Assembly: GCA_021613535.1 (NCBI GenBank)
Contig: CP075497.1
Span: 11,594,001 to 11,658,000, forward strand
Source of the DNA: Adineta vaga
Lineage: Eukaryota > Animalia > Rotifera
DNA length: 64,000 nt
Direction of reading: 5' to 3'
The translations under genes were made by a program, and so were the position numbers. This document shows positions 1 to 64,000 of the stretch, piece after piece; the first letter of the stretch is position 1; each line of letters opens with the position of its first letter. The notes below the pieces were generated by a model. It made no database searches and was not told where the DNA came from. It saw only the letters and a program-made list of their open reading frames with translations.

Positions 1-1101
1 AATCTAACACATCCAACCAATAATAGAGATACATCCGTTCCTATTCCAGGTAAATCCATTTCATTCAAATCTTTATAAACATCTTACATCGATTTTTACT
101 CTGTTATAGTTGTTGATCAAAATGTTAACAATGATTATCCATCATCATCTTTAGATTCTGATCTAAGCACATCACCAACTTCACATTATGCATCTTCTCC
201 AACATTGAACACGACATTTAGCGGCGAATCCACATCACCATCTTCATCATCAGCATCGAATTCGAATGTATTTATAAAACATTTCGTTTTTTCACCTGCT
301 TGTCATATTCGTATTGATTATCGTGGAAAACTTCGTAATGAACAATTATTCGAAACAGGACCATTCTTGAACTTATTAATTGGTTTAGCTCAATTAGCTA
401 AAGTTGATATTTATTTAAAACGCATTTCCTACAAACGTGGTCTATTAGGTTATGAAAAATTACTAACCTTTTTATTAAATGAATGGTTAAGTGATATACG
501 TCCAACGGATGTTATCAAAGGTATTGTACCATTATCATCGATATCACAAATTATTGTTGGAATAAAAGATTTATTTTACTTACCAATTGATCAATATCGT
601 CGTGATGGAAGAGTTTTACGTGGTATACAACGTGGTGCATCATCATTTACAACAAGTACAGCCTTAGCATTGATTGAACTAAGTAGTCAAGTCGTACGTT
701 GTGCACATTTTGCTGCTCTCTTATGTTTTGAATTGGTTTCATCATCAACAATTCCACCTAATGGAACAATATCATCCTCACCATCAACTCAAGCAATTAT
801 GGTACGAAATCATCCTCCACCTAATGATATTCGTGAAGGTGTAACGTATGCAGTTAATGTTATTCGACAAAGTTTTAATACAACATCGCATCAATTACGA
901 ACAGAAGCACAATTAGGACGACGACGAAAAGGTGTTCTAGGTGTTGTTGGTGGTTTATTAAGACAAATGCCATCCGTAGCTATACAACCGATTGTCACAA
1001 CAACAAAAGCAGCTGAAAATTTTCTTGTTGGTGTTCGAAATCAAATCGATCGAGATGAAAGAAATGATGATAAAGAAAAATATCGAAGTGAACATAATTA
1101 A
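1..1101 (+). CDS. ATG2: Autophagy-related protein 2, C-terminal part (5' truncated by window; intron ~50-109)
   Basis: FIKHFVFSP-x-IRIDYRGK, LLIGLAQL, LLNEWLSDI, G-I-KDLFYLPIDQYRRDGRVLRGIQRGASSF, P-x-DIREG and GVRNQI...KY are characteristic of the ATG2 C-terminal region. Confidence 0.9.
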
Positions 1102-2235
1102 AATGAACTGACTAACAAAAAATGCTATTTTATGTTTCGTTTTTCTCTTCTTCTTCTTCTTTTGATAAACTCGTGTCTGTTGTGTGTATCATTCTTCTTT
1201 TTTTCACGCCTTTCTTCTTTTTTGTATATTACTCTTTTGGCAATGTGTGTTTGTAAAGACTTTTTCTCTCTTCTTCTTTGATAAAAAAAGAACGAACGAA
1301 AACTTTAAGTATAAGAAGAAATTCATGAAATCGAATTTGATATTGATTATCCAATCATTTTCTTTGACTTTATTGTTTCGGTTAAAATCTCTGAAAAGAT
1401 ATATATATGTATATTTGAAAACTATCATTTTCTCATCATGAATACATGTATCGTTTTTCTATTCATTGAAAAGAATCGTCGAAGCAAAGAGGTGTAATTG
1501 TTTCTTCACTTATTCAGTCTGTCTGATATCATTATCGAGCGTGTTCCGTTTTTTCTTTCTATTCAATTCCAATGAGACTACCTGTTGTGAGAAAGAGAGT
1601 CTTTATACATTCATTCTTTATATACATATAATGAGCATCGACATGTATATTGTCATCAATGGTAAAATGATAAAATAGCATTAAAGACGATTGTATATAT
1701 TCTAATGATCAAATAATGATTGTGATAACCTGTTTTTTTCAATTCATCGATGGAATGTCATATCACTTCATTGCTAGATGAATATATGTTCTGCTTTTCA
1801 TTCTCTTCTTTCTTATATGAGAGAATGACGATGCTGATGATGGCCATTAGTCAAACGATTCGTCGTCGATGGCACCCGGGTATCGATTGTTCCATTCTCT
1901 CTTTCTTTCTTTCTCTCTCTCTCTTCTACCTGGTCATTAAATATTTCGGGCGGCAGATAAACGGCGACATTCTCAACACCCATGTCTTTATGATCTATTA
2001 TGACAGTTAGAAGGATGATGATTAAGCAAACAGAAGTGTTCTCTCTTTTCTCTCTCTCTCTCTTTCTTCCAATCTAATATATGTATGTATATATATATAT
2101 AAATGAATACAATAAGCAGGTAGACGATAAAATCGAAAGAGAATATATAAATGAGACTTTGATAATGGAATCGAACTAAAAAGTACAACTAATTCAATCG
2201 ATTAAACGAAAGACAGACAAACATTATTCCTCGAC

Positions 2236-3397
2236 ATGTTATCTTTACTTTCTTCTTCGACTTTAAAACAAAATCATCATCATCATCAATGTTCTGAATG
2301 TCGGAAATCTTTTGCAACACACAGGTAAATATTTTCATTTTATATTGTCAATTAATCAGAAAATTTCTCTAGTGGACTTAAACAACATATGCATATACAT
2401 AAAACAATCAAACCTTACACATGTGAAGTAAGAACAAATGAAAATTACGATTATCATTTTTTTTCCTTTTGAAAATCAATATAGATTTGTTCGAAAGCTT
2501 ATACTCAATCATCTAATTTATGTCGACATAAACGTATTCATTCACGTGAAATCAAATGTCCAACATGTTTAATTACCTTTCCAAATGGACAGTTCTATGT
2601 TCGACATAAGAAAACTTGTGTAGTTAATCAACATTCTCCGAAAGCGAATCTCAATGAGGAAAATAAATGTAAAGCAATTGGTGTTGCTGCAACTCAGATG
2701 TATCATTCCTTATCAACTAATTCAACAAAAGAAAGTTTAACTTCTCCAACATTTCCAATGGATGCATGGACATTATTACATAAACAAATTCTATTTCATT
2801 TATATCAACAACAACAACAACAACATCAACAGCAACAAGAAGAAGAGGAAGAGGAGGAAGACGAAGAAGGGGAAGAAAATCTATGTGATACACCATTAGA
2901 TTTAACTGTACCGAAGAAAAGTTCAATTGAAGATGAATCTAGTAATAGTATGATATCAGATGAAGATGAGGACGATGAAAAACAACAAATTGAACATCAA
3001 CAACATCGTTTGCATGGTAATGGATATTATGAATGTGAATTTTGTTCAAAACAATTTCCTCGTGCAGCGAATCTAACAAGACATTTACGAAGTCATACAG
3101 GTGAACAACCTTATACATGTTTAATGTGTACACGAGCATTTAGTATTTCATCAAATTTACAAGTAAGATTTAATTTAATTTTTCTTCTAGAAACTAATTT
3201 TATTTCTCATATAGAGACATATTCGAAGTATTCATCATAAAGAACGACCATATGGATGTAATGAATGTGGAAAACGTTTTGGTCAACAAACAAATCTTGA
3301 TCGTAATTGAATAGAATACTTTGAAATATTTTAATTCGTTCTTTTCTCGTTTATTTTAGGACATATGAAGAAACATATGATTCATCTATCTCGATAA
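2236..3397 (+). CDS. EVI1/MECOM/PRDM16/hamlet/EGL-43-like C2H2 zinc-finger transcription factor (5 exons)
   Basis: N-terminal fingers ([37 protein letters not shown]), a CtBP-binding PLDLT motif, and a C-terminal triad [20 protein letters not shown] / SISSNLQRHIR / [18 protein letters not shown] introns join the frames. Confidence 0.85.
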
Positions 3398-3667
3398 GAA
3401 GAATGATGCTTATGCACTTTGACTTTGTATTCTATGTTAATCGAATAATTTTCTTTCTCGTGTTTTTTTAGAGCTCTTTTTGCTTTTGTTTTCATTACAG
3501 TATATTGACATCTCTTTTAATCGAGTTCTTCTCTCGTTTTTTTTTGTTTATAGAAATAAATACTAAATTAAACATAAGTGAGATATTTATTTGAAAAAAG
3601 GAGAAATGCATATGACATGAAACTTTTGTTTAAATTTATCGAAATATTATGTGTTAAACGAAGTGAT

Positions 3668-5516
3668 TTATTTTATCCAATAATCTTGATGTTCTTTATA
3701 CCATTGAATTGTTTTATCTAATCCTTCATCAAAGGAAATTTTCGCTTTCCATCCTAAAGTTTTCATTGCTCCAATTGTTGTCGTAGTCGAATATCGTTTT
3801 TCCGTAAATGATCGTGCTTTAACATACACAATTGCATCTTCTGCTTTTTGATCCGAATGAAATTTTTCTAAAAGTTTCTTGGCAATATCTAAAACACATA
3901 ATTCATTTTCTCCACCAACATTATAAACCATTTTTGTCTTTCCACGATGAAATATCGTCTCAATTGCTTGAATAACATCATCAACATAAATATAAAGTCT
4001 TGTTTGTTTTCCATCACCATGAATTTTCAATTGTTCACCTTTCAATAAATTGTTGATAAATGTGGGAATGACTTTTTCAAAATGTTGTCGAGGTCCATAA
4101 ACATTACTTAAACGTACAATACAATATGATAGTTTAAAACTTTCACCATATGATTTAACAAGAAATTCTGCAGCAGCTATCGTTGCTGCATAAGGATTCA
4201 ATGGATTTAAAAGATTAGTTTCTTGATAACTTCCATCCGGTGTTTCACCGTAAACTTCATCGGTACTAATATGAATAAATTTTTGAATTTTACCATAGAT
4301 TCGAGTTGCTTCTAAAACAGAATGTGTACCATAGACATTCGTTTCAGTAAATGTAACACTATTTCCAAAGGAATTATCAAGATGAGCTTGGACAGCAAAA
4401 TGAACAATATGTGTTATGTTGTATTGTTTCATTAAATGTAAAACAATATCTTTATTACTTATATCAGCAACGATAAATGAATAATTTGGTGATGATGAAT
4501 TTTCTACATTTTTCGTATTCGAAACTGGATCTAATCGATCGATATTAATGATTTGATCATCGGGATAGGTTTCAAGCCAATGATTAATAAATGTACTTCC
4601 AATAAATCCACAACCACCTGTTACTAGAATAATTCGTGATGCATTTGGATTGAGAAGAATAGATTTTTGCTGAAGATATTCTTCGATACTTTTCGAAGCA
4701 TTAGGTATTGTAAATGATGCTTGATAGAGATGACGTGTTTCAGGTATAATCATTTGTTTATTCCATGTTTCGAATTGATCACTTAGATTTTCACCTGCGA
4801 TAATCTGTTGAACATTCAGATCACGTTTGATTTGTTTGGAAAGATATTGTTCCAACCAATGAAGTGATATCGTACCTTTATTACAAACATTAACTTGACC
4901 ATTTATCTTACTATCATGTATCAAAGCGAATAAAATAGGTAAAATATCCGAAAGAATAGTAATATGATGAGTTTCTTCAGGATCTGTTCCCCATAAAGAT
5001 TGAAATTTTGTTAATAAACCTTCTTCAGTTAATTCATCATCTGTTATTGGTGTGAAAAGTGTTGCACTAAAAACAAAACAAAAACAAACTAAGTTTTCAT
5101 TTCAAAGAATCGATTTACTTGATAATATGTGGATAAATATTGATCAATTCATCTGTTGCCTTTTGTATAATATCAATCGATAATTTCGAATCGGGAAGTT
5201 TATTTCCTATAGTTGATGTTATTAATAAAACAGGAATTGTTGAATAAGTATTGATAGTTGCTTGTGCAATGTAGAGAGGAATCAAAAGATGATCGTTCAT
5301 TGTTGCTTTAAGTGATCGATTTGTTTCGGATGTATTCTCATTCGCAATAACAATAATACGATTTGGATAATGTTTGATAATTTTCTCTTTAATATCTTCT
5401 AAGGACGATTTACCATGATGATGTTCATGAATAACAATTTGTCCAACGACGTGTAAAAGATCGTCACATTGTTTGACAATTGCATCTTGTTCATAACTGA
5501 ATATTAACCAACGCAT
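3668..5516 (-). CDS. Fusion of a degenerate NDP-rhamnose epimerase/reductase-like domain (N-terminal) and an NDP-glucose 4,6-dehydratase domain (C-terminal); one intron ~5068-5118
   Basis: The C-terminal domain has VTGGCGFIGS, STDEVYG, NVYGPRQ-x-EKVIP and HGDG-x-R, as in RmlB/TGDS/RHM. The N-terminal segment TILSDILPILFAL...GQVNVCNKGTIS resembles the plant NRS/ER segment TVLDELLPI...GIWNFTNPGVVS. Confidence 0.8.
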
Positions 5517-6590
5517 GTTCGACGTGTCTGGTTGTATTTCTTAATGAATATTAGTGCATAAATAAATCTTGTTGTTTGTTCTTTTATCTTGACGTGTGTC
5601 GGCCAATTTCTTTGCTCACTAAAAAAGAACGCAAATAATGAAAAAAGTAAACGAGAGAAAGCTTCACGACTAGATTCTTTTTTCCCCTCTTTTTTAACTA
5701 TGACTACGCACATCTGTATATCGTTACATCGCCTTGTCGCCTTTTTTTCTCGGTAGTCTGTTCAACGATTATATCGTAGAAAGAAAAATCAAATTTATTC
5801 TTAACTTGTCATTGATAATATATCAAACGATTGTGAAGGTGATTTTTTCACCTGACTTTCTTTTACTAATGTATATGTAAACATCGGTAGTCAGTCTTTG
5901 ATGAAAAATGGTTACTATGTATGTGGGATGAAAATTATATCAATCCATCGAAATAATCGACATACAAGATAAATTAGTTTTAGTTGATAGACAAAAAACA
6001 TTGTGTAGATATTCTATGATGATGAGAGAAATCGTTATATACAACGATTCCTTCAAGGACTACTATTTGTCTAAAAACTAAGATGGACGTGGGTATTTTT
6101 GCAATAATTCAGGAAGAGATGATGATGCATCTCGTAAACTCGATAACTATGAATTTTTAATACTCAGGTGTGTGAGAAATTTCTCAAGCACAGATCTGCA
6201 CAATGTCGAAAGGCTGAGCTCTCTAACTCGACTTAGTCAAAATATAGAAGCATTTTAATATGTTCTAGCAATTTTCGTAACAAACAATTCTTTTTTCAAT
6301 ATTCATTAAGAAATATTTAAGAAAACGTGTTCAAATAAATAAGTTATCTTCTCATTTGCATTGTAAAAACCGCTGCTCTATCATTTCCTGAACTATTGCA
6401 AAAATACTCACGATCATCTATAGCATCCCTTTCATTGCTCGAATTGAATTGCTTTACGAAAAAATTAATTATATTCGAAACTTCTGTAGAGGTATATGTT
6501 TGTATGAAAGTCATTCATATGGTATATATATCTTGATTATGAAGTAAACAGAAAACTTATGTTTAATAGGAAAAAAAAATTATTATTGTT

Positions 6591-6815
6591 TTAATTCTTT
6601 TTTGCCGCTGTTTTTCGGCATTCTTGCATTTTATTTTGAGTCCATTCAGCTACTGGTTGACTGTTGTTTGGATTATGAGGATGATTTGGATTTGCATTTC
6701 GTGGCATTCCTTGATAGTTTTTAGATATCGCACCACCAACTTGTCCAGCAAGAGCACCAGGCATATGATTACCAACAGCACCTTCTTTTGAAATGCCTTG
6801 TTTTTTCTCTGACAT
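6591..6815 (-). CDS. Small hydrophilic 74-aa protein of unknown function
   Basis: ATG ORF with coding-like GC and codon use in AT-rich flanks, an aaaATG context, and a splice-acceptor-like tttttacag just upstream. Confidence 0.55.
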   Translation of the reverse strand: MSEKKQGISKEGAVGNHMPGALAGQVGGAISKNYQGMPRNANPNHPHNPNNSQPVAEWTQNKMQECRKTAAKKN

Positions 6816-7311
6816 TTTGTTTCAACTGTAAAAAAAATTAATTTTTAATGCTTCTTTTTACCATCTGTCACGATATATGAATATCCTGACTGGGTATTTT
6901 TCCTCGCTTTCTTGTTTCATACGAAAGATAAACAATAGGAAATCTATCTTATATGTTACACGTAATCAGAAGATTTACAACACTCACTGCGCAATAAAAT
7001 ATCTAGAATGTTACTCATATTTGCTACACCATCTGTCGTCATTCGATTTCTTATTTGAATTATGATTCATATTACTTCACTTCTGCAACTACGAACTCGT
7101 TCTTTTCTTATTTTCTCTTGCCTCTGAAAATACTTATGAATATTTTTTTTCTTTTTCTCCACGGACGTAGGCTGATAGATGACGTCGGATTTTCTCTCTA
7201 TTTTTGCCATATATTTATATATATATACTCTGCGAACAAGTTTTTGCTCTCTAAGTTCATTTTAATCGAAAAAAAGAAAAACTCTATATACAAGTGATAT
7301 TTTAATCAACT

Positions 7312-7506
7312 ATGGGTAGTGGTTATTCATATTATCCTCCACATCATCATCATCATCCACATCACTTTAACCCAGGATTCCACTATCATCATCCGGGTCC
7401 GGCATTCGGTCCTCATCATCACCATCACATGGGTCCTGGTTTTGGATTTGGTCATCATTCTCATCATGGTGGTTTCGGTGGTGGTCACCATTTCGGTGGT
7501 CGGTAG
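7312..7506 (+). CDS. His/Gly/Phe/Pro-rich 64-aa peptide
   Basis: Intact low-complexity ORF with TATA-like ctatata at ~7283-7289 and aataaa at ~7564. Confidence 0.6.
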   Translation: MGSGYSYYPPHHHHHPHHFNPGFHYHHPGPAFGPHHHHHMGPGFGFGHHSHHGGFGGGHHFGGR

Positions 7507-10500
7507 ACATTGCTAACAAGAACTTCTCTTATATTTTATGTATACATTCTTGTATTATAAGTAAATAAATTACATTCTTTGTAGAAAAAAAACTTTCTCA
7601 GAACATGTCATGCGCACTATTCTTTTCACACACTTACAACTATTACATCTTTTCTCAAGTGATATTTATCTGATAGTTCCTTAAAAAAACTATGACGTCA
7701 GAGGGAGATTATTTTAACTTTAAAAAATAAGCATTTTCAGTCTTTTCTTTTGTTTCCTTCCATGCACAATTTCAGAAAATTTTATCTCTATCTTTATTTG
7801 ATGGCATGTTATAGCAAAAAAGAAAGAAAAAATCTGACAAATGCCATTGAAGGTTATCATAGAGTGTATTAGCCTTTGATAAGATTACCTTCGAAGGTCT
7901 TTCTTTTAAAATCGGATCAATGTATATATGCATGATAGTTAATCACAAATAGAATGCATTTCTTTCTTACAACGTTTTATTTAGTTTAACACATTGTCTT
8001 ATTAGAATTTCAATGACATTCTTCAAAAAAAAAGGTTTGTCACTCTTTTTTTTGTCAATGTTGAACTTGAAAATATAATATTTAATAGCAATTTTCTATT
8101 TGTTGTTTGAAATAACTTATTCGAGTTTTAATCTCATTTATCTACTTAACAAATATTGACTTTTTGTTCATGTTTGAACTGATTTAACCTTAGAAAAATT
8201 CTTTTTTATCTTTCAATAGCGAGAAATAATACGTTTCATCGAATTCTTCACGCTTCCTTTTCGAGGAGATATTCCAAAAACAAGAAGAAGAAGATGTCAT
8301 TGACAGAGAATCATGAATAGACGCCGAAGTTTTTTCTCTAAATTTAGAAAATAACTATTAACCTAACATCTTGAGAAATGTGCGTATTTAACATCCATTA
8401 AAGATCGAGAATAAATTGCAACAACTTGTGAGAATAGTTATATGTGAATAAAACAAGTCGATTTAATTGATTTGTCAAGCATTTTGCTATTATAACCTCG
8501 AATATCTGTTCTTGCTTCTATAAAAGTGCTGACTAAAGTTCATATTACTTCATAATGTTATTTGATAATGGTAACTAGAAGTAAGCGAATCAATGGATCA
8601 TTTTACAAGATACTTGATCATGCAAATTTAACGTTAAAATGTGATTAATACGTAATCGCACCGTTCGTTGAATGTAATTGAGTGTCTCTTTAACGTGAAT
8701 ATCATTAAAAATTCTTCATCTTTATATATATTTAACAAAACTATAGAAAAGACGAAATCTTCTTTAGCGAATTCTAATCTATGATATAAGTTAATCATCT
8801 TTCTAAGAAATTCAATTTCTCAACCTTATTTGAATTGGGATATTGAACAGATGGTGTCGTTCGATGTCACTATTTCTGTTATTCATCATTTCAATCAGTA
8901 GAACAACCGATGGTGACACATTCGACAAACACCATACAACAAGCGAGTCGAGCGTGATAATAGTCGAAAAGAGAGAGAGAGAAAGGGGAGAAAAGAGACA
9001 ATGGATTCAATTAAATGCAGTAGTAGCAGCAACAGCAGTTAGAACGACAACAAGCATCCCCTAGTGTCTATATATCTATATGTATGTATGTATGCTTTGT
9101 CATCGTTCATTCATTCAATAGACTGATCTGTTGTTCAAACAAAAGAATTCACTTTCGCCTTGAAATTTCATCCGATCTGGTGTGTTTGCGTATTAGTGGA
9201 ACAATCAAATTGTCCCCCGTTATTTTTTGAACATATAAGCATATGGATAAACATCGTATGTATACATTTGTGAATGAAGTTGAGATTGAATTAAAAGAAG
9301 AAGAAGAAGTAGTGATTTCATCAACCAGATGCCTACTCCATTGAACAGATAAGATTTACCCCTATCATCGTCATCATCATTTTCAATAGTGATTGATGTT
9401 CATTCAGAGCATTAGTTCAAAAAGATCGACTAGTTTGTCTATTTTGACATATGAGCTACCTTGGTTATCATTAATTTTCTTTTTTTCTCTCGCTATGAAC
9501 ACACATCGTTGTATATTGTTGTTCGTTCGTAAAAGACAAGAATGATCATCGTTTGATCATCTTAGTATGGGGTATATTATACATATATCTAAAGCATCTT
9601 GAATGCAATTAAACCAGATGCTCTGTAAACGACCGGCTGATTGTATTTCAAGATCAAAACAGATATAATGTTCAATCAATGTGTGAACTACATTCATATA
9701 TCATCATCACCACTATGAAAGAGAAAGAAAAATGAATGACCATGAGAGAAGTAAAGGGCGGTCGTCATAATATTTATCTTGTATCATTAACAGACAAGGC
9801 ATATACATATGTGTAAAGAAAAATGAGGGTTACACATTCTTATTTCCATTTCTCTAATAGCATCAATAGACTGCAAGGCAAGTAGAAATTGCATATGTAA
9901 AACAACTTTGTCTGTCGAAGATTATTTCATATGTAGATAATCGTCTTATGATGAATTGTTAACAGCAGATCTATATTCTTCTACTGTCCAACGTTAATCA
10001 CAGAAAATATTCCGATTAGAAATTAACATAGGTATTAAATAATCCTTAGACACATGAGAAATCGAATTGTCTATCGAGAATGAAAGAAATAGAAATCGAT
10101 GCTAATCGAACCAAATAGAAATAAGCACCGCCTGTACGAATAGAAGTCAATCTGTCCCATGTTGATTCTCTCGAGACAAACCTAGTCATGACTTGGTATA
10201 AAAATGATGAATTTTTCATAATTCTACTTGACGCATTAGAAACAGACTCTTGATCGACCGATTGCCTGATGTGTCCAGTTGCTTTTTAATTCTTTCTTTC
10301 TTTTTTTTCTTCATTTTAATCTCTGATGTGTTCACGTGTATACGCGTGGCATTTCATGTCGGTTAGTTCGAAAGAAAAAGAAACCCATTAAAAGAATACA
10401 AAGCATAGTACAACTATACATCCGGCAGCAGTTAATTCATATGACTCGTAAGTCCGGTCAGACAGTAGGTAATGATCAGCGCGGTTGACCGTGAAAATGA

Positions 10501-13500
10501 GTTATACTCATTTTACATTGTGAAAGGAGAGGAGAAGCAAAAAAAAGAGAGCAGCTCAATTCCATTTAACGAAATGCACTAGTCCGCAGGGTCACTTTTT
10601 TAAATGTACTTCGATATTTTATATTCAAGTGTTGTTTTTTCGAATTTTTCTCTCTCTCTCTCTGTCTCTCCATTCTCTTTCTTTCTAATTATTCTTTAAC
10701 GATAGTTGAACGTTATATTGCATCATACCTAATAGTTAACTGGGGATAGTGGTGATGTTTATTGTTCATATTTCATCTGGCTGTGGCATGAATGGTGAAA
10801 GGTCGTTCGTAGAAGTTCTGTCGCCTAATCCTAAATGTGCCGATTGACCGGTCGTTACACATAGATATATTTATATATGTATATGTATGTATGTATACGT
10901 AGATAGATATCTTAGAATTGAACGATCAGTTATCGGCGCAACGATTTATGTTCTTCGATAGAAAAGACAAAAGCGAGGATAAGCAACAACAACGAACAAA
11001 ATAAGAAAAATATATAGTGACCAATTATAGAACTATGTCAATTTACCGCTTCTAATGGGCAAGTACTCATCAACATCTATTATAGTTGGAAACATTTATT
11101 GAATTTTATATATATTTTTTTTTCTCGTTCATTTGCTCGTTCGTATATATATATATATATGTGTATGTGTGTCGAGAACGATTAGAGAACTTGAGGTGAT
11201 TCGTATACGAAGCGAGAAGAAAAGAAAATTACTACCGTTTACATCACGTAATTTCAACTTTTATAAACGCGAGACAGTACTGCCCGGAGGGTACTAACAT
11301 CGTTTTTCTTTCTTACTGAAAGCGACTTCTTTAAGCTTCAAAAATGGGTAGTTATATAGAAGATGAATGCATGTAAGTCGTACAGTATGTCTGCCTTCCG
11401 GACTTCGTATGTCCGTTTAAAGGCGGGCAATTAGAAGTAAAGAAAAAGAAATGTCGGAATGAAGATTACGTGATGAAGATGATGAACCGGAAACAGATCA
11501 CGTGTAATTATAGTCGAAAGTTTCTTGTCTTCTTTTTCTTTTCCTCTTTCTTTTTAACAATATATATGTATTGAATGCCAGATGTACAAAAAGTAATGGT
11601 CAGTATTCAAACAAAGCTACTTGAGTTGGACATTGATCTAGCCTCTTATAAATGATGATGATGATGATCATCATCATCATACACATTCTTGGAACAACAT
11701 TTGAATATCGACATGACCACCAACTGTTCCTCATCTAGACGATTGCATGGTGAGTTCAGTCATTTTTTCTTCGTTTTTTAATCAAATCTGACCGCAGAAC
11801 GAAAACAGACAGCTGCTGTTGCTACTAACATAATTGGCAAGAACGTTGTATTTAATAGGTGAACTACAGTGCATGCCATGTTGTTTGATGCTGTGCATTG
11901 TACGTGTTCAATTAGATATTCTCAATAAAAAATTTAACAGCCATTACATCAGAAAACTCACGTTCGGTTTCTTCTTCTTTCAAACGACATATACTATAGA
12001 TATATTGTGTAATCATCGAATAAATAGTAACGGTCAGATACTGTCAAAGAATCGTTCAGGTGAGAGACAAGATTTGTTTATTTTTGTTCATTCAACAATG
12101 AATGACAGTCTGTTTGTACAGTAGTGTTGATAGATATCCGTTCGACGCCAAGCACACTATTGTTGTCTGGCTTGCTATTCACATTACAAAATCACATTTT
12201 CTTTTTCTTCTGCTTCATTTATCAACATCATCGTTATAGAAGAATACAATCAAAAAGAGTTGCATACATTTAAATATTGAACTTTAAAATAATAAGACGT
12301 AACAAGGATTCTTCTATTTAAAGCTGTTCATCTGTAGTTAATCGTTCATTTTGATTTCTTTTATAGAAATGATGGTGATGTATGAAAGAAACAAGCATCG
12401 TTTCTATCTTTTTTTCTTCTTCTTTCTTCATGTTCTTTGGAAGCGTTGAAGCAAACAAACAATTCTATTAACTACTAAGTTTCTTATTCTTCTTCTTCAT
12501 CGAACAGACAAGGACATTAGTTTTTCTTGTTCTATTGAAGATGCTCAGCAGGTGGATGGATGACGAGATAAATGTTCTGTCATCCCACTTTTCTGTTTCT
12601 GTCAATAATGTTCGTTCTTCGTTTGAGTATTGATACAAAAAAACCGAGATAGGAGGGAGAGAGAGAGAATTGAGGAAAAGAAAACGAAGACGAGTGTTGA
12701 TATAATAGACCTCGTTCTAACCAAAGAAAGAGGAAGGAGAAAAATCTTTCTCTCTTACGTTCCCTTTCTTCTCAAGAGAGAGAGAAGGCTCATTATTACT
12801 TGTCCTATAGGCGCCGCCGAGAGACAAGTGCGTATATATATATATATTGTATATATACACATACATACATACCCAAGTCGGAAGATTAGAACACTCTCAG
12901 GTATCACCTGCACGATCTATTGTTGCGCAATCGCTTTTTTTCTATCTCTCTTTTTCTTTTGGTATCCCGATGCTAATTTTCCAGTAGGTTGCGCGTGCTG
13001 AAAATTAGTGTTAGATTAGAAGAGAGCCTTGTGTAAGTCACTCTTTCTTTTTCGGTGCACCTTGAACTAATGTCGACCTTTATTCGCCATATGAGATCGA
13101 TTTCATCTGATTGGAAATTGAAAGAAGATGAGCAAGAAGATTTGTTTACTTTTTTTCATCAATCTAATTAATCAGAACATTCTTTCACTTTCTTCTTCTT
13201 CTTCTTCTTTGATTCTTCCATTATAAGGTGTATTTGCGTGTCTCATTTCGTTCATCATTTCCTTTCTTGATTCATTTTGTTCTTAAGAATTGAGTCAGGC
13301 GAACAAGGAACAAAATATATAAGGTAGTTGAGTAGAAGCCTAAATGTCTCTTCATGAACAGTGTAAGTAGGATGGCCTTGGAAAGCTTGACTAGATGCTT
13401 GTCGGCATCTTCTCTATTGTTTCGTGTCACGCACTCTGATGTGAAGCACGTCGTCGAATGATGATAAGAGTTTTCTTTCGAGAGAAATATGTACATATAT

Positions 13501-15145
13501 GTAGATACGTTTGATCTTTTGACAAATTAATGTCTATAGTACTAGAGTGAAAAGAACGATTATGACACCTTGTTGTTTTAAAGAAAGAATTCAAAATTGA
13601 ATTAAATAAGTGAATATCTTTTCTTTTACTTAAAGTCAATATTGAATTTTTTCTTTATGATAATAAATGAAGAGTATCGACTATTTCAACTAGTAGTTAT
13701 ATTCTATATATATATATTCAATGAACTTGAATGAATAAATACTTCTACTTGTCAATAAGAATATTGTCTCGTATGTAAATAAGATTTATGATTCGTTACA
13801 AAAGAAAAAGAAATATTTCTTTCTTTCATTGCATGTCATGTTTAGTAGTTATATGAATGATAGATTTCATAAATGTATGTGTCATCATTTTTTCCTCTCT
13901 CTCTCTCTAGATTCGTATATTTGTAAAATCAACTGTCATACACATGTGATTCCCCTATTGACTCTCATTTGCTTTAAATAATCATAATAATCGTCACGAA
14001 AACGTCAGTTAACCTTTATTGTCTCTGACACGTTGTCATTCGTTGAACATAGAGAAACAAACAATGAATCTACTGACCATATTCACATTTATAATTGACC
14101 GAACTATATGCACCTTCGAATGTATACACGTCTGTCGTGCTTTTTCTTTTTGCTCTTCTGTTCTTTCTCTTCATAATCAAGTGTGATATCGATGTTCTGT
14201 CTCTTTTTCTCTTGTTTAAAATGGTATTTTGTTTCACATCGACACAAACAAACTTGTCTCGTCAAGAAGAATATAATATACTAAGGTTTCGTAAGCAATT
14301 TTATTCTCTATGTATGCAATTGTCGAGTCCATGGTGGTGTAATGCATGCCGACGTCTAATCGTTTTGTGTCGTCAGATTGATAGATAGATGGTAGATAAA
14401 AATGGAACTGTGATTGCATAAGTAGATAGAGAAAGGAAATGTATGTGTCTGAGATAATTCGATTTGAACGGAGATGAAGAAGAGAATTTCCGTCTTTCTA
14501 TCGAGCATATGAAATCGATCTTTTCTTCCTTGAAACATTCGCTTTTCTTATCAGTAAAAATATGTTTTCGTTGTTTTCTTCTTTATTGATTAGTTATACA
14601 ATCTAATTGTTTAGAATGTCAAGAAAGTTATTCTTTTTTCGACTCATTGTCTGAGAACACGCCGCGAGTATGGTCTGATAGATATGTTTGTTATTTCATT
14701 TTTCTTGGCGATGATGATGATCATCACCACCATCATCATCATCATTATTTGTACATTTTGGCCTGATGACATGATGAGTGCACATCGAGAACAAACAATA
14801 ACTATGAAAAGAAAAAGAATGCTATCAATTTATCTTTGTCTTCGTTTATATGATGTTCTCTTCCAAGCATCATCATTGATTAAATAACAATTTTCTCGTG
14901 TGAACACTTTTACCATTTGATTTATTTATTGTTTTACCAGTCAGTCGTGTGAATCTTCTTACATAAGTACGAAATGAGTAGAAAGAAAAAGAATAAAACC
15001 AAATTTTTCTCTAGTTTCTTTCATTTTCCTTTTTTTTATCTATATCAGACAATCTCTTGAGAGAAAGATTTATTCGATGCAATCGATCGAGCAGAAGATA
15101 TTGATTAGTTGTGTCTATTTATTGTTTTAGATTAAAGCCATAATT

Positions 15146-18100
15146 ATGCTTCTAATTTTCTTCATATTTCTTATCAATCATTTATCGCATGGTTTAGATC
15201 TTGGTAAAACTAAAAACATCCTGTCATTTCAAATTATATTGACACGTTTTTTTTCTCCTTAGGAACATGTCGTGCTCCACTTGGTATTCAATCTGGTGCA
15301 ATACCAGATGCATCTTTCGAAGCAAGTTCGTCATTGGATATATCCCTTGGTCCGCATACGGCTCGTATTCGATCAGCAATTGAAGGAGGTGGTTGGTGTC
15401 CAAAATCGTTAATTAATAGTCAAAGTGATGAGTATCTTCAAGTAAATTTTTTTAATTTAACGGTTATTACATTAATTGAAACACAAGGAAGACATGGACC
15501 ATTTCAAGTAAGAAAGGAAGATAAATGAAATTTATGTTTTCTAAAATGAATTTTGTTTTTGTAGGAAGATTATATTGATTATTATCGATTAGAATATCGT
15601 CGTGATCCAACTCATCCTTGGATAAAATATCGTGATTTTCGTAAAAAAGAAGTTTTCTATGGTAATTCGAATAATAATATAGCAGAAATTCGTGAAATAG
15701 CTCAACCGATTATTGCTAAACAATTACGTATCTATCCAACACAATCTCAAGAAAAGAAATCGAAACGAATGTGTCTTCGATTAGAATTATATGGATGTTT
15801 AAGTACTGATCATTTACTTTCCTATACAATTCCGCAAGGCGATCGACGCGCATTCGATATGGATTTCAGCGATAAAACTTACGATGGTTATGGTTCTCCG
15901 TTAACTCAAGGATTAGGACAATTAGTCGATGGAGATATCGGTTCCGATGATATCCGTTTGGATACACAAAGTTGGGGTTTACGCGGTTTTGAATGGATCG
16001 GTTGGAAGAAAAGTCTTCAAAATCGAACGACTATTCAAATGAAATTTACATTTGATTCGATTCGAAATTTTAGTGAAATTCATATTCATACGAACAATAT
16101 GTTTAGTAAAGATATCGAACAATTTCGTCGGATTAATCTTACTACTTCATTTAATGAACATTTTCTTGAAAATAAACAAATCTTAATCGAATTATCTGAT
16201 GATAGACAATCTGAACAAGCACGTTGGATTAATATTCCTTTGAAGGAACAATTAGCAAAGATGATTCTAATTGAATTAACATTTGGAAATGCGAATTGGA
16301 TGTTAATTAGTGAAATACAATTCATTTCCAATGAAATTCAAGATTTAAAATTACTTGCTGAATTGAATGGTAAGAAAAACAATATTGAATCAACTTCTTC
16401 AAGACAAAATCACCTTTTGTTATTGTGATAAGAGCAGAAATAGATTGAAAAAATCAAGTGTATTTTATTAAGAAAAACAATATTGACATCACTAGAGGCT
16501 AATCCACTTGAGTTAATCAAGCAGAAGAAGTGTATACGTTGACATTCGAATGCGAAGCATATTCGTTGTTTTTTTTTCTAGCGAAACATTCGTCGAAATT
16601 AAATTCTGTAACTACAATTACAATTCCACTTCAATCGATTATTATTCTTGCTGGGATTCTTTCGATTGTATTCATTATTATTCTCATTTGTTTTTCGGCA
16701 ATGATTCATAGACATCGAAAAAGACGAAAATTAAATCGATATGGAGAAAAACTGATTTTACAAACATGTCATAATGATAATCAACTAAAACTTCAAATTC
16801 CATGTTGTAATAATATTGATAAAGATACACAAAGTTCCAGTAAGTGATTTGATTCATTTAAAATCATATAAATTTCCTTTCTTCTCTTGTCTAGATCGTA
16901 GTCAAAGTTCGTACAGTGCACCAAGTTCTTCGGAACCTTCGACATTCAGTGGTACACCGAAATTAGTCACACAAAATAAATGTTTACCTTCCACGACATT
17001 CCATCATCCACAATGTGTTAAACTTCTTTCAACCAATGGAATCGATAGTGATACGAATTTCTATGCTTCAACTGATATCATTAGTGTTAATAATAGCACG
17101 AATGATATGTCATCAACATTACGTGGAGTTTGTGGAACAAGTCTAATGATTCGAGCATTAACGAATACACCACAAATGATTGTACCTCCAAGAAAAGTTG
17201 AATTAATTTCAAGTGAAATCGTTCCACCTGGAGATCTTTATGGTGAAGGAAGATTTGGACAGGTAGGATTTTCTTTTCTTGAGAAATGTATGGATTTGCT
17301 TCTTTTTTTTTTCTTCTGAAAAAGATTTCCATTGGTAGTATTCAATCGTATAATCATGTAATTATTCGACGTTTAACCAAAGTTTCCACTATGTCTCGAT
17401 CATTATTTGGACAAGAAAGTCAATTGTTATGTTCAATTGATCATCCGAATATAGCTAATATTCTTTATAAAACATTGGATGGTCTTGCAATAATATCAGA
17501 ATATACCGAACTTGGAGATTTATGTTTATTAATGAGACGAATTCTTGAGAATGATATCAATGCACAACTTGAGTAAGTATTTTATTGAAAGAAAAAATGA
17601 TTTCTTATGGGAATTGTTTTAGTTATCCAGCAATGTTATTTGTTACATGTCAAATATCTGGTGCATTGTCTTATCTTGAATCTCGACAATTGATTCATCG
17701 TGATGTATCAACAAGAAATTGTTTAGTATTTAATAATTATATGATTAAATTAACGGATATTGCAATGGCATCACCGATTTATTCACATTGTTACACAACA
17801 GATGCACATTTACCTGTTCGATGGATGTCACCCGAAGTGTTAGTCGTAAGTGTACTATACTTTTGTGTTTCTTTTTCATTTATTTGTAAAATTTAGAATG
17901 GCGGAAATGGTTATTCAATCAAATCCGATGTGTATAGTTTTGGTATAACTTTATATGAAATTCTAACGACATGTCGTTTACTTCCATTTGCACATATATC
18001 TGATCAAGAAATTCTTTCATCTCCACCGATATCAACAGATTTAGATTTGACATTTACAGATAGAAATCAATTCAATCAATTGATTGATCTAATGTTTGCT

Positions 18101-18178
18101 TGTTTGAAACTAAATCATTATGAAAGACCAACATTTCAAGATATTCATGGATTTTTACATCAATTACAGTCAAATTAA
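15146..18178 (+). CDS. Discoidin domain receptor-like tyrosine (pseudo)kinase, multi-exon
   Basis: Signal peptide; discoidin domain (CRAPLGIQSGAIPD...GGWCP...ETQGR...CLRLELYGC); DS-like domain (LGQLVDG, WIGW, FDSIRNFS, WMLISEI); TM helix; kinase domain with GEGRFG, HRDVSTRNCLV, LPVRWMSPE and SDVYSFG. Confidence 0.9.
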
Positions 18179-20215
18179 GTTTTTCGAAAGAAAAGATCAG
18201 ATATGTGAAAAGCTTTTGCTTTTATTTTTTAGTATTTTCTTTTTCGTGTATATGTCAGTCATTTGCTTTGTTTATTAATGCTCAATAAATAGTCGGAAGA
18301 ATGTCTAATATCGATGTTTGGGAAAACTTGTTTTATCCATTTTCGGAAGAGAATAAGAGGAAACATATGTGTAAAGCGATGACGTAATTCCTATCTCAAT
18401 CAGAGTGAGTTACAGCTTGAGGCTACTTCTAATCATTTAACCGTTTAAACAGCACTATCGTATCAAATAACTGAGATAGAAATAGACGAAGAAAAAGATT
18501 TCAATCATGAGTAACGCTAATGAAATTTCATAGGTCGATAAATATGAAAAGAAACAAGAATAGATATAATTAACATTCATCTGATCGTTTTATTTTAATT
18601 ACTGAGAATTTGATCAAAATATACATTCTTCGATGTTGTTGCTATTTGTAATTTCGAAGATTTCTAATAATAAAATAAACGTTTTCGAAAAGATCACAAA
18701 ATTGTTAATATGGTAGCTGCAAGTTTCCTTCTAAATTATGTATTACTTACTAGATAGATATACATTTTTATCATTCCCACTAATGTCGCATATGATGAAT
18801 ATTATTCAACGCGTTCTTTGCTCATCATTCAAAGCACGAATTAACTATTGTTCTCTTAACAATTATCGTTTGCTAAGTTACCAGTAATTTATGAAAGCGT
18901 TTAGCGGTAGACTTGCGATATTTCTCTACTATTCATTAAAGAACTTCTCAGTTAATTGATTAGTTGATGATACTTTTACATATTCAATCTTCTTTTATTA
19001 TAATATGCATAGTCTATAATCGCATCAGCATGCATATTTGTTACAGCTGAAAATCTATAATAGTCTCCAAAGAAAAACAGATGATGAACTAAAACCATGA
19101 TAAAAGAAGGCGAAAAGTATGATTGTAGAATTATATCGTCTTGACAAACACATGATAAAAAAGTGTAAGTTTTCCTTTTAGTTGGAAAATACCCTGTCGA
19201 AGGTAGTATGGAACAACATACATATATATATATATATAAATATAGGGCAAAATAAAGAGAAACAAGGAATCTTTTCTTGTAAACAATTTTGTATAGTAAG
19301 TATAAAAGTCTCTTCTCTTTATAGTTTGTAATCATGAATGAAATAAGGCACAGATGTGTGACTATCAATCTACGAAGATATACTTTCAGACATTCCCTAT
19401 TCCTCTCAATAAATAATATAATGAATATCAATGAAGATGTTATTTAAAAGATTAGCGAAAAAGTGATCATAATGTTGAGAGTAGAATCTCGTGTGGTCTG
19501 AGCAAATAGCGTTTGAAATTGAAAACAGACAGTATCGATATACAAAGTAGAGTTTATTCTAAAATTGAAGAATGATGCATTCAAAATTCTGATGAGTCAA
19601 AAAAATATAAGCATGATACATCAAGTTTAAGCTGGAAAATTTTATTTTTTCCTACTTTTTCTGTACCTCATTTACTTTGTAGAAGTAACTACATACAAAA
19701 ACTATGACTTACGCTTAGTTTACTGATTACTCATTACTTATCATCAGTGAAGCATTTTCCATGTCACTTCCTCCCATTTCTTGTTTTTGTATTGTTCTTA
19801 CCTGAATCGATTACTCAATTCAATTGGATCATACTTCCTACTTTGATAAAAAAAAATGGTCTATACATTTAGCTCTGCAGGCGATACTTTATAAGAAATA
19901 GCTTTCATAATTGATCAAGTGAATACATATGAGAAGAAATACAGTCTCTAAAATGCAGTATACCATTTTTGACGTGTACCGTTAACTGCATAGCTAATCA
20001 TAGTATTTCGTAGAAATGAAACTACTATTTATTTGTATCTTAAGATTTATTCTAGCACACATAATTGGAAAGTACCGAAAGTCGTTGTACCGATTTCCTT
20101 GAATACATTGACGTAATAACGTCGATAATATAAAATAATAGAATTGAAAATGATCTGCTTTTTTTATAATCACTACATAATAATCATAACATAACGAAGT
20201 ACATTCATACATCTT

Positions 20216-22308
20216 ATGGATAATTTCAAAAAACTTTCCAATCGTCAATTACGTCGATCAGTACTGATACGCGAAGGTGTATCTCTTATTGTAATTAATA
20301 ATTCAATACAAACTGAAATAGAGTTTACGGATTACAATAAAATCAATCATTGTTTCATTTTTCATTACAAAACATTTTTACAATGTATCAAACATTTCAA
20401 AAAAGCTTCGTCACAAGAAAATATCATTGTTTTGTTTATCAATTTTGATAATGATAAAATACAAACAATGCTCTTACAACTCAAATCTTATCGACAACTT
20501 CAAGCTGTTTACAATCTACAATTGCAAAACGAGAAGAATAATATCGAAAAAAAGCATTTGTTTGAAAATGAATCGAAATTAATTCAAAGTTTTGATCAAT
20601 GGGATTCATTATCTATCAATTTACAAAATCTTATCAATGAAACGGAGAAACGTATAAATGATACCGGTTTAATTTCTACATGCAATTCACCAGAAAAGGC
20701 ATTACGAGATCTAAAAAATGATTTGGGTCCATTCGTTTGGACACATACATTTCGAGGTTAGTATTGTCTTGTAGAGACAAAATTATTGATATTCGAATTA
20801 TTCTAGTACTTTTTATGGATATGCCTCATAATTCTAAAGAAGCTAAATATCAAATGCTACGAGAATGTCGAAAATGTTATCGTCATCAATCTTTTCAATT
20901 GAAAGAAATTGATCATTTTGAAAAAAACTATCGATCATGTGAAGCGATTAAATGGTACACAAAGCCCGGTTTTCTCTCCTCTGTAGTGAACAAAACTTTA
21001 CGTTCAAAGAATGTATATGCTTTGTATACATTTCGGTATTTTATTTTTGATCTTTGTGAAAGTCTAGCTTTGATGCGATATTGTGATGTGAAACCATTTT
21101 CTGTCTATCGTGGTACAATACTTCATCGTGATGAAGTGGAACAATTAAAGGAAAGTTCAACTGTATCTAGTAATGGGTTTTTCTCTTCATCATATTCACG
21201 TGATATTGCTTTGATTTTTGCCAATTCTGATCAAAATCGATCTCGAACAGATGCTTATCAATTCGTTCTATTTCAAATCAATGTTGATCTCAATTTATCA
21301 CCTGATCTCATTGTTGCAGATGTAAGAAAGGAAAGTCATATATCAGATGAAGAAGAATTTTTATTCGATCTGGGTACTACATTTATTATTACTAAGATTT
21401 TTTATGATGATTTAAATCATATATGGCATATTGAAATGAGAGGATCGAATGAAGTGGCAGAACGAAGTCGTGAATATGATGCTTATATGCATAAACGACT
21501 TTTGGAAACAAATGCTACCATTCTATATGGTCGTATGTTGGCTCATATAAGTGAATATTCATTAGCTGTAAAACATTTTCATCGACTTTTACGAGTATTG
21601 CCTATCAATCATGAAGATCGTTCGAACATACATTATCAATTAGCTCGTATGTATCGTTTTTTAGGTAAACATCAACAAGCTATTCACTATTTTCTATGTG
21701 CCAAATTATTATATCGTCATCAATTGCCTCACAAAAGTTATGAGTATGGAATGGTATTAGCAGGTTTGGGTACTGTTTACATGGAATTAAACGATTCAAA
21801 ACGAGCTTTAATTGTACTTGAACGAGCTAGTATTTATTATAGCTATCATTCGAATGAGTATAATACTGAAACGATTTTTCATTTCAATCGACTTAGTTAT
21901 GCTTACTATCTCGAACAGCAATATGAACGAGCATTAGAGTTAATTAATAAAACAATGAATTATTACAAAACTAAAATGCCTGCTGATCATCCAGGTCATG
22001 CTCAAACTTATCATAATCTAGGTTTAGTACAACGTGCAATGGGTAAGAGGGATGAAGCATTTGTATCTTTTAAAGAAGCGCTTCGCATGCGAGAAGTTCT
22101 ACTTGCATCTACCCATCCATATGTAGCTCGAACATGTTATCAAATAAGCTTACTTTTGGAAGAATGTAAAGATTATCCCTTAGCATTACAATTTGCCACA
22201 AAAGCACTTCGTATTCAGCAAGTTAAGTTACCATCTGATCATTCCGAACTCATCTTATCAAGTGAACTTGTTACAAAACTAACAATTCTTAATAATGAAA
22301 CTGTCTAA
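20216..22308 (+). CDS. ARTC/VIP2-like mono-ADP-ribosyltransferase domain plus TPR repeats (intron 20757-20806)
   Basis: AIKWYT...NKTLR helix bundle, R-S-E motifs (VYRG, FFSSS, DEEEFLF), then TPRs (HAQTYHNLGLV, HPYVARTC). Confidence 0.85.
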
Positions 22309-22474
22309 TAGTTTTCATCTAGTTTTACCACAATACCTCAAATGATACTTTCTCAAATCATTTGATTTATAATCAAGAATTCGTATATTTCTCACATGTA
22401 TATACTTCATATATAATAAAATAAATCTTCAATCGTACGATAAATATTGTTCTATTTTATTAAATGACATATAA

Positions 22475-23082
22475 TCATACAAGAACACTAACAATTGCTT
22501 GAGCAGCAATTCCTTCTTCTCTTCCAGTAAAACCCATTTTTTCCGTCGTAGTTGCCTTCACACTGACTCGGTCCATATCCAATGTTAATAATTCACTAAG
22601 TGTTTTACGCATAATATTCCGATGAGGAGATACATGGGGTTTCTCACCGATAATCGTGATATCTATATTAATAATTTCACCACCTTTTTCTTGCACCAAT
22701 TTTAGAGCATATTTAAGAAATATATCAGATTTGGCTCCCATCCATTGTGGATCATTGGGAGTAAAATGCATGCCAATATCACCGGCAGCAATTGAACCAA
22801 GTAAAGCATCAACGAGTGCATGAATTCCGACATCGCCATCTGAGTTAGCTTCGACGTCATATTCTGATGGAATTGCTACTCCACACAACATGATTTTGTT
22901 TGAAGGACCATTTTTTGTAGGAAGAAAACGATGGGCATCAAAACCCATACCAACTCGTGTCTGTTTCGATGTCATACCGTATCTAAAAATATACAATGTC
23001 TTATTAGTATGTCTTCAATTATCGATATTAATCAGAAAAACATTAGATAAATATTAATAGAAATATACTCTTGATGTTTCAT
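22475..23082 (-). CDS. ispF: 2-C-methyl-D-erythritol 2,4-cyclodiphosphate synthase; predicted exons 23082-23069 and 22982-22475
   Basis: RVGMGFDAHRF, SDGDV-x-x-HAL-x-DALLG, GDIG-x-HF and SVKATTTEKMGFTGREEGIAAQA. The Zn ligands D-x-H and H are kept. An 86-nt GT-AG intron joins the upstream ATG in frame (MKHQE-YGMTSKQ). Confidence 0.95.
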
Positions 23083-23501
23083 GTAGAAGTTGTTCGAAAA
23101 AATAACTATCAATCTCTACACAGTACAATTATGAATTTCATTCTATTTCTCTTATATAATTGTACTTTAGAAACAAAACAGCTCTACGAAACCACTTGAG
23201 ATTGCGATCTATACTCGAATACTTTATGAAGTTTTGCTCGAAATGAGTGTATTAGAAAAAGGACAACGTTATACAGCACACTTTCTTTGCATCATATAAC
23301 AGTTAATCGTCTACTATATCGAGTTACAGTTTCATGTATTATGCAAATGAAACGATCAGAAGCTTAAGTAAATACCTTTTTGTCGATAAGAAAATGAGTA
23401 AGATAGAGACACGATGTAATGGAAAGAAGGTAGTATTAAAATATATTGCAAGTAATATTTCTTAAGACATTAATCTAAAATATAATAAAATATGGACACT
23501 G

Positions 23502-24596
23502 TCAAAGTTGGCTGATGACAAATGTCTCTGGAATAGCGCTTGAAACAATTGTTGTAAAAGGAAAATGAGGAGTCAATAAATTTGCTATTTGTTCTGCGTG
23601 TTGAATATTTCGAGCAAGACCAAAGACAGCCGAACCACTTCCACAAAGAAGAGCACGCAGAGCACCAGAAGTAACAATCATATCATATGCTTTAGCGATA
23701 GTTGGATAAGCAGCAAGTACAACAGATTCAAAGTCGTTGGAAAGGCTTGTGGTCAGTAGTTCATTGATATCTGTTGAATTTTGTTTATTGTTACATAGAT
23801 GAGAAAGAAGTTGTTCAGTACTTGTACCAGGTTGCCTGTTTTGAATCGAGTCAAGAAGTGCATATGCATGCGCCGTTGATACACCTGTATCGGGACGCAC
23901 GATTACTCCATAAAGAGAAGGTAATTCAAAATTGAGCGACTCAATAATTTCACCATGACCACGCATACGTACTGGCTTTTCTGCCAGAAAAAGTGAAACA
24001 TCAGAACCAAGACGAGCTGCCATTGCCATTAGTGTTCGTTGATCAATAATATTATTAAAGTGAGTATTTAAAGCGCGTAAAACAGCCGCCGCATTACTAC
24101 TTCCACCACCAAGCCCTGCTTCAGCTGGTATACGCTTGTACAATTCTATTTTAATATGACAAGGTTTATCGATACGCTCAAGGTACATGTCAGCTGCTCG
24201 ATAGGCTAAATTTCGATTATCAATAGGTAGTTGAGAATCATTGCATGTTAATGTAATAGAATTTTTGTTGTCAGCTGGTTCAATATAGATACGCAGTTCA
24301 TCAGCTGGTTCACCAAATGGAACAACAAGCGAGTCAAGACTGTGATAAATATCGGTTGATTCCTTTTTATTGAATACATCCAATGTTAAATTGATTTTAC
24401 ATGGTGCACGAAGAAACATGGTGATACCAATCCGATATTCGTCTGCGCTCGTTCTTCCTGTTACTGTCGAGAATGTGAATATAAAGAGGAAAAAAAATCA
24501 AGTATTACATGTGCGTGTTTCATGTTGCTTTTTTCTCATATTTTAGTCGCCAATGAAAGGTGAACATATACCAGAATCATAAGGAACCAATGCCAT
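23502..24596 (-). CDS. ispE: 4-diphosphocytidyl-2-C-methyl-D-erythritol kinase (GHMP family); predicted exons 24596-24572 and 24463-23502
   Basis: APCKINLTL, YH-x-L-x-S, NLAYRAA, KRIPAEAGLGGGSSNAA, LGSDV, VST-x-x-AY, NDFE and GSGSAVF. The catalytic Lys and Asp are kept. A 108-nt GT-AG intron joins the upstream ATG in frame (MALVPYDS-VTGRTSADEY). Confidence 0.95.
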
Positions 24597-25582
24597 CTAC
24601 ACTCATCAATACTATGTATTGTAGTTGTTTTTTTACTCGTACTAAAATTAAAGAGAAGATCATGATATAAAGTTACCATTCAAGTGAGATATTTGCATTC
24701 ATAAAAGAAAAGCAAATAAACAAAAAGTTGAGTTGAACAAAAGCACTGTAATTAATGTTTTCAAGCTTAAAAACTAGTATGATTCTATTCCTTCTTCGTA
24801 CTTTAATTTCAACAAAAAAGATGAAGTTTACATAGTTTTCATATGTATCTCTTTTATTTCATACTAAAAAAGATTTGTCAGGCGACTGCCGTTATGTATG
24901 AACATGTAAAAGAAAAAGTCAAACATAACAAAATAAAAATCGATGGGACAAGAATATGAAACAGAATACAAAGTAAGAAGGTTCGGTTTTTTTAGATGCT
25001 CTGTGCGTAAAATCCATTACTATTCATTACAACTCCAGATCTCATTGTAGTGATAGAACAAATACCTTTGATACGAGAACGATAAAACTCACAGTTAATT
25101 CAGAAAAAGAGTAATTGATTTACAGAAGACAATTACACATCCATCTCTAATTTATCCTATGATTGTCTGATGATTTAAACTTAAATTTCTAGAATTATCT
25201 TTATTTCTGAATTAATACTGAAATTTTTCGAGTCTAAATAAGATAAGGATAGCACTGGCAAATGTTCTTTGAGGCAAAATAGTAGAATTATTTTGCATAG
25301 TTTTTATTGATTGTGTATTATTTCGAACCTACCGTGAAACACCTCCCTCTTCTTCATTAGAGCTGAATAGATACAGTTCACCTGATCTCCCGATAGGATG
25401 AGTAGAATCTGATAAAACAGTAGAAAAACCGAAGAGATAAATACTATCTCGGTTCGTTTTCACTTCTTAGTTTGAAAATGCTTTACAGTGATGATTAACT
25501 ATTTAGAAAATGAAAAAAGTCTAATAAAAAATAGTTTAAGCTATATATTATAATACAATTAGACTATAGTTATTGTTCTGTT

Positions 25583-28353
25583 TTAAAATCCCGGTTCATG
25601 TCGAAAGGTAAACCTCAATTCATCACAATGACGTTTTATTTCAGCAGCCATGATTGCATTTCCAGTAAAGAATACAGCCGTCGATTTATGTTCAGTTTTA
25701 AATTTTGAAAATAATAATTTCCATGGTGGTCGTCCAACATGTGTCGGTGATTTCAATAGTGTATGCATGTCTTGTTGTTGCATTGCTGCATACATATTCG
25801 CAACAAGATCATAAGGAAGATGTTCCAACATTGCACGTTCATTCCTGCGTAATGATGTACAATACAAATGAATATCAAGATATCTGGATGATGATTGATT
25901 GTTGACCAGGGTTTGTCGTTGTAGTAGAAAGAGTTCTTAAATAGTTTTCTTGTTCGTTTTCAAATTCGTTGAGAATATTACGAAACCAGGAAAAGTTACC
26001 AACTTCACGATTAATCCATATAAAATCAACTTTTTTCAATTTTTGACTATTTAATCTTTCATGATTATAACTGATTGTATCACAATTAGGACAAACACAT
26101 CTTTCTTTTTGTAATCGTTGAATTAAACTATCTAAAGCACTTATCGAAGGTGTTACTCCAATTCCAGCACCAATTAAAACCACATGTTCATGATCGAAGA
26201 TATACGATGTACAAGTACTAAATGGACCTTCAATACAAATAATCGCTTCGGGATCATCCGCTGAAAATCGAATTTCTCCGATGTCACTGTTCATATTCTG
26301 ATGACCATTCTCAAATGTTATATCTGTTAATTCAGTGGCTAAACGTTTATGAAAATGATCATAAACTTTCTTTGTCCAATTTTTTTGCTTCATTATATTC
26401 AATTGAATAATGTCTTTTCGTTCAGGTGAACTCGAGATTGTAAATGGATGCCATTCCGTTTTAGCTAGAAAATAGAAAATAAATTCGTTTTCTTCATATA
26501 GAAAATATATTTACCGATTTTTGGTAAACAGATGTTAATGTAATTTCCTGTTCGAAAATTAAAACGTACTGGTCGTTCGATAATTAATGTTAAAAGATTA
26601 TTATATTCAAATCGAATTAATCTTAAACGTGTTCGACCATAACTTGATGAATATCGTTTGAGAGAATAGATTTTTTCCAAGAATAAAAGTGTCATTGGTC
26701 CAATTGCCCATTTCCAAAAATCTGGTGCATGAATAACAAGAAGAATAAATATTGGCCAAAATAAATAATGAGTATATTGAAATAAGAAATAAAAACCAGA
26801 TCGTTGTCGAATACATTGTAATGCAAATATAAACATAATCATCAATAAAACAAATAAAATATCTCCCGTAATTGGAGCAGAATGACCAACCCAACCAATT
26901 TCAGCAGCTGTTGTAAACATTGCTCGGGGCCATGAAAGTTCTAAATCAAAACATACACTAATTATACAAAGATACAGATCAATTCTTACCCTCTGTATGT
27001 GTAGCAAAATGAATCGTATGACCCAAACTATGTACCATAGCAGATATGAATAACATGGTTCCGACAAGACGATGTCCATCAATATGATCATCAACTGGAA
27101 TAATTAAACGAAGATAATGATATTTTCGTATAAATGTCATAATTTGTTTGAGCATGAGAGTAACTGCGACGAAATAATTAAAGTTAATCAACATTCCACC
27201 AACACGAGCAAACACTCGCCATACAGAAGTATTTTGAATAATAATAGTTCGATAAATACATACATAGATAATCAATATGATTTGTATTAGAAAATAAATA
27301 GCAAGAAAAGTTAAACGATTGATATTATTTTTGATATACATCCAACAACGTTGAAACCACGTTATTTCTTTTTCTTCTTCTTTGTCTTGATCGGGGATAC
27401 TAATAAGATAAAGAGATTTTAATACATCAGGATTTTGTTGAAGATTTCGATAGAATTGATTGAAATTGATTTCTTCGTGTTGACTTTCATGTTGAGTTGT
27501 TGGGAAAATCCCTTGCAGAAAGGTATCGACAACTTCTTTATGATGTTCATCATTTTTAAAGATTTTAAACTCAGATGAATAATTTTCATAAAACAAACGA
27601 ATCTCTTCCATTGTTATAATATTATCATTATTACTATCGAAGAGTTTAAATAATATTAAGGCTTTTACAGACATAGGTGAAGTCCAGAGAGCACGAGCGA
27701 TACGAATTATATCAGTACCTAAGATTTGATTATTTTCAAATGCAGATTCTAAATCAAATACCATTAATAGACGTCGACCTAGACGAAAAATAATCGAAAT
27801 TAGTTAACAAAAATTCAATAACATACTAAGCATGAATTTGACTTGAAACATACGGCCGAATTCTTCAATAGTAAAAGTTTTTGTACTAATATCTGAAGCA
27901 AAATATTTCTTAAAATATTGCCGATGTTGATCAGAGATTGGTTCACGAAATAGTTCACGAAACTGATGACTAACCACTCGCTCAGATGGAACACTTAGAG
28001 TAGATTTCGTTCTAGAAATATTTCAATAAAATCGCAATGAATTGATTTAAGATTACACTTACGAGAACAATCTTGATACGGCAGCACGCGAAAATCTTCC
28101 TCGAAGATAACTTTTTTGACTTCGTAATACAGGAGCTGGGTTTTCTCTCGATTCATCCTGTAAATCAATTGTTCTACCAATAATAGATCCGTGAGATTTT
28201 TCCCTTAAAAGAAAAACAATCGAATTAAATCGCGTTTAATTAATCATAGTTCCAATAGTTGCAAAGAAAAATAAGGATATTCTTTCGTTAAGTTCTTTAT
28301 TACGATTAACTTTTTTTGCAAAGGATAAAAAACGTCGGTGATATAACTTACAT
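25583..28353 (-). CDS. EF-hand NADPH oxidase (NOX5/RBOH-like), 6 predicted exons, with an apparent frameshift at ~25878-25936
   Basis: EF-hand FDSNNDNIITMEE; heme His pairs (GHRLVG...VHSLGH, THYLF...VIHAP); FAD-binding WHPFTISS; NADPH-binding GAGIGVTP; FIWINRE; GRPPW; C-terminal FRHEPGF. Confidence 0.88.
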
Positions 28354-28489
28354 TCTTTTATTTATGTGTGAATGTTGTTCTCGATAATAATATTTTTGTG
28401 TGATGAAATTTATTCGCATGCATCTATATATATAAACGAGACGTACAAAAAAGAACGAACTTTTTTACGTTTCTCCCCCGGTGTCTGAC

Positions 28490-30013
28490 TTTTTAAAAAT
28501 CACAGTCTTCACAAATGGAATAAATTTTACATAATTCGTGTGTGTCACTATCGATGAGTGATTTTTCAGAACTCTTCCACAACTGCCCTGATTTGTGACA
28601 TATAGAAAAAATATTTTCGCATTGTTTACTCAATCAAAAATACGTATAAATACTACAACATCAAACGGTTAATTTCATTTTCTCAACAATATTCAAACAG
28701 TTTCTCATTTACAATGGCTTTAGTTGAATTTTTATGCTATTTGACAGTTTTCGCCGATGCTGCCGTGTGTCAACGACTGTTGAACAGCACTGCTGCTAAT
28801 GCTACCACCACAATGATGTCAACAACAACCACAGCAAATCTTTCAAATCCATTGGCACCATCACGATTAGAATCAATCAAAAACTCTAACACCGAATTAC
28901 GTCTTCTATCAAAAATGAATCCATCCGATTTCGTTTTCGATTTCAACAATGCAACAACAGGCGTCTCAAGAGGCACCGGTGGTCGTACAGTTTCTGCAAA
29001 TGTAAGTTTCTCTGAATTGTTCTATTGATTTGATATGAAACTTAATTTTATTTAGGCAAATAACTTTCCGGGCGTCATCGGTCATGGTATTGCAATGACA
29101 GTTGGTTTCCTAGGTCCATGTGGAATGAATCTTCCACACACCCATCCTCGTGCAACAGAAATCAATTATTCTGTTGATGGTCATTTTCAAATTGGATTTT
29201 ATCAAGAAAACGGTGCTGCTTTTATTATGAACGAATTACACAGTGGTCAAGTGGCCGTTTTTCCCAAAGGTGCTATCCATTTCGAACAAAATCTAAATTG
29301 TCAACCAGCAACATTTGTAGCTGCATTTAATCATGAAGATCCAGGAGTATTAACTATTGCTAATGCATTTTTTGGTTCAATACCAGCTACAGTTGTTGGT
29401 GCTAGTCTTGGTGGATTAAATATCTCAACGATCGAAGACATTCGTATGCAAGTTGCCGAAAATCCAGCAGTTGGTATTGCTGAATGTCGGCGACGATGTA
29501 ATCTTTAGACTATCGGATAACAACTAAATGAGCAGTATTGTGTTTTGTATCTCAATTAATTATTTTTTCTTTTGAATAATAAATAAACAAACTCATTCAG
29601 CTTCATGTTCAAGTTTTCATCTCTGACTCAAAAGTAACTGTAGGAAGAATGTGGCCTTGATGCAAAGTAAACATACTTAAAGGCACGCAGAACAGACATA
29701 GAATACAAAAAAATCATAAACACTTTGTTTTTGAAATTTCCCCGAAAAAGTGATTGTTGTGGATTTGTATATTAATAACAATTTTCAAAGGAAGAACGAA
29801 AAGATCCATGATTTTGCAATAACACAAGAACGTGTTGTTGTTGCTTTTTCGGAACATTGACACTTCTTTCATCGCTATGCAACATAGAAGAAACAAATGT
29901 TGTATGCCATAATGTCATTCTTAGAAGTAGAATAATGCAAGAACATTCATTGAATCATCCTGTCTAAAAGAAGTGAATTATCTTATATGAAAAATTTTCT
30001 TTTATTTAACTTT
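28490..30013. repeat. Segmental duplication, copy 1 (pairs with ~36905-38429)
   Basis: Near-identical promoter, CDS, intron and ~500 bp of 3' flank; the CDS starts are 8414 bp apart. Confidence 0.95.
28714..29508 (+). CDS. Secreted germin/spherulin-like cupin, copy 1 (intron 29002-29055)
   Basis: Signal peptide, Thr-rich linker, DFVFDF, germin boxes G-x-NLPHTHPRATEI and FPKGAIHFEQN with the His/His/Glu/His metal ligands intact. Confidence 0.9.
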
Positions 30014-30699
30014 GAGGGTGGGTGTTGTTAGAAATATCGTGCCACGATGGTCATTTCACTAGTCGATGATCTGGCCTCTCGTCTTAATACATTCTTGATT
30101 TTGTTCGTTTTCAAGCAAGATTTTGGTCGTCTTTAAGCCATACCTGATTTTTTTAATCCCAAAGGGAAACAATTTCATGAGCATTTCGAAAGATTCTTGG
30201 GGTTTATTATCATCATCAGTATATGTCAAATGTATTTGTATATATTTATTAGTTTACTATGAAATTTTGCTGCAGTTACAAATATTGAAAGAAATTGAAA
30301 GAAATATCGAAAATACATAAAAACAAACGAAATTGACGATTTAAATTTATATTAAATCAACAGAGCGTTTGAGTATCTCTACTCATTTCCAGTATCCACC
30401 ATTATTTCGATTTATTCAACAGAACCTATTCAACACTATTATTCTTGATCTATTTTATCTATTCAATTATATTAAAACTCGATAATAATATTATATATTC
30501 CCAAAAGCATGTTACTAAATCTTTCTATTGGTGATGATAAAAAACTATTCTCAAGAATTTCAAACTTCCGTGTATTGATACATATGATCACAAAAGGAAC
30601 TAAATGAAAAGAATTGCACCGCGACACATAATAATCGTCTCAAGTTAGTAACATTTAGTTTTTCTTCTTTTCGCAGTATGTCTACTTTTGTTTTAGATA

Positions 30700-31468
30700 C
30701 ATCGTGAAATTGACTTCAAGATATGAACAAAGTCATTTTTTATTTCATGTTAAACATGAAAAATGCATTTCCTTATTTTATAAATCAACATTCAATTTTA
30801 TCAGAACTTTCTCAAGAACGAATATCAGCAAAAAAGATGAGTCACTGGAAAAGTTTACTTATGCAACTCTTGCATACTTTGTTTGTGATGATCTGTATTC
30901 GACAAGTAAAAGATTCCATAAGTCAAATTGATTTTTTGAAGTAAACCAGATACCAGTTACATTTATTTATATGCATCGATACTATCATGAATACTTCATT
31001 ATTCTATTTTTATTGCCCCTTGCGGATTCACTATTTGATAATGAACAGATGAATTATCGGGGAAAATCCATGATAACCGTATGAGAAAGCCTCTATTATC
31101 TTCATAAACCGATTTTAAGAAATGAAATGTTTTGGTAAGCATCTGCGAGAATCAATATATATGTACAGCATTTGTTCTTTGTCGATTCAATCATGGATAA
31201 AATTTTATTTTAGACCAATGATGATATAATACATATTGCTAAAGAGCTACTGAGATAAATGACAAAAAATACAGAAACATCCGTTATAATAACCAATGAT
31301 GTTGGTCCAATTATTTTGGCATGCAGTAAGATTGATGAAAAGCTAGTTGCTTTTCAAACAGAATATGCTGTGAAAGAATTCAATATCAAACGGTCACCAA
31401 GGATTGCTGACACCACTGAATGTGGTAGTGCCTTCTATATCTCTTTCTCAAGGTTAGTTATCGTTTAA
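30700..31468 (+). pseudogene. Degraded PfkB/adenosine-kinase-like gene
   Basis: Fragments ADSLFDNEQ (cf. D-x-LFGNE-x-E), VIIT-x-x-x-GP and IADTTECGSAF (cf. DT-x-G-x-GDAF), with stops between them and a residual intron ~31135-31213. Confidence 0.45.
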
Positions 31469-32453
31469 ACAACAACATTAGGATTGTATTCCTGACTATT
31501 TCAAATTTAATCTAATCCTATTTTAGAATGTAAGCCGACATTTTATCTGTACTTGATTTTTACCAACTAATATTCAACCGACTTAATATTTACAATTGAA
31601 TGTTGAATTGAAAATACAACGAAACGAGCACACTGAAACGAAATTTCTATACAATTTTCTGTCTTTTCATATAATCAAAACAGATTTACATATGATTTTA
31701 TGAGTAGAAAGAACAATGAAATCTACAATATTTTTTAAGTTATATGAGATCGAATGAAAGATATATCCTTCAATATTTGTTATACTATCATCATGTGAAT
31801 TTTTGAAAAATTATTAATTTCTTTTTGATCACGGTCCTATCTGAGTGACGTTTAAAACTAACAGAAAACGGATGAAATTTGCAAATCTTTTTTTTTAGCA
31901 TTCCAGTCATTAATAAAATATTCCTTTGAAAATCAAATGATAATAAATGAAAGTAAAAAGAAGTAATTTCTGCTTTAATTTTGATTCATAATTCTTATTC
32001 AGAGTTTTCTCCAAGAATCTTTATACGATTGTCGTATCAGAAAATAAAGCATTTTGTAGGTGGAAAGAATCACACAACTATCGAGAATAATTTTCCATCA
32101 CCTTTTATTACAAACACGTCATTGAGATAAAAATGCCTGTGAAGAAAGCAACAACAATTTGTATGTCGTTGACCAATAGCAATAATTATATAATCTCCCG
32201 ATGACTATTGAGCAGGTGAACAATGAAGGGTCAAACAGACAGAAAAAATAAATTAACTCAAAGTTGTATCCTGCAATGCAATTGGTCTATTTTGACTTAA
32301 ATTGTCTATTCTCGACTATTTATTCGTTAATTAAGCTCTAATTCGACTGTTTTATTTCTGTCTATTTGCGGCCTAATGCTTTATGATACTTCTCACAATG
32401 TCTTTATATAAAAACGATGAACAATTTTCATTATCTAAACATTAAGATAAACC

Positions 32454-34888
32454 ATGGCAACAACTTTGGAGGATCTCTCTGTTGAGTTATTCTATGAAGT
32501 ATTTACTTATTTTCAGTTTCATGAAGTGTTTAATATATTTTCTACTCTTAATTCGCGATTTGCTGTTATGATTAATAATATGCCACTTACGTCCGTTTAT
32601 TTGGGTTTGAACGGAATGAGCATATCAGTGACCGAATTTTATTATACACGTTTATCACAATTGAACAACTGCACTCGTCTTATTTCATTATGTATCTCTG
32701 ATACATTATCTATTACAAATGGTTTATGGTTATCATCATATCTATCTACATTTGTTAATCTTCGTCATTTATCTTTAATTGACATCAAACGTTCTTCTTT
32801 TGAACTGATTCTCAACTCACCGTCACCCATTAATTCTCTCATCGTGTTTAGTGTACGTTTTTCAAACTTATGGCGTGCTTCTTTTTCTTATATAGGTATA
32901 CCAGAAGGTGCTTACTATGAACGAATTTTTTATTTATTTCCATCATTACGCTTATGTCATTTATTGTTCTATCCGTATACACATTATACTCCAGACAGCC
33001 AATTCGTTCTTCCACCTGACAGAATTTTTATGCCTATCGAAGTCAGTCTTTTGAACGTACAATCACTTACAATTCAATGCTCGCCAAGCTTGTTATCATA
33101 TTTGTTTGAATATCTTCCCAAATTAGAACGACTCTACTACATACAAACTGGTTCTTGGCTACCTACAACACATCCATTAATACGTAATGATATTTTGTAA
33201 GTTTGTTTGTTTAATTTATTGCATATTTTAACCTACGAATTCAATGTAAAGTGTGTTGAAGAAAAGAAACTAGTTAAAAGTGACTTATTTGTCAACTGAT
33301 ACATAACATTTGCAGTAACTGATATTCTCTTTTAAAATACATCATTAGCAGCAATAGCGAGTACAACGATATATTTCGAGTTATTCTTGGAAAAGCTCTT
33401 TTCATTTCTTTGATGCATTAGTCCAGATGTAATCATTATATTCAATAAATCAATCCTGAAAGCTCAAAAGACAGCTCAGGTAATATCAGAAAACATTGTA
33501 GAGTATACTTACATAACTTCGAACAAATGCTTTTCGAAAAATGTTCGCGAAAACAAAGAAAAGTCAAAATGAGGATTCCCTCCACGCTGAAGAATGAAAC
33601 GGTGGAAAGTGTCCGAAATAAATGACTAGATAAGATTAGATATGGAAAGATTTGACTCATCGAGCAAGAACAATCTGTATAAATAAGTGTCTAATATTGA
33701 ATATAGCAATAAAAAGTCACGTGATACGATTGATGCATTTAATGCTGCAAAATGACCTTGTTCGTCTATTTTTCAGTGCAATCACTCCGATTAAAAAACA
33801 CATTGCTGCAAACCTACGTCGTCTTAACTTAAATTGGGAGGAATGTATTGATACAGCGAACACAATTAACAAGTTATTTGAGCGTGACGTTTTATTTTCA
33901 CTGATGAACTTCAGATTATTGGCGGGTATAGGTGGTCTTCATGTTCTTCACGATCTGTTGTCCATGCTTTCCAACCAATGTTCATATTCGTTTGATGTTA
34001 AATGGATTGTAGAAAATACAGTGTCATTATCAGAAACAAGCAGCGTCTTATCCGGTATGTTTCAACAGCTGAAGGGACCAGTGCCAATTGAATTAGAATT
34101 ATGTTTAGAAGAAAATATGTATCGTATTAGAGCTGTGACGTTACCAAAAATGGACAAGAACTTATGCGCCCATTTTTATCTTCATAATACTGTGCACAGG
34201 TATCAACAAACAGTTGTTTCTTTTATAACAAACATCTTTTTCTGAATTTAGTCAAAGTCGGTGGCCATATAACAGACCTGTCTTGAAAAGTCAGTTAGCA
34301 TATTGCAATGAGATTATTATGCGTGGAAACTATGATATAATCAATACTGAATTTGTTTCTTTTTCTCCATCTATTATTTTTTGGCATCAGATAACATCGC
34401 TCGATATTTCTCAACCATTCAATCCAACTCACCTTCATTGTCTTTTATCACAAACAATTAATCTACGCACTCTAGATTTGCATTTCAGACCAATACACGG
34501 CCCTGAATTTGATGTCGAAGATGAAAATTTAATCAATCTGTTCAACGATGTTTCTCTGTGTAATAAAATCATGTCAAATGGTCTACGACAACTCAACCTT
34601 TTTACTGGTTGGAACCAACCAAATTTGATAAAAACTGCTTATTTAATTGTCGAACGACTACCTGATTTGCACGTCTTGGAACTACATGGTGGTGATGAAC
34701 TGATTGAAATGTCACTTATACTTATCGAGGGCCTCAAAAAACTAAATTTTCTCGCTCTACGTTGCGGACTTGTAGATGAAAAACTATATGAGACAAGATT
34801 GCGTAATTCGCAGAGTTTAAATACTCGTCTTCTGAAAACAGAATTTTTTAAGATGAACTGTGAAGATACACTTTTCGTCTGGTTATAA
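32454..34888 (+). CDS. F-box-like / LRR-like protein (introns 33197-33776 and ~34200-34251)
   Basis: The N-terminus LEDLSVELFYEVF-x-Y...F-x-x-LNSRF is F-box-like, followed by L-x-x-L-x-L repeats; the first intron keeps the reading frame. Confidence 0.7.
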
Positions 34889-35718
34889 TTAAATAAAATT
34901 ACGAATAAGTTTTTTCTTCGTTCTACTTGAACTTCTTTTTGTAAAAGAATACCGGTAGCTATAATTTTTTTTAAATTTTATTTTGTATGATAAATCAGAC
35001 GAAAAGAAGAAAGAAGTGGGAGAAAGTCTTTAGAGTATGCACAGGGAAAGATGTGACGTAGATCCTTGATTTTATCTTGCTAAAATGTTTCAATAAAGAA
35101 AGTATACTGGAAAACAAGTTGATTGAGATTGAAGATTATCAAGTATCTAGATTACTCAAATCTTTTGACCCATGTGAGATACATTTTGAAAGTTTATTGG
35201 TGACATCAATCGATAGATTATATAATTCTGTATAAATGAGACGGAAACCAATTTTACACGGTGTTTCATTGATCATCAAAAAAGTAAGATAAAGATTTGA
35301 ACTCTGGTTTCTAAGTAAAGTACTAGATCGGATTTATTCAGCCAGATCTTTAAAAACTATAAAGATTTATTCTAATCTCATAAATCTTATCTGATAAGTA
35401 AATTCGTATTGATTTGAATTGATTAATGACTCCTGTAACGAACAAATTTTCTAGGTACATATCCGAATATGTTGAAGAGTGGTTATTGTTGAAATAATAA
35501 ATTATTATCCTTCTAAATAATGGATATTTGTCCTGTCGTTGTATTTTTCTACATAGATAGTTCTTTAAAAATAAGTTATAAGTGCGCGAAAAAGAAACAT
35601 TCTTTGCACCTTGTTCTACAGAAAATATGTGGTAATTAGCCACTCGATTTCTATTTCTTCCATTAACAACAAACAAGGTAATGAACTATGACTGGTTTTT
35701 TGAAAGATTAGTTTCGTT

Positions 35719-35887
35719 TTAAAATTGAAGTACATTTCGAAAAGTAAATCTCGATACATCACAATGACCGTTTGTTTCTCTAGCCGTGGTACCATTTTCT
35801 GCAAAAAATACATCCATCAATTTATATTCAGTTTTAAATTTTGAAAATAATATTTTTTACTGTGGTCGCTCAACATATGTTGGTGAT
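35719..35887 (-). pseudogene. Relic 3' end of a second NADPH oxidase copy
   Basis: Translates SPTYVERPQ*KILFSKFKTEYK...HCDVSRFTFRNVLQF*, colinear without gaps with the NOX C-terminus SPTHVGRPPWKLLFSKFKTEHK...HCDELRFTFRHEPGF*. Confidence 0.9.
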
Positions 35888-36904
35888 AGACTGGAACATC
35901 CTTCAAAAATGTATTTAGCATAAATATCCTCTGGAGAAAATGCCCCCTCCCCTTCTTTATCGAAATAGCCTTCTAGTAAATCATGGACAAAATCGAAGGT
36001 GAAGGTGTAGGTGTGAACGTAATTTCTGTGCGATATTACACATTACACACAACCATACATCACGTCTAAATCCTCAACCACTATTTGCAAGTAACGCTTA
36101 TTGAAAATCGAATCACTCGGTCCTATACTGCCACGATCTACATGTGAATATAACTGTATTTGGATATTAATCAGAGTTGATCCATACTACTTACAAAAGC
36201 AAACACATGCCATAGCGATTTTTGTAGGGACATATTCCATCGTTTGTGTAAATAAGGCTTTTCAGCGCAGCCCTTCAGACGCTAATGTGTGGAACTCACA
36301 TAGATGATTTACGACGGCAATGTGTTAATAATAAGATCCTGTCTTTAGTGAGGCTCTGTCTGTAAGGTTGGATGGAAGAAGCAAGACTAAAAATCCGTTG
36401 ACTTGAAATTTACACTTATTTTTCTTCCAAAAATATAGATGAGTCCCACAATAAAAACGATCACTTTGTACCTAAAAAATGGTCGCTTTGTCCCGTGTTA
36501 CCAACAAGCCCGATATATCGAGTTAAATTTTCGTAGCTAGACCCTATACTTTCAGTCTAGGAAAAAAGATTCAGTTCTACGTAAGTACAAGAAGTAGTTA
36601 CAACATTCAAAAAAAGCCAAGATGAATTTATTTACTATCTAATTAATGTTGCATTGTAAGTATACTTATGAGAATATTCATGGTAAACATGATAATGCTC
36701 ATTGAACAATCTGTCTCGTTTAGTTAATCGCACTGTAAATATTTACATAAAAAAGGATCACGATACTCTTTCGTGAGGTTTTAGAATATAACCAACTTTG
36801 CTTGAAAGCGACAAATAAAAACCAGTGAAGTAATTTACATTTTTTATTTATGTTTATATGTTCTCGCAATAAGAATATTTTTTCGTTCCTTCCCCGATAC
36901 ATGA

Positions 36905-38429
36905 CATTTTAAAAATCACAGTCTACACAAATGACACTAAATAAACACGATTTATGTGTCACTATCGATAAGTGATTTTTCAGAACTCTTCCACAACTGC
37001 CCTGATTTGTGACATATAGAAAAAATATTTTCGCATTGTTTACTCAATCAAAAATACGTATAAATACTACAACATCAAACGGTTAATTTCATTTTCTCAA
37101 CAATATTCAAACAGTTTCTCATTTACAATGGCTTTAGTTGAATTTTTATGCTATTTGACAGTTTTCGCCGATGCTGCCGTGTGTCAACGACTGTTGAACA
37201 GCACTGCTGCTAATGCTACCACCACAATGATGTCAACAACAACCACAGCAAATCTTTCAAATCCATTGGCACCATCACGATTAGAATCAATCAAAAACTC
37301 TAACACCGAATTACGTCTTCTATCAAAAATGAATCCATCCGATTTCGTTTTCGATTTCAACAATGCAACAACAGGCGTCTCAAGAGGCACCGGTGGTCGT
37401 ACAGTTTCTGCAAATGTAAGTTTCTCAGATTTGTTCTATTGATTTGATATGAAATTTAATTTTATTTAGGCAAATAACTTTCCGGGCGTCATCGGTCATG
37501 GTATTGCAATGACAGTTGGTTTCCTAGGTCCATGTGGAATGAATCTTCCACACACCCATCCTCGTGCAACAGAAATCAATTATTCTGTTGATGGTCATTT
37601 TCAAGTTGGATTTTATCAAGAAAACGGTGCTGCTTTTATTATGAACGAATTACACAGTGGTCAAGTCGCCGTTTTTCCCAAAGGTGCTATCCATTTCGAA
37701 CAAAATCTAAATTGTCAACCAGCAACATTTGTAGCTGCATTTAATCATGAAGATCCAGGAGTATTAACTATTGCTAATGCATTTTTTGGTTCAATACCAG
37801 CTACAGTTGTTGGTGCTAGTCTTGGTGGATTAAATATCTCAACGATCGAAGATATTCGTATGCAAGTTGCCGAAAATCCAGCAGTTGGTATTGCTGAATG
37901 TCGTCGACGATGTAATCTTTAAACTATCAGATAAAAACTAAATGAGCAGTATTTTTTTTTTGGATCTCAATTAATTATTTTTTCTTTTGAATAATAAATA
38001 AACAAACTCATTCAGTTTCATGTTCAAGTTTTCATCTCTGACTCAAAAGTAACTGTAGGAAGAATGTGGCCTTGATGCAAAGTAAACATACTTAAAGGCA
38101 CGCAGAACAGACATTGAATACAAAAAAATCATAAACATTTTTTTTTTGAAATTTCTCCGAAAAAGTGATTGCTGTGGATTTGTATATTAATAACAATTTT
38201 CAAAGGAAGAACGAAAAGATGCATGATTTTGCAATAACACAAGAACGTGTTGTTGTTGCTTTTTCGGAACATTGACACTTCTTTCATCGCTATGCAACAT
38301 AGAAGAAACAAAAAGTTGTATGGCATAATGTCATTCTTAGAAGTAGAATAATGCAAGAACATTCATTGGATCAACCTGTCTAAACGAAGTGAACTATTTT
38401 ATAAGAAAAATTTTCTTTTATTTAACTTT
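36905..38429. repeat. Segmental duplication, copy 2
   Basis: Matches ~28490-30013; weaker similarity extends left to ~36750, matching NOX intron 1 and exon 1. Confidence 0.95.
37128..37922 (+). CDS. Secreted germin/spherulin-like cupin, copy 2 (intron 37416-37469)
   Basis: Same protein as copy 1 except FQIG to FQVG. Confidence 0.9.
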
Positions 38430-39155
38430 TTTTAAAATAATAACATCAGCATCGTGTAAGTCTTTTAAATCACTAATTGTTGTTGATAAATCTAATGGAA
38501 TTTGATCCCGTTCTAAAATAATAATACGATTTGCTGGTAACAATTTCAATTCTTTAGTTAAATAATCAAGTCCTTTTCCTAATGGCCAAAGTTTAGAAAG
38601 ATAAAATGGATATCGTTTCTTATTTTCGTTATCATCATCATCAGCAATTTGTACAAATACATGAAGGCGATTTTCCATTGGAACACCAGTGGGTCCTTTT
38701 GCTGTTTGTTTTAGCTTCATCATAGTAACTTTGTTTGCTAATGCTTCATTTTTTGTACCAATAAATTTCTCTGTTGGATAATTACTCGCCGCTTTTGGTT
38801 CATTTTTATTCGTCTGTGATGTGTAATGAGTTGATGGCTGTTGTTGCGATCGATGGGAACATTCATGATCATCAAAATGACGATGTTCAACACAAAAGTT
38901 CTTTAAACATAACGGACATGTGAAACTAATTGGAGATTTTTGACTTTTACAACCTTGTGTATAAGCACATGGAAGAAATGATGATGAATTCGATGAAGTT
39001 ATTGAATCTGTTTGTTGTAAGGAAATACACGAATGATCCGGCGCTGAACCATGCCGTTTGCAAAATGTTTTTGAACAATAAATACAATGAACAGGAAGAA
39101 AATCGAGTGTATTACATTGTGGATATTCACAATGTGTTCCTAATAGTTCAACCAT
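38418..39155 (-). CDS. ZFAND1: AN1-type zinc finger protein 1-like
   Basis: Two AN1 fingers (G-x-HC...LDFLP-x-x-C...FC-x-x-H...H-x-C; CPLC-x-x-NFC-x-x-HRH-x-x-DHEC), KV-x-MMKLK-x-x-AKG, and a ubiquitin-like C-terminus. Confidence 0.85.
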   Translation of the reverse strand: MVELLGTHCEYPQCNTLDFLPVHCIYCSKTFCKRHGSAPDHSCISLQQTDSITSSNSSSFLPCAYTQGCKSQKSPISFTCPLCLKNFCVEHRHFDDHECSHRSQQQPSTHYTSQTNKNEPKAASNYPTEKFIGTKNEALANKVTMMKLKQTAKGPTGVPMENRLHVFVQIADDDDNENKKRYPFYLSKLWPLGKGLDYLTKELKLLPANRIIILERDQIPLDLSTTISDLKDLHDADVIILKKVK

Positions 39156-39318
39156 AATGATGAAATAATCATGTATGCTTACGCTATGCTATGAATTGTT
39201 CTATTTTATTATTGGAGAATAAAGGACGAATAAGATAGCAGATGTATTCGATTTACTTTGCGGATAATTTTGATCTTTCTCTTCTTTGTTTTCAAATCTA
39301 TTCGTACAAACAGATGAG

Positions 39319-40430
39319 ATGGAGATAGCTGAAGAAGAACACGAACAAGCTGCCGTTACTTCAAGTTCATCACCAAATTTAGTTATTGATATTCTTGATA
39401 GTAAATTTAGTTTTTGAAAAAAGAAACATATATTTCAACATGTTGTTTTTTCTCTTTTGATATATTTAGAATACCTTGAAAAAACAGAAAATGAACGAGT
39501 TTTAACTCCTGAATTAGAACAAATTCTTGTTCAAATTGCCAAAACCGGTTATTCACGGTGAGAATAAAATTTTGTTTTTAAATTTAATGTTCATAATTTC
39601 TTGTAGTTATCCATGGGAGAAAATCAAACCATTATTTCTTCAAAAGTTAACAATCGTCCTTGATGAATTTAATAATGAATCAAATATGGATAAATTAGAC
39701 GTTCATCCTAACGTAGATCGATCAACTTTTGAAGAGTTGAAAAATGATATTATTGAAAGAATTGATTCGTTTGAAAAGTAAATTTCAATTCAATTCAATT
39801 CCTATTCTATTTCGTTTTACTTTTTGCAAGTGCTCCATTTACAATTCAACGTTTATGTGAATTAATACTTTCACCACATGCACATTATAGAAGAACAGAT
39901 AAATTTGTACGTGGTTTAACGAAATGTGTTTCAGTTGTAACGACCATTGACAACGAAGGAAAGTAAGTAATTCAATGAAACTTCTTGTTTTTATACGAAG
40001 ATTCTTATTGTAACATTGTTTATTCCTCTTCTTTTTCTTTAGTAAAATTTATATTGAACCACCTCGAAATGGTTTTTCATCTTCAACAACAATGGATTCC
40101 TCTGATTCTCTTTCAAATTCTCAAATTACAAACGGTTTTGCTATTCCACATAATGTCAATGATAATGATTCTATTCGACTTGAAAGTCAAGAAACTCAAG
40201 CTGGTTCAACAATAAATACTCAATTAGATGATGAGATGGGACAAGATACAAATGAAGATGAACAAGATGAAGATGATGAAGAAGAGGAGGAAGACGAAGA
40301 AGAAGAGAAACCACCTTCATCATCCTCGTCACCCCCACAAACAAATCTTACAGATGAAAATAGTAGTTCAAGTAATAGCAATTCTACACCATTACCATCA
40401 TCATCAACTGAAGATATGCTTGAACAATAA
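39319..40430 (+). CDS. PPP4R2: Protein phosphatase 4 regulatory subunit 2 (5 exons)
   Basis: IAKTG...YPW-x-x-IKPLF, APFTIQRLCEL-x-x-x-P-x-x-HY-x-x-TDKF-x-RG and an acidic tail. Confidence 0.9.
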
Positions 40431-42102
40431 ACGTGAATATCATCAAATTAAAATTTTTTTTTGTTCTTTTTTTCTGTATATAAAGAATATGAGTTTGGAA
40501 ACACAAAGAAACACTAATTGTGAAAGTCATTATTATTCCTATTTGTTTACTCTTTCATTCAATAAAAAAAGACAAGAAGTTCACATTTTTAATACTAATC
40601 TTTTCTTGACTGAAAAATAGTTCTATTTCATCAGTATCTAATTGCGAAAGAAATGGAGATGACGAAAAAAAGATCAAAATAAATATTGATCTACCTTGTT
40701 TTCGATGAAACGAAACTGAATAGTGATCGAAACACGAGGATTGACTTCGACTTTCTTCTTTTTCTGATATCTTCTTAATAACATCAGTCCAGCAAAAAAT
40801 CCATAGAAACGTCAGAAAAAAAACATGCTTTCCGTCAACAAATCTCATAACAACTCATACCATCGATTTCGTCGCATTGAGCCATATCGATTCACATATT
40901 TTTCGTTTCGGTTGGTCCTATTTCCAGTGTAGTATGTGTCACCATTCTATAAAATTAAACAAATGAGAATAATTTTATTATTCTATATGAGACTTCGCTG
41001 ATTGCATTGGTCTTTAATATTATGTACTTTTTTTCAGTATGATGCAATATCGATATCGCTGCTTTTGACAAATAGATGAATTAAAACTTGAATAGGTATT
41101 TTTCAAAGTCATAGTATTCTGCATCCGCAAACATAGAGATCGATATCGTAAACCTCCAAGATAATGTGCTCTTCACATGAGACTCTTGAAGTTATTAAAC
41201 ATGTTAATTGAATCAACTGTGTCTTAGCTACTTAAACGTTTAAAGCTAATAACTGGTATGACGATAAATAAGTACAAGAACATTACAGACAAATTCGGTG
41301 CATAGTTTTGTCCTCTGCTATTTCTTTCAGATATAAAGATGAATGTCGATGAATAACACATGTTTGGTTTTTTGTTGCATTGATAAGTCTAAATCGAATA
41401 GTTTTCGCAAAAATAACAAATATTTCTCTAGCTAATCTCTGACACAATACAATGAAGTGATAGATGAATTCGTTTCAACAAGTTGTTTATCTTAAAACAA
41501 TACAAGATAGAGAGATGCCAATAACAGAGAATCTTTTTCGTCTAATAAAAGTTCTAAATGTTATGTTCACATGAAAACTGTGAACGTCTCGAGTAATATA
41601 TAATATCTTAATGCTACACGAGAGTTGTTATAAGATCGCGATGATAAGAGCTGTATCTGTGATTCTAAAGTCTATCTCGTAGATATCTACTGATCGATGT
41701 AATCCTTTTGTCAATATGTTATGTACCAATTGCTTCTGCTGCTGCTGTTATCATCATAAAGTTAGAGTGAACAAACACATAACTATTTGAAGAGTTTTCG
41801 CAGCACGTGTTAAACATCCTTTATTCCACGGATTCAATACAATTATATAAAAAAGTTTGGGTTTGAAAACACAACCAAAGTCATTCTTATTTTTTTTAAT
41901 TGTTCATTATTTTCTTTGATAACGACGAACAAAAAGTTCCTTTTCGGTAGTAACAATGTGACATCTGCAGTTGTTTGTTGAATGATGACTCATCAATGTT
42001 TTTTTTTGCTTCCTTCTCTTCTCCCTCTTGTCTTTTTCTTGAAAAAAAACGCACTGACTGAACTGAACTAAGTTATTAAATCTTTTTAGAAATCATTTTG
42101 AA

Positions 42103-43053
42103 ATGGCCTCATCATCAAATCGTGAAGCGTCTCCTTCGAAAGTCAATGAAGATAAAGTTAATGTCGAAAGTCTAAACAAACCTAAACAAACAACTGTTGA
42201 TGAATCCAAGAAAAAAACCCATCAAGATATTCGTAAACTTGAACATGTCCCTGAATTATCTCGTACTGCTATAAGTGAACATGAACTTGAAACTGATCAA
42301 ATAGCATTAGCAACATCCAATGAAAATCTTCTGATTTATGATTCTACGAAATTTATTCTTTTTGATCAAAAACTTCAAAAAATAAAAGAATTTGAATGGA
42401 AGGAATTTGATTCATCGGGAATCCTAACAGTCGATGATCTCACTTATTTGTCATGTCAAAATTCTTATCTTGTCTTAACACGAACTCATATATATGAATT
42501 AAATGTTGATTCATTTGATATGAAACCTTTAAAAGAATTTAGTCGCCAAGATAAATCTGGCGATGATAAACTGGAATTTGCATCTATTACTGCTCATGAT
42601 GAACATATCTTTCTTGCTCATTCCGATGCATCAGCAGTTGCTAAATGGACATGGAAACCAACATTACAATTAATGAATCGATGGACAAAAACAAAATTTG
42701 TTGAAGAAACTGATTCAGCAGTTTTAGCAATTCGTACTAATGGTACACATGTTGGTTTATTAATTAAAGGTGATACAATACGTTTAGAAGTATTTGATTT
42801 TAATTTAGCAACACGTATTGTTCATCATCTTGAATTAAGTCCAACAGCAATGATGTTAACATCATTAGGAAATAATCAATGGCTTGTTACTGATAGTGAA
42901 CAACATGAATTATTATTGATTAATGAAGATAATAAAATACAAAAAACTCAAAATAAAGATAGTTCACCATTGAATGCAGGAAGATTGGTGAATGATTATC
43001 TTGTTATTAAATGTCAAAAACCAAATAAACTTCAAATATTTCAGTTGGATTAA
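42103..43053 (+). CDS. Intronless 316-aa protein with a probable beta-propeller (NHL-like) fold
   Basis: Long ORF with repeated beta-strand-like blades (e.g. WLVTDSEQHELLLI) after a disordered N-terminus. Confidence 0.6.
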   Translation: MASSSNREASPSKVNEDKVNVESLNKPKQTTVDESKKKTHQDIRKLEHVPELSRTAISEHELETDQIALATSNENLLIYDSTKFILFDQKLQKIKEFEWKEFDSSGILTVDDLTYLSCQNSYLVLTRTHIYELNVDSFDMKPLKEFSRQDKSGDDKLEFASITAHDEHIFLAHSDASAVAKWTWKPTLQLMNRWTKTKFVEETDSAVLAIRTNGTHVGLLIKGDTIRLEVFDFNLATRIVHHLELSPTAMMLTSLGNNQWLVTDSEQHELLLINEDNKIQKTQNKDSSPLNAGRLVNDYLVIKCQKPNKLQIFQLD

Positions 43054-43215
43054 AAATTATGAATTTGAAGACAATTTTATCTCAAATAAACCTGCTGTAA
43101 TTAGAATTTAACTCTTCTTTTTCTGTATTTTATTTTACAACGCTAGTTTAAATCAAAAAATGTTTTATACAAACACACTAGCAAGAAACAAAAAAAAACT
43201 AAAGATGACAAAGTT

Positions 43216-43912
43216 TTATTTTGTATGTTCAATTTGAATCTGACGATCTTTAGGTTCAGCTTTTGGTAATGGTGCTTCGATTGAAAGAACGCCATTTTCA
43301 GTAAATGTAGATTTTAAATCATCAAGTTTAAGATCTTCTGGTAATGTATAAGATTGACTGAATTCATGAAGAGAATAACTATTTCCAGCCTAAAATAAAA
43401 TCAAGATTTTCATTGATGAAATTATCACTTGAATTCATACCTTCTTCTCTTTCTTTCCTGAAACAGTCAATGTACCATTTTGTGTTTTGATTTTGACTTC
43501 TTCTGGTTCGAAACCACGCATATCAAATGCAAGTTGAAATTTTCGTGATCCATCAGCTTCAGTTACAATCATATTATTTTCTAAATGAATTAAATTAAAC
43601 TAATTTCATTGAAAACAAAAAAGTTTATTTACCATTTGTATTGTTACCAGTATAATTCATTAATGATCGATTATCATTCGCATTATTCGTGTTACTACCA
43701 CGGAAGTAGTTATCGAATTGTCGTTGCATACGATCGAATTCTTTTTCCAAATCACGAAAGACATTCGATGATGAACCAAGAAATACATCAGGTAAATTTC
43801 GTGGATTTCGATAGAAAAAAGTACGAACAGGTCCACACGTGTTGCCTATCATTGATAGACCACATCGAGTAGTTGGTACAAGAAGACGTGAAACAATACG
43901 AGATGAAGCCAT
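43216..43912 (-). CDS. Small heat-shock protein (HSP20/alpha-crystallin) with a mitochondrial-like presequence, 3 exons
   Basis: FQLAFDMRGFEPEEVKIK...LTVSGK and FSQSYTLPED...NGVLSIEAP with an I-x-I tail; Arg/Ser-rich N-terminus without acidic residues. Confidence 0.92.
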
Positions 43913-43998
43913 TATAGAAAATGTTTATATTGATAGGAGCTATATAAATAAGACGACTTGTCAATTGACATTCGTTTATATATTCTAAGGGATTGATC

Positions 43999-44018
43999 AT
44001 TCTCGAATATTCGAGAAT
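43999..44018. promoter_or_regulatory. Heat-shock element with four alternating nGAAn units
   Basis: ttctcgaatattcgagaa is a perfect palindrome just upstream of the sHSP TATA box (tatataaa on the minus strand, ~43976-43983). Confidence 0.9.
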
Positions 44019-44380
44019 TCTCTCTCATATTCAGGTACATAGGAGCTAATTCTTCCAATAGTGATGACATTTCACTATCGATCGATCGTAAGAGAAAAGA
44101 AAAAAAACGTAGAACGAATGCACCGATGTCGCTATATAGCGACTCCTATTGCATCAGCTATGTCTGATGCAACGCCTATAGTATATTCTAGATTCATCGA
44201 GAAGCAAGTAAAAAGAGGTCACCATAATTCTTATCAGTTAGTCTATATTGAATTGATGAATGAATTATCGAGTTGAACTCGTTGATTTTGTCTTCAATTT
44301 ATATGAATTGAATTTTAAAAAAAGAAAAAGAAATAAAATTGTTCTTCTAAAAATAATAAATCTTTGATAATTATACAGCA

Positions 44381-47108
44381 TTAATCATTCGTTGCTCGGA
44401 CATGTTTAACAAGAACATTGCCAAAACCTTTTTTAGTCTCTTTTCTCTTTTCCTGTTGCGGCTGCTCCTGTTGTCGTTGTTGTTGCCGTAAATGTCTAGG
44501 TGCATCAACAATTTCGACAATTTCCTCGACAGATGAAGCATCTGATTGATCGATACTTTCTTCAACGTATTCATATTGAGGTGGAGGTTTTCGACGTATT
44601 GTTCGAGCTTCTTCTACATCAACATATTCATAACGTGTTGTTGTTGGTTGTACAGCCATTGATTGATGTTGTGTTGGACGGACGATTGTTGTTCGTGGAT
44701 AACTTTGTTTCGTTTCAATCACTTCAATAACTGGTGCTTGTTGAATTGTACGTGTTTGTTTTGGTTTCGTTTCAATAACTTCTACATATGATGTTTCTCG
44801 TTCAGGTAATTCAATGTATCGTGGTTGAATTTCAGTTGCTGTTGGAGCAACAACTTGATAAATTACTTGTTTTGGTTGAATTATTTCTTCGAAATCAGCT
44901 GGTAAAACTTGAACAATTCGAGAAATCATTCGTGGTTGAATTAGCGGACGATATACAAGTCCTCCATATGCATTTTTCGATGGCCAGACACCGCGATCAA
45001 AATCTATGGGACGTACTGGTGCAATTGTTGCTTCTGTATTTGTTTGTTTATCATTAACTTGAACTGGCGGATGTGATACTGATGCTGTAGTTGAAACATC
45101 TTGAAGACCAGATGGAATCGATGATGTTTCAGCTGGACGATTAAATTTATAAATTTTTCTTAATACTGCTTTTTTTCGTTCATTTCCATCAGCATCGTAA
45201 GTACTTGATGGATCATTTGGATCAATATCTTCATCTTTATTAAACATATAACCATATTTAAAACAGCATATAAAGACAATTAAAGTTACAATAATTGTTA
45301 TTAACATAATTGAACATACAACCATACCGAGAATTTTCCATTGAGCATCATTGACATTATCTAAAAAGTTTCAATTACTCAATCAAAAAGAAGTTCATTC
45401 TGTGCTTCGTCTATGTACCTTTACTATATGTAGCAATGGATGCAATAAGACCAGCAAATGAAGCAATACCCAACAGGATCATCGATCCAAATAGAAGTCC
45501 ACCACTTAATCGTTTTAAACCTAAACATAACGGTTGAGAAAGCCATAAAGCCTAAAGACAAAATATCTTTTCAATTTGGAATCTAATATTCGATTGATAT
45601 TCATACCAATTTGCTTTTTGGTTTTGTTGCATCATCAACAATTCGACTTCCATCTACTTCATCAGAAGCAACATTCAGATGATGTTTTACAATTCCTTCT
45701 ACAAATTAAATCAATTCAGAACGAATTTTCCGGACAATATGAAGAAATATAAGAAACCTACCAACACGACCATTCTGTTGATTATACAAAGCAAAGGATC
45801 GATGATTATTCATCAAATCTTGATCAGCCGCTTTTTTCGATTTATTTTTATTTGTTTTAGATTGAAAAGTTGCATTTTGTGCTGCACGTAGATAAGATGT
45901 GGATTTCGATTGCATAAGAGGATTTGTTGATATCAATGAGGGTGAACGTTGAGTAGCTTTAATAAATAAAAGAAAGAGAGTTCATTGATTTATGGGATAG
46001 TTGCGATTATTAGTTACGTTTATAAGGTACATTCGGATAATTTCTTTGTGTAGTATAATCTGGATGAGGTGGTGGTGCGACTTTGTTACCTTTGAAAGAA
46101 GCATTATGACTTACTGTCGGAGGTTTATATTCAGAAACGATGGGATGAGGTGGTGGATATTGTGATGGTTTAGTTTTTCTAATCATTTGTTGTTGTTGTT
46201 GAGACGCAGGTACTAATACCATACCAGATGGTATCTGATATGTATCAAAAGGATTTTGTTGATCGAATTCTTTTACAAAAAGAAATGTATATATAATTAG
46301 ACCAACTAAAGACTTGTCTTTGTTTACCCGATGGTGTAGGTGGAATTGGTTCAGGCGTAGGTGCAGTAAATTGATGAATACGATCTCGTAATTTGTGTTT
46401 AACACTAATTGATGGTTCTTTCTTCTCTTCAGGTGGTTTGACAGGTTTTACACGTGCATCAAATATAACAGGATCTGGTGTTGGTGTTCGAGGAACAAAG
46501 GGTACAGTTACAGGTGATTCAGCTGATGGAGTAGGCGTGGGTACAATCTACAAATGATTCATATTGAAAGATGTTCTTCTCAAAAATTTCTTCCTAACAA
46601 TTCAAATTCAACGACAACACGAAAGAAAAAAATATTGATTAAAGAATGTACTTTTTTAGGTTATCGAAATCCCGTTACATTATTTTACAGTTAAATTAAA
46701 TATTTCATGGAATGAAACTATTCTCATGAAAATGCATAAAATAACATTCGAGGATTTCTATTTCTTAATCAGTTGAAATGAAGTGTATGAATTTTAGTTT
46801 GTGTGTCAATTTTGAAAGAGAGAAAAAAATGAGTATGTATTTGTTCTAATTGAAAGAAGAACAAGAAAAAAAAACAAAGAATTAGATTTGCAACATACAA
46901 GATCTGGTCGATATTGACGATTTAATTCTTTGTTCAATTGCTTGATAGGATCGACAATTTGAGTTGGTTCTCGAACAGGTTTTATTATTGTTTTCGATGG
47001 ACGTCTATTTTGATTTAGGAAATCAAGTGTATGATCATCAATTTCTTCGTAATATTCTAGTACATCATCGTTATTGTTTACGAATAGTGAATTCTCACGT
47101 ACTGCCAT
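44381..47108 (-). CDS. Multi-exon Pro/Gln-rich protein with two TM helices, function unknown
   Basis: Coding-like segments separated by GT-AG introns; hydrophobic helices GGLLFGSMILLGIASFAGLIASIAT and ILGMVVCSIMLITIIVTLIVFICCF. The exon structure is approximate. Confidence 0.6.
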
Positions 47109-47560
47109 TCTGTAAGTATTAACATTACGACTCTTTTTTCATGAAATATAAAAGATCGAAATGGTTCGTAGGCAGGCGTATATATTTATTTATGATATTT
47201 TGTAAGTTTTCTTGGCAACAACAAGACTAACAAAAGACATAATTAAAAAAAAAGAACAAATCAATGTATATGAATGGTAGTTTACGTCCAAAAAAGCACG
47301 AATTTTTTTAATTTAAAATTGAAGGTAAAAGTTTTTTTTTCTTACTCATTTACTGTCCTGAAATAGAGATAGAGAAATCCTACATCGAGCATGTAGAATG
47401 ATGGATTTGTTGAATTATTGATAAAAGAAAACTTTTATTTGAATAAAAATCATTATACTACGATTTATTTTAAGAAAGAAAAAAGTATTGAGTAGAAGTT
47501 TTTGAGAGCAAGAGAGAAGAAAATAGAACAAAAATGTTTTCAGATGTTCAGTTTGTTGAA

Positions 47561-48652
47561 TTATTTTTTGCCAGTTTCGACAACGACAGGTGGATAATTG
47601 CAAACACTGATCTTAGGATCGAAAATAGTACCAGGAGCACATCTACGAATCCAGAATACACCAGTTTGATCACATTGTATAAATCGAGTTGCATCAGGAT
47701 AATAAGGAAAATAATATTGACCAAGTACGCCACATGGATTTTGAACTAGAAACAAATTGGATACATTTTTTATGATTCATAAGACAAAGATCACTTACTT
47801 CCAATACATTCATTTGTATTACATCCACATTGCCATTGACCAGACAATTGTGAACAAGTTGCACCTTTGGGACAAAAACCAACTGGACATCCTGGACTTG
47901 TACCTAAACCAATGACTTGAGCATTCGCAGTAGCAATAGGTGCTGTTGCATCAAGTTGACCACCAGCAACACCAGGCCATAAACTAGCAAAATTGTACCA
48001 ATTGATATTTTGATATGGATATGGATAATAATAACCTAAAGGAAATTGAGGGTGAACTTTTTGCTATTGTTATATCGGTTATACCTCGAGAATCTGAATT
48101 AACAGACGGTTGTTGTGCTTGTGGTTCAGGAACATAAGTTTGTTGAGCTGGTTGTGGTAATTTTTGTTCAGGATGTGGATTTGGTTGAGCTGGTTGATGA
48201 AATTGTTGTTGATTCAAAGCTTGTTGCTCTAAAAGTTGTTGCTCATAGAATTGCTGTTGTTGTTGTTGTTGTTGATGTTGCTGCTGCTGCTGCTGTTGTT
48301 GTTGTGCTTGTAGATCTAGAACTTGTGGTGGATTTAACTGTAGAGTTGGTTGTAGTTGTTGTTGGTCAGGATATTGTTGAGGATAGAATTGTTGTGCTTG
48401 TTGTTGTTGTTGTTGTTGCTGATAGAGTTGCTGTTGCTGTTCTTCTGCAGTCTGTCGTTGATGATATAATTGTTGTCGAAGTTGTTGAAATGGTGATAGT
48501 TCTTGTCCATCTCGAGCAATAAGTGCTTCACTCAATGCTTCAATCATACGATTTGTTAAAATCGTATCTGTAAAATTGATTGGTGGTAATGCATGAATAT
48601 TCTTATGAAATAAAATAACAATTGAGATGAATATCAATGTAATTCTTATCAT
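47561..48652 (-). CDS. Secreted Gln-rich protein with a C-terminal chitin-binding (peritrophin-A/CBM14-like) domain
   Basis: Signal peptide, polyQ tracts, and NPC...YFPY-x-x-DATRFIQC...CAPGTIFDP-x-x-x-VCNY; two short introns. Confidence 0.8.
48250..48440 (-). repeat. Coding (CAA/CAG)n polyglutamine tracts
   Basis: tgt/tgc triplet runs on the + strand. Confidence 0.9.
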
Positions 48653-49201
48653 TCTTATTGTTTAAACACAAAATAATTGTCTTTTGAAGTTGTTAAATAA
48701 AACGTTGAAGTGAAGTTTTCATCGAATATTTATATGTGATTAACATCTTTTTCTTTTCTTGTTGAACTTCGCCTTCTTAATCGAAGGTCTTCGTGTACGC
48801 TCTTTCTTTTTCTATTGTCCTCGTTTGAAAAGAAAAGTCATGACTATGTCTTCTACATATATGTCTATATTGTAGATGGATTATCAAACTCCGACAACGA
48901 AGAATGTTATGACGTTCAGAGGTGAATAGAAATGTACGTTCAATATCGGCCTACAACACGGATTAACAAAGAAGAAAACGAAAGAATGTTCAATTGAAGC
49001 ATTAAATATCTTAGAATATCAACTAATACTGATAACCTTTGATAATTGTAAACTCTACATAGATTGTAAGTCGTAGATCAACGACATATTTGCTGAAAGT
49101 AACTTGAAAAAAAAAGAAAGAAGATAATCGAGTTTTAGTCTAAGGACGTAGAATGATCGAATGGATATAAATGAAAATGTCAAGGTTATGAAAACATAAT
49201 T

Positions 49202-49663
49202 TTAATTGATATATTGCTTTGTATAGAAAAATAAAATAAGAAAGAGAAATCCCATTGAAAAAATTGTTATCGATTGTATTTTTGAACTATTACATGTTAA
49301 TCGACGTTCATCCGTTGTTTTCATTCGAATTAAACAATAATCATCATTTTCATATTGACATAGAAGTTTCGCTTGTCCAGCATAATAGATTCCTGAACAG
49401 ATTTTATCATTATTCAATATGAAATGTAACGATCCATCTCGATAGCATGTTCCTCGAGATATCTGCTTTTGATATTCAATTGTAATTGATGTAAATGGCC
49501 AATGATGACTAAATTGATAAGGACCTTGAGGAATATACAATGAGGATGATGAACAGTTGATCATATGTAAGTAATGTGTACCGGTTAAATCCGACCAACA
49601 TTTTCGAATATTCAGATAGAAAATAAGAAAAACTATGAATCGTATATTTCGACTCATTTTCAT
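49202..49663 (-). CDS. Small Cys-containing cell-surface protein, possibly GPI-anchored
   Basis: Signal-like N-terminus, several cysteines and a hydrophobic C-terminal tail. Confidence 0.55.
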   Translation of the reverse strand: MKMSRNIRFIVFLIFYLNIRKCWSDLTGTHYLHMINCSSSSLYIPQGPYQFSHHWPFTSITIEYQKQISRGTCYRDGSLHFILNNDKICSGIYYAGQAKLLCQYENDDYCLIRMKTTDERRLTCNSSKIQSITIFSMGFLFLILFFYTKQYIN

Positions 49664-50197
49664 ATGACAAAAGACAAGTGAAATATTAACAAAACATCTG
49701 ACGTCTTCATCTTGAAATAAGAGCTGCAAAGAAACCTGATCATTTCTTGTCAACATAAATTTACATGAGATTCAATATGATTCCTTCATTCGTTTCAAAA
49801 GTAAAACAATTTTGAATTTTTCTTTTCTTGATTTATTTTCTATCTATAATTTAAAAACAACAACATGTGTATGTTTAGCCTTTATCGTTTGTGTTTGTAT
49901 GCATGCATCAACTAGAATAAAAGAAATGATAGTTTTTTAAAAAAAACGAAGACAGAGAATAAAACAGGTCTATCACAAATAAAAATATCGGACTGACCGG
50001 AAACAGAAAATAAATCATCGTACAGAACAAAGATATAATAATGAACTGTTTATACACACGCACACACATAGAGATAGATTAAAACAGAATAGAACCGTTG
50101 TTTTAAAAAAAGGACAAGGAAATTAAATATGTTCGATTCGGCGTTGGCTTTCTCGTTTCTCTTTCAAAATATGTACACAGAGTTGTTTGATTCAAAG

Positions 50198-53055
50198 TTA
50201 ATTCTTCTTTTTTCGACGTAATTGAAGTCGTTTTGCGATCGATCGTTGTCGTTTCTGTTGATAAGTAAGTGTATTGGAATTCATTGTTGAACCTGGAACA
50301 GTACTACTGTTACTTTGTTTATCACTACTTGTTTGAGATTGTTGATCTTCTAGAGAATGATCACCACCACAACGTTTACATTTCGATCGACCAGACATTG
50401 TTGGTGCTTGTTGTTCCATGTGAGTATCATCATTTTCATCATTGGAATTTTCTTCGTCACATGAACTTGTACCTGGTGCACATGGATGATCCTTAAAATA
50501 TAGAGATTTTTTCGATCAAATCACTTTTTAATCATATGAAATGAAACCTCTTCATCATCATCTTCTTCTTCTTCTTCATCATCATCATCTTCATCTTCTT
50601 CGTCTTCGTCGTCGTCATCATCTTCAAGATCATCCTGTTCGACTTCAAGTTCTTTTGCAGGTGACGTAATATCATTGATATTGGTATGTTTACCAGCATT
50701 TCCATTTGTTTTAACTGCTTGTATTTGTGCTGAAGAATTCGAATTATTATGATTCGTATTGTTTGTTACATTGTTGGATTTTGATTTTGAATTTGATAAG
50801 CGAAGACAGGCATTAGCCTAGAAAAAAAATATAGAATGTCTACGATTGAAATCGACTATTTTCTCATCTAATAGTTACCTTAAAACCTAAAGCTTTAACA
50901 ATTTCTTTAATTGGTGCACGTAATTGATCAAAATTCGGCATATCATCCATATTTAATTGATAAACCGTTGACATATAATCACAAATAGCACGTAATGTAA
51001 CAGGTGAAATCAATTTCATAAAGAAACATTTTTTCACAAATTCATTCACATTTGATTTTGCTAATTTCTTTTCATTAGGAATTGTATCGCGTTGAAATTT
51101 AACATGAAGATTGGAATTTTTCTTATCCCAAGGTAATCGTCCACCTGACCAAACAATTAAATTATAACCGAGCATTTCTAAATCACCACGATATGTTTGT
51201 TTATTATTCAGATGCATATCAAGTGAAGAATAGACACTAAATACATGATGATATGAAGGAGAATTTACTAGGAAATTATCTTCTTCAATGATTGGACTTG
51301 GAATGTCAATGACAGAAGAAGGCGTTGGAACAATTGATGATGTTTTATTATGAATAGCTGCTAGTTGTGTACGATGAGAACGTTTGACTTTTTTCTTTAC
51401 TTGAGAATTCTGTTGTTTTATATGATGATTTTCACTTGCTATCGTTAGATGATTTTCATTTGGAACTTCACCTAGAATGAAACCAAAATTATATAAATAC
51501 AATATCCAACAGAAATGTGTGAAGAGTTACGCTCTCCTCTATTTTGAAAAAGAAGGTGTGGTGGGTTCCATTGCTTCGGATACTTCAGGAACTATGAAGA
51601 ACCTCTTTGCTCAGTATACTCTCGAGTTCTGAATTGCTTATGAATTGTGAGAGCGATCATAAAACTTTCATGTTTCTCTAGATGATAGGAGATATCTATT
51701 TTCGTTAAAGAGAACATACTTGTTGCATTATTTATATCGTGTACACTTCTAACCGTTCGAAATTGTGTTAAAAATATAAAATATGGTTGTTTATTCGCAA
51801 ACATCATATATTTGGGTTTGATAATTTGATGTACATAATTTTTCTCATGTATAAATTGAATTACATATAACATCTGTAAGAATAAATTCAATGCATTATG
51901 TTCGGGTAAAGATTGATCATAGGAATAGATTAATGATCGAAGATTTTCTCGATATTGTTCCATAATTAAAAATTTATACGTTAAATTCATATGTTTATAG
52001 ATTCCATGAGAAATATATTCCGGAATAGCGATATACATAAGATTATGTCGTTTTATATAAGATTTAAGTTTATCATGTGTAGCAAAACGAGAATAGAATG
52101 CAATTTCATCGTCGATTGTACATTGTTTAGAAGATGAAGAAGTTAATTCAAGTTTAAGTAAATATTTTATTGATGAAGTTTCCATTGATGACGAATTTTC
52201 TTCATCATCATTGACACTTTCTTGAATATCATATTGAGAATTTCCAGATTTTTTTGTTATGATAAATTTATGTGAATCACCCGTTAAGACCGATGTTTTC
52301 TTTCTTAGTTCTTTTAATTTGTCAATTTCCTTTTTCAATATTTGTTGAAGTAATTCGGATGGATTTGTAATAAAGTTTGATTTCTTTTTATCTTGAAGAA
52401 AAATAATTTCAATCGAATATTTATTTCGTTGATTTTCATCATAAGTATCGTCATCTTTGAGAAATTCGACAATACCATGAATGATTTTATTGGAATGTTG
52501 ATCATTTAATGATGAAGAAAGAGATTTCGTTTGTCTAAATATAGATTTATTGATTAAATTCAAGATTTTTCTTCTAATTTACCTCTCAGTATCAGATAGA
52601 ATGGACTCAATTTCTTTATTTGTATCGCCAATAACTGCGCCATAGAAAACATAATCAAGTTTATCATTCTTTGCTCGGGCTTTATCAATAACAGCTTGTC
52701 TTGATTGTTTTAATTTATCAGTTAAATACATTAATGGAGATATTTTTGTTTTCACAATATTTTGTTGTTGATTATCTTCGGATATTTTCATATTATCGAT
52801 TGTTAACGATCTTTTTACTTGACTACAGAGATAAAGAAATCTTTTCTTCTGATGTGAAACTTTAATACATTGATGAATTATCCAATGATTATTATTTACA
52901 TCACGAATTAATGTTCCTTGTGGAATCGTCGAAGTAGATGTAGATAGTGAATGTTTAGAAGAAGTTTTCGATAAATTTGTTATAGATGTTTCAATTAATG
53001 AGAGATCCGAATCTGATGAAGATATTGAATGTAGATCATCATAATCACTATCATC

Positions 53056-53087
<32 letters not shown>

Positions 53088-53127
53088 GAGTACGAATAAC
53101 CGGTTTAATCGGCTCGATTTTCACCAT
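50198..53127 (-). CDS. VRK/CK1-family pseudokinase, multi-exon
   Basis: E-x-x-FY-x-R, IP-x-Y-x-x-HG...YKFLIME, FIHEKNYVH-x-x-IKP and S-x-D-x-H...RGDLEMLGYNL-x-x-W-x-x-G-x-LPW match VRK kinases. Confidence 0.8.
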
Positions 53128-53267
53128 CTGAAAAGAAAAAATAATAATAATAACAAAAATGAGAATGTCTATTTGAACAAATAAATCAATAAAACAAATA
53201 TCAAATAGATCAATAAAGATTCATTGAAAAGCTTGGCTAAAAGAAATAAACAAAAATAATCGGTTTA

Positions 53268-55098
53268 TTAATAAGGTCGTCGACCACCACGTCCTCCTCG
53301 ACCACCACCACGTCCACGTCCACCATAGTTTGCACCATAATCCATTCCAGCATATTCATTTACAATTTGTTGTTGTCCTTGATAACCCATTTGAGGATAC
53401 TGCATCGTTGTAGGATCCATTGCCGTATACTGTTGTTGATGACCACCGGAATAAGGTCTATCACCATGACCACCACGTGACCATCCACCACCACCACCTC
53501 CTCCTCCTCGATGACCTAGAGAAGAAAAGAATAAAATTATTGTTTTCAAAATATGTTTATTATACCGTTCGCGTTATTTCGTTGTTCATGATGTTGATGT
53601 TGATGGCCACCTCCTCCTCGACGACCACCGCCACCCCCACCTCCTGATCCTCCACGTTGAAAGGAAGGCATATCAGGTGGTGGTGCTTGTAATTCTGTAG
53701 TTCGTCCACCACGATCAGGTACCTACAAATATTCAGAAATATCTTCCTAAGCATTCTTATCTTCCTTCATTTAGAAAACAAAAACGAAATATTTTCGCGT
53801 ATTCAAACATTCTTCGTATAACTTACTTTTGGTATGATAACTTTCTGTAATTTCGATCGAGTAAACGCAATTTCTTTTGTACCACATGTCTTTTCCATAT
53901 GACACAAATCTGTAACAACAAACATATTGAAGAAATATTTCAGATCAATTCCTATTTACCATCTCGAGCAGCCATAATATCTTCTATTCTTACATTTGGT
54001 TCAGCTGTTAATAGTCGACGTCTAGTCATAAAAGCATTCGATATTTCATCTGTTTTATCCTATATGAAATGTTCTTTCAAATATTTTCAAAGAAATTATC
54101 TCAATATTGTTTTACTTTTAATCGTTCTGCCCATTTAAATGATTGAATAGTAACATCGAGTCGTTTTAATAAGAGTTCTCTTCGTATTTTATAATCTTCA
54201 TATAAGATTTTATTTATTTTATGAATTTGATTCCATTGATTTTCAGACATATTCATTTGTAATAATGGTCGACCGAGATATTTTGGTGATAAAGTTTTTA
54301 GTAATTCACTAACTTTTGCACAAACTTTTGTACAAATTTGTGCAGCAGTGATATTATCCGGTGGTCGAGGAAAACCCAGAGCAAGAAGTAAAGCTTTTAA
54401 ATCTCGAGCTTCATCACTTTCATATTGCTAAAGAGAAAAACATAGTCTCAGATATAGAAAATACATTTCTCAACAAACTTTTTTGTTCATTGTATTATCT
54501 GTTCCATTAGATACAATCTCTCGTTTCGCAGATTTGTTCATTTTAGCTGCTTGAACTTCTGTACATAGAAAATCTAAAAACCGAATTCACGAATGACGAT
54601 CAATCTGAACATTAGAAGATAGAAAAAAAACAACTAACCCAAAAGTTGTAAACGTGATTGACGATCATTTAATCTATTCTCATTATCAAGAAGATTTCGA
54701 TAAGGACAACCATAATCTCGAAGAAATCCACCGAGTTCAAGTAGAAAATTATTTATATCATTAATTGCTAAAGTAATCACAAAATTTGATTCCATAACAT
54801 TTCAAAGATATGACATACAGTTAAAATCTTGAACATATTCTCCGATAGAATAAACTCCATTTAATTCTTGTGTTAACCATGAAATTAATTTTCCGTAGGG
54901 AAGAAATTGTTCAGATTTTAAATTTGCTTTGAGAACTTCTTCAAGTTTATTTTCATTGTTTATTTCACCGGTATAACTAACAATAAAAACGTTATCATCA
55001 GACAACTGATTCTCGTAACACAAGTCAAAGAAATTCTCTTGTATTATGCAAAATCTTTACTTTATATCGTTCAAAGAATCGAGAATACCAGCTGCCAT
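53268..55098 (-). CDS. FAM98: FAM98-family protein with an RGG-rich tail
   Basis: FLLEL-x-GFL-x-x-x-GCPY, Y-x-x-RRELLLKRLDVTIQSF-x-W and VPDRGGR. Confidence 0.9.
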
Positions 55099-55320
55099 CT
55101 TCCTAAAAGATTTCTAGCAAATCTAAAAGTAAAAATAGATGAAAGTAAGAATCACAATTAAAACTTGCTTCTCCTTTTTTTCGAAAATCAAATCAACAGA
55201 AAAGGAAAACATCGATTTGTCTCAACTGTTCTTGACTACATAAAAATAGAATTACTACGAAGCTGATTTAAATTAAAAAACGACAAGAAAATAGGCCGTT
55301 ATCAATCGCTTTTAAACGAT

Positions 55321-55907
55321 TTAACGACGAGCAAACCAATAGAAAAGAGTTGCTCCACCAGTAGCCAATGCCAATTTTCCAACTTGAATACCACCCCATG
55401 AAGTTAATAGTTTCTTGGCTTTTTCCGATCGAGCATCAAGTGTTAAAAATTTCAATTGATCAGCAACTGGATCTTCAAGAAAGAAACCATAAGGAATACC
55501 AGCTAAAACAAGTCAATACAAATATTCTATTATATTTCGTTTTCTTTTTTTATTTACCAAGCATTAAAGCTGAACCAATGAGCCAATATTTATCTTTTGT
55601 TTGTTGATAAGCCAATGCTCCCGAAGCACTGCTAGCTAATAACAATAAACTTGTTAAGATTTTTGATCGTTTATGTGCTTCAAGTAATTCTGGTAGAGCA
55701 TGTTCAGATGAAATATGCATACGTGCATCATGATTAACAAAAATTTCACCTAAACCACCACCAACACTTAAAATCGATGACCATATTGCTAACTGCAAAA
55801 ATGAGGGAAAAAACACGGTTTTTTCGCAATTCGTTATCTTCGTTAATACTTACAGGAATACCTTGAGCAGCAAATTTATCGAAAATACTTGTTTGAACAA
55901 CAGACAT
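55321..55907 (-). CDS. Small multi-TM protein, DUF1772/anthrone-oxygenase-like, 3 exons
   Basis: About four hydrophobic helices with W-L-x-G-x-x-L...PY and LL-x-x-W patterns; in-frame GT-AG introns. Confidence 0.55.
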
Positions 55908-56228
55908 GTTTGAATTGTAAAATCCTAATGTAATCTAAAAACAAAAATTTGATGATGTAAGGTGAAAAGTGATGGTGACTACATTAAGATTTCTTGTCCT
56001 TCTACACGTTTGGGCAAGCCTATGATGATGATGATGACGACGTCACGACAAGCAAGAAAAAGGAGGAATGACTCATCTCAATTAAACACACTTGTGCAGT
56101 TTTCAATTGGAAATTCTATCAAATCTATAAAATGTTTTCAAGATAAAAAACAAGAATTTAAATTCAATTCAAAAGTTAACTTTTCGTTTCCCATTTTTCA
56201 ATGAATGATTTTCATTGGTAGATATATT

Positions 56229-56241
56229 GTCGCTATGCAAC
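56229..56241 (+). promoter_or_regulatory. Candidate RFX X-box
   Basis: GTCGCTATGCAAC lies 87-99 bp upstream of the ATG of a ciliary IFT gene and has one mismatch to GTNRCN-N0-3-RGYAAC. Confidence 0.65.
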
Positions 56242-56327
56242 TAGGCAATACGGAATTCATGAATGGTTGATATATATAACTTTTTTATATTAGATTAAAA
56301 GAGAGAAAGAAAGATAATCAATTGAAA

Positions 56328-59300
56328 ATGACATCTTCACCAAAAGTATGAAGATTTTTGTTATAAAATATATGGAGAAGAAAAATTTGCTTCTATTTAG
56401 CGTTTATTTGCAATTAGTGCAGAAGAAATTGGTGATCGACCAAAATTTTCCTGGCAAACAGGTCATGGAACACATATTGCTGCTGTTGGGTAAGAGAATT
56501 TCTCTTAGAAATCACAATTCAAATCTATTATTCATATTAGATCATTAAATATAATTACCATTCGAAATCGACAAGGTGATGAAGTTTCTCAAATATCTCT
56601 AGGAGGGTAAAGAAGATTATACATAGATATTGATCATTCGATTATTTATCTGTTAATATTTAGACCATGTATTCAAATGAAATGGGATAAAGATGGTGAT
56701 ACATTAGCAGCGATTAGGGAAAAATCTAATACAGTTTTTCTATGGAATTCGACTAGTCAAAAGACAACGACGATTGATACACAAACAAAGTAATTATTTA
56801 ACAATCATAAATCAGTGTGTTATATCACTTGAAATACTTTTCTAGAGATTCGACATCAATAATTGCTTGGTCAAAATCGTCTTCTCTTCTTGCGATTGGT
56901 ACATCACGTGGAAATGTTATTCTTTACGATCAATCAACTGCAAAGTATATTCATAAATTTTTCGATGAAATTGAATAATTTCTTTATTTAGAAAAGTACC
57001 TTTGATTGGTCAACATTCTAGTCGTATAACGACAATGGCTTGGAGTAAAGATAATCTATTAGCAATAGGAGCGGAAGATAATCATATATCAGTTATGCTA
57101 TCAAATGGTTCAGTTATTCAACGATGTAGTACAAATGAAACACCAAGACATATAAAATTTTCTGAAATGAAACGAGAAAAACGAGGAACATACGAAGAAA
57201 GCACAGTAGGATAATTTTTCTTTTCGTTTCTTTAAAAAAATATCTCAATAATTTTTCTATAGGTTAGTGCTATTATTGGTAAAAAACATTTAGGTCTATG
57301 GACAGTAGTAGATCCGAATAGTAATACGGCAGCAAATGCAGGTAGTCAATTATTTACATTGAATTTTCAAGATAAATATGGAGATATTGTGGATTATCAA
57401 TGGTAAATTTAATGAAAATCGTTTTCTTCTTTGATTATAGTTTTTGTTTGTTGAAATAAAATAGGTTTGGTGATGGATATATCATGATAGGATTTAGTGC
57501 AGGTTATTTTATTGTTATTTCAACATATCATAAAGAAATAGGCGAAGTAGATAGATTGATTGTCAATTTACAAATAGAATTCTTTTTTTTTTCTTCAATT
57601 AGGAATTACATAAAGCTCGTGATCATAAAGGTTATTTATCGAGTATAGCAATTTCAACTTCATTAAATAAAGCAGCAACTTGTGGAAATGGTGGAATAAA
57701 ACTTCATGAATTATCTGATCAATATGTTATTGATTCGATTATAACAATTGAAGAAGGAAATGAAAATCTCACTGAAATTTGTAAGTATCAATTTGAATCA
57801 ATTGAATAGATTTTCTTTCATTTGAATTCATATAGCATGGAGTGTTGATGGTCAATTACTAGCTGTAGCCAAAGCTTCAGGTGCGATTTATGTTTATTTA
57901 ACAAAATTATCAATGTTAGCAAGTGTTTGGCAACAAAAAATAGCTTTTCTTACTTCTTTACACGAAGTTTCCATTTATGATCATCAAACTAAAACAAAAG
58001 TATGAGGAAACAAAAAATTGGTATTTGAAATATAAAAAAAACTCGTTCTCTTATTCAGGTTGATAATGTTCATTTAACAACAGAAATTGAACCAAGTGTA
58101 TTAGCAATGAGTGATACATATATTTCTGTTGGATTTAATAATCGAGCTTTATATTATCGAATACAAAGTATTGAAGGTTAGTTTCGATAAACTTTGATTA
58201 AAATGATTTCAATTGAAAAATTCTATTCTAGAAGTAACAAAAGCATCTGAACATGATTACTTAGGTACAATTACTGAATTACAAATCAATTCTCATTATG
58301 CAGCTGCATTTATGAATGGACGTATTCAATTACATATGGTAATCTGAACGACAAAAATGAATCGTTATTGAAGAATTTTCAATTGAATTTTTTTAGATTG
58401 AAGAATCGGATCATCATAGTGAAGAACGTCATTCAATTATGTTTCCATTACCTGATACGAATGATGGAAGAATTTTATGTTATACTTTAACAAAAGATTA
58501 TCTTATCTATGGAACAGATGTAAGAATTTTAGGTATATCACAAGTGATATGAAAGAATTATTTCTTTTCTTTAGAAAGGAATATTGAATTTTTTTCATAT
58601 TGATGAATGGCAAATTGTGAATAAATTTGATAAACATAAGACTGGTATTCAGAAATTATTTGCAGAAAATTTTGGTACATCTGTTGCATTTATTGATCAA
58701 AAAAGTGATGGATATCTATATAATGTGGTAAGTACTACTAATCGTGCTTTTTTTTCTCCAATAGAAATATATTTGATTTATTTAGTTTTTCGACCATCCG
58801 AATATAATTCAAATACCAAATCTTCCGTCTGGAACGAAATCTATTCTATGGGAAACAAATTTAGACAATGAAGTAAATGAATTATTTCCTTTTCGGAATA
58901 GTTTGTTCTTAAATCCATTCATTTTGTTTTCTTAGTGGATATTTATTAGTTTTGATTCGGATTCAATTACAACTTATTCAGTCTATCGTGATTCATTAAA
59001 AGGACCTCAAATTATGTTTGTTGGTACAACACGTTTACCCATGTTTAATACTGTTCCATTACTTCTCAATGGTGGTCTTCTTCTTTTACTTGATTCAACT
59101 GGCAAAATTGTTCAAACAAAATTAGATACTTATGGATTTCTAGATGATTCCAATGAACATGAATATACACTTGCTGATGCGATTGATCGATTATCAAAAG
59201 CAATTCTAATGAAACGGTATTGATAAAGTTATTGATGAAAATCTTTCTTCAATCTATTGATTTAGATATGAAGATGCAATGTTTTGGGCTAAACAATTGA

Positions 59301-62261
59301 ATGATAGTAGTGAATGGAATAAATTTGCAACTGCATTACTTTATTCATTAAATATTGATTATGGTACAACATATTGAAACTTCTTTGCATATGTAACACT
59401 ATTTTCTTTTAGCAATCAAAGTATTTCGAGAAATTGGTCATCCAGGAATGGTTATGGCATTAGAAGAAATTAAAGTAAAGATATTTGTTGTAATCAAAAA
59501 CGTTGACTATAAGTTTTCTCATTTTTTAATAGCATGTGGAAGATAAAAGTCTTGTATCAGCACATTTTGCTGCACTTTTTGGTGATTATGATCTGGCTCA
59601 AGAACTTTTTCTAAAATGTGGTTGTCCACTTGAAGCATTGAATGTAAGAGAAACGACTGTATTTTCAAGGGAAAAATTTGATTCTATTTAGATGAGACGA
59701 GATTGTATGCAATTCGAAGCAGCAATGACTCTAGCAAAAGCTTATGATCCAGAACAAATACCGTATATATCAGCAGCACATGCTGAACAACTTGAATTTA
59801 CGTAAGTCAAACGAATAAATGAAAAAAGAAAAACAGAAAGAAATTTTTTAATAGTGGAGATTCAAGTTCTGCAGTGAAATTTTATGAACAAGGAATAACG
59901 AAAAAAGAAAAAGATATTCAACATGATCAAAAATGTTTAACTGGTCTTGCTCGATGTTATATCAAAGTTGGAGATATTAAAAAGTAGGGATGTATATTCT
60001 AACGAAGGCGATGATTTTCTATCATGTTTTATTTGTCTTCGAAGAGGTGTGATGATTGCACTACGTTTACCTGGAAAAGAAATCAAAGAAGAATGTGCGA
60101 GATTATTAGAAGCATTGAAACAATGGCCTGAAGCTGCTGAACTATTTGAAAAAGCAGAATGTTGGGATAGTGCAGCGATCGCCTATATTAAAATGAAAAA
60201 TTGGTATCGTTTTCTAATACTGTGTCTCGTTTGAAATCGAAGAATTTTTGTTTAGGGTAAAAGTGGGTGATATTCTTCCGAATGTGAATACACCAAAGAT
60301 TCATTCAATGTATGCAAAAGCAAGAGAAAGTGAAGGAAGATATAAAGAAGCATGTGCTGCTTACATGAAAGCAGGTGAATGGGAAAATGCCATTCGGTAA
60401 ACCTGATTAATTATCATTTTTTATTGTCAGATTAAATATCTATGTAATTTAGAATTCAATTGAATCAATTAAAATCACCTGAACAAGCAGTTAAAATTGT
60501 TCGTGAAACTCAAAGTGTTGAAGGTGCAAAGATGGTTGCACGTTTTTTTGAATCAATTAATGATTTTAGTTCTGCAATACAGTTTCTTGTTTTATCAAAA
60601 TGTTATACTGAAGCGTTTACTATGGCACAACAAAATGGTCTTATTGAATTATATGCACAAGTTATTGGTAAACAAAACTTTTCATTCGAGACAAATAAAA
60701 CGAAGTAGTTGTTTTCTTTTAGAAAAAGTTCTTAAAGATGGTCGAGATATGCCATTAGATGATTTGGAAAGTACAGCAATTTTTTTTCAAAATCAAAACA
60801 ATCATTTACTTGCCGGGAAATTTTTCATATTTGCACAAAATTATGATCGAGTAAATTATCTTCTCTATTTCGTTACATAGAAAAAGAAGTGAATTGCTTT
60901 TTCAATAGGCATTAACACATTTAATGCGTTGTACTGGTGCAAATGAAAGTAAAGGAATTGATTTAGCTTTAATATGTATTGGACGAGCACGTAGTCAACA
61001 GTTAACACAGAAATTATTAGAATATTTACTTGGAGAAAAAGATCAAATACCAAAAGTAAAACATTTTGAAAGATAATCCTTGAAGAAAAATATGTGAATA
61101 TATGTTTTAGGAAGCAAAATATCTCTTTCGATTTTATTTAAGTTTGGGACAGTATACAGAAGCATCGAAAACAGCAATTATTATTGCACAACAAGATCAA
61201 GAATCCGGAAATTATCGAAGTGCTCGAGATGTTCTATTTACAATGCATCAAGAATTAAAAGCACAACATACAGCTATACCATTTGAAATGGCGAATAGTT
61301 TAATGTTATTACATAGTTATATTCTTGTTAAAATTCAAATTAAACTTAACAATCATGTAAATTCATTTTCTTAATACTTATTTTTTCCACAATAATAACT
61401 CTCATAGCATATTATCGTTAGACATAGTCTGGGAGGAAGTTTACTTCGTGAAATGTTTTAAAGATTGATTATTTTATCATCTATATATTCTTTCTATTTA
61501 GACTCGTGCTGCACGACTTCTGAATCGTGTCGCACATAATGTGAGCAAATTTCCTGCCCGTATGTATAACAATGAACAAGTTGTTCTTTTAAATGTCTGT
61601 CTTTATTTAGATGTCGTTCAAATTTTGACAACAACCGTTGTTGAATGTCAAAAAGCAGGCATGAACAATTCAGCATTTAACTTTTCTCTTATACTACTGA
61701 AACCAGAATATCGTGAACAAATCGATGCAAAATATAAGAAGAAAATTGAAGCACTTGTTCGGTAAGAATTATCGACTAAATTATATGAATGAATTCATCT
61801 ATGAAATGAAATATTAGAAAACCAGACAAAAGTGAAACGGAAGAAGATTATACACCATGTCCACAATGTCATCAACGTGTACCTGATTATGAATTATTAT
61901 GTCCTAGTTGTCAATTAGCATTACCTTATTGTATTGTTACGGTACGGAACTTTTTCTTTTATAACGAAAATTTTTGAATATAATGGAATTTTAGGGAGCA
62001 CATGTTGTTCGAGATGATTTCTGTGTATGTCCATCATGTAATTTTCCGGCTATACATTCTGAATTTCTCAAGTAAGTCGATAGTTTTTTTAATATATTAT
62101 TCGAGAGATCTCGAATTACCCCTTTTTGTTTTGTTAGATATTTAACTACGGATGATACATGTCCAATATGTTCAACGAAAATTGATGGAACTCGTCTTTC
62201 TCGCATGGATAGTGGATCCGCTGTGGATAGTTTTCTTGCACAATCATCGGATATGTCTTGA
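56328..62261 (+). CDS. WDR19: Intraflagellar transport protein 144 / WDR19, with >25 short introns
   Basis: WD40 region (WDKDGD-x-LA, YGDIV[17 protein letters not shown]), TPR region ([64 protein letters not shown]) and a C-terminal Cys-rich finger. Confidence 0.95.
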
Positions 62262-64000
62262 GTGCGAAGATTAGGATATTGAAATACAAATGACTTTTAT
62301 ACGTGTTGTGTACATCATCTTTGTTATATTCATATATATGAAATAAAAGTTCTGGGGCTTTGATTATGATTTTTAAAAGGATTTCGATTGTTGTTTTTCC
62401 TCAATAAAGTACGGAATAAAACCAAAGAGAGTTGTATTATGATAATGAAAATAAATATTCACACTTAGTTCAAGGCAGTGATTTCAATTGACAGAAACCT
62501 TCGATCCGCAACAATAACTACTTCCGTGAAACTACAGAGAATGTTCAGGAACTGACCGTTTCCACACCGGATTCTTCGATTTGGGTTGTGATTCGTATGA
62601 TATTAAAAGCATGTATTCGATTAAATGATAACCAACGTGTTAAAAATATTAGAAGAAATCGTTCATCAAAATCACTTATTCAATTGTATAATCAGTTATT
62701 TTTATTTAATAATTAAACGATATAAATATTTTCATTGTAGTCACAGATTTCCGATTTTATTTTTCAATCTTAGTTTATTTTATCAACAAGCAATGGAATG
62801 ATCAAATATGACTTTATCAATATAGAGTGATTGATCCAGAGAAGTTTTAACATCACACTTTCGAAGATATATTCCAGGCTAATGTTTTCATCAAAAAATC
62901 CAATTAGTATTTCCTGTATTTTTCAAAGAAAAAAAAATCATGACACGTATAATCTATTCTAAATACCCTTAGGTTAGTAAGATTACATACATTATTGAAG
63001 CGGATATGAAAGTTTCTCTATACCTGGAGTTCAATGATTGTACGTCTTAGATTATAACTACGTTTCATCTAGAATTTAATATTTGGAAAGAGTTCGTTCA
63101 TCAAAGATATAAATAAGTGTTTATTACTCATAATATATATAAAAGAAATTCATCGAACATTCTTAAAGACGAAATAATCTGGTGAGATAAGTATCAAATT
63201 GATCTTATGCGTATCATTTTCTTCAATAATTATTGTCACAGTTAAAAGTACATTCTTGATATCCTTTTTTTCACATTAATGTACTAAATGCATGATATCT
63301 TAGTAATACTAAATCATTTATATTCAATTGACAGGAAATATCGAATGCGGGATAATGGCGTTATTTTATAAAATCTAAAATAACATATTTCTGCTCTCAC
63401 CGTAAAATAACATTTTAATTGATATCACTTTTTTATAAGGGAAATTTATAAGTAAGAACGCCTGACTTCATCGCTCGAAATATTCTACAGATTCTATTAA
63501 TGTATCCTAGTTTCCGTGAAATATATGAAGGCATGTAGTACAACGAGCATGTTGTGATACATGCAACTAAAATGTACTGACTCATTTTGATGAAAATATT
63601 CCAGAACAATGTTATTTCAAAGAATTTTTTGATTCAATCTGTTTCTAATGAAAGATTTCAATTATAATTATAAGAAAAAATCTTACAAAAGCACTTTTGA
63701 TCTTCTTAGATTTGTAATCATATTTATAAATAACTGAATCTTACCTGTTAAATTAAAGATCTGTAAATAGATAGAAAATTCTAGGCATCAAACTACCTAA
63801 ATATCATTTCACTTCTAATTAAAAATGAATATAAAAGACACATGTAATAGTTTCAGATCCAAAAAAAAACATTTAATCGATTTGTCTGACAAACAGACAT
63901 ACATTTATATATTAAACTCCAAAAATAAACCAACAACTACAATCACATACATAAAACATTCGTACAAAATAACAAAAACGTTTTCATATCTTAACATTCG

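What the first reader, a model, noticed from the sequence alone, without database searches (positions are those of the whole stretch)
22983..24596. Both isp genes appear domesticated through a new 5' micro-exon and spliceosomal intron
ispF reads ATGAAACATCAAGA|gtatat...ttttag|ATACGGTATG (intron 22983-23068, 86 nt). ispE reads ATGGCATTGGTTCCTTATGATTCTG|gtatat...cgacag|TAACAGG (intron 24464-24571, 108 nt). Both restore the frame, both lie upstream of the enzyme core, and both cores are intron-free. This argues against bacterial contamination and suggests promoter or exon capture after transfer.
Basis: seen in the sequence. Interest (0 to 1): 0.75.

Follow-up and report, generated by a model that had tools for sequence, protein, structure and literature searches.

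The report
Bacterial gene pair spliced across gap
A bdelloid rotifer carries two side-by-side bacterial-type isoprenoid-pathway genes (ispE, ispF); its RNA is spliced across the gap between them rather than at the predicted tiny first exons, so the pair likely shares one operon-like transcript, an unusual way for an animal to domesticate foreign genes.

Summary
The quoted motifs and coordinates are right, but the micro-exon gene models are not supported. The DNA is bdelloid rotifer. Both cores have their own in-frame ATG (ispE 24419, ispF 22975), where homologues start.

This is a 393-nt GT-AG intron, absent from DNA contigs. Its upstream exon is non-coding and lies 126 nt behind the ispE stop. 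In two runs of one sample, a single contig runs from ispE through this junction into ispF. No contig shows either micro-exon, but short first exons can be clipped from such assemblies, and ispF RNA exceeds the junction contig 2-7 fold.

Best reading: an old horizontally acquired pair with a non-coding intron between the ORFs, likely read as one long RNA plus a commoner ispF-only RNA. The pair is linked across Adineta, Rotaria and Didymodactylos, and ispF carries a His-to-Asn change in nearly all rotifer-clade copies. Not contamination. Intron gain in bdelloid foreign genes is known; the operon-like junction was not found in print.

The parts
22475..22975 (-). ispF coding sequence (166 aa, starts MTSKQTRVG), no intron seen
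   Evidence: Pfam YgbB E 3e-59; ATG at 22975; 87% to the A. ricciae-cluster protein; RNA-like contigs cover it
22456..22461 (-). AATAAA 13 nt after the ispF stop; likely polyadenylation signal
   Evidence: the X18 contig ends at 22442; function inferred
22976..22982 (-). 7-nt leader between the splice acceptor and the ispF ATG
   Evidence: the same 7-nt spacing is implied by Rotaria fused gene models and by read-through translations
22983..23375 (-). observed 393-nt GT-AG intron between the two ORFs (donor AAG|GTATTT, acceptor TTTTAG)
   Evidence: joint 22982->23376 in X16 and X12, X13; DNA contig X1 22920-24877 and X11 22920-23481 cross it unspliced
23376..23501 (-). non-coding exon upstream of the intron, which is also the 3' tail of ispE; holds a 2-codon uORF (ATG 23470) and an acceptor-like TTTTAG ending at 23475
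   Evidence: X16 covers 23376-23412; X12 and X13 are continuous into ispE
23502..24419 (-). ispE coding sequence (305 aa, starts MFLRAPCK), no intron seen
   Evidence: Pfam GHMP N+C; ATG at 24419; 76% to A. ricciae; one X13 contig spans it
   Evidence: X13 record 28

Best explanation
ispE and ispF are an old bacterial-type gene pair in a bdelloid rotifer, joined in RNA by a 393-nt intron with a non-coding upstream exon, and likely transcribed as one long ispE-ispF RNA plus a commoner ispF-only RNA.

Shown: the splice from 23375 to 22983; no in-frame coding sequence in the upstream exon; contigs continuous from ispE into ispF.

Inferred: (a) both proteins start at their internal ATGs; (b) ispE lacks a canonical poly(A) signal, so its RNA likely reads through, is spliced, and ends at ispF's AATAAA; (c) the excess ispF RNA comes from a start in ispE's 3' tail or from spliced-leader addition at the acceptor 7 nt before the ispF ATG; (d) IspE phosphorylates a CDP-polyol and IspF cyclises it to a cyclodiphosphate, probably as a two-step module rather than a full MEP pathway.
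For: Junction in 3 of 6 RNA-like runs from 2 studies, and in neither the DNA run nor the DNA-like run. X12 (1080 nt) and X13 (1167 nt) single contigs span ispE + junction + 63 nt of the ispF exon. No AATAAA or ATTAAA between the ispE stop and the ispF ATG; AATAAA after ispF. The spliced spacer is 133 nt, with the ORFs out of frame and a stop between them, so no fusion protein. Equal longest-contig lengths for 13 IspE/IspF pairs besides the window's own, including A. ricciae, R. socialis, R. magnacalcarata, R. sp. Silwood1 and D. carnosus. Five Rotaria gene models fuse IspE to IspF through the same acceptor.
Against: Contigs are graph paths: two overlapping mRNAs give the same contig, and the tool says so. 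ispF depth is 1.9 to 6.8 times the junction/upstream depth (contig depth is a crude measure), so most ispF RNA may have a 5' end not seen here. In X16 the junction contig stops at 23412 and overlaps the ispE 3' contig by only 18 nt. X12 has a minor unspliced contig at 23237-23387, so some ispE RNA may end inside the intron. Rotaria ispF transcripts were assembled as separate 661- and 695-nt contigs (PMC4632278 supplement). No spliced-leader loose end was seen. X12 and X13 are one sample, and the RNA status of the runs is a guess or my inference from exon-only cover.
Confidence: 0.5

Rival explanations
1. Two separate monocistronic genes whose ends overlap. ispF has its own promoter in ispE's 3' tail and an ordinary 5'-UTR intron (393 nt). 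ispE ends at a weak poly(A) variant near or inside that intron.
For: X16 junction contig ends at 23412; ispF depth excess; poly(A)-like variants at 23447, 23340, 23253 and 23228; minor unspliced contig into the intron; separate Rotaria ispF transcripts.
Against: X16's ispE cover is broken at several other places too, so the break at 23395/23412 says little; no canonical signal after ispE; continuous contigs in X12 and X13.
Confidence: 0.33
2. One reading: the main mRNAs start just upstream of coding micro-exons at 23069-23082 and 24572-24596. These short first exons were clipped as tips from the assembled contigs, and the 393-nt splice is a minor read-through form.
For: Both donors read GTATAT, rare by chance in frame (17/1000 and 12/1000, post hoc); unexplained ispF depth excess; strong acceptor-like tract before ispE; clipping of short tips by the assembler (recalled, not tested).
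Against: No contig over either exon in 6 RNA-like runs; depth there is fully explained by the junction contig; X13 reads 16 nt into the ispE intron; in X16 the 393-nt junction side holds about half of the ispF depth; no homologue has such leaders (though many come from callers that cannot model introns); frame-restoring micro-exons are common by chance.
Confidence: 0.13
3. Bacterial contamination or mis-assembly.
For: Bacterial-type, intron-free cores.
Against: Spliceosomal junction in RNA; DNA contigs continue into flanking animal-type genes; homologues in at least 7 named bdelloid taxa; GC3 22-24%; the window's own proteins are recorded on a 13.9-Mb contig.
Confidence: 0.01

Closest known systems
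Intron-bearing horizontally acquired genes of bdelloid rotifers (e.g. N4CMT, PMC8885841, passages read; introns used as an HGT criterion in PMC5916493, passages)
   Same: Bacterial-type gene, expressed, spliced by the host, shared across bdelloid genera.
   Different: Here the cores show no introns, and the one intron shown lies outside coding sequence, between two foreign ORFs.
Rotaria foreign transcripts annotated as IspF and IspE in Eyres et al. 2015 (PMC4632278, supplement table rows seen; main text has no 'erythritol' or 'isoprenoid')
   Same: The same two genes were already listed as foreign and expressed in bdelloids.
   Different: Listed only as table rows; I saw no mention of linkage, gene structure or the junction.
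Yeast-acquired bacterial ent operon (Kominek et al., 10.1101/399394, passages read)
   Same: Clustered foreign pathway genes; mostly monocistronic RNAs with overlapping or potentially bicistronic ones.
   Different: That was a whole operon from one donor. Here ispE-ispF adjacency is rare in the bacterial loci checked (1 of 160, reversed order), and an intron joins the two.
Animal operons resolved by spliced-leader trans-splicing (nematodes, tunicates, chaetognaths; PMC7986045 and PMC12460157, passages; rotifer SL listed in PMC3795323, passages)
   Same: Same-strand neighbours, short spliced spacer (133 nt), acceptor just before the downstream ATG, fused gene models in annotations.
   Different: No SL addition is shown here; the acceptor is seen cis-spliced to the upstream gene's tail.
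Bacterial IspE (EC 2.7.1.148) and IspF (EC 4.6.1.12) of the MEP pathway
   Same: Full-length matches to solved IspE and IspF, including the GxDxH and GGGSS motifs.
   Different: The HSDGD motif reads NSDGD in the window and in 26 of 27 rotifer-like IspFs, against H in 214 of 216 others; no other MEP gene was seen in the window.

Membership tests
   0 of 6 RNA-like runs; contigs only, so short tips may be lost
   core Met kept in 30/31 IspE and 23/27 IspF; no such leaders
Spliceosomal intron (393 nt) | GT-AG ends, removed in RNA, present in DNA | tested here: met
Horizontally acquired, domesticated gene | nearest non-rotifer homologues bacterial; linked to animal genes; expressed; shared by relatives | tested here: met
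   no non-rotifer animal among the top 120 hits of any of the three searches where a name was given
Eukaryotic operon / dicistronic unit | single RNA molecules containing both ORFs | tested here: inconclusive
   single contigs span both genes in X12 and X13, but contigs are not molecules
SL-resolved operon | spliced leader on the downstream gene's mRNA | tested here: inconclusive
   no SL among loose ends; a 23-nt tip could be clipped; no raw reads were offered
Inherited bacterial operon | same gene order in the donor lineage; one donor for both genes | tested here: inconclusive
   1 of 160 bacterial ispE loci has ispF beside it, in reversed order; no named Armatimonadota locus was retrieved; IspF donor unresolved
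IspF (MEcPP synthase) | YgbB fold with metal-binding D-x-H and His; HSDGD loop | tested here: inconclusive
   domain, GFDAH and later His align; loop His is Asn; residue roles recalled, two papers searched gave no passage; activity untested
Complete MEP pathway | dxs, dxr, ispD, ispG, ispH in the genome | not testable with these tools
   no genome held; the Rotaria foreign-gene table has no 'reductoisomerase', 'xylulose' or 'methylbut' rows, which is weak

The most novel reading that the evidence does not exclude
Bdelloids built a two-gene operon de novo from two bacterial donors: an Armatimonadota-like ispE and an ispF from another lineage. They transcribe it as one pre-mRNA, and free ispF by spliced-leader trans-splicing at an acceptor kept 7 nt before its ATG across genera. 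The pair, with a rotifer-specific His-to-Asn change in IspF, would act on a CDP-polyol made by the animal's own IspD-family enzyme (CRPPA) or taken from food. It would make a MEcPP-like cyclodiphosphate as a stress metabolite, with no rest of the MEP pathway.
Probability: 0.12. Interest if true: 0.75.

Novelty: new variant of a known kind. Interest (0 to 1): 0.4.

Why it matters
As proposed (introns gained by foreign genes in a bdelloid), the finding would be ordinary, and the proposed models are probably wrong. What remains is a compact, testable case of how two foreign pathway genes are wired together in an animal: a splice from the tail of one gene into the head of the next, with linkage kept across bdelloid genera. 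If a dicistronic or SL-resolved RNA is confirmed, it would give a concrete bdelloid operon (none found in my searches). It would also link trans-splicing to HGT domestication. Keeping two middle steps of the MEP pathway, which is described as absent from mammals (abstract starts), raises a clear biochemical question about substrate and product.

Tried and rejected
- No whole genome is held, so other MEP genes and further copies could not be searched.
- No run was on record as RNA and none held raw reads, so there is no information on starts, strand or SL.
- No RNA cover over 24480-25300 and no SL loose ends: absence in contigs, not proof.
Conservation of the ispF acceptor is inferred from protein models only.
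- The genome scan with an Armatimonadaceae IspE returned no Armatimonadota.
- The ESM Atlas gave only generic IspF clusters.
- Cluster look-ups gave no organism names for the nearest IspF relatives.
- The careful IspE tree did not finish; the quick tree was used (73 rows, fused and partial rows left out). The D. carnosus IspE falls outside the 22-row rotifer clade, so one origin is neither shown nor excluded. IspF trees are FastTree only, with rotifer-clade support 87 and 71.
- IspE-IspF fusion protein rejected for this window: stop codon and frame offset. The Rotaria fusions drop about 29 C-terminal IspE residues and are probably annotation artefacts (inference).
- Literature: 0 papers for bdelloid + HGT + MEP pathway; no relevant listing. 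Supplement searches of PMC3499245, PMC11258130, PMC5916493, PMC10809525 and PMC12220480 were blank, but several files were not searched or were cut, so a mention there is not excluded. Subscription papers (e.g. the original rotifer SL paper and the A. vaga genome paper) were not seen.
- Earlier-findings look-ups returned nothing.

Full report
Setting. The window is about 31% GC eukaryotic DNA. The two genes lie on the minus strand between an ART/TPR gene and an NADPH-oxidase-like gene. The best named homologues are bdelloid rotifer proteins: IspE is 76% identical to Adineta ricciae, then Rotaria spp. and Didymodactylos carnosus; IspF is 87% identical to a cluster holding A. ricciae. No genome was held.

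Checking the observation. This is weak evidence. Each core has its own in-frame ATG, at 24419 (ispE) and 22975 (ispF). Within about 400 nt upstream, 14 and 37 ATG/GT/AG combinations restore the frame. In dinucleotide shuffles that keep the acceptor, 303 and 344 of 1000 give a frame-restoring micro-exon with a GTA donor; demanding GTATAT gives 17 and 12 of 1000, but that hexamer was chosen after the fact. Among rotifer-like homologues the core Met is kept in 30 of 31 IspE. Among 27 IspF it is kept in 23, 3 start at a later Met, and 1 is partial. None shows the proposed leaders. Many of these come from gene callers that cannot model introns, but the 10 full-start NCBI eukaryote IspF models also begin at the core Met.

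RNA evidence. Twenty-four runs were listed, none on record as RNA and all kept as contigs. I laid eight. X16-X19 are RNA by the tool's guess. X12 and X13 I call RNA-like from exon-only cover; they are one sample. X11 is DNA-like and X1 is DNA. The only joint in the region is 22982->23376, skipping 393 nt with GT-AG ends on the minus strand, in X16 and in X12 and X13: 3 of 6 RNA-like runs, 2 studies. X17-X19 show no contig reaching the acceptor, although five contig pieces were not listed. X1 crosses 22920-24877 in one unspliced contig and X11 crosses 22920-23481. For ispE there is no joint; X13 extends to 24479, 16 nt into the predicted intron, and those letters match the proposed exon end at only 5 of 16 positions.

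What the junction means. The upstream exon has one ATG, a two-codon uORF at 23470. After splicing, the ORFs are 133 nt apart and out of frame, so there is no leader peptide and no fusion protein. In X12 (1080 nt) and X13 (1167 nt) a single contig runs from near the ispE start through the stop and the junction into ispF. There is no AATAAA or ATTAAA between the genes, only variants, whereas ispF has AATAAA 13 nt after its stop. I therefore think it most likely that ispE RNA reads through and shares ispF's 3' end (inferred).

Against this reading: contigs are not molecules. X16's junction contig stops at 23412. X12 has a low-depth unspliced contig at 23237-23387. Rotaria ispF transcripts were assembled as separate 661- and 695-nt contigs (PMC4632278 supplement rows). 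ispF depth exceeds the junction/upstream depth 1.9-fold in X16 and 4.2- to 6.8-fold in X12/X13 (assuming 31-mers; crude), so a commoner ispF-only RNA probably exists. Rotifers have a 23-nt SL (PMC3795323, passages); none appears among the loose ends.

Conservation. Thirteen IspE/IspF pairs besides the window's own share the same longest-contig length, some as short as 2.5-4 kb, including A. ricciae, R. socialis, R. magnacalcarata, R. sp. Silwood1 and D. carnosus. This is indirect evidence of linkage. Five Rotaria models fuse IspE to IspF; comparing fused and unfused forms places the acceptor 7 nt before the ispF ATG, as in the window. Three read-through translations show the same F-S/R-x-x-M pattern. 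Orthologous DNA could not be fetched, so donor conservation is untested.

Origin. In a quick ML tree of 73 IspE rows, 22 rotifer-like rows form a clade (SH-aLRT 99) inside a group with Armatimonadota-like proteins (100); the D. carnosus protein sits outside the clade, unresolved. All 10 taxonomically named bacteria among the top 120 IspE hits are Armatimonadota. The 4 among the IspF hits are Alphaproteobacteria, but the nearest IspF relatives in the trees are unnamed stand-alone proteins. Of 160 bacterial loci fetched around ispE (155 re-detected, 126 with at least 1 kb downstream), 1 has ispF, upstream. Two donors are therefore plausible but not shown.

Function. Both proteins match solved IspE and IspF over their length. 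IspF keeps GFDAH and the later His, but the HSDGD loop is NSDGD in the window and in 26 of 27 rotifer-like copies (D. carnosus keeps His), against His in 214 of 216 others. That this His contacts substrate is recalled; two papers gave no passage. No other MEP gene was recognised among the window's ORFs (by eye), and the Rotaria foreign-gene table lists ispE and ispF but no dxs, dxr, ispG or ispH terms. My most likely reading is a two-step module turning a CDP-polyol into a cyclodiphosphate. MEcPP has been linked to oxidative-stress signalling (PMC11192765, start of abstract only), and animals have an IspD-family enzyme tied to CDP-ribitol (search listing; its presence in bdelloids is untested). 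These steps are inference.

Comparison and verdict. Foreign genes with introns are well known in bdelloids, and ispE/ispF transcripts were already tabulated as foreign. Overlapping or bicistronic RNAs from a transferred cluster are known in yeasts, and SL-resolved operons in other animals. I found no paper on a bdelloid operon or on this pair's structure; subscription papers and several supplements were not seen. New variant of a known kind; interest 0.4.

Noticed in passing
window 25583-26510 (-), around 25895: The NADPH-oxidase-like gene has a frame break between two ORFs. DNA run X1 and RNA-like runs X12 and X13 all show 2 extra letters at 25895, which matches the frame offset. Probably an assembly error or rare allele in the window.
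   Followed up: partly
window 28461-30013 and 36878-38429: A 1.55-kb direct duplication (96.7% identical) holding a cupin/germin-like gene with near-identical proteins.
   Followed up: partly
window 20722-22308 (+): ADP-ribosyltransferase-like domain (weak Pfam ART, E 6e-4) fused to TPR repeats, converging on ispF with about 170 nt between the stops.
   Followed up: no
ispF protein residue 43 (window about 22847-22849): His-to-Asn in the HSDGD loop, fixed in 26 of 27 rotifer-like IspFs but not in D. carnosus; H in 214 of 216 non-rotifer hits. Possible substrate shift.
   Followed up: partly
window 23462-23475 (-): An acceptor-like pyrimidine tract + AG 27 nt after the ispE stop, followed by a two-codon uORF; a candidate trans-splice site with no RNA support.
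   Followed up: partly
P0028 (D. carnosus IspE): Only 48% identical and outside the rotifer IspE clade, while its linked IspF is rotifer-like; could be early divergence or a replacement.
   Followed up: partly
P0012, P0095 N-terminal read-through: Phe-rich stretches 15-20 codons before the IspE Met resemble the window's acceptor-like tract at -44, hinting at a conserved 3' splice site (cis or SL) before ispE; inferred from protein only.
   Followed up: no
window 3668-5540 (-): ORFs resembling a nucleotide-sugar dehydratase (TGGCGFIG motif); judged by eye, not scanned.
   Followed up: no

Follow-up and report, generated by a model that had tools for sequence, protein, structure and literature searches.

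Does a bdelloid rotifer possess working genes of the MEP pathway and, if so, to what end? The enzymes of this pathway are treated as animal-safe targets for drugs and herbicides on the grounds that animals are taken to have none of it, and our literature searches found no description of ispE or ispF of bdelloids. We analysed a window of 64,000 nucleotides of the Adineta vaga genome (contig CP075497.1, positions 11,594,001 to 11,658,000), in which an initial annotation had reported two intact, co-oriented open reading frames for IspE and IspF. Both frames were confirmed and lie on the minus strand. The ispE gene (23502–24419) starts with ATG and encodes, in a single exon, a 305-residue homolog of CDP-ME kinase (4-diphosphocytidyl-2-C-methyl-D-erythritol kinase). 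The ispF frame extends over 22475–22996; its first ATG is at 22975, so that the single coding exon (22475–22975) encodes 166 residues of a 2-C-methyl-D-erythritol 2,4-cyclodiphosphate synthase homolog. Each gene is present in one copy in the 100.8 Mb, six-contig A. vaga genome.

Two of the distances given in the initial annotation had to be corrected. The spacing between the genes, put at about 420 bp, is 526 bp when measured between the stop codon of IspE and the ATG of IspF, and position 24596, taken as the end of the pair, is situated 177 bp upstream of the ispE start codon. The stretch in between is non-coding and contains two CATTGG motifs, i.e. inverted CCAAT boxes (24587–24592 and 24550–24555, minus strand). 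When the upstream regions of A. vaga, Adineta ricciae and Rotaria socialis were compared, the blocks containing these boxes were found to be conserved in both genera, and they represent a candidate promoter of ispE. A pattern search also revealed a putative poly(A) signal, AATAAA, on the minus strand at 22456–22461, 14 nt past the ispF stop. We also considered a 5' micro-exon of ispE; the proposed join, as read from the sequence, would meet a stop at once and add no residues, and this region has the look of a CCAAT-box promoter.

The diagnostic motifs and catalytic residues noticed earlier were borne out by profile searches and structural alignments. IspE scored 176.7 bits against TIGR00154 (cut-off 138.7), with residues 3–280 covered, and contained both GHMP kinase domains (PF00288, GHMP_kinases_N, 58.2 bits; PF08544, GHMP_kinases_C, 32.8 bits). 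IspF scored 200.3 bits against PF02542 (cut-off 26.7) and 193 bits against TIGR00151 (cut-off 116.45). The catalytic motifs aligned with the solved structures 1uek (Thermus thermophilus) and 3pyd (Mycobacterium) in the case of IspE, and 1t0a in the case of IspF. In 81 bacterial sequences, 45 IspE columns reach a conservation of 85% or more; all 12 rotifer rows keep 37 of these, among them Lys8, Asn10, His26, Lys95, the Gly-rich loop 101–111, Asp140 and Thr182. The rotifer protein thus shares with bacterial IspE its full length above the equivalog cut-off, two GHMP domains, a Gly-rich phosphate loop and the conserved Lys, Asn, His and Asp, and it is predicted to phosphorylate the 2-hydroxyl of CDP-ME in an ATP-dependent manner. 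It differs from the bacterial genes in its position in an animal chromosome, a eukaryote-type promoter region, AT-rich codon usage and the lack of a partner ispD.

In IspF, the zinc ligands Asp13, His15 and His52 were kept in all 10 rotifer rows, and the metal-binding Glu145 in nine, with Asp in the remaining one; these three ligands and the Glu are described as strictly conserved in the family (PMC3927217). Ser45 was present in all 10 rows, and A. vaga further retains the active-site residues Asp46, Asp48, Lys140, Thr142 and Thr143. Full length, zinc ligands, the Mg/Mn-binding Glu and the active-site Ser, Asp, Lys and Thr are therefore common to the rotifer protein and to bacterial IspF (1t0a; also the IspF half of IspDF), and the rotifer enzyme would be expected to convert CDP-ME 2-phosphate into 2-C-methyl-D-erythritol 2,4-cyclodiphosphate (MEcPP) and CMP. 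There are also differences from the bacterial enzyme. More than 96% of IspF sequences agree in a His-Ser pair that adjoins the zinc and MEcPP site (PMC3927217), whereas Asn takes the place of His44 in 9 of the 10 rotifer rows, those of Adineta, Rotaria and their relatives, and His is found only in Didymodactylos. A near-invariant Pro at position 72 is replaced by Thr, Ala or Ser in Adineta and Rotaria. These two replacements could alter the chemistry of IspF. At the gene level, the rotifer ispF follows ispE instead of ispD, and its 5' UTR is spliced.

A gene pair of bacterial type with intron-free coding sequences may be suspected of being contamination, an assembly chimera or a decaying relic without function. 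The locus was found to be set among spliced metazoan genes, as had been claimed: a multi-exon NADPH oxidase/ferric reductase gene (about 25583–27094) and a TPR/ART-like gene (20737–22308), both of animal type, flank the pair. The GC content of ispE and ispF is 0.34, like that of the flanks. In A. ricciae, the orthologous locus has the same neighbours in independent assemblies, together with zf-AN1 and cupin genes, and the order ispE-then-ispF is kept in A. ricciae, R. socialis and Didymodactylos carnosus. A single contig from a 2013 DNA run joins ispF to at least 1.9 kb of neighbouring sequence. Both frames were intact in all bdelloid taxa compared, and the dN/dS ratios, about 0.20–0.35 for IspE and 0.09–0.17 for IspF, are well below 1, which shows purifying selection. 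It is clear from the host-like GC content, the animal flanks, the conserved order, the dN/dS values and the RNA-like coverage with an intron described below that ispE and ispF are integrated rotifer genes and not contamination; we regard an artefact or relic as hardly credible.

Transcription was followed in assembled contigs of sequencing runs whose RNA nature is only guessed and which we therefore call RNA-like. Coverage in these assemblies was restricted to ispE (23395–24346, the upper limit lying inside the coding sequence) and ispF (22442–22982), contigs of this kind being unable to show the starts and ends of transcripts or one molecule covering both genes. A spliceosomal GT..AG intron of 393 nt (22983–23375, minus strand; CT..AC on the plus strand) lies between the ispE 3' region and ispF, and its removal was seen in run X1 as the joint 22982|23376. 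The RNA-like runs had zero depth over 23053–23286, while the DNA-like run X9 covers this interval. The intron donor is conserved in A. ricciae, R. socialis and D. carnosus, as is the TTTTAG acceptor, 7–11 nt ahead of the IspF ATG. The ispE stop is followed at once by an exon segment of 126 nt (23376–23501, minus strand) that forms both the ispE 3' UTR and a 5' exon spliced onto ispF; the contig with the joint extends at least 37 nt upstream of 23376, and record 4 of run X1 (23395–23557) crosses the ispE stop codon (23502–23504). Translated in the IspF frame, the segment contains a stop codon with no ATG behind it. The proteins have no evident plastid-type transit peptide, in agreement with the initial annotation: the orthologs have their start codons at corresponding positions, and the 5' exon that is spliced onto IspF contributes no ATG in frame.

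The joint links sequence just past the IspE stop to IspF, which suggests a shared transcript. At the other end, a contig of run X5 ends at 22442, past the AATAAA at 22456–22461; this is the sole minus-strand AATAAA downstream of the ispE stop within the ispE-ispF unit, the pattern search having found none between the two genes. The two genes are probably co-transcribed, and their products may be made from a truly bicistronic message. With both genes on one strand, a short spacer, an acceptor close to the start codon of the second gene and a single terminal poly(A) signal, the arrangement resembles the spliced-leader operons of nematodes and other animals. Unlike these, the rotifer contigs showed cis-splicing only; no spliced leader was seen on them, and no single record covers both genes. 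Rotifers do have SL trans-splicing, and operons had not been reported in them (PMC7986045). Database models of Rotaria in which IspE and IspF are fused (P0136, P0145, P0146 and P0208) were also examined; R. socialis has no matching in-frame GT donor and the A. vaga donor lies past the stop codon, so we treat these fusions as unverified gene predictions.

Could the pair belong to a complete animal MEP pathway whose other genes are dispersed? The conservation of two consecutive pathway enzymes would fit such a pathway, and the initial annotation, which saw no dxs, dxr, ispD, ispG or ispH in the window, had left room for it. We performed six-frame HMM searches over the whole 100.8 Mb genome, with control genomes that matched in every MEP-gene search. 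In the A. vaga genome ispD gave no match to TIGR00453 and none to PF01128 even at E ≤ 0.1, and dxr, ispG and ispH gave no matches either (TIGR00243, TIGR00612 and TIGR00216, listed in that order). The sole dxs-like match is a transketolase (312 bits, versus 93 bits for dxs). An exon-by-exon search of this type may overlook a gene that is strongly divergent or split into many pieces. The same method did recover the multi-exon HMG-CoA reductase gene. With ispD, dxr, ispG and ispH absent and the dxs-like match being a transketolase, the dispersed pathway is refuted for the A. vaga genome, and we consider a complete pathway in the animal to be very improbable. Since the animal lacks these five genes and has the mevalonate pathway, the ispE-ispF module cannot serve isoprenoid synthesis.

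We then examined the origin of the two genes. The named sequences among the best 120 matches were bdelloids and bacteria only, and all of the named bacterial IspE matches among them were Armatimonadota, whose enzymes are 41–50% identical to rotifer IspE. In a careful tree of 93 rows, rotifer IspE fell into a clade of 43 rows (100/99) with Armatimonas, Armatimonadaceae and Capsulimonadales. The tree contains no labelled Alphaproteobacteria, and the statement that IspE is not alpha-like is based on it and on the named matches among the best 120. In the maximum-likelihood IspE tree, Didymodactylos IspE was placed among bacterial sequences, apart from the other rotifers; monophyly of the rotifers was not rejected (delta lnL 14.5, p-AU 0.30). 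The careful IspF tree gave a different neighbourhood: the rotifers formed a monophyletic group (98/99) within alpha-like clades (97/89, 99/89 and 100/99). The nearest IspF genes are monofunctional and follow ispD beside dus and ntrY, an alphaproteobacterial arrangement, and the nearest IspE contigs lack ispF. Thus, IspE apparently came from within Armatimonadota and IspF from a clade of alphaproteobacterial type, i.e. from two different bacterial groups.

These results bear on the claim that the pair is a horizontally acquired mini-cluster. The bacterial origin of the genes stands, as do their integration, conservation and expression; acquisition as a cluster has to be modified, given the different nearest lineages and the rarity of such adjacency in bacteria. 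The cluster could have arrived in a single transfer from one unsampled bacterium in which ispE and an alpha-like ispF were already adjacent. Transfer of an operon would leave the genes of consecutive steps side by side and co-oriented, many of the nearest metagenomic sequences have no taxon label, and in a poorer quick tree the AU test did not reject joint ancestry (p = 0.40). However, the quick trees were replaced by careful searches, two constrained searches having beaten the free quick search, and on the careful tree the grouping of rotifer with Armatimonas-type IspF, named after the data had been seen, was rejected (delta lnL 67.5, p = 0.0115). None of the 121 genomes of the IspE donor phylum matched both genes well: those with IspE closest to the rotifer gene (44–47% identity) had IspF of only 39–42% identity, compared with 55–61% in the alpha-like group. 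Genomes sampled around a MAG labelled 'uncultured Enterobacteriaceae', which are small and evidently not Pseudomonadota, had IspF identities of at most 50%. Finally, among 97 bacterial ispE loci just one had ispF nearby, with the order of the two genes reversed, and our searches found no IspE-IspF fusion outside rotifers. A single transfer is therefore unlikely, and the cluster was most likely assembled in the rotifer lineage, as the nearest lineages differ and the one case of adjacency has the genes reversed.

Coupling of MEP enzymes at the gene level is also seen in bacterial ispDF operons and IspDF fusions, although these couple steps 3 and 5 (IspD and IspF), whereas the rotifer couples steps 4 and 5 (IspE and IspF). 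Bdelloid genes of horizontal origin in general, as outlined in Gladyshev et al. 2008 (cited in PMC4784904), are similar in their bacterial origin, host-adjusted composition, gained introns, expression and place among host genes. The ispE-ispF pair differs from them in that its genes act in consecutive steps, come from different donors and stand side by side, with a common transcript structure and conservation in all the bdelloid genera sampled.

No enzyme supplying CDP-ME was found, so that no route within the animal is known for the canonical substrate. A host ISPD/CRPPA protein as feeder of the module received no support, the genome having no PF01128 or TIGR00453 match. This situation raises the question of whether the enzymes have acquired a new function, in which IspE would phosphorylate another CDP-activated alcohol, e.g. 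a CDP-polyol made by the animal or by its other acquired genes, and IspF would cyclise the product into a different cyclic diphosphate or phosphate with release of CMP. The lack of ispD, dxr and dxs is in keeping with this, as are the rotifer-specific changes at the otherwise near-invariant His44 and Pro72 in the product pocket of Adineta and Rotaria IspF, and the strong purifying selection in spite of the missing supply of canonical substrate. On the other hand, nearly all conserved IspE residues are the same in every rotifer, among them those around the substrate as well as the catalytic Lys and Asp, and the replacement of His44 is not ancestral to the module since Didymodactylos retains His. 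The genome has no cytidylyltransferase of the PF01128 type, and we know of no alternative substrate of the IspE-IspF enzyme pair. We consider a new function rather unlikely; canonical chemistry is the most likely, since both proteins retain the catalytic machinery of their families.

The explanation that we favour, with modest confidence, is that genes from two donors were joined into one unit, a stand-alone module that would convert CDP-ME to MEcPP outside isoprenoid synthesis. According to this model, the ancestor of living bdelloids gained ispE and ispF from donors of Armatimonadota type and alphaproteobacterial type, respectively, and the genes came to adjoin in the same order as their steps in the pathway. 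The unit would since have been kept as CCAAT promoter region, ispE, intron, ispF and poly(A) signal, with the intron donor placed just past the ispE stop and the acceptor 7–11 nt before the ispF ATG. IspE would use CDP-ME and ATP to form CDP-ME 2-phosphate, which IspF would turn into MEcPP and CMP, both reactions presumably taking place in the cytosol. MEcPP would be the end product, whether made as such or processed towards; the substrate might be taken up with ingested microbes or be made by a cytidylyltransferase that has escaped recognition.

A comparable case is Listeria innocua, which makes its isoprenoids via the mevalonate pathway and keeps MEP genes only up to MEcDP (PMC11192765). Like the rotifer, it is a mevalonate user without ispG and ispH in which enzymes ending at MEcDP have been kept, which points to a non-isoprenoid role of this compound. 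The two differ in that L. innocua retains all steps from DXS to IspF, so MEcDP can be made de novo, whereas the rotifer has the last two steps only; moreover, the former is a loss within a bacterium and the latter a gain by an animal. As all other genes of the pathway are missing, the rotifer may use the pair to form an unusual cyclic diphosphate with a role outside isoprenoid synthesis.

In bacteria and plastids, MEcPP has antioxidant, stress-signalling and chromatin-loosening roles. A value of MEcPP apart from isoprenoid synthesis has been proposed for these systems (PMC11192765), and the rotifer case, in a host famous for its tolerance of desiccation and radiation, supports the view that the compound has a value of its own: an animal clade keeps exactly two steps ending at MEcPP, under purifying selection, and has done so since before the deepest sampled bdelloid split. 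In the branching order of the bdelloid literature this split separates Didymodactylos from Adineta and Rotaria. The locus also appears to be a case of functional clustering after transfer, in which genes from two donors were joined in pathway order into one spliced unit. More tentatively, and with some doubt on our part, one might see in it a bdelloid-built two-gene 'operon' from two unrelated bacterial phyla; its product, MEcPP or a related cyclic diphosphate, would serve as a metabolite or signal in stress, for instance in defence against oxidative damage from desiccation or radiation, and its precursor would be provided by ingested microbes or an unrecognised endogenous cytidylyltransferase. 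If true, cyclodiphosphate metabolism would be new to animals, and no polycistronic unit would have been documented in a rotifer before. A PF12804 search of the genome gave three weak matches, the best of which is an NTP_transf_3 candidate at C3:3657979-3658371 (40.9 bits).

The ispE and ispF genes of A. vaga form two intact open reading frames on the minus strand. The ispE frame (23502-24419) starts with ATG and encodes 305 aa, while the ispF frame (22475-22996) yields 166 aa from its first ATG at 22975; 526 bp lie between the IspF ATG and the IspE stop codon. IspE scored 176.7 bits with the NCBIfam equivalog model TIGR00154 (cut-off 138.7) and contains both GHMP kinase domains, and IspF scored 200.3 bits with PF02542 and 193 bits with TIGR00151. 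In alignments with solved structures (1uek and 3pyd for IspE, 1t0a for IspF) the catalytic motifs were in place. This confirms the two frames with IspE and IspF motifs described in the initial annotation; position 24596, where it had ended the pair, is non-coding and upstream of IspE. The nearest named orthologs are those of Adineta ricciae (76% identity for IspE). Rotifer IspE and IspF proteins have already been named automatically in databases, and our full-text literature searches found no paper discussing the bdelloid proteins.

The whole 100.8 Mb assembly (six contigs), in which the window is C6:11594001-11658000, was examined by six-frame HMM searches. A single ispE and a single ispF were found, both at the present locus. 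No ispD was matched by TIGR00453, or by PF01128 even at E <= 0.1, and there was no match for dxr, ispG or ispH anywhere in the genome. The top match to the dxs model reached 100.6 bits, the cut-off being 466, and the same protein scored 312 bits on a transketolase model, so this candidate was rejected as a transketolase. HMG-CoA reductase was recovered as four exons by the same method, which shows that the searches can detect multi-exon genes and that A. vaga has the mevalonate route. A dispersed animal MEP pathway, one of the two options envisaged in the initial annotation, can be regarded as refuted for the A. vaga genome within the limits of a homology search. New here is an animal that has just the two final steps leading to MEcPP.

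The GC content of the pair is 0.34 and that of its flanks 0.29-0.35, and its neighbours are animal-type genes. Upstream of ispE on the minus strand lies a multi-exon NADPH oxidase/ferric reductase gene (25583-27094 and beyond), which adjoins a cupin gene in the same order as in A. ricciae (locus L010, 1015-5371). On the other side a TPR/ART-like frame on the plus strand (20737-22308, 523 aa) has TPR_12 repeats and a weak N-terminal match to ART (NAD:arginine ADP-ribosyltransferase); it is convergent with ispF, and a TPR gene stands at the equivalent place in A. ricciae and R. socialis. The annotated order is zf-AN1, cupin, NOX, ispE, ispF, TPR in A. ricciae and ispE, ispF, TPR in Rotaria socialis; in Didymodactylos carnosus the tandem is kept and the neighbours are different. 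The coding sequences of both genes are intact in all four genera (8 of 8). Pairwise Nei-Gojobori dN/dS was 0.20-0.35 for IspE and 0.09-0.17 for IspF, synonymous sites being near saturation in the deep comparisons. A 2.8 kb contig of a 2013 DNA run links ispF to the adjoining sequence, which, like the shared order in A. ricciae, contradicts a chimeric join with contaminant DNA. Host-like GC, animal-type neighbours, shared gene order, intact frames, dN/dS and the 2013 contig thus rule out contaminant DNA, a chimeric assembly and decay into pseudogenes.

That bdelloids take up foreign genes is already well known. The top non-rotifer matches of IspE showed 41-50% identity, and the named ones were all Armatimonadota (Armatimonas, Armatimonadaceae, Capsulimonadales); those of IspF showed 53-61% identity, the named ones being Alphaproteobacteria (Asticcacaulis, Phenylobacterium, Stellaceae and a Rickettsiales MAG). 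In a careful maximum-likelihood IspF tree the ten rotifer rows formed one clade (98/99), nested in alpha-like groups of 19 (97/89), 23 (99/89) and 43 rows (100/99), with the IspFs of Armatimonas rosea-type genomes far outside these groups. The rotifer sequences of the careful IspE tree fell inside a 43-row clade (100/99) with Armatimonadia. Grouping of rotifer IspF with Armatimonas-type IspF was rejected by the AU test on the careful tree (delta lnL 67.5, p = 0.0115); with an earlier, poorer quick tree it had not been rejected (p = 0.40). Among 121 sampled genomes of the Armatimonadota phylum, those with the best IspE (44-47%) carry an IspF only 39-42% identical to that of the rotifer, and those with the best IspF (52%) carry IspE at 34-40%. 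The IspF genes nearest to those of the rotifers are preceded by ispD, with dus and ntrY alongside, which we take to be an alphaproteobacterial arrangement, and the nearest IspE genes stand with coaBC, gmk and remA, with no ispF nearby. Of 97 bacterial ispE loci, just one had ispF within the flank, in the order ispDF then ispE, and among the top matches to a fused query both domains occurred together in Rotaria gene models only. The simplest reading of these comparisons is that ispE and ispF arrived in two transfers and came to lie side by side within the rotifer lineage; the apparently different donors of ispE and ispF are also new.

The Didymodactylos IspE (locus L012, 6001-6888) was placed among bacterial (Armatimonadota) sequences in the maximum-likelihood tree, and its identity to other bdelloid IspEs is only 48-54%, about the bacterial distance. 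This could reflect fast evolution or gene replacement. Rotifer monophyly of IspE costs only 14.5 lnL units and was not rejected (p = 0.30), and the Didymodactylos IspF groups with rotifers as usual. A single origin of rotifer IspE is favoured on the basis of the common gene order, the common intron and IspF monophyly.

Three runs whose RNA nature is a guess (X1, X2 and X5, from two studies) gave contigs only over 22442-22982 and 23376-24346, and none over 23053-23286, above 24457 or below 22350; in contrast, a DNA-like run covered every bin. One X1 contig joins 22982 to 23376 and leaves out 393 nt, whose minus-strand ends are GT..AG. A second X1 contig extends from inside the IspE coding sequence past the IspE stop as far as 23395, so the IspE 3' end passes without a break into the exon that is spliced onto IspF. 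Read in the frame of IspF, this exon has a stop with no ATG following it, which puts the IspF start at 22975. All four genera keep a donor shortly 3' of the IspE stop (+127 to +130 in Adineta and Rotaria, +18 in Didymodactylos) and a TTTTAG acceptor 7-11 nt ahead of the IspF ATG. The AATAAA 14 nt beyond the IspF stop is the only minus-strand copy after the IspE stop; as a pointer to one unit, the lack of an intercistronic copy says little in such AT-rich sequence. The evidence suggests that ispE and ispF form one transcription unit, although contigs fall short of proof that one molecule carries both. Also new is the arrangement of ispE and ispF as a conserved pair that is spliced and probably co-transcribed. 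No spliced leader was seen on the locus contigs of the guessed-RNA runs, and according to PMC7986045 operons had not been reported in rotifers.

Two CATTGG (inverted CCAAT) motifs on the minus strand (24550-24592), roughly 130 and 170 nt ahead of the IspE start codon, lie within blocks common to A. vaga, A. ricciae and R. socialis. These blocks look like a candidate eukaryotic promoter acquired by a bacterial gene. At the other end, a 25-nt insertion follows 22441 in the 2013 DNA run, just 3' of the ispF poly(A) signal, and an RNA-like X5 contig ends with its final 12 letters; the insertion is a transcribed allelic or strain indel. In four database gene models of Rotaria sp. Silwood1 and R. 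sordida (P0136, P0145, P0146 and P0208), IspE minus its last ~25 residues is fused to IspF, and P0146 carries part of the IspF N-terminus twice. R. socialis has no in-frame donor that would match, so the fusions may be prediction artefacts or species-specific isoforms.

Strongly conserved bacterial columns were kept at 37 of 45 positions in IspE and 30 of 40 in IspF, covering every catalysis-linked residue that could be assigned. Canonical chemistry is therefore the default, in which the rotifer pair would convert CDP-ME to CDP-MEP and then to MEcPP and CMP. Caution is advised by two findings: no enzyme able to make CDP-ME was found by six-frame HMM search of the whole genome, and Adineta, Rotaria and related metagenomic rotifer sequences have Asn at IspF residue 44 (codon 22844-22846), in place of the His of a His-Ser pair. 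Didymodactylos retains this His. The His-Ser pair, by the zinc and product site, is identical in >96% of IspFs (PMC3927217). Pro72 is also substituted, and both are lineage-specific changes in the product pocket. A shifted substrate for the rotifer enzymes seems rather unlikely, and other rivals together take up the remainder. We lean, by a modest degree, towards a stand-alone MEcPP-forming module that would be fed by microbial or unrecognised endogenous CDP-ME. A partial precedent for such a module is the truncated pathway of Listeria innocua, which uses the mevalonate pathway and has kept the MEP genes up to MEcDP, taken as a sign of MEcDP's own value as an antioxidant or signal (PMC11192765).

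On an Armatimonadota-like metagenome contig among the closest bacterial relatives (L016, 5001-6708), ispE overlaps a downstream NTP_transf_3 gene and is not near a canonical ispD; in that lineage the NTP_transf_3 gene may act as a non-standard cytidylyltransferase partner. In A. vaga, a weak NTP_transf_3 (PF12804) match of 40.9 bits lies at G000:C3:3657979-3658371 (minus strand) within a 262-aa open frame; no other nucleotidyltransferase candidate of the family occupied one open frame.
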